Notes under the pieces: model-generated
The model's database searches: none
What the model was told of the DNA's origin: nothing
Seen by the model: the letters and a program-made list of their open reading frames with translations, nothing else
Shown here: piece by piece, positions 1 through 8,554 of the stretch
How the letters are laid out: each line of letters opens with the position of its first letter
Position numbering within the stretch: the first letter of the stretch is position 1
DNA from: a virus
Lineage: Duplodnaviria > Heunggongvirae > Uroviricota > Caudoviricetes
Virus record (IMG/VR): IMGVR_UViG_2534681988_000034
Length of the DNA stretch: 8,554 bases
Reading direction: 5' to 3' (one strand)
Translations under genes and position numbers: made by a program

Positions 1-1164
1 TTACGCCTTCTTTATATCCTCCATAATTCCAGAGTGGGACATATTTGGGACATTATCACCAAAAATGTCGTCTATTTTCCTCGCATGCTCTGTCAAATGA
101 TTAGGCGCAAGGTGAGCATACCTACGAACCATTTCTATGGACTCCCATCCGCCCATTTCCTGAAGCACTGATAATGGGACGCCTGACTGAATCAGCCAGC
201 TTGCCCAGGTGTGTCTGAGGTCATGGAAACGGAAATCTTCAATTCCTGCACGACGACAAGCTGATAGCCATGATGTCTTGCTGTCGATGCGCATCTTCCT
301 GACCGCAGGCGTTGATGTTCCATCTGCTCGCTTAGCCGCCTTGGTATGTACAAACACCCATTTGTGATGCTTGCCTATTTGATCACGCAACACTTTACAG
401 GCGGTATCGTTCAGCGCCACACCAATGGCGCGGTTTGATTTGCTCTCTTCTGGATTCACCCAGGCAACTCGTCGCTGCATGTCGATTTGTTGCCATTCCA
501 GATTTATGATGTTCGACTTTCTCAGACCAGTTGCCAGCGCAAACTTGACGACAGATTTCAGTGGTTCGGGGCACTCATCAATAAGGCGTTTTGCTTCCTC
601 CTTTTCCAGCCATCTGACTCGCTTGTTTCTGACCGCTGGTATCTTGATGACAGGCGCTTTTTCCAGCCACTTCCAGTCGCGTTCTGCAGCACGGAGAATG
701 GCCTTTATCATGGCAAGATGCTTTGCCTTTGTCTGAGTTGATACTGGCTTTGGTTCATAAACAGGCGGTTCTTTACCTTTCCTGATGGCGGCCTGAACTT
801 TCTGTTTCCATATTTCTTTCGTCTTTCTGTTATGCATTCTGCTTACAGCAGAGTAAATCTTTGCCTCCGAGATATCTTTAAGCCTTATACCCTCAAAATG
901 TTCAAGCCAGAACTCAATCCGGCTTTTATCTGAATCGAGAGATTTTTTATCAGCTTTTTCCTCAAGCCATCTTAGGCAGGCCTCTTCAAAAGTGACATCA
1001 GGTAAATCCCCTAGCTTTTCTACTCGCCAGAGTTCTGCTTTTCGCTTGTCGTGCAACTCCTGAGCTTGCCGCTTGTCCTTTGTGCCAAGAGATTCCTTAA
1101 TTCGTTTCCCGCCCGGGAGCGAATACGAGGCATACCATATTTCATTTCTGCGGAAGAGTGACAT
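1..1164 (-). CDS. int: Phage tyrosine integrase (lambdoid prophage Int)
   Basis: 387-aa ORF, complete in window (stop TAA as rc of 1-3; ATG as rc of 1162-1164 preceded by GAGGAAA). C-terminal tyrosine-recombinase signature (HDLRHTWAS ... VRRYAHL). N-terminus MSLFRR..YAS..LP.GKR matches lambdoid prophage integrases of the DLP12/Rac type from memory. Confidence 0.93.
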
Positions 1165-1391
1165 TTTCTTTCCTCTGTTATGCCATCACCCGCGCTCACC
1201 TGGACAGTATGCAGCGGAGACTGAAGCGCCGCAATGCAGGCTTGCCGTGTTGTGAGGTAAGGAGATTTTGGCTTGGTTGGATCTTTACGTGTTGCCTGTA
1301 GGCGGCCTGTTCGTATCCAGTTGGTGGCGGTTGGTCTGGATATCTTAAGAAACTGACAGGCCTCATCGAGTGTGAGGCTGTATGATTCCAT
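1020..1391 (-). CDS. xis: Excisionase-like DNA-binding protein (Xis/AlpA-type HTH)
   Basis: ORF directly upstream of int on the same strand. Start taken at the internal ATG (rc of 1389-1391) preceded by GAGG. N-terminus [31 protein letters not shown] looks like an excisionase/AlpA helix-turn-helix. The 3' end overlaps int by about 145 nt, which is longer than usual, so the true C-terminus is uncertain. Confidence 0.6.
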
Positions 1392-1641
1392 GGTTACCTC
1401 TGCTTTTTGAACGCATGTCACGTAACTTCTTAATGTGTTCTGCCGTTTCGATCTCTTCTGCTATCCGATCTGCATCAGCTTTATTCACAGGTTCAAAGTC
1501 ATGATTAAAGCGGAACATGCTGGCGATACATGTTCTGCCTTTTCGGATGTAGTGAACTTTGTTGTGGGTAGAACGCAGGATTTTGCAGGGAGTGCCGTGG
1601 TGGTCGACGTACCAGGTGTTAGGAAAAATGATTCTGAACAT
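1363..1641 (-). CDS. Hypothetical small phage protein (92 aa)
   Basis: ORF with ATG (rc of 1639-1641) preceded by GAGGTG at good spacing, in the leftward operon between the TraR-like gene and xis. No family recognised from sequence alone. Confidence 0.5.
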   Translation of the reverse strand: MFRIIFPNTWYVDHHGTPCKILRSTHNKVHYIRKGRTCIASMFRFNHDFEPVNKADADRIAEEIETAEHIKKLRDMRSKSRGNHGIIQPHTR

Positions 1642-1688
1642 TTTTACACCTCAGTTGGACGATGTTGAAATTTGCTGCTTTGAGGCCA

Positions 1689-1907
1689 TCACAGTCCCCA
1701 TTGTTTGTTCTTAAGTTCGATCTCCTCCTGGCAACTTGCACAAGTCCGACAACCCTGAACAGCCAGGCGTCTTCGCTCATCTATCGGATCGCCACACTCA
1801 CAACAATGAGTTGCGGATACAGTCTGGTAGTTCTGACGACGCATTTTTATTGCTGTATTGCGCTGTAATTCTTCGATTTCTGATGCTGAATCAATGATGT
1901 CTGCCAT
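1689..1907 (-). CDS. TraR/DksA-family C4 zinc-finger protein
   Basis: 72-aa ORF with CxxC-(17)-CxxC cysteine pattern (CCECGDPIDERRRLAVQGCRTCASC), as in TraR/DksA C4-type zinc fingers found in conjugative plasmids and lambdoid phages. Confidence 0.65.
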   Translation of the reverse strand: MADIIDSASEIEELQRNTAIKMRRQNYQTVSATHCCECGDPIDERRRLAVQGCRTCASCQEEIELKNKQWGL

Positions 1908-1962
1908 CTTCCATTAATCCCTGAATTGTTGGTTAATACGCTTGAGGATGAATGCGAACAAT

Positions 1963-1983
1963 AAAAAAGGAGCCTGTAGCTCC
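1963..1983 (-). terminator. Putative Rho-independent terminator (minus strand)
   Basis: Inverted repeat GGAGC(1969-1973)/GCTCC(1979-1983) with 5-nt loop. On the minus strand the hairpin is followed by a U6 tract (plus A-run 1963-1968). Lies about 20 nt downstream of the orf61-like stop. Confidence 0.45.
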
Positions 1984-2005
1984 CTGATGATTTTGCTTTT
2001 CATGT

Positions 2006-2221
2006 TCACCGTTCCTTAAAGACGCCGTTTAACATGCCGATCGCCAGGCTTAAATGAGTCGGTGTGAATCCCATCAGCGTTACCGTTTCGCGGTGCTTCT
2101 TTAGTACGCTACGGCAAATGTCATCGACGTTTTTATCCGGAAAATGCTGTCTGGCTTTTTTGATTTCAGAATTAGCCTGACGGGCAATGCTGCGAAGGGC
2201 GTTTTCTTGCTGAGGTGTCAT
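2006..2221 (-). CDS. Small lambda orf61-like protein
   Basis: Minus-strand ORF; preferred start MTPQQENALRSIARQ.. (ATG as rc of 2219-2221, 71 aa). A longer 93-aa form from ATG at 2285-2287 is possible but has no RBS. Position (third small ORF downstream of exo) and recalled sequence match lambda orf61. Confidence 0.55.
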   Translation of the reverse strand: MTPQQENALRSIARQANSEIKKARQHFPDKNVDDICRSVLKKHRETVTLMGFTPTHLSLAIGMLNGVFKER

Positions 2222-2297
2222 TGAACAAGCCCCATGTCGGCAAGCATAAGCACACAGAATATGAAGCCCGCTGCCAGAAAAATGCATTCAGTGGTTG

Positions 2298-2489
2298 TCA
2301 TACCTGGTCTCTCTCATCTGCTTCTGCTTTCGCCACCATCATTTCCAGCTTTTGTGAAAGGGATGTGGCTAACGTATGAAATTCTTCGTCTGTTTCTACT
2401 GGTATTGGCACAAACCTGACTCCAATTTGAGCAAGGCTATGTGCCATCTCAATACTCGTTCTTAACTCAACAGGAGATGCTTTGTGCAT
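2298..2489 (-). CDS. Small lambda orf63-like protein
   Basis: 63-aa ORF with strong RBS GGGAGG 4 nt upstream of ATG (rc of 2487-2489). Sequence [23 protein letters not shown].. matches lambda orf63 from memory. Confidence 0.6.
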   Translation of the reverse strand: MHKASPVELRTSIEMAHSLAQIGVRFVPIPVETDEEFHTLATSLSQKLEMMVAKAEADERDQV

Positions 2490-2650
2490 ACCGCCTCCCG
2501 TTTATTATTTATCTTCTCAGCCAGCCGCTGTGCTTTCAGTGGATTTCTGATAACAGAAAGGCCGGGAAATACCCAGCCTCGCTTTGTAACGGAGTAGACG
2601 AAAGTGATCGCGCCTACCCGGATATTATCGTGAGGATGCGTCATCGCCAT
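2462..2650 (-). CDS. Small lambda orf60a-like protein
   Basis: 62-aa ORF starting 10 nt inside the 3' end of exo (ATG rc of 2648-2650, GGGGAG upstream) and overlapping the orf63-like start by 28 nt. Same arrangement and size as lambda orf60a. Confidence 0.4.
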
Positions 2651-3321
2651 TGCTCCCCAAATACAAAACCAATTTCAGCCAGTGCCTCGTCCATTTTTTC
2701 GATGAACTCCGGCACCATCTCGTCAAAACTCGCCATGTACTTTTCATTCCGCTCAATCACGACATAATGCAGGCCTTCACGCTTCATGCGCGGGTCATAG
2801 TTGGCAAAGTACCAGGCATCTTTTCGCGTCACCCACATGCTGTACTGCACCTGGGCCATGTAAGCCGATTTTATTGCCTCGAAACCACCGAGCCGGAATT
2901 TCATGAAATCCCGGGAGGTAAACGGGCATTTCAGTTCAAGGCCGTTGCCGTCACTGCATAAACCATCGGGAGAGCAGGCGGTGCGCATACTTTCGTCGCG
3001 ATAGATGATCGGGGATTCAGTAATATTCACGCCGGAAGTGAATTCAAACAGGGTTCTGGCGTCGTTCTCGTACTGTTTTCCCCAGGCCAGCGCCTTAGCA
3101 TTAACTTCCGGAGCCACACCGGTGCAAACCTCAGCCAGCAGGGTGTGGAAGTAGGACATTTTCATGTCAGGCCACTTCTTTCCTGAGCGGGGCTTTGCTA
3201 TCACGTTGTGAACTTCTGAAGCGGTGATGACGCCGAGCCGTAATTTGTGCCATGCATCATCCCCCTGTTCGACAGCTCTCACGTCGATCCCGGTACGCTG
3301 CAGGATAATGTCCGGTATCAT
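2641..3321 (-). CDS. exo: Lambda-type 5'-3' exonuclease (Red alpha)
   Basis: 226-aa ORF, near-identical from memory to lambda Exo (…[63 protein letters not shown]…). Start overlaps the bet stop (ATGA-type coupling) as in lambda. Confidence 0.95.
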
Positions 3322-4103
3322 GCTGCCACCTTCTGCTCAGTGGCTTTCTGTTTCAGGAATCCAAGAGCTTTCACTGCTTCGGCCTGTGTCAGTTCTGACG
3401 ATGCGCGAATGTCGCGGCGAAATATCTGGGAACAGAGCGGCAATAAGTCGTCATCCCATGTTTTATCCAGGGCGATCAGCAGAGTGTTAATCTCCTGCAT
3501 GGTTTCATCGTTAACCGGAGTGATGTCGCGTTCTGGCTGACGTTCTGCAGTGTATGCAGTATTTTCGACAATGCGCTCGGCTTCATCCTTGTCATAGATA
3601 CCAGCAAATCCGAAGGCCAGACGGGCACACTGAATCATGGCTTTATGCCGTAACATCCGTTTGGGATGCGACTGCCACGGCCCCGTGATTTCTCTGCCTT
3701 CGCGGGTTTTGAATGGTTCGCGGCGGCATTCATCCATCCATTCGGTAACGCAGATCGGATGATTACGGTCCTTGCGGTAAATCCGGCATGTACAGGATTC
3801 ATTGTCCTGCTCAAAGTCCATGCCATCAAACTGCTGGTTTTCATTGATGATGCGGGACCAGCCATCAACGCCCACCACCGGAACAATGCCGTTCTGCTTA
3901 TCAGGGAAGGCGTAAATTTCTTTCGTCCACGGATTAAGGCCGTACTGGTTGGCGACGATCAACAATGCGATGAACTGCGCATCGCTGGCATCACCTTTAA
4001 ATGCCGTCTGGCGAAGAGTGGTGATCAGTTCCTGTGGGTCGACAGAATCCATGCCGACACGTTCAGCCAGCTTCCCTGCCAGCGTTGCGAGTGCTGTACT
4101 CAT
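3318..4103 (-). CDS. bet: Single-strand annealing recombinase Bet (Red beta)
   Basis: 261-aa ORF, near-identical from memory to lambda Bet ([66 protein letters not shown]…). Immediately upstream of exo. Confidence 0.95.
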
Positions 4104-4108
4104 CCGTT

Positions 4109-4405
4109 TTATACCTCTGAATCAATATCAACCTGGTGGTGAGCAATGGTTTCAACCATGTACCGGATGTGTTCTGCCATGCGCTCCTGAAACTCAACAT
4201 CGTCATCAAACGCACGGGTAATGGCTTTTTTGCTGGCCCCGTGGCGTTGCAAATGATCGATGCATAGCGATTCAAACAGGTGCTGGGGCAGGCCTTTTTC
4301 CATGTCGTCTGCCAGTTCTGCCTCTTTCTCTTCACGGGCGATCTGCTGGTAGTGACGCGCCCAGCTCTGAGCCTCAAGACGATCCTGAATGTAATAAGCG
4401 TTCAT
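4109..4405 (-). CDS. gam: Gam, host RecBCD inhibitor (short form)
   Basis: 98-aa [63 protein letters not shown]… matches the 98-residue C-terminal (GamS) part of lambda Gam. AGGAG RBS 7 nt upstream of ATG (rc of 4403-4405). Confidence 0.9.
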
Positions 4406-4480
4406 GGCTGAACTCCTGAAAATGGCTGTGAAAAAATCGCCCGCGGAATGCCAGGCTGATTCGGAAAACAGGAAAGGGGA

Positions 4481-4687
4481 TTAGTGATTCAGAGCGTTGC
4501 CGCGTCCGTCGAGAAAAACTTCCACGAGCAAGTCACGGGTATAAGTGCGCTCAATGCCGCGATGCAGATAAAGTCGTCCGCGTAAATTAGCTGATGCAGT
4601 CCAGGTACCATCTTTGCGTTTGACCAGCATTCCTGGCATGACCGCACCGCGATTAACGGTCTGCGTTCCGTAATGTTGATGAACCAT
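4481..4687 (-). CDS. Small pL-operon protein in the kil position (68 aa; 96 aa if started at 4771)
   Basis: ORF directly upstream of gam on the minus strand. Internal ATG (rc of 4685-4687) has a strong AGGAG RBS 5 nt upstream; the longer form from 4771 has only a poorly spaced GAGG. Basic, Arg/Lys-rich small protein; function inferred from position only. Confidence 0.5.
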   Translation of the reverse strand: MVHQHYGTQTVNRGAVMPGMLVKRKDGTWTASANLRGRLYLHRGIERTYTRDLLVEVFLDGRGNALNH

Positions 4688-4964
4688 AAAAACTCCTGCC
4701 CGTAAGCTGGGCTGCTGAACATATAAAGACTTCTGCGCGTATTCAGGCGGTGGATGGCCGCCGGTTGTCATAACTAAGCCGCCTCGTTGAAGCGACTAAG
4801 GTATGAAATGTTGAGTTGATTTCAGCTGGTCACACCGACGTTCACGCGTCCGTTTCATCCCTCGCACTCCCCGAAGCCTGCTGAAATTCAAGCTGCGGAT
4901 CTAAGCGGTCATCGCAACGGTGAATCAGGTGATTGCCGTATCGTTGTGTTGTTGCGATGAACTC

Positions 4965-4993
4965 ATTTAAAACTATAGTTGTTTTATCGTCAA
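4965..4993 (-). promoter_or_regulatory. Putative early leftward promoter pL (-35 TTGACG, 17-bp spacer, -10 TTAAAT)
   Basis: Minus-strand reading: TTGACG (rc of 4988-4993), 17 nt, TTAAAT (rc of 4965-4970); predicted start near 4957. The block is near-identical to the pR block upstream of cro (TTGACT-AAAAACAACCATAGTT-TTAATC). Confidence 0.5.
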
Positions 4994-5040
4994 CAACAAA
5001 AGTTGTTTTGTTGGTTGTTTTAGATATAACTGGTTGTATT
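4971..5040. promoter_or_regulatory. Putative OL operator cluster (repeated GTTGTT/AACAAC half-sites)
   Basis: Perfect 16-bp palindrome AACAACAAAAGTTGTT (4992-5007), inverted repeat GTTGTT-8-AACAAC (4978-4997), palindrome AACTATAGTT (4971-4980), and further GGTTGTTTT / GGTTGTATT copies (5013-5040). The same half-site TGGTTGTT/AACAACCA occurs in the cI-cro intergenic region. Confidence 0.45.
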
Positions 5041-5130
5041 TAAGATGGATTTATTTTGTGACTTGCATCGCATAGCGATAACTGAAGCGAGGTCGTGGTG
5101 GTTTTTTTGAACGGTGTATGATGAGGGGAG

Positions 5131-5163
5131 GGCAAAAGAAAACCCGGCACGGTGGCCGGGTTT
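5131..5163 (-). terminator. Putative Rho-independent terminator closing the cI operon
   Basis: 9-bp stem AAACCCGGC(5140-5148)/GCCGGGTTT(5155-5163) with 6-nt loop. On the minus strand the hairpin is followed by UUCUUUUG. Lies about 75 nt downstream of the 147-aa gene stop and upstream of OL/pL. Confidence 0.5.
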
Positions 5164-5237
5164 AGATGATTGGTTAAGAGCGAGGGTAATGGGGAATGAA
5201 AAATCGCTTTACCTAATGCAAGGGTGCGAGCATTTTC

Positions 5238-5681
5238 TTAAGCACTAAAGAAAAAGTACATTGATAGCTTATAAAGTCCTGTTCCTGCAGCGATGATTGC
5301 TGGAACACCAAGCAATACCGCAAGCTTTGCGTCTGAAATCTTTCTATCGACAGCATCACTTGATGGCTTGTTTGTTAAGGATTCTTTTATAGAGTCCAGA
5401 CGTGCAAGAATAGTTATCATATTTTTGTCGATAGCTTTAACGTCTGTTTTAAGTTCATCAACGTCTCGTTTGATATGAGCAACATCGGACTCCAGTTTTG
5501 CAACTTTTTCAGGCATGTTATCACTCCCAGACCCACTGCTACCACTTGATTGTAGCATGTCCCATCTTTTTCCAGATATACCTGCTAGCTGGGAAGACGC
5601 ACTGGAGTGCAAACAAAATGATTCTGCCGCCTTTGCAATTTTATCATTTAGGTTTGGAGCTTCGTAATAATCGTGTTTCAT
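5238..5681 (-). CDS. Hypothetical coiled-coil protein with C-terminal transmembrane anchor (147 aa), in the rex-equivalent position
   Basis: Minus-strand ORF 12 nt downstream of the 87-aa gene. Ser/Gly-rich linker (SSGSSGSGS), heptad-like coiled-coil segment (KVAKLESDVAHIKRDVDELKTDVKAIDKNMITILARLDSIKESL), and hydrophobic C-terminus (LAVLLGVPAIIAAGTGLYKL). No SD before the first ATG; an internal ATG (rc of 5514-5516) has GGGAG at 7 nt and would give a 92-aa form. Region is AT-rich by eye. Confidence 0.6.
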   Translation of the reverse strand: MKHDYYEAPNLNDKIAKAAESFCLHSSASSQLAGISGKRWDMLQSSGSSGSGSDNMPEKVAKLESDVAHIKRDVDELKTDVKAIDKNMITILARLDSIKESLTNKPSSDAVDRKISDAKLAVLLGVPAIIAAGTGLYKLSMYFFFSA

Positions 5682-5693
5682 AATTAATTACGA

Positions 5694-5957
5694 TTAGTTT
5701 GTTTTAGCTTTGTCATGCTGGTCGCGAATGAAGTCAGCCAATTTAAGCATCAATTCTTCGGGCATTCTAATGGTTGCAATGTTGTACTTTATGTTCTCAA
5801 CATCGTCACTTTCATCAACAGGCCATTCAGTTACATTATGAAAAAAAGAAATTGAACCTAGGCGCTGAGAGCCGTCACCAAACGAAGAGTAGCCAAACGC
5901 GTCGGCGTATGCATCGACACAGTTATTTGATTTTTTAACAAGTGTTTTATTACTCAT
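5694..5957 (-). CDS. Hypothetical small acidic protein (87 aa), first gene of the module downstream of cI
   Basis: Minus-strand ORF 81 nt downstream of the cI stop. ATG (rc of 5955-5957) preceded by AAAGG at 5 nt. Acidic C-terminal half (WPVDESDDVENIKYNIATIRMPEELMLKLADFIRDQHDKAK). AT-rich codon usage unlike the flanking Red and cI genes. No family recognised. Confidence 0.6.
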   Translation of the reverse strand: MSNKTLVKKSNNCVDAYADAFGYSSFGDGSQRLGSISFFHNVTEWPVDESDDVENIKYNIATIRMPEELMLKLADFIRDQHDKAKTN

Positions 5958-6038
5958 TTTTGCCTTTCCCGTAATGTTATTTTTTATAAGGTATTTTCTT
6001 CAGCGTATTACCCAAAAGCCTCATCAACACGCGGCTGA

Positions 6039-6728
6039 TTATCCGTGTTTTCTGTACGTCTGCGGCATGCTCCCAATAACCTTACCGAATATGAATACCC
6101 GGTTCATCTCGTCTTTCTCGATAGGGTCCCACGGTGAGTAGCTCTTGTTATCAGAGATAACCAGCAGTTTATCCTTCATCATTTGCAGGCGCTTTACATG
6201 GGCGGTGTCGTCGTACAGAAATGCATAGATACCATCACCGTCGAAAGATTTAACCGTGATATCAACGAACAGCAGATCACCTGGTTCGATCGTTCCTGAC
6301 ATGCTGTCACCACGCACGTTAATGATGCGGATATTTTCTGCCTTCCTACCATCGAACATGTGACGAGCATCGTCAAACGAGTACTCAACCGAGCGTAGAA
6401 CTTCTACAAACTCACGGTTGATGACTCCCGGCCCAGCACTGACTTCTATATCAAGAACGTCAATCTTGAAGTATTTGGAATGGCTGACAGTTGATTGTAT
6501 TGGTTGCACTGTACTGTCTGACATATTTCCAACGCCAGAAGATAACCATTCTGCGCGCACACCCAAAGCGTTCGCGATCTCCACGATTTTAGTTGTTTGA
6601 TTAGCTTTCCCTGTTTCGATTTTCTGAATAGCAGCCTGGCTAACCCCGACCAAATCCCCAAGCGCCTTTTGTGTAAGGCCTCGCGCTAATCTGGCTTCTT
6701 TAAGTCTTTCTGAGAGTGTTGTTTTCAT
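6039..6728 (-). CDS. cI: CI-type prophage repressor (N-terminal XRE-family HTH + C-terminal S24/LexA-like autopeptidase)
   Basis: Start chosen at MKTTLSERLKEARLARGLTQKALGDLVGVSQAAIQKIETGK (ATG rc of 6726-6728), a typical HTH_3 N-terminus; the 22 codons upstream cover the operator region. C-terminal domain has an Ala-Gly cleavage site (VSAGPG), catalytic Ser in GDSM and Lys in VKRL, as in LexA / lambda cI. Divergent from cro. Confidence 0.85.
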   Translation of the reverse strand: MKTTLSERLKEARLARGLTQKALGDLVGVSQAAIQKIETGKANQTTKIVEIANALGVRAEWLSSGVGNMSDSTVQPIQSTVSHSKYFKIDVLDIEVSAGPGVINREFVEVLRSVEYSFDDARHMFDGRKAENIRIINVRGDSMSGTIEPGDLLFVDITVKSFDGDGIYAFLYDDTAHVKRLQMMKDKLLVISDNKSYSPWDPIEKDEMNRVFIFGKVIGSMPQTYRKHG

Positions 6729-6832
6729 AGTCCAAATGTACAACCAAGGTTTTATTCCATCAAACGAAAATGGTTGTTGACTAAAAACAACCATAGTTTT
6801 AATCTTGATTCAAATTAACCACGGAGGTTGTT
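6729..6832. promoter_or_regulatory. OR operator region with divergent promoters pR (plus, for cro) and PRM (minus, for cI)
   Basis: pR: TTGACT (6777-6782), 17-bp spacer, TAATCT (6800-6805), then GGAGG RBS and cro ATG at 6833. Inverted repeat TGGTTGTT(6771-6778)/AACAACCA(6786-6793) overlaps the pR -35 and spacer. PRM (minus): TTTGAT (rc of 6759-6764), 18 nt, TACATT (rc of 6735-6740), ending 6 nt before the cI ATG, implying a leaderless cI mRNA as in lambda. Confidence 0.55.

Positions 6833-8554: not shown

Follow-up and report, generated by a model that had tools for sequence, protein, structure and literature searches.

The gene at positions 1689..1907 of the window, a stretch of 8,554 nucleotides of phage DNA (IMG/VR record IMGVR_UViG_2534681988_000034), is an already known one: an ordinary, annotated prophage copy of the gene for lambda Orf73. 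We count it as known because published work on a protein with 86% identity already covers its family, its mechanism and its role in the phage, and because public annotation names this very sequence. The protein very probably works by the lambda Orf73 mechanism. We assign this mechanism because family, orthology, every known functional residue, selection and synteny all agree; the binding to RNA polymerase, the effects on promoters and the timing of expression are taken over by homology, the biochemistry being that of the lambda allele and the window allele being known from its sequence.

Orthology with lambda Orf73

The 72-residue product (MADIIDSASEIEELQRNTAIKMRRQNYQTVSATHCCECGDPIDERRRLAVQGCRTCASCQEEIELKNKQWGL) and lambda Orf73, which has 73 residues, are identical at 61 of 71 positions (86%, E = 4e-46). 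A tblastn search of phage genomes located the protein in 508 records, the lambda match being 85.9% identical. In the lambda record NC_001416 the stretch between ea22 and orf61 is unannotated, yet it holds a 73-aa ORF, and this ORF is Orf73. Residues 1-24 are the same in both proteins, and so is the zinc-finger core (residues 31-61) save V49A; both share the same six cysteines (35, 36, 38, 53, 56 and 59 in the window protein), the DxxDxA motif and ExxRL, a variant present in the window protein and in lambda too. The substitutions lie at positions 25, 27, 29 and 30 (linker), at 49, and at 62, 63, 66, 67, 70 and 72 (C-terminal helix), and the tail reads ...EEIELKNKQWGL in the window and ...EDLELISKQRGSK in lambda. 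In both phages the gene follows orf61 within the exo-xis cassette, and the 150 nt that precede its start, hairpin included, are 97% identical. The surroundings differ in two respects: (i) the downstream neighbour is a DUF4222 gene in the window and ea22/ea8.5 in lambda, and (ii) in the window prophage the integrase, at argU, is of the P22 type and the immunity region is of the Rac type and has no N, whereas lambda has N, cI and rexAB. The coordinates of the features discussed are collected in Table 1.

Table 1. Positions of the orf73-like gene, its motifs and its surroundings in the window, with lambda orf73 for comparison.
Feature	Position	Strand	Description
DUF4222 gene	1363..1641		replaces ea22/ea8.5 downstream of orf73
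orf73-like CDS	1689..1907	(-)	72 aa, ATG to TGA; TraR-family, orthologous to lambda Orf73
C-terminal helix segment, codons 60-72 QEEIELKNKQWGL	1692..1730	(-)	E64 = TraR E66
C4 zinc finger, codons 35-59 CCECGDPIDERRRLAVQGCRTCASC	1731..1805	(-)	C35, C38, C56, C59, plus extra C36 and C53
R46/R47	1767..1772	(-)	correspond to TraR R48/R49
DxxDxA motif, codons 3-8 DIIDSA	1884..1901	(-)	N-terminal helix; D3, D6 and A8 invariant in 8 orthologues
31-codon ORF between orf61 and orf73	1914..2009	(-)	GTG start; an internal ATG would give 29 aa
Hairpin, perfect 8-bp stem and T6 AGGGAGCTACAGGCTCCTTTTTT	1957..1985	(-)	hairpin at 1985..1967; 60 nt before orf73 start
orf61	2006..2287	(-)	exo-xis cassette
orf63 (DUF1382)	2298..2489	(-)	exo-xis cassette
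orf60a (DUF1317)	2462..2650	(-)	exo-xis cassette
Second terminator-like hairpin	2558..2580	(-)	inside orf60a, just after exo; identical to lambda 31265-31287
exo	2641..3321	(-)	exo-xis cassette
pL-like promoter/operator	4967..5008	(-)	TTGACG, 17 nt, TTAAAT; inverted-repeat match to pR/oR at 6762..6802
Strong hairpin terminator	5163..5140	(-)	after the 87- and 147-aa ORFs; preceded by boxA-like CGCTCTTAA
147-aa ORF	5238..5681	(-)	phrog_3556; coiled coil, hydrophobic C-terminus
87-aa ORF	5694..5957	(-)	phrog_4231
Repressor	6039..6728		HTH and S24 peptidase
lambda orf73	NC_001416, 30392-30613	(-)	no CDS in RefSeq record; 'Orf2310' in ribosome profiling

Family assignment and conserved residues

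By its sequence, the window protein belongs to the Pfam DksA/TraR family and to the lambda Orf73 orthologue group. Residues 33-64 matched positions 4-35 of the 36 in the Pfam profile PF01258 (zf-dskA_traR) with 37.3 bits against a gathering score of 24.9 (E = 2.7e-9), and residues 1-70 matched phrog_54, 'DksA-like zinc-finger protein', with E = 3.4e-26. The model TIGR02419 (C4_traR_proteo), which NCBIfam titles 'phage/conjugal plasmid C-4 type zinc finger protein, TraR family', was covered over 64 of its 64 positions with E = 1e-14, and the score of 54.8 bits lies just below the cut-off of 59.7, which is a threshold of the model and not a biological feature. With NF010268, the NCBIfam equivalog of F-plasmid TraR, the score did not reach the cut-off (26.1 bits against 108), and for this reason we do not file the protein as conjugative TraR itself; judged from the profiles, it is a TraR homologue. 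The HMM search that the initial annotation had recommended against the TraR/DksA zinc-finger family was thus positive, and its reading of the CxxC...CxxC pattern as the spacing of the C4 zinc ribbon was correct, C35-x2-C38-x17-C56-x2-C59 being identical in spacing to C37-x2-C40-x17-C58-x2-C61 of F-plasmid TraR. A loss of the acidic tip residues, which it had named as evidence to the contrary, was looked for and is not the case: D3 and D6 are both present, and the DxxDxA motif around them is intact.

Eight orthologues, the most distant with 49% identity, were aligned; the alignment contains 24 invariant columns, among which are all the hallmark residues, the zinc-ligand cysteines C35, C38, C56 and C59 included; none of the 11 differences from lambda Orf73 falls in an invariant column. 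The segment E44-R45-R46-R47-L48 aligns with TraR E46-A47-R48-R49-K50, with R46 and R47 invariant, and in TraR the equivalent residues contact the rim helices (R48) and beta' Si3 (R49) (PMC9239242, PMC8614690). E64, aligned with TraR E66, is likewise invariant in this alignment, and the C-terminal segment around it is the part most variable relative to lambda. Furthermore, a codon comparison with four orthologues gave dN/dS values of 0.15-0.27 for the 1689..1907 frame, two more distant orthologues being saturated at synonymous sites. Purifying selection acts on this frame.

Two residues of the window allele deserve a separate remark. The extra cysteine C53 (codon at 1749..1751) yields the pattern G-C-x-x-C-x-x-C and is kept in the homologues with 49-56% identity from Enterobacter phage CobraSix and Escherichia phage Eeyore, while C36 is not; C53 may be functionally relevant in this small sample, for instance as an alternative zinc ligand. 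A scan of viral contigs returned relatives at 94-100% identity only and is uninformative on the breadth of C53 conservation. The window allele also carries Q25 (codon at 1833..1835), where most orthologues have L25 and the aligned position of TraR is also Q. The exact Q25 allele was present in 6 of 80 IMG/VR loci, together with two further Q25 variants, and it occurs in O26/O103 STEC genomes too.

Function and mechanism

Gopalkrishnan et al. (mBio 2022, PMC9239242) reported that purified lambda Orf73 competes with DksA for RNA polymerase. Like TraR, and without ppGpp, the protein is an inhibitor of rrnB P1 (IC50 ~50 nM), and it inhibits rpsT P2 too; it complements a dksA deletion, and its activity is greatly reduced by the substitutions D3N or D6N (PMC9239242). 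In the same study (PMC9239242), lambda Orf73 expressed from pL or from a plasmid slowed host growth, and loss of orf73 lowered the phage yield 3- to 4-fold after induction with mitomycin C. The lambda lytic promoters tested were unaltered by Orf73, and the three host promoters tested were activated weakly at most, which the authors tentatively tied to the extra cysteines of Orf73, the two that correspond to TraR positions 38 and 55 (PMC9239242). Expression of lambda Orf73 from pL was observed 5-20 min after induction (PMC9239242). In the cryo-EM-based model of TraR, the N-terminal DxxDxA helix reaches the active-site region, the zinc-containing globular domain, with R48 and R49, touches beta' Si3 and the rim helices, and the C-terminal helix lies on beta Si1 (PMC9239242).

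On this precedent, the window protein would be made from the leftward early operon after prophage induction and would bind E. coli RNA polymerase in the secondary channel. There, the N-terminal helix (D3, D6, A8) would extend toward the active site, the zinc-finger domain (C35/C38/C56/C59, R46/R47) would contact beta' Si3 as well as the rim helices, and the C-terminal helix (E64) would rest on beta Si1. Without DNA binding or ppGpp, it would alter open-complex kinetics and thereby inhibit promoters of rRNA and ribosomal-protein genes, and host resources would be diverted to phage production. The idea of a phage-encoded modulator of host RNA polymerase, put forward in the initial annotation, is in this way supported by analogy with the lambda protein, for which polymerase binding, inhibition of rrnB P1 and slowed growth are on record (PMC9239242).

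The same action on RNA polymerase might nevertheless have a main role other than lytic yield, either in lysogeny and host survival or in a block of host replication initiation ('bin'). The phenotypes of lambda orf73 mutants do conflict, being pro-lysogenic in one study set and burst-increasing in another (PMC8614690, PMC9239242). Data from the Wegrzyn laboratory, as summarized in a review (PMC8614690), show reduced survival and lysogenisation upon deletion of orf73 in lambda and Stx phages, and earlier work, in the form in which PMC9239242 cites it, implicated orf73 together with ea22, ea8.5 and orf55 in the inhibition of host replication initiation. Against this, the burst of lambda fell 3- to 4-fold with non-polar point mutations in the gene as well as with its in-frame deletion, and dnaA mRNA was lowered weakly if at all (PMC9239242). 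Besides, ea22 and ea8.5 are missing from the window, and a joint 'bin' function would therefore be incomplete here. We regard such a different main role as rather doubtful, with a modest chance of being right, and favor the contribution to lytic phage production.

Operon and immunity region

The genes upstream of orf73 lie on one strand in the order kil-like, gam, bet, exo, orf60a, orf63 and orf61, according to PHROG and Pfam assignments. This order matches the lambda map, with orf73 upstream of xis and int; here, a P22-type xis and integrase come after the DUF4222 gene. The operon would be transcribed from the pL-like promoter/operator, a function suggested by its sequence and its inverted match to the pR/oR region (26 nt at 73% and 19 nt at 95%). 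Counted from there, orf73 lies ~3.06 kb downstream, past orf61 and in the distal part of the leftward early operon; the initial annotation was right in this placement and in the coordinates of the ORF. In phage ev243, the same exo-xis cassette stands behind an N/rexAB/cI region of the lambda type, and the cassette is therefore a mosaic module.

The intact orf61 of the window encodes 93 aa, as in Stx phages. In reference lambda the orf61 sequence is split into the annotated 61-aa orf61 and an unannotated 60-aa ORF, which agrees with a published remark that lambda Orf61 is truncated.

The immunity region is classed as Rac-type from its gene content, namely because it combines the S24 repressor with YdaS-like and YdaT-like genes, the latter two being rightward genes of the 6039..7672 region at the positions of Cro and CII, respectively. 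Between pL and the kil-like gene (4771) no ORF of the size of N was found, minus-strand ORFs there being at most 36 aa long and the leader ~190 nt. The leader holds a 20-codon arginine-rich ORF, MKRTRERRCDQLKSTQHFIP. It folds modestly better than its shuffled versions (z = -2.2) and is common to only ~20 phage records, all of the same immunity type. No similarity to an HK022 put-like element was detected when 4772..5010 was compared with positions 20000-30000 of HK022, a stretch that may miss HK022 pL/putL.

Directly behind the repressor, and in its orientation, come two ORFs of 87 and 147 aa, in the place that rexA/rexB take in lambda. Phage PhiR34_1, which is 99% identical apart from this, has neither of them, and the pair therefore resembles a moron expressed in the lysogen that may serve exclusion or defence. 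Pfam gave no match for either of them, PADLOC gave no meaningful match for these two ORFs, orf73 or the DUF4222 gene, and Rfam at the gathering threshold gave nothing in the window.

Transcription of orf73

The hairpin that precedes the orf73 start by 60 nt has the appearance of an intrinsic terminator. Lambda has the identical hairpin, as do 76 of the 90 loci fetched, and it forms in the minimum-free-energy fold. It may serve to terminate transcription or to stabilize the RNA, or it may be just coding sequence, and it lies inside the 31-codon ORF between orf61 and orf73. The TAA stop of this ORF precedes the orf73 ATG by 6 nt, and translational coupling is therefore possible. The ORF is annotated in phage SfI as SfI_0032, and it probably corresponds to the 31-aa peptide 'orf2313' that was reported from ribosome profiling for this block of lambda. 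A sigma-70 scan gave no promoter-like site between the hairpin and the orf73 start.

A second terminator-like hairpin, just after exo, is the one we take to be the probable counterpart of lambda tL3, which presumably lies just after exo and which we assume to be carried by the lambda fragment in Red plasmids (~31088-33241). The hairpin next to orf73 (1985..1967) had been considered as tL3 and was dropped, a place just after exo fitting 2580..2558 instead; in the literature examined, tL3 is named only as part of cloning vectors and its coordinates are not given.

Both the route by which transcription reaches orf73 and its expression on induction are presumed here from lambda. The claim in the initial annotation that the protein is expressed on induction holds for lambda Orf73, which is produced from pL (PMC9239242); for the present prophage, which has no N gene, it stands only as carried over by analogy. 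The amount and the timing of expression could differ from those in lambda, because no ORF of the size of N follows pL and because a hairpin with T6 stands upstream.

One might go further and suppose that the gene, though intact, is silent or only weakly expressed, polymerase halting without N at 2580..2558 and at 1985..1967. The lack of any minus-strand ORF above 36 aa between pL and the kil-like gene would fit this, as would the Rac-type immunity (S24 repressor, YdaS, YdaT) and the position of the T6 hairpin 60 nt before the start with no sigma-70-like site in between. However, (i) the dN/dS values of 0.15-0.27 and thousands of intact copies argue for use, (ii) lambda has the same orf73-proximal hairpin and yet orf73 is highly expressed by ribosome profiling (PMC9239242), (iii) excision requires int and xis, and both lie still further downstream in the same orientation, and (iv) the hairpin is inside a small, translated-looking ORF, which may lessen termination. 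A silent gene thus seems improbable to us, and we retain expression from the leftward operon after induction as the reading to be preferred.

We give little credence to the idea that the EEIELKNKQWGL allele has a promoter spectrum of its own, owing to a remodelled C-terminal helix, or is gated independently of N by the hairpin and the small ORF. This helix, which in TraR contacts beta Si1, does carry 6 of the 11 substitutions relative to lambda, and the '...EEIELKNKQWGL' allele is common and always adjoins a DUF4222 gene, not ea22. If it were true, the different spectrum might comprise, for example, activation as well as inhibition.

Relation to other TraR/DksA-type proteins

Among proteins of known structure, F-plasmid TraR (PDB 5W1S, 6N57/6N58, 6PSQ-6PSV) aligns over its full length with one 2-residue gap and shares the DxxDxA motif at 3-8, the CxxC-17-CxxC arrangement, the RR pair, the acidic residue of the C-terminal helix and a length of ~72-73 aa. 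It differs from the window protein in that the latter is phage-borne and encoded outside a tra operon, has two extra cysteines and is distant in sequence; moreover, TraR is an activator, whereas lambda Orf73 activates the host promoters tested weakly if at all. DksA of E. coli (151 aa) belongs to the same Pfam zinc-finger family and also directs an acidic DxxDxA tip toward the active site of RNA polymerase. DksA and the TraR homologues use one binding site on the enzyme, the homologues competing with DksA and complementing a dksA deletion. However, in DksA the tip is at the end of a long coiled coil and full activity depends on ppGpp, whereas proteins of the TraR type have a single N-terminal helix and are independent of ppGpp; the window protein has half the length of DksA and no coiled coil.

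When the single sequence was searched against solved structures, the best match was YbiI of E. coli (PDB 2KGO), with residues 23-67 and E = 7e-6, over the zinc finger only, and TraR was matched over the full length with E = 6.5e-5. With a profile of the eight orthologues, TraR (5W1S, 6N57) came first (E = 3.2e-11, residues 1-70 on 1-72). A single-sequence AlphaFold2 prediction of the window protein had low confidence (pLDDT 57, pTM 0.29) and placed helices at 8-33 and 56-69; for lambda Orf73, a published AlphaFold model has a pLDDT of 93 (PMC8614690).

The first place of YbiI, an uncharacterised protein, in the single-sequence search and the two extra cysteines missing from TraR would be compatible with a zinc-ribbon protein of the TraR/DksA fold that does not act on RNA polymerase and has a YbiI-like role or another partner. 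Yet the similarity to YbiI is confined to the zinc-finger segment and finds no counterpart of the N-terminal DxxDxA helix, whereas that to TraR extends over the full length and ranks top with the profile; all motifs that contact RNA polymerase are present in the window protein, and the 86%-identical lambda protein binds the enzyme (PMC9239242). A protein of this fold that leaves RNA polymerase alone is accordingly a very improbable reading, and we favor a polymerase-binding homologue of TraR.

Reading frame, distribution and annotation

The gene at 1689..1907 is real and is read in the minus-strand frame. That it is a chance ORF, or that the true gene lies on the opposite strand, is barely conceivable: the overlapping plus-strand ORFs 1662..1868 and 1736..1897 (68 and 53 aa, respectively) matched no Pfam family and were rejected, against family matches with E-values down to 3e-26 and a dN/dS well under 1 for the minus-strand frame.

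Of 5426 complete E. coli genomes, 3312 contain the 219-nt gene, and a single genome may have as many as six copies. About 61% of the complete genomes thus carry at least one copy of a reprogrammer of host transcription, which is relevant to the physiology of STEC-type hosts during prophage induction. The region recurs in identical form beside tRNA-Arg, at the argU/DLP12 site, in E. coli E2865 and in other O26/O103 strains, and the E2865 copy of the protein is annotated as WP_000763390.1, 'TraR/DksA family transcriptional regulator'. The reference lambda record (NC_001416) is still without an orf73 annotation despite a purified and characterised protein, and several other phage records, too, leave orf73 unannotated or call it 'hypothetical protein'. 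The TraR-type protein was recognisable from the raw sequence to the author of the initial annotation.

The E2865 region also differs in annotation at a xis-like ORF of the window (1020..1391, minus strand), which encodes 123 aa from an ATG at 1391, overlaps int by 145 nt and covers 116 of the 117 positions of the PHROG excisionase profile: at this ORF, RefSeq has only a 66-nt 'incomplete' HTH pseudogene in E2865. Related loci carry xis-like versions of 116 aa and 123 aa.

Follow-up and report, generated by a model that had tools for sequence, protein, structure and literature searches.

To our knowledge, antitermination by a phage RNA alone is known essentially from the put family, for which HK022 is the structural paradigm. 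As described for HK022 and HK639, the nascent put RNA folds and binds the elongating polymerase at the β' zinc-binding domain, near the RNA exit channel, and acts in cis and independently of protein to suppress pausing, intrinsic termination and Rho action (PMC9378689). The further systems with which the locus described here can be compared are the N protein of lambda with its nutL site, the tL1 region of phi80, and antitermination by rrn-type boxA and Nus factors, which is also used in CRISPR arrays (PMC7665894). We found a conserved RNA, predicted to fold, in the exact slot of put in a prophage leader, which suggests that it may be a new RNA of the put kind.

The window, by which we mean the entire 8554-base stretch of DNA that was analysed, matches at 100% identity the prophage integrated at argU (tRNA-Arg) of E. 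coli O26:H11 str. 11368, which is lambda-like. The late genes of this O26 copy carry IS insertions and a stop codon. The genes and signals of the window outside the leader are as follows, leftward on the minus strand unless plus is given:

1-1164, minus strand: int
next to int, minus strand: xis-like ORF
1363-1641, minus strand: DUF4222 gene
1689-1907, minus strand: TraR/DksA-like gene
1967-1985, minus strand: credible intrinsic terminator, 8-bp stem plus UUUUUUAUU, U6; dG -10.2 kcal/mol, z -3.4
2006-2650, minus strand: small ORFs
2641-3321, minus strand: exo
3318-4103, minus strand: bet
4109-4405, minus strand: gam
4439-4456, minus strand: weak terminator-like hairpin with U6 between kil and gam; dG -8.6 kcal/mol, z -1.3
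4481-4687, minus strand: kil, 68 aa; PHROG 294 'Kil protein', E=3.2e-36; RefSeq CDS WP_000233581.1 at identical coordinates
4965-5035, minus strand: oL/pL, with -35 TTGACG at 4993-4988, a 17-nt spacer and -10 TTAAAT at 4970-4965
5140-5163, minus strand: strong terminator of the cI-moron (pRM) transcript, 9-bp stem plus U-run; dG -15.1 kcal/mol, z -4.35
between the terminator at 5163-5140 and cI, minus strand: two moron genes
6039-6728, minus strand: cI
between cI and cro, plus strand: pR/oR
6833-7063, plus strand: cro
7076-7088, plus strand: consensus boxA (CGCTCTTTAACAA), 13 nt after cro, with no boxB
after cro, plus strand: YdaT/CII-like gene
after the YdaT/CII-like gene, plus strand: O

The first conserved gene of the pL operon is kil, and gam is the next. 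The first-pass annotation of the window had described one small ORF followed by gam; this small ORF is indeed kil, but its boundary had been set off by one, because the ATG lies at 4687 and not at 4688, with a good Shine-Dalgarno sequence (AGGAG) at 4697-4693. The PHROG 294 profile of Kil, an FtsZ inhibitor, matches residues 1-68, that is, the whole protein, and the nucleotide diversity of kil is 0.058 at the third codon position versus 0.001-0.009 at positions 1 and 2. The minus-strand terminator that had been proposed ahead of the TraR-like, xis and int genes was recovered at 1985-1967, inside the pL operon. The terminator at 5163-5140 is situated just upstream of oL. In Klebsiella phage Mulock, two very small hypothetical ORFs are annotated between the repressor gene and kil, and a gap holding only two tiny ORFs suggests that compact N-less left operons may not be rare.

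Operator half-sites (AACAAC/GTTGTT) are embedded in oL/pL in the fashion of lambda, and the pL stretch hardly differs from the pR/oR segment at 6770-6810 (GTTGTTGAC[G/T]A(T)AAAACAAC[T/C]ATAGTTTTAA). The positions of the -35 and -10 elements and their spacer would place the transcription start near 4958, which agrees with the start at ~4957 proposed in the first-pass annotation. Among relatives with different operators, homology begins at a mosaic boundary at ~4958 or ~36 nt further in, and at least five promoter/5'-end types (operator, immunity) are joined to the same downstream element. The Salmonella phage UPF_BP1 shares its promoter/operator type with the pL of the window. As an anatomical description, we state with high confidence that 4688-4964 is the 5' leader of the pL transcript in an N-less lambda-like prophage. 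The leader contains the following features:

4911-4958, minus strand: 5'-terminal stem-loop of the pL transcript, AUCGCAAC ... GUUGCGAU, as read from the sequence
4819-4914, minus strand: 96-nt conserved structured RNA element, a candidate antiterminator (covariance model R2, 117 bits)
4796-4858, minus strand: chance ORF, 20 aa, Arg-rich (MKRTRERRCDQLKSTQHFIP; MKRTRERR...), 31 aa if read from TTG
4769-4805, minus strand: hairpin A, with CAUAC, a variable stem of ~12 bp, a 3-nt loop and UUAUG, its base covering the AUG at 4771
4746-4771, minus strand: start of a mini-ORF, MTTGGHPPP (ATG 4771), including hairpin B (GGCGG-CCAUCCA-CCGCC) at 4762-4746

In relatives of the L060/L140 type, the loop and 5' arm of the 5'-terminal stem-loop are replaced and most of the pairing is retained.

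An N homologue elsewhere in the prophage and a nutL site in the leader, which together would speak against an N-independent operon, were both looked for, and neither was found. No small ORF in the window matched the N/Nun family in PHROG and Pfam scans, and no N gene is annotated in the remainder of the prophage, for which the late antiterminator QuuD alone is listed. The interval 4689-4958 contains no CGCTCTTA within one mismatch as part of a nutL (boxA and boxB) and no rrn-type GCTCTTTAACAA within two mismatches. The leader had been described as ~270 nt devoid of ORFs, which is correct in that no conserved ORF lies between 4958 and 4688, but it does contain the unconserved ORF at 4858-4796 as well as the ATG at 4771, which is in frame with kil, so that the final 84 nt of the leader may be translated. 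Similarly, the statement that no ORF has an Arg-rich N/Nun-type motif holds at the level of family matches, although the 4858-4796 ORF is itself Arg-rich. We considered this ORF as a mini-N and rejected it because neither its start nor its frame is conserved and it has no PHROG or Pfam match: its ATG is replaced by GTG in most copies of the window type, it reads GTG-TAA in the L112, L154 and L135 types, and it carries a 5-nt insertion in L071/L106. We regard it as an accident of a CG-rich hairpin and not as a gene.

Folding of the leader, which the first-pass annotation had suggested as a check, gave a divided answer: the leader as a whole folds no better than shuffled sequence (z -0.73), but parts of it are structured. 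The principal one is the 96-nt element, which starts ~45 nt after the inferred pL start. In its predicted stem-loop I, 4907-4905 pair with 4865-4863 around a hairpin at 4899-4870 with the loop AAUUUCAG; in stem-loop II, 4859-4857 pair with 4830-4828 around a hairpin at 4853-4834; and the tail GCUGAAAU follows at 4826-4819. The element occurs in three lineages with unrelated flanks, namely the window family, the L112/L154 type, which is a group of 15 viral contigs, and Scandinavium hiltneri L135; L232, from a metagenome, is a fourth variant. The blocks AUGACCGCUUAGA, UUGAAUUUCAGCAGG, GGGGAGUGCGAGG and GUGUGACCAGCUG are invariant across the lineages, and the same two-stem-loop architecture was obtained when three lineages were folded independently.

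In the alignment of the three lineages (A3), compensatory changes are found at pairs 19-42, 21-40, 22-39 and 66-77. Hairpin 1 reads AGCUUG/CAGGCU in the window family, CACUUG/CAGGUG in L112 and GACUUG/CAGGUU in L135. Depending on the lineage, pair 66-77 is either A-U or G-C, and pair 64-79, a G.G mismatch, is changed to G-C in L112 and to U.G in L232. Eighteen cells changed on both sides versus 5.4 +/- 1.7 in shuffles, which ignore relatedness, and 93% of the cells are paired on the alignment versus 27-43% when the partners are slid. The two-stem-loop consensus with its four pairs changed on both sides is drawn from three to four independent lineages, so the covariation comes from few events, and the minimum free energy (MFE) z-scores of the element against shuffles in three lineages (+0.4, -1.5 and -1.1) are not significant. 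The loop of hairpin 1 could also pair with the 3' tail (AUUUCAG with CUGAAAU) to form a pseudoknot, for which the supporting changes are all of the wobble kind. Within the window family, the diversity of the element (pi 0.037) is no lower than that of synonymous sites in kil and gam (0.038-0.058); since this family is ~97% identical throughout, conservation within it is uninformative on selection.

Scans against Rfam of the whole window (E<=1) and of the leader alone (E<=10) returned chance matches of miRNA or CRISPR type only. Because put is missing from Rfam, we built our own covariance model of put, R1, from nine aligned sequences (HK022 putL and putR, HK639, PDP110P2, UPF_BP1, phiEt88, CobraSix, S9-5 and PdC23), the consensus of which has stem I GAACGGC...GUCGG and stem II GGCGGG-YUCAGGA-GARCGGCAAU. 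R1 scored 96.8 bits for HK022 putL, 92.8 bits for HK639 putL and 54.2 bits for HK022 putR. With filters off and E<=10, it was silent on the leader (4689-4958), and it had no match in 68 related loci that bear the element. The missing R1 match and the missing boxA indicate that the leader holds neither an HK022-type put nor a nutL. The first-pass proposal of a put-like RNA in the leader therefore stands insofar as the structured element is the best candidate for an N-independent mechanism, but not as a match to the put model.

The element resembles putL of HK022 and HK639 in its position just after pL in a lambdoid phage without N, where it fills the identical slot, in having no partner protein gene and, in prediction, in its two irregular stem-loops of ~70-100 nt. 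It differs from put in having no covariance-model homology with it and in its own motifs (AUGACCGCUUAGA, the loop AAUUUCAG, GGGGAGUGCGAGG and GUGUGACCAGCUGAAA), in its possible pseudoknot, and in being present as a single copy with none on the pR side: no second copy was found near pR, in the window or in the 18.9-kb O26 locus. In this last respect it is like HK639, for which a putL-like site is the only one annotated in the stretch examined. The shared slot, the predicted two-stem-loop layout, the similar size class (96 nt versus ~74 nt) and a few short motifs in common (AACGG...CGUCGG, and ACGGCAAU earlier in the leader) might suggest that it belongs to the HK022 put family as a strongly diverged member. 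We consider such a relationship extremely improbable, given that R1 scores true put sequences at 54-97 bits and finds nothing in the leader, and that the common motifs are short and wrongly ordered, with AAACGG not even invariant (AAGCGG in 37 copies).

The boxA-like element that had been noted after cro is an exact rrn-type 12-mer, GCTCTTTAACAA, at 7077-7088. A perfect boxA on this side implies that Nus factors are probably recruited to the pR transcript. It is not part of the pL leader: boxA is linked to the immunity/cro module of the window only (41 of the 102 element-carrying loci), and it travels with that module. The idea that pL is antiterminated through a host-factor boxA consequently does not hold for a leader that has none; the window resembles the rrn-type system in its pR transcript, unlike in its pL leader. 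Antitermination of the rrn type is directed mainly against Rho and not against intrinsic terminators. The leader differs from lambda likewise, having no N-family protein in the window and neither boxA nor boxB, although the element, like N/nutL, stands between pL and the tL1 region, and its presumed purpose would be the same, that is, read-through of early-left terminators.

One could still imagine that the element is a nut-like site for a factor supplied in trans, be it an unknown phage protein, the N of a co-resident prophage or host Nus factors. Besides the perfect boxA on the pR side, CGCUUAGA just before hairpin 1 bears a superficial resemblance to a weak boxA, and the loops of hairpin 2 are GNRA-like (GUGA; GGAGA in L112). 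This explanation appears improbable to us, as there is no N/Nun-like ORF, no boxA within two mismatches in the leader and no gene that co-varies with the element, and the hosts of isolation include E. coli C and K-12, which are not known as sources of a lambdoid N protein. What comes after the element changes entirely from one lineage to another (kil itself, an HNH endonuclease, a Cys-rich 65-aa ORF or ~500 nt of non-coding sequence), and the element is thus not accompanied by any partner protein.

The leader is a composite of two separable modules. The first (4958-4809) comprises the 5' stem-loop and the 96-nt element, and the second (4805 to ~4700) makes up the 3' ~120 nt. In a sensitive search with the leader only, leader positions 1-156 matched the close phage family alone at 95-99.6% identity (4A7, Lambda_4C10, Perceval, the PhiR phages such as PhiR5_1, IdasGreatGrand and Turner), while positions 157-239 (window 4808-4726) also matched phi80, HK225, HK639, CobraSix, S9-5 and several Klebsiella and Enterobacter phages. 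The identity to phi80, HK225 and HK639 is 84-95% over window positions 4808-4740, and over 4808-4746 it is 84-85% to the phi80 sequence that begins at the end of tL1A, just downstream of gene N and inside the mapped tL1 region (annotation of phi80 tL1 from GenBank M11919 and JX871397). In HK225 and HK639, module 2 follows other early genes and a terminator with a GC hairpin and U-run, and in HK639 the stretch homologous to the mini-ORF and hairpin B lies under a feature annotated 'terminator'. Immediately upstream of module 2 in the window there is no intrinsic terminator, the junction reading ...CAGCTGAAATCAACTCAACATTT followed by CATACC without a hairpin; in most other module-2 variants, GCCGCCTAACCAGCGGCTTTTTT or GACCCGCTCCGGCGGGTTTTTT precedes it.

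Hairpin A has at least ten stem-sequence variants with pairing retained across more than 120 viral contigs. A codon-degenerate scan with the 23-nt core of the module found more than 120 viral contigs, nearly all with one nucleotide sequence, ATGACAACCGGCGGCCATCCACCGCC. Taken together, hairpins A and B are predicted to be much more stable than shuffled sequence (z = -3.3). In the window family the mini-ORF continues in frame into kil; elsewhere its downstream frames and lengths vary. We take module 2 to be a widespread lambdoid module related to the phi80 tL1 region, with which it shares the arrangement of hairpin A, mini-ORF and hairpin B. The window differs from phi80 in lacking tL1A and the upstream gene, in its sequence past hairpin B and in the fusion of the mini-ORF to kil.

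Of 5426 complete E. coli genomes, 2198 (~40%) carry the element, in one copy each, and the records inspected have no annotated feature across it. A search with R2 of 0.9 Mb of lambdoid loci for distant homologues recovered the known family only. From genome, metagenome and viral collections, scans for exact patterns yielded no additions other than L135, L232 and the L112/L154 group. The known prophage small RNAs AgvB/AsxR, Pas and svsR were considered as possible identities of the element and rejected, because they lie at different loci. No earlier description of the element was found in Rfam or in the literature searched, which covers put-like RNAs incompletely.

This distribution bears on the view that the leader is an inert deletion scar, left in a defective prophage by the loss of nutL, N and tL1A. 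Such an origin would be consistent with the IS insertions and the stop codon in the late genes of the O26 copy, and with the fact that module 2 is normally preceded by N or other genes and a terminator. Nevertheless, we judge a scar very improbable, since the leader is so frequent among complete E. coli genomes, is carried by independently isolated phages (several with E. coli C or K-12 as recorded host), occurs with at least five immunity types, and shares its element, with compensatory changes, with other leaders whose flanks are unrelated. The suggestion in the first-pass annotation of an N-less derivative, if meant as a crippled deletion, is unlikely for the same reason: 4A7, Perceval, PhiR5_1 and IdasGreatGrand, among other independent isolates, carry the leader at 95-99% identity.

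The comparison most pertinent to function is with putL. The pL leader of L112 matches those of HK639 and L024 on both sides of the element, which stands in place of the putL stems (A4). The HK639 version is annotated as a 126-nt 'putL-like antiterminator RNA', and because L112 retains the 3' ~60 nt of this annotated span, any activity in L112 could reside partly there. UPF_BP1 has a genuine putL after the pL type of the window, and in L024 and L027 putL occupies the interval from pL to module 2, which is the place of the element in the window. Both RNAs are located upstream of module 2 on the same strand, at distances from less than 100 nt to 1-2 kb. We found put in 22 of the 80 module-2 loci without the element versus none of the 75 loci with it (Fisher p = 1e-7). 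A three-way sorting of module-2 loci into N, put and element was unworkable, since a distance of more than 3 kb often separates pL from module 2; an Arg-rich heuristic applied to these loci returned only one convincing N-like ORF. The swap of put and the element at one position demonstrates an interchangeable location; it does not by itself imply a shared function.

The alternative explanation that we take most seriously dispenses with dedicated antitermination altogether. In a family without N, nutL and tL1A, removal of the repressor would suffice for constitutive transcription from pL through kil, gam, bet and exo, and the later terminators would be leaky or would serve to limit int/xis expression. 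The element would then be a structured RNA with some other role, for instance in stabilising the 5' end, as a signal for translation or processing, or as an sRNA or decoy released from the leader. The window family accords with this, having no terminator with a GC hairpin and U-run before module 2 and, downstream, only one good (1985-1967) and one weak intrinsic terminator; so do its approximately neutral within-family conservation, the weak MFE z-scores and the compact left operon of Mulock. What this explanation leaves unaccounted for is the precise replacement of putL in an HK639-type leader, whose operon has strong intrinsic terminators and no N, the strict exclusion between put and the element, and the compensatory changes across lineages with unrelated flanks. 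Between the element and kil, the L112 and L219 types have a strong intrinsic terminator (GC hairpin plus U6) and neither an N-like ORF nor a protein gene in common, and these operons therefore require an antiterminator of some kind. On balance, we hold the absence of dedicated antitermination to be unlikely, though a serious contender.

We favour, at a little short of even chances, the reading that the element is a cis-acting antiterminator RNA, put-like in its action and unrelated to put in sequence. Going further, it might represent a new class of processive antiterminator RNA, acting in cis and without protein, that arose or was recruited independently of put and forms a cassette interchangeable with putL in lambdoid early-left leaders, a proposal that we advance still more tentatively. 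The folding of the element in vivo, its binding to polymerase and its antitermination activity are what we infer from the comparisons above. According to this antitermination model, the nascent element would fold as it emerges, bind the transcribing RNA polymerase and stay attached to it. The polymerase so modified would resist Rho on the long untranslated leader and also the intrinsic terminators at 4456-4439 and 1985-1967, and expression could then extend, without N, from kil, gam, bet and exo as far as xis and int. Module 2, which elsewhere follows the first pL genes and a terminator (tL1A in phi80), here lacks both, and its mini-ORF is fused in frame to kil. In the window family, a need for antitermination is possible, given one good and one weak terminator together with possible Rho action.

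If the element does act as a put-like antiterminator, RNAs that modify polymerase would have arisen more than once, and a second sequence would be available for dissecting the reprogramming of RNA polymerase by a nascent RNA. Such an action would also account for the expression of the early-left genes (kil, gam/bet/exo and xis/int) after induction in a very common group of N-less E. coli prophages, which includes those of O26 and other pathogenic strains. Whatever its function, ~2200 of 5426 complete E. coli genomes carry this conserved, structured element in their prophages, and it has gone unannotated in the records inspected.

The 3' part of the pL leader forms a unit, module 2, that is widespread among lambdoid phages:

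4700-4805, minus strand: module 2, also found in comparison loci L013, L004, L011 and L015-L134

Its hairpin A (4805-4769) shows covariation, with at least 10 stem variants, and conceals in its base the AUG of a mini-ORF encoding MTTGGHPPP. The initial 26 nt of this mini-ORF, inside which hairpin B (4762-4746) lies, are nearly invariant in nucleotide sequence, and past this start the reading frame differs among phages. In other phages, an intrinsic terminator normally directly precedes module 2. The module may serve as an RNase III site, as a Rho attenuator carrying a polyproline leader peptide, or as a recombination linker. In the lineage comprising L154, L135 (Scandinavium hiltneri) and the metagenome variant L232, the 96-nt structured element of the leader is directly followed on its 3' side by ~500 nt of GC-rich sequence (7025-7550 in L135). 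This stretch contains no long ORF and has no Rfam match, and it appears to be non-coding.

Two boxA sequences were found outside the leader:

7076-7088, plus strand: perfect rrn-type boxA, CGCTCTTTAACAA, 13 nt past the cro stop codon
5175-5182, minus strand: exact lambda-type boxA, CGCTCTTA, preceding a terminator hairpin (5163-5140) by 11 nt

The rrn-type boxA is not followed by a boxB hairpin and is restricted to loci with the immunity/cro module of the window. This suggests that the pR transcript is protected via Nus factors in an N-independent manner. The hairpin downstream of the lambda-type boxA marks the end of the cI-moron transcript, and this boxA falls outside the block conserved with the independently isolated phage 4A7; it may be a chance match, about 0.26 of which are expected per window.

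Toward int, the xis-like helix-turn-helix ORF at 1326-1391 (minus strand) is a partial pseudogene according to RefSeq, and the long ORF at 1020-1421 shares ~145 nt with the beginning of int. The late region of the prophage copy in E. coli O26:H11 strain 11368 (L231, NC_013361 626000-668000) looks defective: the S49 peptidase gene is split by an IS66-family element, the C40 peptidase gene carries an internal stop, and there is an IS3 close by. The prophage also has ompC-like, iss and lom-like morons.

The same leader is joined to at least five promoter/operator types (4911-4965, minus strand, in the window; loci L140, L167, L173 and L136), with junctions located either at the transcription start or ~36 nt inside the transcript; the promoter-leader junction is a sharp mosaic boundary. 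The pL/operator sequence of the window (4960-5000) also occurs in the P22-like Salmonella phage UPF_BP1 (L007, 150-280), where this sequence, shared with the E. coli prophage, is followed by a genuine putL, the HK022/HK639-type antiterminator RNA. Immunity region and leader cassette are thus reassorted independently of each other, and across genera.

Follow-up and report, generated by a model that had tools for sequence, protein, structure and literature searches.

In phage lambda the repressor gene cI and cro are divergent, and three operators spaced about 23-24 bp apart control the promoters, with OR1 in the spacer and -10 element of pR, OR2 against the -35 elements and OR3 inside pRM. The cI mRNA made from pRM is leaderless, the repressor contains an S24 self-cleaving C-terminal domain, and a further set of operators is found at pL, past a moron slot that holds rexAB. 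The -35 element, the spacer and the operator are common to the pL and pR promoters of lambda. The repressor of phage 434 is known from co-crystal work to contact DNA by Gln28, Gln29 and Gln33. Of these residues, Gln29 reads position 2 of the operator while Gln33 reads positions 4-5. The annotated genome of phage 434 contains six operators of 14 bp that have the form ACAA-N6-TTGT and are spaced by 22-23 and 31 bp. In CP-933P, the repressor and YdaS produce footprints on overlapping repeats across the back-to-back PRM and PR promoters, and the repressor gene is leaderless (PMC8630535). An upstream PL is also repressible; its -35 and -10 elements are identical to those of PR and it has three OL sites (PMC8630535). 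The CP-933P repeats are 18-bp palindromes with the half-site consensus GTTTAGTAA, and four of them are found at OR (PMC8630535).

Here, we analyze a stretch of 8,554 nucleotides of viral DNA (IMG/VR record IMGVR_UViG_2534681988_000034), which is referred to as the window. We propose that positions 4962-5040 form OL/pL and positions 6740-6805 form OR/pR-pRM of a DLP12-family prophage, and that both contain 14-bp operators of its cI repressor. Based on the sequence evidence described below, we place the probability of this reading at about 0.88.

Gene Content of the Window

Judged by its sequence, the window comes from a lambdoid prophage of the DLP12 family and covers its early-left genes and its immunity region. 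Open reading frames and domain matches provide the gene order int, exo, bet, gam, kil, two morons, cI, cro, ydaT-like and O. The features are as follows.

1-1164, minus strand: integrase.
2641-3321, minus strand: exo.
3318-4103, minus strand: bet.
4109-4405, minus strand: gam.
4481-4771, minus strand: Kil-family open reading frame.
5140-5163, minus strand: intrinsic terminator, a 9-bp GC-rich stem followed by a T run.
5238-5681 and 5694-5957, minus strand: two small open reading frames (morons) of unknown function.
6039-6728, minus strand: cI repressor, 229 aa, start MKTT at 6728.
6833-7063, plus strand: cro, YdaS family, 76 aa (Pfam YdaS_toxin PF15943, 4.1e-17).
7133-7672, plus strand: YdaT-family cII-like gene (PF06254, 7.4e-30).
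7669-8424, plus strand: replication gene O.

The DNA of the window is identical to prophages in E. coli O26 and O103 strains, and related prophages run on into ren and emrE, like DLP12. Six deposited phages, namely PhiR26_1, PhiR34_1, PhiR5_1, PhiR47_2, IdasGreatGrand and Turner, encode a cI that is at least 99% identical. Both morons belong to PHROGs families of unknown function and neither has a convincing match in PADLOC. The terminator hairpin is also present in phage 4A7. It is predicted to be a strong terminator (5163 to 5140, minus strand) that closes the cI-moron transcript just upstream of OL.

The cI protein has a Pfam HTH_3 domain at residues 9-62 and a Peptidase_S24 domain at residues 95-218, and it contains Ala98-Gly99, Ser142 and Lys179. 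In a phmmer search, the best PDB match of its N-terminal domain was the 434 repressor (E 4.5e-9), with residues 5-68 aligned to residues 2-65 without a gap and 24/64 positions identical. The predicted protein is thus a 434-like helix-turn-helix N-terminal domain joined to an S24 self-cleaving C-terminal domain. A 251-aa cI that begins at 6794, as given by the list of open reading frames and by the PhiR34_1 record, was rejected. Its upstream extension runs across OR, and the 229-aa protein that starts with MKTT fits.

The region has the layout of a lambdoid immunity region. The cI and cro genes are divergent and separated by a 104-bp gap, in which three tandem OR dyads (starts 6740, 6764 and 6787) lie over predicted back-to-back pR and pRM promoters. 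A second cluster, consisting of OL1, OL2 and a questionable OL3, lies over a predicted TTGACG-17-TTAAAT promoter that points toward kil-gam-bet-exo.

The pL and pR Blocks

A preliminary description of this DNA reported that pL (minus strand, 4999..4962) and pR (plus strand, 6771..6808) share a near-identical block of about 38 bp. The two strings were quoted exactly, and the likeness holds. The best local alignment, GTTGTTGACGATAAAACAACTATAGTTTTAA with GTTGTTGACTA-AAAACAACCATAGTTTTAA, has 28/30 identities with a single gap of one base. Without a gap the identity is just 21/38, as the distance from the -35 hexamer to the operator is one base longer at pL. The score of the gapped alignment is 22, compared to 8.0 +/- 1.2 (maximum 13) in 2000 shuffles (z about 12), and it is the top non-self match anywhere in the window.

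The same description counted about seven GGTTGTT/AACAAC half-sites near pL and at least three near pR. There are seven copies of ACAAC/GTTGT within 4943-5037, where the window mean is 0.27 per 100 bp, and four further copies at 6740, 6773, 6787 and 6827. Two of the seven belong to a conserved leader. These copies, at 4943-4953, sit in the transcribed pL leader; they are kept in the hetero-immune phage 4A7 and absent from three homo-immune relatives (L009, L013 and L014), and therefore they are not specific to immunity.

The Predicted Operator Unit

Direct and inverted repeat searches, together with inspection, led to a 14-bp dyad, ACAAC-YATR-GTTKT, which is the unit shared by the two regions and is a predicted operator. 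A scan of the whole window for ACAAC-N4-GTTKT with up to one mismatch returned 11 strand-matches where 1.27 are expected, and none of 200 shuffles reached 11. All 11 fall within 4969-5009 or 6740-6831. The half-sites of the preliminary description do track specificity, as shown below, but the unit that they form is this dyad and not a GGTTGTT...AACAACC palindrome. The predicted sites are as follows.

4969-4982, minus strand: OL1, ACAACTATAGTTTT, located in the pL spacer and extending into the -10 element.
4993-5006, minus strand: OL2, ACAACTTTTGTTGT, perfect arms with 0 mismatches on both strands, abutting the pL -35 element.
5013-5021, minus strand: lone half-site, AAAACAACC, between the candidate OL3 and OL2.
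5024-5037, minus strand: candidate OL3, ACAACCAGTTATAT, with a good left half-site and a poor right half.
6740-6753, plus strand: OR3, ACAACCAAGGTTTT, inside the pRM spacer.
6764-6777, plus strand: OR2, ACGAAAATGGTTGT, whose left half is weak; it is directly adjacent to the pRM -35 element and shares one base, the first, with the pR -35 element.
6787-6800, plus strand: OR1, ACAACCATAGTTTT, located in the pR spacer and extending into the -10 element.
6818-6831, plus strand: operator-like sequence, ACCACGGAGGTTGT, possibly a fourth site; it overlaps the ribosome-binding site of cro and has one mismatch.

OL thus has two full dyads and one or two lone half-sites, and OR has three dyads and a possible fourth. 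The start-to-start spacing is 24 bp for OL2-OL1, 24 bp for OR3-OR2 and 23 bp for OR2-OR1. In a set of 18 distinct sites, the two arms scarcely change (A, C, A, A, C at positions 1-5; G, T, T, G/T, T at positions 10-14), and the variation is at positions 6-9, where there is a tendency toward Y-A-T-R.

Seven homo-immune loci were compared, namely the window, L009 of E. coli and L013-L017 of other genera. OL2 is conserved in the loci of the other genera, at a spacing of 24 bp to OL1, and its right arm is mismatched in one of them (L016). An OR2-type ACGAA...GTTKT is found at the same offset in all seven loci. In L016, which is from Symbiopectobacterium, OR1 is inverted (AAAACTATAGTTGT), as expected for a symmetric dyad that is read by a dimer. 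Upstream of OL2, the half-site ACAACCA of the candidate OL3 is present in 7/7 loci, at a distance of 31 bp from OL2 in five of them (offsets range over -23, -31 and -42). The assignment of 5024-5037 as OL3 is tentative because its right half is not conserved. The half-site at 5013-5021 is present in the window, L009 and L014 and is degenerate or absent in L013 and L015-L017; it is probably not essential. For the site at 6818-6831, the match is perfect in Providencia (L017) and one base short of perfect in five loci, and L016 lacks the site. It may be a true fourth operator, or it may be a by-product of the Shine-Dalgarno sequence GGAGG next to GTTGT.

The half-sites could also be read as an outward-facing palindrome, GGTTGTT-N7-AACAACC, that spans the pR -35 element (6772-6792) and acts as a 21-bp operator or as a DNA or RNA hairpin. 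The half-sites of the preliminary description agree with such a unit, and the 9-pair inverted repeat at pR was picked up by a terminator scan on both strands. This palindrome, however, arises automatically where the right arm of OR2 faces the left arm of OR1. Its arms are one base further apart at pL, and OR3 is without a second arm at the required spacing. The ACAAC-N4-GTTKT register, on the other hand, is constant over 35 sites of the seven loci, the exceptions being the recurrent ACGAA left arm of OR2 and one OL2 arm in L016, and a 14-bp dyad with this polarity is what the homologous repressor of 434 recognizes. We find the palindrome highly improbable as the true unit and retain the 14-bp dyad.

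The repetitive AACAAC context of these regions permits other registers, such as AAAAC-N7-GTTTT. This 17-bp register was tried and rejected. It fits OL1 and OR1, but it fits OL2, OR2 and OR3 worse than the 14-bp dyad does and is without a 434 precedent.

Predicted Promoters and the pL Leader

The preliminary description took both blocks to be a promoter combined with an operator, and the sequence is consistent with this. Each block has a predicted TTGAC(G/T) hexamer, a 17-bp spacer that contains a 14-bp dyad, and a -10 element of the TAnnnT type. The predicted promoter elements are as follows.

4988-4993, minus strand: pL -35, TTGACG; TTGAC(G/T/A) is kept in 7/7 loci.
4965-4970, minus strand: pL -10, TTAAAT, after a 17-bp spacer; register uncertain by 1-2 nt.
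6758-6763, minus strand: pRM -35, TTGATG, with a 17-bp spacer to the -10 element; TTGATG or TTGAAT in the seven loci.
6735-6740, minus strand: pRM -10, TACATT; TAnnnT is kept at this position in the seven loci.
6777-6782, plus strand: pR -35, TTGACT; conserved in the seven loci.
6800-6805, plus strand: pR -10, TAATCT, after a 17-bp spacer; TAnnnT is kept in the seven loci.

The pL promoter is directed into kil-gam-bet-exo and pR is directed into cro. OR1 and OR2 are placed relative to pR as OL1 and OL2 are to pL. Transcription from pL would start near 4958, at a conserved CAT, and from pR near 6812. The pL -10 element is positionally equivalent to the TATTAT of the 4A7 pL, 7 nt before the start of the leader that the two phages share. 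The A of the cI ATG (6728) is 7 nt 3' of the pRM -10 element and no Shine-Dalgarno sequence precedes the ATG, which implies a leaderless cI mRNA. The placement of pL about 1.7 kb from cI, proposed earlier, is accurate; the distance is 1735 bp from the start codon and 1046 bp from the stop codon.

A generic promoter scan with a threshold of 9 did not call pL, pR or pRM, each of which matches the consensus at 8/12 positions. Its sole call, a rightward TTGCGA-16-TATAGT at 4952-4979, was rejected as it has no gene to serve.

A lambda-type N gene or nutL (boxA/boxB) was not found downstream of pL, where there is only a 190-nt leader before kil. The leader carries an Arg-rich mini-ORF of 20-31 aa, and the search for N or nut gave no Rfam or PHROG match. 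Across the whole window, Rfam (E up to 1) returned two chance microRNA matches only and no nut or put family. A put-like antiterminator RNA in the pL leader is unsupported, since the fold is no more stable than that of shuffled sequences (z -0.85). Comparison of the pL region with the pL/put region of HK022 revealed no similarity beyond 9-mers. The YdaT-type site TTGATT-N6-AATCAA has 14 matches where 7 are expected, which is not significant; one match with two mismatches is found at 6805-6822.

The Sites Travel With the cI N-Terminal Domain and cro

The preliminary description proposed that the repeats define the operator specificity of this cI, and natural recombinants support this proposal. 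Where the cI N-terminal domain and cro have been exchanged, and only there, OL and OR both carry other repeats; where the exchange is confined to the cI C-terminal domain and the flanks, the repeats are retained. Examples of the first kind are phages 4A7 and BTP1. The cI of 4A7 is identical to that of the window from about residue 45 on and has a different helix-turn-helix; its cro and the whole of its OR differ from those of the window. At pL, 4A7 closely matches the window in the leader and in the upstream flank, both of which are nearly identical. The roughly 95 bp between these are replaced by a segment of the same length, whose promoter differs and whose repeats belong to another family (CAATAGCAAT-like). 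Similarly, the Salmonella phage BTP1 has a 4A7-type N-terminal domain and the 4A7-type repeat family.

An example of the second kind is E. coli KCJ3K291 (L009). Its cI is about 90% identical to that of the window over residues 1-68 and unrelated after that, and its flanks differ, yet it keeps OL1, OL2, OR1, OR2 and OR3. A cross-genus scan with the cI N-terminal domain, using one genome per species, provided five more loci with the recognition helix VSQAAIQKIETGK (L013-L017, in Kosakonia, Enterobacter, Klebsiella, Symbiopectobacterium and Providencia). Among L009 and L013-L017, this helix is joined to three different, unrelated C-terminal domain lineages. In the five cross-genus loci, dyads are found at -25/-26 and at -72/-73 relative to the cI start with ACGAA...GTTKT between them, and an OL pair with a spacing of 24 bp is located 0.9-3.3 kb downstream. 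L009 likewise has sites at -25 and -72 and an OL pair with a 24-bp spacing. Where the E. coli variant loci L006-L008 differ in OL and OR, the changes are in the centre of a site or outside its arms. As negative controls, about 25 loci in which the recognition helix is a different one were compared, and they had no such dyad cluster. The repressors of HK022, mEp460, PhiR40_1 and 118970_sal3, which have only the C-terminal domain in common with the cI of the window, were set aside as candidates; they have no motif cluster and are further negative controls.

The dyads are thus enriched and hold a fixed geometry to the promoter hexamers, and from genus to genus they accompany the cI N-terminal domain and cro. 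In these sequences, the predicted operators co-vary with the DNA-binding domain of the repressor and with cro.

These comparisons bear on the idea that the resemblance of pL and pR is a functionless product of recent duplication or gene conversion, or of chance. The region is A/T-rich and internally repetitive, and a natural, recombinational 24-bp deletion between OL2 and OL1, which removes the pL -35 element, is found in E. coli 6EVA. A z score of about 12 over shuffled sequence is nevertheless hard to reconcile with chance. Additionally, the arms are conserved across six genera while centres and spacers drift, and the two loci are replaced in concert in hetero-immune phages. The idea thus fails the comparative test, and of the explanations considered here it is the one to which we give the least credence.

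It has also to be considered that the repeats are mainly sites for Cro, which is of the YdaS family, or for another factor, that cI binds elsewhere or differently, and that the correlation with the cI N-terminal domain is due to hitch-hiking in the immunity module. A YdaS-family cro is read beside the cI N-terminal domain and the operators in the window, L009 and L013-L016, and the two proteins are inseparable comparatively; since cI and cro always co-occur, the comparison cannot tell which of them constrains which base. By analogy, the cro product is expected to share the operators, and the footprints of repressor and Cro overlap in every lambdoid switch that has been studied, including the YdaS-type switch of CP-933P (PMC8630535). 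The form of the sites (14 bp, ACAA...TTGT) matches the closest structural relative of cI and not that of Cro, and the pRM geometry, with OR2 next to the -35 element and OR3 between the two hexamers, is intelligible only if the protein is a repressor and an activator at once. We therefore judge it very unlikely that cI is not the main reader of these repeats, and we treat the dyads as cI operators.

The Proposed Switch

In the switch that we propose, cI would bind the 14-bp dyad as a dimer, and its N-terminal domain with the 434-like helix-turn-helix would make the contact. OL1 and OL2 as well as OR1 and OR2 would be occupied by cI in the lysogen, and the spacings of 24 and 23 bp would allow pairwise cooperativity. 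Because these sites are located in the spacers and against the -35 elements, RNA polymerase would be shut out of pL and pR. The dimer at OR2 abuts the pRM -35 element and would be placed to activate transcription of the leaderless cI mRNA, while at high levels of cI the site in the pRM spacer, OR3, would serve to turn pRM off. A loop between OL and OR may form as in lambda, over 1.8 kb; the OL-OR distance in relatives is 1.06-2.4 kb, depending on the moron cargo. YdaS-type Cro would use the same sites as cI in the reverse order. SOS and RecA-stimulated self-cleavage at Ala98-Gly99, with Ser142 and Lys179, would lift repression and induce the prophage. Binding, cooperativity, pRM activation, looping and the transcription starts are proposed by analogy with the switches that are already described.

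Prevalence and Significance

The OL block is present in 1418/5426 and the OR block in 1521/5426 complete E. coli genomes (about 26-28%). In the literature library that was searched, no paper contains any of the four full-match operator strings of the window (two of them searched as the reverse complement as well). A search by phage names returned nothing on the switch of these phages, and no published characterization was found. The architecture is that of an expected lambdoid immunity region and involves no new mechanism. The repressor/operator specificity seems to be new and uncharacterized, very common in E. coli and apparently never described.

An immunity type that is found in about a quarter of complete E. 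coli genomes can thus be described by an operator consensus, ACAAC-YATR-GTTKT, and by a map of its predicted promoters. The map aids prophage annotation and corrects the over-long cI start in some records. It also predicts which phages are co-immune and is of use in interpreting the slot for morons or defence genes that separates cI from OL. Natural swaps of N-terminal domains, C-terminal domains and operators, together with the kinship to the 434 repressor, whose structure is solved, make this a convenient system for the study of how repressor specificity diverges.

Comparison With Known Systems

The predicted operators are placed over pL, pR and a leaderless pRM as in lambda, and in both cases a second operator set is located at pL, 1-2.4 kb away and past a moron slot. 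The operators, however, are 14 bp and not 17 bp in length, and their sequences are unrelated to those of lambda. Unlike lambda, this prophage has a Cro of the YdaS family, a YdaT-family gene in the cII position, and no N gene or nut site after pL. The succession of a YdaS-family Cro and a YdaT-family CII analogue resembles CP-933P and Rac (PaaR2 or RacR, YdaS, YdaT). The repressor differs from theirs in being a classical cI with a helix-turn-helix and an S24 domain, and the operators are ACAAC-N4-GTTKT dyads and not the 18-bp GTTTAGTAA palindromes described for CP-933P (PMC8630535).

The operators of 434 have the same length of 14 bp and the same outer ACAA, and the annotated OL2-OL3 spacing of 434 is 31 bp, as is that between OL2 and the candidate OL3 here. 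Only OL2 of the window fits ACAA-N6-TTGT, and the annotated 434 operators do not fit ACAAC-N4-GTTKT. Position 5 is C in 15/18 sites and position 10 is always G, whereas C5 is found in 0/12 of the 434 half-sites. The right arm is often GTTTT here and not GTTGT. In 434 it is OR2 that is located in the pR spacer; here it is OR1, as in lambda. The helix reads Q-A-A-I-Q-K in place of the Q-Q-S-I-E-Q of 434, so that in the alignment Gln28 is kept, Gln29 is replaced by Ala and Gln33 is replaced by Lys. As a lead, the changes of Gln29 to Ala and of Gln33 to Lys would fit a relaxed position 2 and a new C:G pair at position 5.

Because the 14-bp format and the outer ACAA/TTGT are common to both systems, partial cross-recognition is conceivable, with 434 repressor or Cro acting on OL2-type sites or this cI acting on 434 operators. 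C5:G10 together with the changes of Gln33 to Lys and Gln29 to Ala would then be the switch that separates the two specificities. We consider this unlikely, but if true it would lead to cross-immunity or anti-immunity between families that are thought to be hetero-immune. As far as the sequences indicate, the immunity system of this prophage has the same repressor fold and operator format as 434, and its specificity is different.

Mosaic structure of the repressor

The cI protein is a mosaic. Comparison of the window's copy (6039-6728) with loci L003, L009 and L013-L016, bacterial cI loci from E. coli to Symbiopectobacterium among them, reveals one 434-like N-terminal domain on three unrelated S24 C-terminal domains. 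The reverse mosaic is found in the hetero-immune phage 4A7 and the Salmonella phage BTP1, which join the window's cI C-terminal domain to another N-terminal domain. The domain junction lies near residues 45-70 (...TKIVEIANALGV...WLSSG). The reading frame can be opened further upstream:

6039-6794, minus strand: longest cI ORF, 251 aa, ATG at 6794; it crosses OR1-OR3 and is the annotated form in the PhiR34_1 record

The start that fits the candidate promoter pRM is the one at 6728, which yields a 229-aa cI; the annotations in RefSeq and of IdasGreatGrand agree with it.

The moron slot and the pL leader

Two stretches on the minus strand flank OL, and the second holds a mini-ORF:

5238-5957, minus strand: moron slot of variable content between cI and OL, where lambda has rexAB
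4772-4962, minus strand: leader of 190 nt, from pL to the kil-family ORF
inside the leader, minus strand: arginine-rich mini-ORF (...MKRTRERRCDQLKSTQHFIP), 31 aa from TTG 4891 or 20 aa from ATG 4858

The window's slot contains ORFs of 87 aa and 147 aa of unassigned function (phrog_4231, phrog_3556), for which PADLOC gave no convincing match. The slot is nearly empty in PhiR34_1 and E24377A, and 4A7 and IdasGreatGrand have genes other than the window's. Its cargo includes HipA-like genes in PhiR5_1, GevT/GevA in PhiR47_2 and BstA in BTP1. The distance from OL to OR varies with this content, between 1.06 and 2.4 kb. Hetero-immune phages from the same group, 4A7 among them, retain this leader with about 97% conservation. 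It has no Rfam or PHROG matches and its folding is not unusual. pL is followed by neither an N gene nor a nut site, and by no put-like RNA; the leader alone precedes the kil-family ORF (4772-4962, minus strand).

Operator variants in relatives

In the E. coli variant locus L008 (6EVA, NZ_CP138428.1; about 3999-4012), an exact 24-bp deletion between the OL2/OL1 direct repeats joins the two into one operator and removes the pL -35. L008 looks like a natural prophage variant with a dead pL.

A more distant repressor, from Pseudoalteromonas arabiensis (L033), has the helix VSQVAVMKIENGQ, intermediate between the window's cI and 434. The sequences ACAACTTTAGTTGT and ACAACATTTGTTAT lie at -77 and -33 from its start, which suggests that the ACAAC-type operator family reaches outside Enterobacterales.

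Candidate sites near the starts of pR and cro

Two further candidate sites lie on the plus strand:

6818-6831, plus strand: operator-like 14-mer ACCACGGAGGTTGT, overlapping the cro Shine-Dalgarno, 31 bp from OR1
6805-6822, plus strand: TTGATTCAAATTAACCAC in the pR start region, 2 mismatches to TTGATT-N6-AATCAA

The first is a perfect operator in Providencia (L017) and is missing in Symbiopectobacterium (L016). Matches to the YdaT-type site number 14 in the window against 7 expected, an enrichment that is not significant. The copy at 6805-6822 resembles the YdaT site, TTGATT-N6-AATCAA, of the related YdaS/YdaT prophage CP-933P.

Follow-up and report, generated by a model that had tools for sequence, protein, structure and literature searches.

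Two small genes, A and B, lying between the cI-type repressor and the putative OL/pL of a lambda-type prophage, are best explained as a phage-exclusion device with two components that would act by abortive infection and is carried as lysogen-expressed accessory cargo. We give this reading a probability of about 0.4, and it is genomic context that points to an anti-phage function for the pair. The window, by which we mean the whole 8,554-nt stretch of DNA analyzed, is 100% identical to E. coli O26:H11 11368, where RefSeq calls both products hypothetical proteins (A, WP_000066829.1; B, WP_012565042.1). Our literature search found no paper mentioning the accessions or locus tags of A and B and no experiment or publication on these proteins, and for repressor-linked defense it returned only BstA, RexAB, and HepS-type work.

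A variable cargo slot behind the repressor

Gene A (87 aa, 5694–5957) and gene B (147 aa, 5238–5681) follow a 229-aa cI-type repressor with HTH and S24 peptidase domains (6039–6728; Pfam HTH_3 and Peptidase_S24; RefSeq WP_000858975.1), the gene that opens the lysogenic transcription unit bearing the module. All features described here with their coordinates, from cI to the putative OL/pL, are on the minus strand. An earlier note, made from the sequence alone, had described two linked open reading frames downstream of cI and the order cI, cargo, terminator, OL/pL; both reading frames are present as claimed, and the ORFs, the RefSeq annotation, and a terminator scan agree on the order. Its impression that the module is more AT-rich than its flanks was confirmed by a GC check, in which 5238–5957 forms the GC minimum of the window at 39.3%, against 46.2% for cI and 50.5–52.2% for gam, bet, and exo. 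Third-position GC is likewise 31–39% in the module vs 48–62% in the flanking genes. The dN/dS ratios of A (0.07–0.12) and of the conserved core of B (0.09–0.13) indicate purifying selection, and both are therefore real genes; the N-terminal 55 residues of B have ratios of 0.19–0.58. An Rfam scan of the window returned no credible RNA element, and the fold of the pL leader is not unusual (z = −1.1).

The intergenic spacer between cI and A (5958–6038) holds the Shine-Dalgarno sequence of A (GGGAAAGG), and a minus-strand scan of this gap, from 6039 to 5957, found no terminator-like site. Downstream of B, an intrinsic terminator (5131–5163) consists of a 9-bp stem at 5163–5140 followed by a T-run. 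This terminator had been described as the module's own, ending it just before OL/pL. The terminator exists, but it is part of the prophage backbone: the alignment of slot states recovers it in the empty slot (locus L016) and with every alternative cargo, which rules it out as a property of the module, and similar sequence is present in lambda-like phages. Since even the empty slot has it, the transcription unit of cI takes in the cargo. A and B are inserted after the cI stop codon and ahead of the terminator of this operon and would therefore be transcribed with the repressor, probably from PRM, in every lysogen. The spacer between cargo and terminator (5164–5237) is partly common to different slot states in an alignment of four and may be a recombination joint. 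Beyond the terminator, operator-like AACAAC/GTTGTT repeats at 4965–5035 recur at OR (6740–6805) and mark the putative OL/pL, in which TTGACG (4993–4988) and TTAAAT (4970–4965) are separated by a 17-nt spacer; pL stays putative because a consensus promoter scan did not call it.

Across 5426 complete E. coli genomes, the slot is filled by A and B in 198 and empty in 758. Alternative cargos are the PADLOC candidates PDC-M63 A+B or PDC-M11 A+B, DUF7946/7947, and a BamE-like protein with a lipoprotein-type N-terminus. The cI protein is identical in most slot states: WP_000858975.1 is the neighbor of the empty slot and, among the four other cargos read, of those in L017, L019, and L020, with a variant repressor (WP_000858974.1) in L018 and an XRE-family regulator in L021. 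The module is dispensable, its presence varying while the flanks stay constant, which bears out the proposal that it is a horizontally acquired moron. The suggestion that the locus is a site for defense cargo also gained support, in that the same hotspot slot houses PADLOC candidate defense systems; these alternative cargos are candidates only, and guilt by association is therefore second-hand. Repressor-linked hotspots also house non-defense morons. The cI–N interval is a recognized mosaic hotspot that houses rexAB and bstA (PMC8585504).

Such a slot would also suit lysogenic-conversion cargo, that is, a tail-anchored envelope or stress protein altering host physiology or fitness, like bor and lom, although we judge this unlikely. 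Repressor-linked slots take any gene that gains from lysogenic expression, and one of the alternative cargos is the BamE-like protein. The A+B genomes listed are mostly O26 and O103 STEC, an enrichment that fits a role in host physiology, and the architecture of B resembles that of the E. coli tail-anchored ElaB/YqjD proteins. The evidence on the other side comes from the wider family of B and is given with it below.

Gene A and the predicted isoforms of gene B

The pair had been characterized in advance as a small acidic soluble protein and a coiled-coil, tail-anchored membrane protein, and isoelectric point, hydropathy, and AlphaFold helices all agree with this description. A has a pI of 5.0 and no hydrophobic segment, and its AlphaFold model (pLDDT 78) contains four beta strands and a C-terminal helix. 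It matches phrog_4231 (E = 7e-54) and B matches phrog_3556 (E = 1.5e-58), both of them PHROG families without functional annotation. Searches of Pfam, NCBIfam, and PADLOC with A gave no match, and Foldseek against PDB and BFVD found nothing significant. An exhaustive profile search of 1.84 billion proteins recovered only eight representatives, close relatives of ∼90–100 aa, with no bridge to any known family. A suspected likeness of A to DUF3467 or ribbon-helix-helix proteins was borne out by no search.

B consists of an N-terminal extension (residues 1–55; 5517–5681), a Gly/Ser stretch, a coiled coil, a KKPS-type motif, and a C-terminal membrane helix (∼residues 118–140; 5262–5330). The helix is its one hydrophobic segment, with a Kyte-Doolittle maximum of 1.8 at residues 118–136, and carries conserved Gly and Pro (LLGVPAIIAxGTG), the nearly invariant columns being L123, L124, G125, V126, P127, A128, I129, I130, G133, and T134. 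The AlphaFold model places helices at residues 11–25, 56–103, and 108–146, with a pLDDT of 63 and low confidence outside the helices. Sequence searches of Pfam, NCBIfam, PADLOC, and PDB with A and B returned nothing or generic coiled-coil matches (FlaC, Lpp, SlyX, tail-needle); in PADLOC-DB v2, A had no match and B only coiled-coil noise (E ≥ 0.004).

The extension is fast-evolving and specific to the class of the upstream partner gene, with third-position bias in distant pairs. It cannot be a non-coding leader, as its frame is open in every class with dN/dS <1 and its start codon abuts the partner's stop. Within the reading frame, the 92-aa core starting at Met56 (5238–5516) has start signals of its own. 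A GGGAG Shine-Dalgarno motif (5524–5528) lies 7 nt before the core start codon and, read in frame, forms part of the Gly/Ser 'linker'. GGAGG or GGGAG sits 6–9 nt before the core ATG or GTG in 13/13 locus types examined, and the core start residue is Met in 98 and Val in 3 of the 102 family members bearing an extension. These conserved initiation signals predict a long and a short isoform of B; gene callers often annotate only the short one. The long form starts 12 nt past the stop of A in the window. Its start has no Shine-Dalgarno sequence here or in class I loci generally and weak ones in L028 and L008, and where defined it lies 2–16 nt from the partner's stop or overlaps it.

A small acidic upstream protein tightly coupled to a small downstream membrane protein, with a dual start that recalls holin/antiholin pairs, could alternatively be toxin-antitoxin-like or self-directed, B acting as a membrane toxin or holin-like protein and A as its antidote, for prophage stability or for tuning lysis or induction. 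The B core shares its architecture with XhlA of Bacillus PBSX (PF10779), which is likewise ∼90 aa with an N-terminal coiled coil and a C-terminal membrane helix. XhlA is a small coiled-coil protein in a lysis cassette. One UniRef entry of a B-family member is auto-named 'Hemolysin XhlA', and B gives weak matches to PHROG 'hemolysin' families (E = 1e-4 to 1e-3). Membership itself fails, however: the Pfam XhlA match of B has E = 0.23 and 12.1 bits vs a cut-off of 34.7, and among its relatives 1/30 reaches E < 0.01, all of them scoring under the gathering threshold, a signal that does not exceed generic coiled-coil matches. Unlike XhlA, B has a lysogenic context, in the lysogenic rather than the late operon, and no holin or endolysin neighbor was seen in any locus read. 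Type II toxin-antitoxin features, namely an antitoxin DNA-binding fold or a known toxin family, were not recognized in A and B. The same prophage backbone persists in 758 genomes that lack the module, which is thus dispensable for maintenance and lysis, and we regard a self-directed role as quite improbable.

An Enterobacterales family with exchangeable partners

The 92-aa core, with its coiled coil, KKPS motif, and C-terminal membrane helix, defines a family in Enterobacterales in which a tightly coupled partner gene invariably lies upstream of the core. The partners in prophage loci fall into four unrelated classes, A being class I, and partner class co-varies with the N-terminal extension of B. 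No similarity was detectable among the four classes; neither BLASTP nor hhalign linked A to the class III partner or to the class III B extension, and partner proteins of the other classes had no PADLOC-DB v2 match. Phage UPF_BP1 keeps A and the B extension and has a swapped core that is only 34% identical. The same design stands behind different repressors, both long S24-type and short non-S24 cI-type, and repressor-linked loci occur in E. coli, Citrobacter, Salmonella, Klebsiella, and the isolated Enterobacter phage ENT1.

P22-like prophages carry the same A+B pair behind mnt, in the sieA position, where the start of A overlaps the mnt stop (ATGA) to form an mnt-A-B operon. Except in Rahnella and for a chromosomal copy in Pantoea, the B loci read lie in lysogeny-expressed slots or at a prophage edge. 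The Pantoea homologue has an ordinary chromosomal context, adjoining a second tail-anchored coiled-coil protein, and the family is thus not strictly tied to prophages. The internal start, the wider family, and the second home behind mnt are all absent from the earlier note.

The idea of a sensor paired with a membrane effector receives indirect support from these loci, in which four unrelated partner classes co-vary with the B extension around a conserved core. The same loci bear on lysogenic conversion. Chromosomal, non-prophage copies in Pantoea are compatible with it, but the occurrence of the family in plant- and environment-associated genera (Pantoea, Erwinia, and Rahnella) besides enteric ones makes a niche-specific virulence role unlikely, and non-homologous partners are exchanged around an unvarying core, as is usual for arms-race systems. 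More tentatively than for the pair itself, we suggest that these loci might represent a new modular family of prophage exclusion systems in Enterobacterales, with a tail-anchored coiled-coil effector, two in-frame isoforms, and at least four unrelated cytoplasmic sensor partners, moving between cI and mnt slots. If so, the isoform ratio would act as a holin/antiholin-like or SieB/Esc-like restraint.

Known exclusion systems and a proposed mechanism

The layout of the module recalls lambda RexA/RexB, an abortive-infection system that excludes phages such as T4 rII with depolarization of the membrane. Its genes likewise lie between cI and OL/pL, co-oriented with cI and upstream of the shared terminator, with a gene for a cytoplasmic component followed by one for a membrane component. 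Lambda can produce its membrane component in excess through pLIT for rexB, and the internal ribosome-binding site would do the same for short B here. The proteins themselves differ, as had been anticipated for RexA/RexB and also for N and Nun, to none of which A or B is similar; RexA and RexB families are absent from the Pfam matches at E ≤ 1 and from the PADLOC matches at E ≤ 1. RexA has ∼279 aa and RexB is polytopic with four helices, whereas A has 87 aa and B combines one C-terminal helix with a coiled coil. BstA resembles the pair in lying directly downstream of a prophage repressor, presumably under the same promoter (PMC8585504), but it consists of one large protein, cytoplasmic and equipped with a DNA-based self-immunity element, and has no homology to A or B.

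P22 offers two further comparisons. In its annotation, sieB (29758–30336) and esc (29830–30336) give an exclusion gene and an in-frame internal product by which it is restrained, so that SieB/Esc, like the predicted forms of B, combine a long and an N-terminally truncated same-frame product from one ORF in a prophage exclusion context. In contrast to B, sieB has its own promoter and belongs to the pL operon, encoded on the opposite strand. BLASTP against P22 SieB gave nothing better than E = 0.8, there was no Pfam SieB match, and P22 orf59a and gp17 showed no similarity to A or B.

The second comparison is with SieA, an inner-membrane protein that blocks DNA delivery. It raises the possibility, in our view an unlikely one, that the module replaces SieA functionally in superinfection exclusion, membrane-anchored B together with A preventing DNA entry by interfering at the inner membrane with the ejection-protein or tape-measure conduit while the cell survives. 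Several P22-like prophages and UPF_BP1 carry A+B in the sieA slot from gene 16 to mnt, and orthologues occupy the immI position between genes 16 and 9 in L002 and L011–L015, a placement that concerns these P22-like orthologues, the window itself being from a lambda-type prophage. About two thirds of P22-like phages are without sieA (PMC10883804). SieA is a prophage-expressed inner-membrane protein, as B is predicted to be, and the membrane helix of B is strongly conserved. SieA, however, is encoded by one gene and has four hydrophobic segments, whereas the present module has two genes and in B one C-terminal segment serves as a tail anchor. No sequence similarity was found, the best BLASTP hit of A and B to P22 (type A) SieA having E = 0.11 over 29 residues in a comparison confined to this one of types A–C. 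A cytoplasmic partner drawn from four interchangeable classes is more readily understood as sensing an intracellular cue. The predicted location of almost the whole of B in the cytoplasm argues against a periplasmic injection block; it does not prove abortive infection.

For the abortive-infection reading, which we prefer, a mechanism can be outlined, in which we infer both the interaction of A with long B and the action on the membrane. The effector would be the 92-aa core, a C-tail-anchored inner-membrane protein whose coiled coil would drive oligomerization and whose conserved Gly/Pro-rich helix would be the part acting on the membrane. A and the extension of long B would together form a cytoplasmic recognition or restraint module. 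Long B would be made in step with A through translational coupling, and short B, made independently from its own strong ribosome-binding site, would co-assemble with it. A component of the infecting phage might then engage or titrate the module of A and long B, releasing a core oligomer that would depolarize or permeabilize the membrane, or stop passage on its cytoplasmic side.

Repressor-linked slots are home to rexAB in lambda and to bstA in BTP1. If A and B exclude phages, they would add a defense family whose parts have no known relatives, in which one small membrane effector would be re-targeted through swapped cytoplasmic partners, and would provide, besides sieB/esc, a second example in which an internal translation start regulates an exclusion gene. 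The natural variants with an identical repressor, whether empty, with A+B, or with other cargo, permit a clean comparison, and carriage of A+B in mostly O26 and O103 STEC bears on the phage susceptibility of these pathogens.

Prophage backbone and the slot behind cI

The window matches, at 100% identity, a lambdoid prophage that adjoins tRNA-Arg and fimZ in E. coli O26:H11 strain 11368 and recurs in many O26/O103 STEC genomes. On the minus strand the order is int, a set of small genes, exo, bet, gam, the gene for a KilR-type inhibitor of cell division (4481–4687), ∼470 nt of gap, the two unnamed genes considered here, and a repressor of the cI type (HTH/S24). On the plus strand there then follow Cro (YdaS-type), a CII-like protein (YdaT-type), and replication gene O. 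AACAAC/GTTGTT operator-like repeats at 4965–5035 recur between cI and cro, which fits OL/pL and OR, respectively. The interval from the putative pL to the gene for the KilR-type protein contains no N-like or Nun-like antiterminator gene. Its untranslated minus-strand leader of ∼190 nt (4772–4965) is kept across slot states (slot: the interval from cI to the backbone terminator), matches nothing in Rfam, and is predicted to fold in an ordinary way (z = −1.1).

On the OR side (6728–6832), a perfect 9-bp inverted repeat (6770–6794) looks like an OR operator. The longest cI ORF (251 aa) has its ATG within this repeat, and RefSeq places the start at the ATG at 6728 (229 aa). Pfam labels the Cro-like and CII-like genes (6833–7672) “YdaS toxin” and “YdaT toxin”, names that are probably misleading here; in PHROGs the first is a transcriptional repressor and the second a CII-like activator. 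Beyond the window, the same O26 prophage (L001, 13500–14296) encodes a HEPN-domain protein and a neighbouring hypothetical protein downstream of the replication genes, possibly further defence or toxin–antitoxin cargo.

The two unnamed genes, A (5694–5957, 87 aa) and B (5238–5681, 147 aa), follow cI in its orientation on the minus strand, as the earlier note had described, with 12 nt between them. The pair is indeed AT-rich relative to its flanks, with 39% GC against 46% in cI and 50.5–52% in the Red genes; nowhere else in the window is GC as low, and GC3 is 31–39% against 48–62% in the Red genes. A and B are real, constrained genes, with dN/dS of ∼0.1 both in A and in the last 92 residues of B and of 0.2–0.6 in the first 55 residues of B.

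A cI-to-pL query matched 2215 of 5426 complete E. coli genomes, with the slot filled by A+B in 198 and an empty junction in 758. Other cargos lie behind repressor WP_000858975.1 itself or, in two loci, a variant: a DUF6932 protein with a 310-aa protein (L017, 699–2101; PADLOC candidate PDC-M63), a 353-aa protein with an ASCH protein (L018, 697–2113; PDC-M11), a DUF7946/DUF7947 protein (L019, 692–1555; same kind in L021), and a 126-aa BamE-like protein (L020, 697–1077). The PDC-M63 and PDC-M11 matches have E = 1e-42 to 1e-133, both being only candidate systems in PADLOC. A Citrobacter counterpart of the BamE-like protein (L022, 5474–5854) has a lipoprotein-type N-terminus and comes after a B-family gene and its upstream partner. 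Owen et al. (PMC8585504) described the cI–N interval as a hotspot of mosaicism, occupied by rexAB in lambda and by bstA in BTP1. With this precedent and the polymorphic slot, a moron in the rex position is a well-supported reading.

The earlier interpretation thus stands for architecture and cargo status, but not for the terminator, which had been attributed to the module itself. Alignment of prophage copies shows that this stem-loop and T-run (5163–5131, minus strand, from a terminator scan) is conserved whatever cargo precedes it, and conservation between the window and other copies of the same backbone extends over the whole stretch that starts at the terminator, includes OL/pL, and reaches kil, regardless of cI–terminator content. 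Since all slot states share the terminator, cargo is inserted within the cI transcription unit; as the scan also found no minus-strand terminator between cI and A, co-transcription of A+B with cI from PRM is the default expectation. The ∼70 nt between cargo and terminator (5164–5237) contain a TTGCAYTAGGTA-like motif, and their resemblance to the empty slot suggests a recombination joint for cargo exchange.

Protein families and modular partners

A and B belong to phrog_4231 and phrog_3556, neither with an assigned function, and searches of Pfam, NCBIfam, and PADLOC returned nothing beyond coiled-coil noise. An exhaustive A-family profile search recovered only 8 representatives among 1.84 billion proteins. 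As predicted earlier, A is acidic and soluble, with no hydrophobic segment, and B is a coiled-coil, tail-anchored protein whose single hydrophobic segment lies at the extreme C-terminus after a long helix. B opens with a short helix followed by Ser/Gly-rich disordered sequence (residues 1–55, together the extension) and continues with a helix of ∼48 residues (56–103), a conserved K-K/N-P-S motif, and a helix including the membrane segment (108–146). Its best-conserved part is the membrane helix (LLGVPAIIAxGTG), which suggests a role beyond anchoring. The family of the core (last 92 aa) is restricted to Enterobacterales (Escherichia, Salmonella, Citrobacter, Klebsiella, Enterobacter, Cronobacter, Pantoea, Erwinia, Serratia, and Rahnella), its members all annotated as hypothetical or under coiled-coil auto-names such as “Lpp” and “XhlA”.

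Each inspected B-family gene has a tightly linked small gene upstream, and in all loci but one this partner falls into one of four classes, between which no similarity was detected; B has a different N-terminal extension in each of them. Class I pairs A (87–99 aa) with a B of 146–149 aa in the window and P22-like loci; class II, an apparently all-beta partner of 136–160 aa with a B of 125–130 aa in Pantoea, Salmonella, and Klebsiella (placement of a 136-aa Citrobacter partner here is tentative); class III, a 93–95-aa partner with a 175-aa B in Rahnella and Salmonella; and class IV, a 127-aa partner with CxxC pairs and a 109-aa B in Enterobacter phage ENT1. Except in Pantoea and Rahnella, these loci sit immediately after repressor genes, which are of several unrelated types. 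In the exception to the classes, a chromosomal Pantoea locus, the upstream gene itself encodes a second tail-anchored coiled-coil protein.

That B-family gene (L031, 2567–3279) lies between an AraC-family regulator and focA/ccm genes with no recognisable prophage, and its 90-aa upstream protein combines a coiled coil with a C-terminal membrane helix, giving a tandem of two tail-anchored proteins. The unannotated ENT1 record (L029, 1852–3297) reads S24 repressor, 127-aa protein with two CxxC pairs, and 109-aa B-like protein, the last with a GGAGG–ATG internal start as in other loci.

Salmonella phage UPF_BP1 marks the joint between modules, with A and the B extension near-identical to those of a P22-like prophage (L011) and a core only 34% identical to that of the window. 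Such linked pairs might be read as toxin–antitoxin-like modules, which we think improbable; a sensor-plus-effector model would predict, though the pattern falls short of proving it, that the cytoplasmic module varies while the membrane module to which it is joined stays constant.

The A+B pair has a second home between gene 16 and mnt, the sieA position, in UPF_BP1 and several P22-like prophages (L011–L015). There it lies on the mnt strand, with the mnt stop overlapped by the A start; P22 itself is annotated with sieA in the corresponding region, and sieA is absent from about two thirds of P22-like phages (PMC10883804). A SieA-like block of phage DNA entry would suit this position, although A+B has no convincing sequence similarity to P22 SieA, SieB, or XhlA, nor to RexA/B, and differs in topology from SieA and, as the earlier note had held, from RexA/B; we regard such a block as rather unlikely. 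Between A+B and gene 16, L011–L014 carry more variable genes (4483–6700), encoding an 85-aa protein, a 217-aa DUF1902 protein, and proteins of 151–297 aa differing by locus; these have no PADLOC match and look like a second cargo layer in the sieA region.

A predicted internal start site and a candidate exclusion mechanism

What appears in the protein as a Gly-rich linker before the core is, in the DNA, a canonical Shine–Dalgarno sequence (GGAGG or GGGAG) 6–9 nt upstream of an in-frame ATG/GTG, present in 13/13 locus types examined, across all classes; in the window these signals lie at 5528–5524 and 5516–5514 (ATG), minus strand. Among family proteins with an extension, the core-start residue is Met in 98/102 and Val in 3/102. 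The long-form start has no Shine–Dalgarno in class I loci and only weak ones in two comparison loci (L028 and L008); where defined, it lies 2–16 nt from the partner stop or overlaps it. By sequence criteria the extension is nonetheless coding: all classes keep an open reading frame across it, and dN/dS is below 1.

We therefore infer two B products: a long B, which would be produced in step with the partner through translational coupling, and a 92-aa short B, which would be produced independently. The annotated sieB/esc pair of P22 is a precedent for this proposal, and the lambda S107/S105 holin pair is another. In lambda, exclusion is suppressed by excess RexB over RexA (PMC8585504).

With anatomy, cargo status, hotspot context, family structure, partner/extension co-variation, and start signals established, we give a probability of roughly 0.4 to the following mechanism as a whole. 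A+B would be expressed in lysogens along with the repressor, A would be bound to the long-B extension at the cytoplasmic face of the inner membrane, and the coiled coil would allow long and short B to co-assemble; the core would then be released by a signal that an infecting phage produces inside the cell, and the membrane would be damaged or blocked. Adding the SieA-like alternative to this mechanism makes anti-phage cargo of some kind somewhat more probable than not.

RexAB is the closest parallel by position and two-part logic. The pair is absent from the defence databases searched, and no paper was found that mentions its accessions or locus tags; we class it as a candidate among repressor-linked prophage exclusion modules. 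Hypothetical cargos are common in such hotspots, and A+B could be conversion cargo with no defence role, a reading we consider unlikely; the pair is set apart by a defined family and two independent lysogeny-linked homes. It is further distinguished by natural controls with an identical repressor and by a specific, testable regulatory prediction. ENT1, an isolated temperate phage, would serve as a convenient experimental model.

Follow-up and report, generated by a model that had tools for sequence, protein, structure and literature searches.

Every lysogen expresses the genes that its prophage carries behind the repressor, and it is often these genes that determine which other phages can infect the host. 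The textbook cases are rexAB and sieA, and neither mechanism is fully understood. In phage lambda, the order cI-rexA-rexB-tImm is contained within the immunity region, and RexB is a multi-pass membrane protein. In mycobacteriophage Sbash, the gp30/gp31 pair combines a cytoplasmic protein with a membrane protein. For the P22 proteins SieB and Esc, Ranade and Poteete (1993) reportedly found that Esc antagonises SieB. In P22, a translational switch lets the single reading frame of sieB yield two distinct peptides (PMC13397905), the exclusion functions expressed from the prophage include sieA and c2 (PMC10883804), and sieA lies with orf59a in the interval between gene 16 and mnt (PMC4837284). Sbash gp30/gp31 is described as a two-gene, prophage-expressed defence that is likened to Rex (PMC6426596). 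A different comparison had been drawn in the first-pass annotation of the gene studied here, which likened its product to small membrane-active phage proteins of the XhlA type; XhlA of the Bacillus prophage PBSX acts in a holin-endolysin lysis cassette with the holin XhlB and the endolysin XlyA (PMC5589764). From its sequence and surroundings, we propose that this 147-aa gene and its partner are promising candidates as a new phage-exclusion system, and that the gene does not encode a lysis protein of the XhlA type.

The window, by which we mean the whole 8,554-nucleotide stretch of DNA that was analysed, covers 8.5 kb of a lambdoid prophage, namely its early and immunity region. On its minus strand lie, in order, int, exo, bet, gam, kil, the 147-aa gene, an 87-aa partner gene and a cI-type repressor gene (HTH and S24), and on its plus strand the genes for a cro-like YdaS protein, a cII-like YdaT protein and replication protein O (Table 1). 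The repressor gene is the first of its unit, with a RefSeq start at 6728 and a reading frame that is open up to 6794. The oR region holds a palindrome at 6770-6794, the oR and oL copies of repeat I3 are 95% complementary over 19 nt, and a leftward promoter (TTGACG at 4993-4988, a 17-nt spacer and TTAAAT at 4970-4965) overlaps the oL half-sites. Because oL/pL is located downstream of the 147-aa gene and its terminator, and because no minus-strand terminator was found between cI and the gene pair, cI and the genes for the 87-aa and 147-aa proteins constitute a single unit that lies wholly within the immunity region. By analogy with lambda, the terminator past the 147-aa gene is the equivalent of tImm. 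An Rfam scan of the window gave no match, so that neither the pL leader nor the region opposite the 147-aa gene contains a known RNA element.

Table 1. Positions of the features discussed in the text, numbered from the first letter of the window.
Feature	Position	Strand	Basis or remark
oL/pL	4965..5045	minus	AACAAC/GTTGTT half-sites common with oR; repeats I1, I3, I12, I17, D14
Intrinsic terminator, 9-bp stem (6 G-C pairs) and T-run	5140..5163	minus	about 75 nt past the stop of the 147-aa gene
Long-form CDS, 147 aa; stop codon 5240-5238	5238..5681	minus	open reading frame and translation
Probable short form, 92 aa, coiled coil and membrane helix	5238..5516	minus	internal ATG 5516-5514
Short aromatic tail, residues 138-147	5270-5241	minus	
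Hydrophobic helix, residues 120-137	5324-5271	minus	
Conserved junction K-P-S-x-D-A-V-D-x-K-I-S-D-A-K, residues 105-119	5369-5325	minus	
Coiled coil, residues 56-104	5516-5370	minus	
SD-like GGGAG inside Gly/Ser linker codons	5524..5528	minus	7 nt from internal ATG
Ser/Gly linker SSGSSGSGSDN, residues 45-55	5549-5517	minus	
N-terminal extension, residues 1-44	5681-5550	minus	
Partner gene, 87 aa, soluble, phrog_4231	5694..5957	minus	profile match E=7e-54
cI-type repressor (HTH and S24 peptidase)	6039..6728	minus	Pfam Peptidase_S24 1.5e-18, HTH_3 6.5e-13
oR operators, between cI and the cro-like gene	6740..6804	.	repeat families D4, I1, I3, I12

The arrangement is that of lambda RexA/RexB, in that two genes co-oriented with cI lie between oR and oL, with a terminator before pL, and the product of one is soluble and that of the other a membrane protein. 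The proteins themselves are different. No Rex family is found among the Pfam, PHROG, PADLOC and NCBIfam matches for either one, both are much smaller (87 and 147 aa), and in the membrane component a long coiled coil accompanies a single C-terminal helix. An AlphaFold2 model of the partner (pLDDT 78) consists of a beta-sheet and a C-terminal helix, and the partner's stop codon lies 12 nt ahead of the first ATG of the 147-aa gene. The Sbash pair comes from a different host phylum, and its likeness to the pair in the window is one of description.

The Ser/Gly linker, the heptad coiled coil and the single C-terminal hydrophobic helix that had been read from the translation are all found in the 147-aa protein. 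The coiled-coil segment comprises seven heptads in unbroken register, with L, I, V or M at 14/14 a and d positions. On the Kyte-Doolittle scale one helix stands out, as the most hydrophobic 19-residue stretch (118-136) has a mean of 1.8 and the runner-up a mean of 0.5; on the Hessa scale the same Gly/Pro/Ala-rich segment is marginal (about +1.4 kcal/mol). The C-terminal segment is probably a membrane helix, though not a very hydrophobic one, and its stable insertion is not certain. In an AlphaFold2 model of the monomer, built from a 35-sequence alignment and informative only for secondary structure at its low confidence (pLDDT 61), residues 11-33 are weakly helical and 34-55 disordered; a long helix spans 56-103 (pLDDT about 80), and after a break at N-K-P-S the last helix takes in 108-146. 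The layout is conserved across 64 diverse relatives, and its linker, coiled-coil and helix features exceed what chance would be expected to give. A single hydrophobic helix ends at most 15 aa from the C terminus in 60 of these 64 proteins, and the distance from R-V-A-x-L-E to K-P-S falls into two classes, of 45/46 and 52/53 residues. The classes differ by exactly 7 residues, or one heptad, which is expected if the register must be kept. Strong purifying selection acts on this core (dN/dS 0.09-0.13).

By sequence the protein has the properties of a tail anchor, namely one helix near the C terminus, with about ten residues remaining beyond it, and neither an N-terminal signal nor a second TM segment. 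Lysines and arginines number five in residues 105-119, the N-terminal flank of the helix, and one after it, from which an N-in, C-out orientation is predicted. Nearly the whole protein, together with its partner, would then be cytoplasmic.

The 147-aa protein matches phrog_3556 (E=1.5e-58), and neither this family nor phrog_4231, that of the partner, carries a functional annotation. A profile search of 1.84 billion representative proteins returned 56 clusters at E<=1e-10, of which about 30 extend over the TM helix; it provided no bridge to a named family, the remainder being coiled-coil or Gly-rich matches. Members share a common plan, in which a variable N terminus is followed by a Gly-rich run, M-E-x-R-V-A-x-L-E, the coiled coil, K-K-P-S-x-D-A-x-D-K-K-I, the C-terminal helix and a very short tail; four residues of the membrane helix, L124, P127, G133 and T134, are invariant. 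Pfam, NCBIfam and PADLOC scans of the 147-aa and 87-aa proteins gave generic coiled-coil noise or nothing. The best match of the 147-aa protein in PADLOC-DB v2 was to PbeC, over the coiled-coil stretch (E=0.004), and there was none for the partner. A profile search of the PDB yielded only generic coiled coils, mostly trimeric, at E>=0.003; weak matches to the tail-needle protein gp26 in that search were judged not to be meaningful. We found no relevant paper on the locus, its proteins, the PHROG families or the layout. The 147-aa gene is thus a real, conserved prophage gene, and phrog_3556 is a small family of uncharacterised function.

Membership of the XhlA family did not hold up. The gross layout is alike, since PBSX XhlA is likewise small, with a coiled coil in its N-terminal part and a membrane helix at its C terminus, and there is weak profile similarity: PHROG 'hemolysin' families give matches below threshold (phrog_1193, E=1.4e-4; phrog_937, E=1.2e-3), and Pfam XhlA (PF10779) is matched at E<0.01 by 4/30 diverse relatives. 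The protein itself, however, scores 12.1 bits against PF10779 (E=0.23), far from the gathering threshold of 34.7, and generic coiled-coil families score equally well or better, with FlaC_arch matched by 14/30 of the same relatives. We know of no variable N-terminal extension or partner for XhlA, and its host belongs to a different clade. An XhlA-type protein would help a holin to make the membrane permeable when the lytic cycle ends, and what defines XhlA is the part it plays alongside XhlB and XlyA (PMC5589764); the gene in the window is instead on the repressor transcript, a terminator separates it from the early lytic operon, and no holin or endolysin gene is nearby. A lysis-accessory role is largely refuted by this position, and we consider it very improbable.

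The position behind a repressor recurs in other prophages. Across about 70 related loci, the pair immediately follows the prophage repressor gene and shares its orientation, whatever the type of repressor. At least five repressor types precede it, including S24 cI proteins of several specificities, short HTH proteins of 130-139 aa, a 219-aa HTH protein and Mnt, and the arrangement is seen in relatives with N-terminal types 0, 1, 3, 5, 6 and 7. A kil homologue lies about 1 kb beyond the pair in related loci. The exception is two lineages, from Pantoea and Serratia, in which the pair lies among tail genes instead of following a repressor. Every locus examined is a prophage.

The locus in the window is lambda-like. 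In P22-like prophages, the pair comes after mnt in the immI region and the stop and start codons overlap; relatives lie between P22 gene 16 and mnt/gene 9 in Salmonella phage UPF_BP1, where the pair occupies the gene 16-mnt interval, and in L010-L014 and L045. Relatives of the pair thus share a slot with SieA, and both SieA and the 147-aa protein are predicted inner-membrane proteins that the prophage expresses. In an entry-step superinfection exclusion of the SieA kind, a tail-anchored inner-membrane oligomer would disturb the channel or ejection proteins of the incoming phage and spare the cell. The P22-like pairs are found in the mnt-sieA region beside the ejection-protein genes 16/20/7, where they can replace or accompany sieA (gene order from PMC4837284), and invariant, sequence-specific residues in the helix would suit a specific intramembrane contact. 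Yet the protein and its partner are almost wholly cytoplasmic by prediction, with only the short tail beyond the helix, and known entry blockers are multi-pass or periplasm-exposed; SieA (PF26849) has three predicted TM segments (PMC10883804) as against one here, there is no homology between the two, and no SIEA match was obtained. In locus L014 the order is mnt, partner, 147-aa relative and SieA. Their coexistence in one operon indicates that the pair is not an allele of SieA and argues against simple redundancy. We therefore regard an entry block as unlikely.

Comparison of the related loci further points to a modular organisation. The C-terminal ~92 residues can be aligned across the whole family, and this coiled-coil/TM core is constant in the roughly 70 loci, whereas the N-terminal extensions fall into eight unrelated clusters. 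The partner proteins also form unrelated clusters, with an hhalign probability of <1% for types 0 vs 1 and 0 vs 2; a suspicion, formed by eye, that partner types 0, 1 and 4 are kin was dropped because hhalign gave <1%. The type of N-terminal extension and the type of partner co-vary without exception, as the three large groups show: Ncl0 occurs with Pcl0 in 30/30 loci, Ncl1 with Pcl1 in 17/17, and Ncl2/3/6 with Pcl2 in 14/14. Phage UPF_BP1 presents the converse mosaic. Its partner and N-terminal extension are E. coli-like (84% nucleotide identity) and its core is highly diverged, and the overall protein identity is 34%. The simplest reading of this co-variation is that the N-terminal extension contacts the partner protein.

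The first-pass annotation had also noted that the ATG at 5681 has no Shine-Dalgarno sequence, and that an internal ATG preceded by GGGAG would give a 92-aa protein, which it thought might be the real product. Both observations are correct. No SD lies ahead of ATG 5681, and the internal GGGAG (5528-5524) lies 7 nt ahead of the internal ATG. The conserved core starts exactly at this codon, which encodes the first residue of the coiled coil, and gene callers often place the start there. Among 25 distinct sequence contexts from the family, the internal start codon is ATG in 24 and GTG in one, and an SD match of >=5 nt at a spacing of 4-9 nt is present in 21. We compared this count with a null model in which the amino acids of the linker were fixed for each lineage and synonymous codons were redrawn from the genes' own usage in 5000 trials. 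The model predicted 10.9 +/- 2.3 contexts with an SD match and reached at most 19 in any redraw; these figures should be read with the caveats that Gly-rich linkers favour SD-like sequence, a concern that the redraws reduce but do not remove, and that the lineages are not fully independent. With one representative for each N-terminal type, 7/8 had an SD match, compared with 3.3 expected (P ~0.003). Codon choice is position specific, as the Gly codon at -4 is GGA or GGG in 23/25 contexts and Gly codons at -7 are GGT or GGC in 14/17, and lineages with only D-G-G-D-N as a 'linker' still read gat-GGA-GGc-gac-aac-ATG.

The long form also appears to be real. The upstream frame is open and ATG-initiated in all relatives. 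Among L002, L010 and L014, the first 55 codons have a dN/dS of 0.09-0.19, with changes concentrated at third positions, although the N-terminal region of the window's own gene is under relaxed constraint (0.37-0.65). The gap between the stop codon of the partner and the first ATG ranges from -4 to +17 nt, and in L014 the two overlap as TAATG. Coupling of the first ATG to the partner stop would explain why 10/25 first-start contexts have no SD. Apparent '91-aa' homologues were rejected as real truncations, because their upstream frame is open and the gene caller had chosen a GTG after the SD. Met42 (ATG 5558-5556), which had been put forward as a third candidate start, exists, but we found no support for it, as no SD lies in range and the core does not start there.

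It is possible that the gene makes a single product. If only the 147-aa form were made, the SD would be a by-product of Gly codons or a pause site, and Gly-rich linkers do often yield GGAGG, so that the null expectation is already close to half of the contexts; SD-like motifs inside coding sequence can, moreover, have other effects. If only the 92-aa form were made, the upstream frame would be open fortuitously, and the relaxed N-terminal region in the window would fit this. The former is opposed by the excess of SD matches over the synonymous null, the position-specific choice of GGA/GGG and the near-invariant ATG/GTG, and the latter by purifying selection on the N terminus of relatives, the TAATG overlap and the co-variation with the partner. 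On balance a single product seems doubtful. Two isoforms are more likely than one short product, which means that the internal start proposed by the first-pass annotation is supported but that the real product is not just a shorter one. On this view the 147-aa form would be scarce and dependent on coupling to the partner, and the 92-aa form, which has a ribosome-binding site of its own, would be more abundant. In this respect the gene resembles P22 SieB/Esc, as a full-length protein and one from an in-frame internal start would seemingly both come from it. The resemblance does not extend to sequence: no homology was detected, and no SieB family is among the Pfam matches.

To account for these observations together, we favour a model in which the 147-aa protein is the membrane component of a two-gene prophage cargo that would be transcribed with the maintenance repressor in lysogens. 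The partner would bind the N-terminal extension of the long isoform, the two forming a variable sensor or regulator, and the effector would be the invariant coiled-coil/TM core, oligomerised in the inner membrane. The short isoform, being abundant and having a strong SD of its own, may co-assemble with the scarce long isoform, of which alone the partner would have control, and the two isoforms would thereby set or gate activity. Upon infection by another phage, the assembly would either permeabilise or depolarise the membrane, as in a Rex-like abortive infection, or block genome entry. A membrane-active effector, as the first-pass annotation also had in mind, is plausible. A constant oligomerising core joined to a fast-changing cytoplasmic adaptor favours this sensor-effector design over a surface or entry block, as does the location among repressor-linked genes. 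We put the general proposal, that the pair is a phage-exclusion or defence module, at slightly less than an even chance. The abortive, membrane-permeabilising version, which we prefer, is a tentative choice and, taken by itself, a doubtful one. Slightly less probable again is the fullest form of the model, in which the partner and its matching N-terminal extension would be exchangeable sensor cassettes that set which invading phages trigger permeabilisation, making the pair an unrecognised and widespread enterobacterial defence system, an analogue of RexAB built from unrelated parts and controlled by isoform ratio.

Several findings stand against exclusion of any kind, among them the lack of a match in PADLOC or NCBIfam, the marginal hydrophobicity of the helix and the Pantoea and Serratia pairs that lie among tail genes. 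Cargo of the immunity region is not always defensive. The pair might instead serve lysogenic conversion or prophage maintenance, as a membrane-tethered scaffold that alters host physiology, a modulator of induction or an addiction pair of the toxin-antitoxin kind, with the small protein as antidote to the membrane protein. Co-transcription with the repressor says no more than that the module acts in lysogens, a gene for a small soluble protein followed by a coupled gene for a membrane protein resembles antitoxin-toxin operons, and no defence family was matched in PADLOC. Nevertheless, the slot is the classic home of the exclusion genes rexAB and sieA, the rapid turnover of partner and N terminus over a constant core looks like arms-race diversification, and the module is confined to prophages. 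These data make a role unrelated to exclusion improbable, to about the same degree as an entry block.

The full module is present in 198/5426 complete E. coli genomes, including O26, O103 and other Shiga-toxin-producing strains, as well as in Salmonella P22-like phages and in prophages of Pantoea, Serratia, Erwinia and Rahnella. Despite its presence in about 200 E. coli genomes, the pair has no annotation beyond 'hypothetical'. Should it prove to be an exclusion system, the defence repertoire would gain a sensor/effector design that is compact and modular, with a bearing on phage therapy and on the phage typing of STEC and Salmonella. Its nested starts would then be a tractable case in which to study how the ratio of isoforms gates a membrane effector, with a control reminiscent of SieB/Esc or of holin/antiholin pairs. 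If it is not defensive, it would still be a conserved membrane protein expressed by lysogens of important pathogens. The 147-aa protein of the window is RefSeq WP_012565042, labelled 'hypothetical protein'. The 941-nt stretch that spans the gene pair (5100-6040) is 100% identical in E. coli O26:H11 strain 11368 and many related strains, in which the prophage is inserted at a tRNA-Arg gene that adjoins fimZ.

When window 5100-6040 was used as a query against 5426 complete E. coli genomes, part of it was matched in 1784, and the entire module of partner and target was present in only 198. The flanks of this segment (the cI end on one side and the terminator and oL on the other) are common to many prophages, which carry differing cargo between them.

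The pair was also found in P22-like prophages. In one of these (L014), it lies in a lysogenic operon of four genes, the first two junctions of which have overlapping stop and start codons and the fourth gene of which encodes a genuine SieA (PF26849). Other P22-like prophages (L010-L013) carry additional cargo between the pair and gene 16, which suggests that this interval is a cargo hotspot. The module travels also as a tail-region moron: in Pantoea and Serratia (L004 and L022), the pair is not located behind a repressor and instead has a DUF6246 gene as its neighbour, with the tape-measure gene close by.

Coordinates of the features discussed (each locus in its own numbering)
Locus	Feature	Coordinates	Strand
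L014	Operon: mnt, 90-aa partner, 148-aa target homologue, SieA, in that order	3496-5154	
L010-L013	Cargo between pair and gene 16: 85-aa protein; 217-aa DUF1902 protein; variable 151-297-aa protein	4483-6667	
L004	Pair in tail region	3537-4381	
L022	Pair in tail region	3759-5291	
Window	N-terminal 55 codons of target	5517-5681	-
Window	Upstream extension of cI frame	6729-6794	-
Window	oR operators	6740-6804	
Window	pL-kil leader	4772-4964	-
L063	56-aa ORF	4222-4392	
L020	134-aa ORF	6673-7077	
L001	HEPN-domain protein and 133-aa gene	13500-14296 (NC_013361 623691-624487)	

Over the N-terminal 55 codons of the target, dN/dS was 0.37-0.65 between the window allele and its relatives, compared with 0.09-0.19 when the relatives were compared among themselves. 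Constraint on this region appears lower in the window allele, and its sensor end (the N-terminal extension) may be drifting or diversifying.

Elsewhere in the window, the cI frame stays open for 66 nt 5' of the RefSeq start (6728). Because this extension overlaps the oR operators, the annotated shorter start is more plausible than the extended frame. The pL promoter is separated from kil by a leader of approximately 190 nt, in which we found neither an N-like antiterminator ORF nor a match in Rfam.

In one lineage (L063), the S24 repressor and the pair have a small, strongly hydrophobic ORF between them. A Phaseolibacter prophage (L020) has, downstream of the pair, an ORF consisting almost entirely of Gly/Tyr/Asp/Ser repeats, and the ORFs there in other frames and on the opposite strand are likewise repetitive. 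Outside the window, the same O26 prophage encodes a HEPN-domain protein, and a hypothetical gene comes next and overlaps its gene (L001); it is possible that these two form a toxin-antitoxin or defence pair.

Follow-up and report, generated by a model that had tools for sequence, protein, structure and literature searches.

The 87-aa protein encoded at positions 5694-5957 (minus strand) of the window, that is, the whole 8,554-nt stretch of DNA analyzed, is one member of a conserved gene pair. The second member, encoded directly downstream, is a protein with a coiled coil and a single C-terminal transmembrane (TM) segment, represented in the window by a 147-aa protein. As an accessory cassette that is dispensable, exchanged horizontally, and positioned for co-transcription with cI, the pair occupies the swappable slot of the lysogeny-repressor operon that holds rexAB in phage lambda and sieA in P22. 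This context, which is decisive for the interpretation and was missed by the preliminary description, points to prophage-expressed exclusion or defense rather than to a generic regulator of a membrane protein. We favor, with moderate confidence, the view that the pair is a prophage-expressed two-component membrane-acting immunity cassette with Rex-like logic and possibly toxin-antitoxin (TA)-like regulation, in which the 87-aa protein would serve as regulator or sensor in the cytoplasm. Both the pairing and the context of expression have good support; co-transcription with the repressor, physical interaction and its site, membrane topology, and function are inferred.

The 8.5-kb window contains the early/immunity region of a lambdoid prophage. 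The genes for integrase (1-1164), Exo (2641-3321), Bet (3318-4103), Gam (4109-4405), and Kil (4481-4771, or from a shorter start) are all located on the minus strand. To the left, the immunity region is delimited by the OL operators (4964-5009, minus strand), which belong to the same palindrome family as those of OR and overlap a pL-like promoter, TTGACG-N17-TTAAAT (4992-4964, minus strand). The OR palindromes, of the AAAACAAC..GTTGTTTT type, occupy the pRM/pR site in the interval between cI and cro (about 6762-6802). The YdaS-type cro (6833-7063), the YdaT-type cII (7133-7672), and the replication gene O (from 7669 onward) follow on the plus strand. No RNA families of Rfam were found across the whole window.

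The first gene of the minus-strand operon encodes a cI-type repressor with HTH_3 and Peptidase_S24 domains (6039-6728; 229 aa from the RefSeq start). An 81-nt spacer (5958-6038) containing the ribosome-binding site (RBS) separates its stop codon from the start of the 87-aa gene, which is followed, after a 12-nt spacer (5682-5693), by the gene for the 147-aa partner (5238-5681). The operon ends at a strong intrinsic terminator (5140-5163, minus strand), consisting of a 9-bp stem with 6 GC pairs and a subsequent T-run, which sits 75 nt past the stop codon of the 147-aa gene and ahead of OL. No minus-strand intrinsic terminator was found between cI and the 87-aa gene.

Over 5200-6000, the window shows 100% identity to a prophage that adjoins a tRNA-Arg gene in Escherichia coli O26:H11 strain 11368 and in which each of the two genes bears the label "hypothetical protein." A search of 5,426 complete E. 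coli genomes found this stretch in 205 of them (about 4%), on the chromosome in every case, with 151 carriers at ≥99% identity and 54 at 80-90%. EHEC-type genomes (O26, O103) were enriched among the matches listed. In the papers searched, neither the accessions nor the locus tags of the pair are mentioned.

The 87-aa gene (WP_000066829; old locus tag ECO26_0580) has an ATG start and a TAA stop, and the RBS-like sequence GGGAAAGG terminates 6 nt before the ATG. The encoded protein has an overall pI of 4.96, but the two halves differ: residues 44-87 have a pI of 4.5, with 11 D/E versus 6 K/R, while the pI of residues 1-43 is 7.9. The position and length of the ORF, the plausible RBS, the acidic C-terminal half, and the location 12 nt upstream of the 147-aa gene, all reported in the preliminary description, were thus reproduced, and the strand, which it did not give, is minus. 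It had also called the protein an orphan with no recognizable motif. The second statement held, since no matches were obtained in Pfam, NCBIfam, and PADLOC (PADLOC-DB v2.0.0), and the remote-homology search that it proposed, performed against PDB sequence profiles, revealed no relative. The first did not, because the protein is a member of phrog_4231, with homologs in about 40 phage and prophage loci. This PHROG, of unknown function, was the only family matched, and the match was full-length (E = 7e-54; residues 1-87 aligned to positions 1-87 of the 88 in the profile). The findings that the preliminary description considered fatal to its reading, homology to a characterized family or an untranslated ORF, were not obtained.

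The 87-aa gene is real and is under strong purifying selection. The dN/dS ratios (Nei-Gojobori) against nine homologs ranged from 0.05 to 0.18, and 19 synonymous and 5 non-synonymous differences separate it from the copy of P22-like phages. The motifs SFGYSSFG, GSISFFK.V.EW, and ATIRMPE..LA.FI.EQH are retained in the family down to 30% identity. The family is tiny: 10 clusters were recovered by a word-indexed search of 5.8 billion proteins and 8 clusters at 50% identity by a profile search of 1.84 billion representatives. All members are 87-105 aa long, and their hosts are Enterobacterales (Escherichia, Salmonella, Serratia, Leclercia, and Raoultella) or Arsenophonus. The protein is predicted to be small, acidic, soluble, and cytoplasmic, with neither a signal peptide nor a TM segment. 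In the AF2 model, it consists of a three-stranded antiparallel beta-sheet and a C-terminal helix, and according to this prediction it would be a compact folded domain.

The 147-aa partner (WP_012565042) matched phrog_3556, also of unknown function (E = 1.5e-58), as did all 18 aligned relatives. It begins with an N-terminal helix, "MKHDYYEAPNL," followed by a disordered S/G-rich linker (residues about 29-55), a long coiled-coil helix (56-104), a "KPS" break, and a single C-terminal TM segment (about 119-140). The last of these lies within the only C-terminal hydrophobic segment (about 115-140), which appears as one terminal helix in the AF2 model, although the confidence of this model is low (pLDDT 56). 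The protein is therefore predicted to be tail-anchored, with its bulk in the cytoplasm. Pfam searches with it returned only sub-threshold coiled-coil families, and PADLOC returned only coiled-coil noise (PbeC, LmuB, JetC; E ≥ 0.004). Nothing beyond such noise came from NCBIfam or from PDB profiles. The 147-aa gene has no Shine-Dalgarno sequence of its own. Since the 12-nt spacer lacks this element, and ATGA overlaps are seen at other loci, translational coupling of the two genes is likely. One short partner relative (P0024, 91 aa) proved to be a gene-calling artefact, and the full-length ORF is intact at that locus.

The boundaries of the cassette were revealed by comparison with related phages. 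PhiR47_2 and PhiR5_1 match the flanks of the window at 97%-98% identity and carry other genes in the slot, annotated in GenBank as GevT/GevA and HipA/HipD. In phages with other cargo, homology to the window is lost at the top of the terminator hairpin (5162/5163) and is regained at the stop codon of cI (6039/6040). The swappable cargo is therefore the 875-bp region 5164-6038 (minus strand), with the spacer after cI at its right end and the terminator 5140-5163 held in common with phages carrying other cargo. Two-gene cargos were also found in PhiR68_2 (341 and 149 aa) and in Perceval (340 aa and a 168-aa "transmembrane protein"), and PhiR34_1, a phage able to plate on MG1655, has nothing in the slot. 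The combination of the same flanks with other two-gene cargos, or with none, shows that the pair is dispensable and exchanged. The GC content of the cargo, 39.5% against 46%-52% in the flanks, fits horizontal acquisition. The interval between cI and N is a known mosaic hotspot, housing rexAB in lambda and bstA in BTP1, and its genes share the promoter of the repressor, one of the most strongly transcribed in the prophage (Owen et al., PMC8585504). The repressor/small antitoxin/toxin operon paaR2-paaA2-parE2 is found in the same YdaS/YdaT-type immunity region (Jurenas et al., PMC8630535). We infer that the pair is co-transcribed with the repressor.

To characterize the distribution of the pair, forty related loci were retrieved and their ORFs analyzed; they represented 12 distinct contexts. 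In 12 of 12, the 87-aa homolog was followed by a coiled-coil/TM protein, with the junction ranging from a 53-nt overlap to a 12-nt gap; the latter is the arrangement of the window, while overlaps of 4 to 53 nt occur at other loci. The downstream proteins are 128-224 aa long; they start with a helix that leads into a low-complexity linker rich in S/G, and a long coiled coil then precedes a single TM segment at the C-terminus. The 87-aa homolog usually comes after the gene for a repressor, either cI, Mnt, or an HTH protein. Contexts of four kinds were observed. The first is lambdoid cI operons, with two cI alleles (100% and 82% identity). The second is P22-like phages, including Salmonella phage UPF_BP1 and several IMG/VR loci, where the 87-aa gene overlaps the 3' end of mnt and the pair lies between mnt and the ejection-protein gene 16, an interval occupied in P22 itself by orf59a and sieA. 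In the third, the pair is downstream of other S24 or HTH repressors (L044, L009, L047), and the fourth is represented by opposite-strand insertions among siphovirus tail genes, adjoining the tape-measure gene (L043, L045). The pairing of the 87-aa family with a coiled-coil/TM protein is thus obligate and well supported across all four kinds of context. The preliminary description had proposed a functional pair on the basis of tight linkage, and comparative genomics strongly supports this proposal, as a coiled-coil/TM protein was encoded directly downstream in every distinct locus. Of the two roles that it suggested, antitoxin-like and sensor-like, the sequence favors neither, and the antitoxin-like one has a published precedent at this operon position in paaR2-paaA2-parE2 (PMC8630535).

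The cassette has a modular makeup. Between the lambdoid and P22-like versions, the 87-aa proteins are 95% identical, compared with 34%-38% for the partners. The DNA common to these versions (84% identity) corresponds to 5509-5983 of the window and contains the 87-aa gene but only the first ~57 codons of the partner, ending at the S/G linker. At least five types of coiled-coil/TM module are paired with the 87-aa family. The C-terminal module of the window type (RVAKLESDV..IRRDVDELK, KKPS, AKLAVLLGVPAII) was also found with other N-termini in Pantoea, Erwinia, Serratia, Rahnella, Klebsiella, and Enterobacter. Each type of partner N-terminus is accompanied by a different small upstream gene, encoding a member of a 93-aa family or a 119-aa or 153-aa protein, and the 93-aa family occurs again in the cI-to-N slot (L056). 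Since each N-terminus type has its own upstream gene and the shared DNA stops at the linker, these sequence comparisons suggest that the N-terminal segment of the partner is the interface for the upstream protein. Co-divergence did not discriminate between the two parts of the partner: the Spearman coefficient for 87-aa divergence was 0.42 with the N-terminus and 0.44 with the C-terminus.

Two candidates for further connections were rejected. Homology between the 87-aa and 93-aa families was not demonstrated, as hhalign produced a collinear alignment with a non-significant probability of 4%. A 134-aa protein of an E. coli genome (P0005), considered as a natural fusion of the 87-aa protein with the coiled-coil/TM part, is a degenerate derivative of the P22-like cassette. 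A Rosetta-stone reading was discarded because the DNA shows that 318 nt were deleted in frame between two nearly identical 18-nt repeats, each of which encodes DVENIK. The deletion has cost the 87-aa homolog its C-terminal third and the partner its N-terminus but keeps the coiled coil and the TM segment, which weakly indicates that the coiled-coil/TM part is not constitutively lethal.

The following mode of action can be proposed. In the lysogen, the cassette would be transcribed from pRM together with cI, or with mnt in P22-like phages, with transcription ending at the shared terminator. Because the two ORFs are likely translationally coupled, both proteins would be made together. The 147-aa partner would be a tail-anchored inner-membrane protein, with the coiled coil and single TM segment as the effector module. 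The 87-aa protein, probably a dimer, may bind the cytoplasmic part of the partner, most likely at the conserved N-terminal "YYEAPNL" segment, and as a regulator or sensor would hold the effector in check as long as no superinfecting phage is sensed. Once one is, the coiled-coil/TM module could oligomerize and perturb the membrane, resulting in Rex-like abortive infection. Alternatively, the effector might block the incoming genome at the cytoplasmic face of the membrane.

A broader reading is more tentative, and we regard it as possible rather than probable. The pair could be the founding example of an unrecognized modular family of two-gene prophage immunity systems, in which a shared effector is combined with interchangeable cytosolic "heads," each docking on a matching N-terminal peptide. 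The heads would include the 87-aa family, the 93-aa family, and the 119-aa and 153-aa proteins. Such a family would have colonized the slots of rexAB in lambdoid phages and of sieA in P22-like ones, as well as moron sites among siphovirus tail genes, throughout Enterobacterales.

The position of the pair in a hotspot is guilt by association, since such slots also house TA/addiction modules and other lysogenic-conversion genes. One alternative is therefore an addiction module without a primary role in defense, where a membrane toxin, the 147-aa protein, is countered by a proteic antitoxin, the 87-aa protein, and the prophage or its immunity region is stabilized by post-segregational killing. 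The small gene placed first, the tight coupling, and the lack of a Shine-Dalgarno sequence before the second gene agree with this arrangement, and the identical slot carries genes annotated in GenBank as GevT/GevA and HipA/HipD. The addictive TA genes paaA2-parE2 also have the same operon position, and the antitoxin PaaA2 lacks a DNA-binding domain because a repressor heads the operon (PMC8630535). However, neither protein matched any known toxin or antitoxin family in Pfam, NCBIfam, or PADLOC. The 87-aa protein is modeled with a compact fold, unlike a labile, partly disordered antitoxin. The persistence in E. coli of the P0005 deletion, which keeps the coiled coil and TM segment, would be unexpected if this part were constitutively toxic, and stabilization of an immunity region has no obvious role for the siphovirus pair located among tail genes. 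We thus consider a pure addiction module unlikely, although this reading overlaps the immunity cassette that we favor, because many TA systems act as abortive-infection defenses.

It is improbable, in our opinion, that the pair performs non-abortive superinfection exclusion at the stage of DNA entry in the manner of SieA, with the membrane protein blocking related genomes and the 87-aa protein serving as an accessory or assembly factor. The P22-like pair does fill the exact orf59a/sieA interval adjoining the ejection-protein genes, and SNIPE (PMC13190303) shows that a protein anchored in the membrane, with domains in the cytoplasm, can act on DNA as it is injected. On the contrary, the partner has no sequence similarity to SieA, one TM segment versus three, and almost no predicted periplasmic exposure; with most of the partner predicted to lie in the cytoplasm, it is unlikely to block entry from the periplasm in the way of SieA. 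Moreover, SieA works alone, while the pair always comprises two genes, and close cassettes are shared by lambdoid siphoviruses and P22-like podoviruses, which differ in entry route.

A factor of lysogenic conversion or phage physiology outside defense is slightly more doubtful still. The pair could encode a lysis or membrane accessory protein resembling XhlA, together with a regulator for it, or a tail-anchored stress protein similar to ElaB/YqjD and of benefit to the host. Partner-family members share the architecture of XhlA, a coiled coil and a C-terminal TM segment, and produced weak matches to XhlA-type "hemolysin" families: 8 of 18 matched phrog_937 (best E = 4.7e-6) and 2 of 18 matched Pfam XhlA (PF10779; best E = 0.004). 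The EHEC-type (O26, O103) enrichment among the matches listed would also suit a conversion factor. However, every Pfam match in the partner family was below the gathering threshold, PF10779 was not matched by the 147-aa protein of the window itself, the pair resides in lysogeny-expressed operons and not in a late lysis cassette, and it is dispensable, as the slot is empty in the viable phage PhiR34_1. The addiction, SieA-like, and conversion readings all overlap mechanistically with the immunity cassette.

The idea that the 87-aa ORF is non-functional, either a chance ORF or a decaying remnant, has a negligible probability: nothing beyond its small size and missing annotation favors it, and it is refuted by the selection analysis (dN/dS 0.05-0.18 in nine comparisons). 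The conservation of length (87-105 aa) and motifs over Escherichia, Salmonella, Serratia, Leclercia, Raoultella, and Arsenophonus, the full-length PHROG match, and the RefSeq call of the ORF also speak against it.

Few phage genes are expressed in every lysogen, and prophage genes that share a transcript with the lysogeny repressor belong to this small group. Such genes have repeatedly proved to be immunity systems, such as RexAB, SieA/SieB, BstA, and TA modules. The kind of element described here, a repressor-operon moron encoding a soluble and a membrane protein, is well known. This does not apply to the two proteins, which belong to no characterized family, or to the single-pass coiled-coil architecture of the effector. 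About 4% of the complete genomes of E. coli carry the cassette, among them those of O26:H11 and O103 strains, and it also occurs in prophages of Salmonella, Serratia, Leclercia, Raoultella, and Arsenophonus. If it is a defense system, it would represent an effector of new architecture, tail-anchored and single-pass with a coiled coil, whose partner is very small (87 aa), and a clear natural case of module shuffling in which a conserved effector is combined with swappable partners. If the modular family is real, it would provide a new type of effector for abortive infection or exclusion together with a new small sensor fold. Should the pair prove to be no more than a module for addiction or a factor of conversion, it would count as an ordinary moron. 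The cassette is small and easily cloned, and the cargo-free and other-cargo phages with identical flanks are ready isogenic controls.

Among known systems, the RexA/RexB pair of lambda has the same organization: a two-gene cargo located directly past cI on the same strand, with a terminator before OL/pL, the soluble protein encoded first and the membrane protein second, and with expression in the lysogen from pRM, which is also expected here. The proteins themselves have no sequence relation, and the Pfam Rex families were matched by neither member of our pair. RexA is 279 aa long versus 87 aa for the soluble protein described here, and RexB has four TM segments in contrast to the single-TM tail-anchored coiled-coil partner. 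Similar Rex-like prophage defenses against heterotypic phages are known for gp30-gp31 of the mycobacteriophages Sbash and Butters and gp43-44 of the Gordonia phage CarolAnn, prophage-expressed cytoplasmic and membrane proteins that interact and defend (PMC7542560). The prophage-borne pairing of a cytoplasmic and a membrane protein is common to them and to our cassette, whereas they come from actinobacteriophages, have four-TM membrane partners and much larger soluble partners, and show no homology to the proteins studied here.

In the paaR2-paaA2-parE2 operon of prophage CP-933P, the backbone of the immunity region is the same, with YdaS as the Cro analog and YdaT as the CII analog, and the operon likewise proceeds from the repressor gene to one for a small acidic protein that lacks a DNA-binding domain, with the effector gene last (PMC8630535). 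However, ParE2 is a soluble gyrase-type toxin, while the effector is here predicted to be a membrane protein, and there is no sequence relation. P22 SieA, an inner-membrane blocker of injection carried by only 22 of 66 P22-like phages (PMC10883804), shares with the P22-like pair the slot downstream of mnt and adjoining the ejection-protein genes, and the partner is also predicted to be a prophage-made inner-membrane protein. The systems differ in that SieA has three TM segments and acts alone, whereas here one C-terminal TM segment is combined with a second, soluble protein. No similarity to SieA (types A-C) was observed, as BLASTP of P22 SieA against the 147-aa protein gave E = 1.6, and orf59a gave no alignment with the 87-aa protein. 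XhlA-type proteins (PF10779; PHROG "hemolysin" phrog_937/1193) have the same succession of a coiled coil and a single C-terminal TM segment, with weak sub-threshold matches limited to some partner members, but their genes reside in late lysis cassettes of Firmicutes phages. COMM-domain and PC4-Pur-alpha-like small dimerization modules, built of a beta-sheet plus a helix, are further candidates for comparison with the 87-aa protein.

The cassette of the 87-aa gene (5694-5957, minus strand) and its 147-aa partner occurs behind two cI alleles (100% and 82% identity) whose N-terminal DNA-binding domains are unlike, and it therefore moves between immunity types. The cI mechanical ORF of the window (6039-6794, minus strand) is 251 aa long, and its start at 6794 falls within the OR palindromes (6762-6802); greater plausibility attaches to the start given by RefSeq, at 6728, which yields a 229-aa protein (MKTTLSERL...).

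Elsewhere, the cI-downstream slot carries uncharacterised two-gene cargos, encoding a protein of about 340 aa together with one of 149-168 aa. Such cargos are located at 1067-2617 in phage Perceval (locus L060), where the second protein is annotated as a transmembrane protein, and at 1061-2516 in PhiR68_2 (L059), while the slot of PhiR34_1 (L061) is empty. Taken together, they form a naturally occurring set of variants with isogenic flanks. In another lambdoid phage, the cI-to-N slot encodes a 93-aa protein family and a partner of 173-175 aa, whose C-terminal coiled-coil/TM module is that of the window-type partner (3202-4022 in L056 and 3204-4028 in L053). The 93-aa and 87-aa families match in length and their alignment is collinear (A5), but the similarity between them is not significant (hhalign probability 4%).

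A short motif is common to the 87-aa protein ("DDVENIKYN", window 5778-5812) and the partner, where it stands at the beginning of the coiled coil (about 5470-5500) and reads "ESDVAHIKRD" in the window and "EADVENIKTN" in P22-like phages. The DNA that encodes the motif in P22-like cassettes is a near-identical repeat of 18 nt; in the related locus L023, the copies lie at positions 169 and 487 of the stretch 4986-5723. Recombination between both repeat copies of a P22-like cassette produced the deletion derivative P0005 (L005). The occurrence of the motif in both proteins may reflect coincidence, gene conversion or mimicry.

P22-like and some other loci contain an additional, third small membrane ORF 3' of the partner gene (L023 5745-5981, L040 5736-6110, L042 5961-6257, L048 5571-5801 and L041 4461-4844), which is missing from the lambdoid cassette. 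The products are 76-127 aa in length; some combine a TM at the N-terminus with a coiled coil, and others possess two TMs or a signal peptide. Such an ORF may be a third component, or a moron separate from the pair.

A terminator-like hairpin with a T-run on the plus strand (6029-6048) overlaps the cI stop codon and is directed away from the cassette; it could stop convergent or antisense transcription reaching cI from the left. At 4801-5400 the GC skew ranges from +0.26 to +0.29, which is strongly positive and unlike the remaining window; this stretch spans the OL/pL-terminator region as well as the 147-aa gene at its 3' end.

No ORF of N antiterminator size was found in the pL/OL-to-kil interval of the window. 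The sole ORF there, beside pL (4992-4964, minus strand), encodes a 31-aa TTG-initiated peptide (4796-4891, minus strand; MNFSRLRGVRGMKRTRERRCDQLKSTQHFIP). In prophages carrying the 79%-identity cassette variant, this peptide and Kil are in one frame, forming a 136-aa ORF (L029 6067-6477). Lambdoid N proteins contain an arginine-rich RNA-binding motif, of which the KRTRERR stretch of the window peptide is reminiscent.
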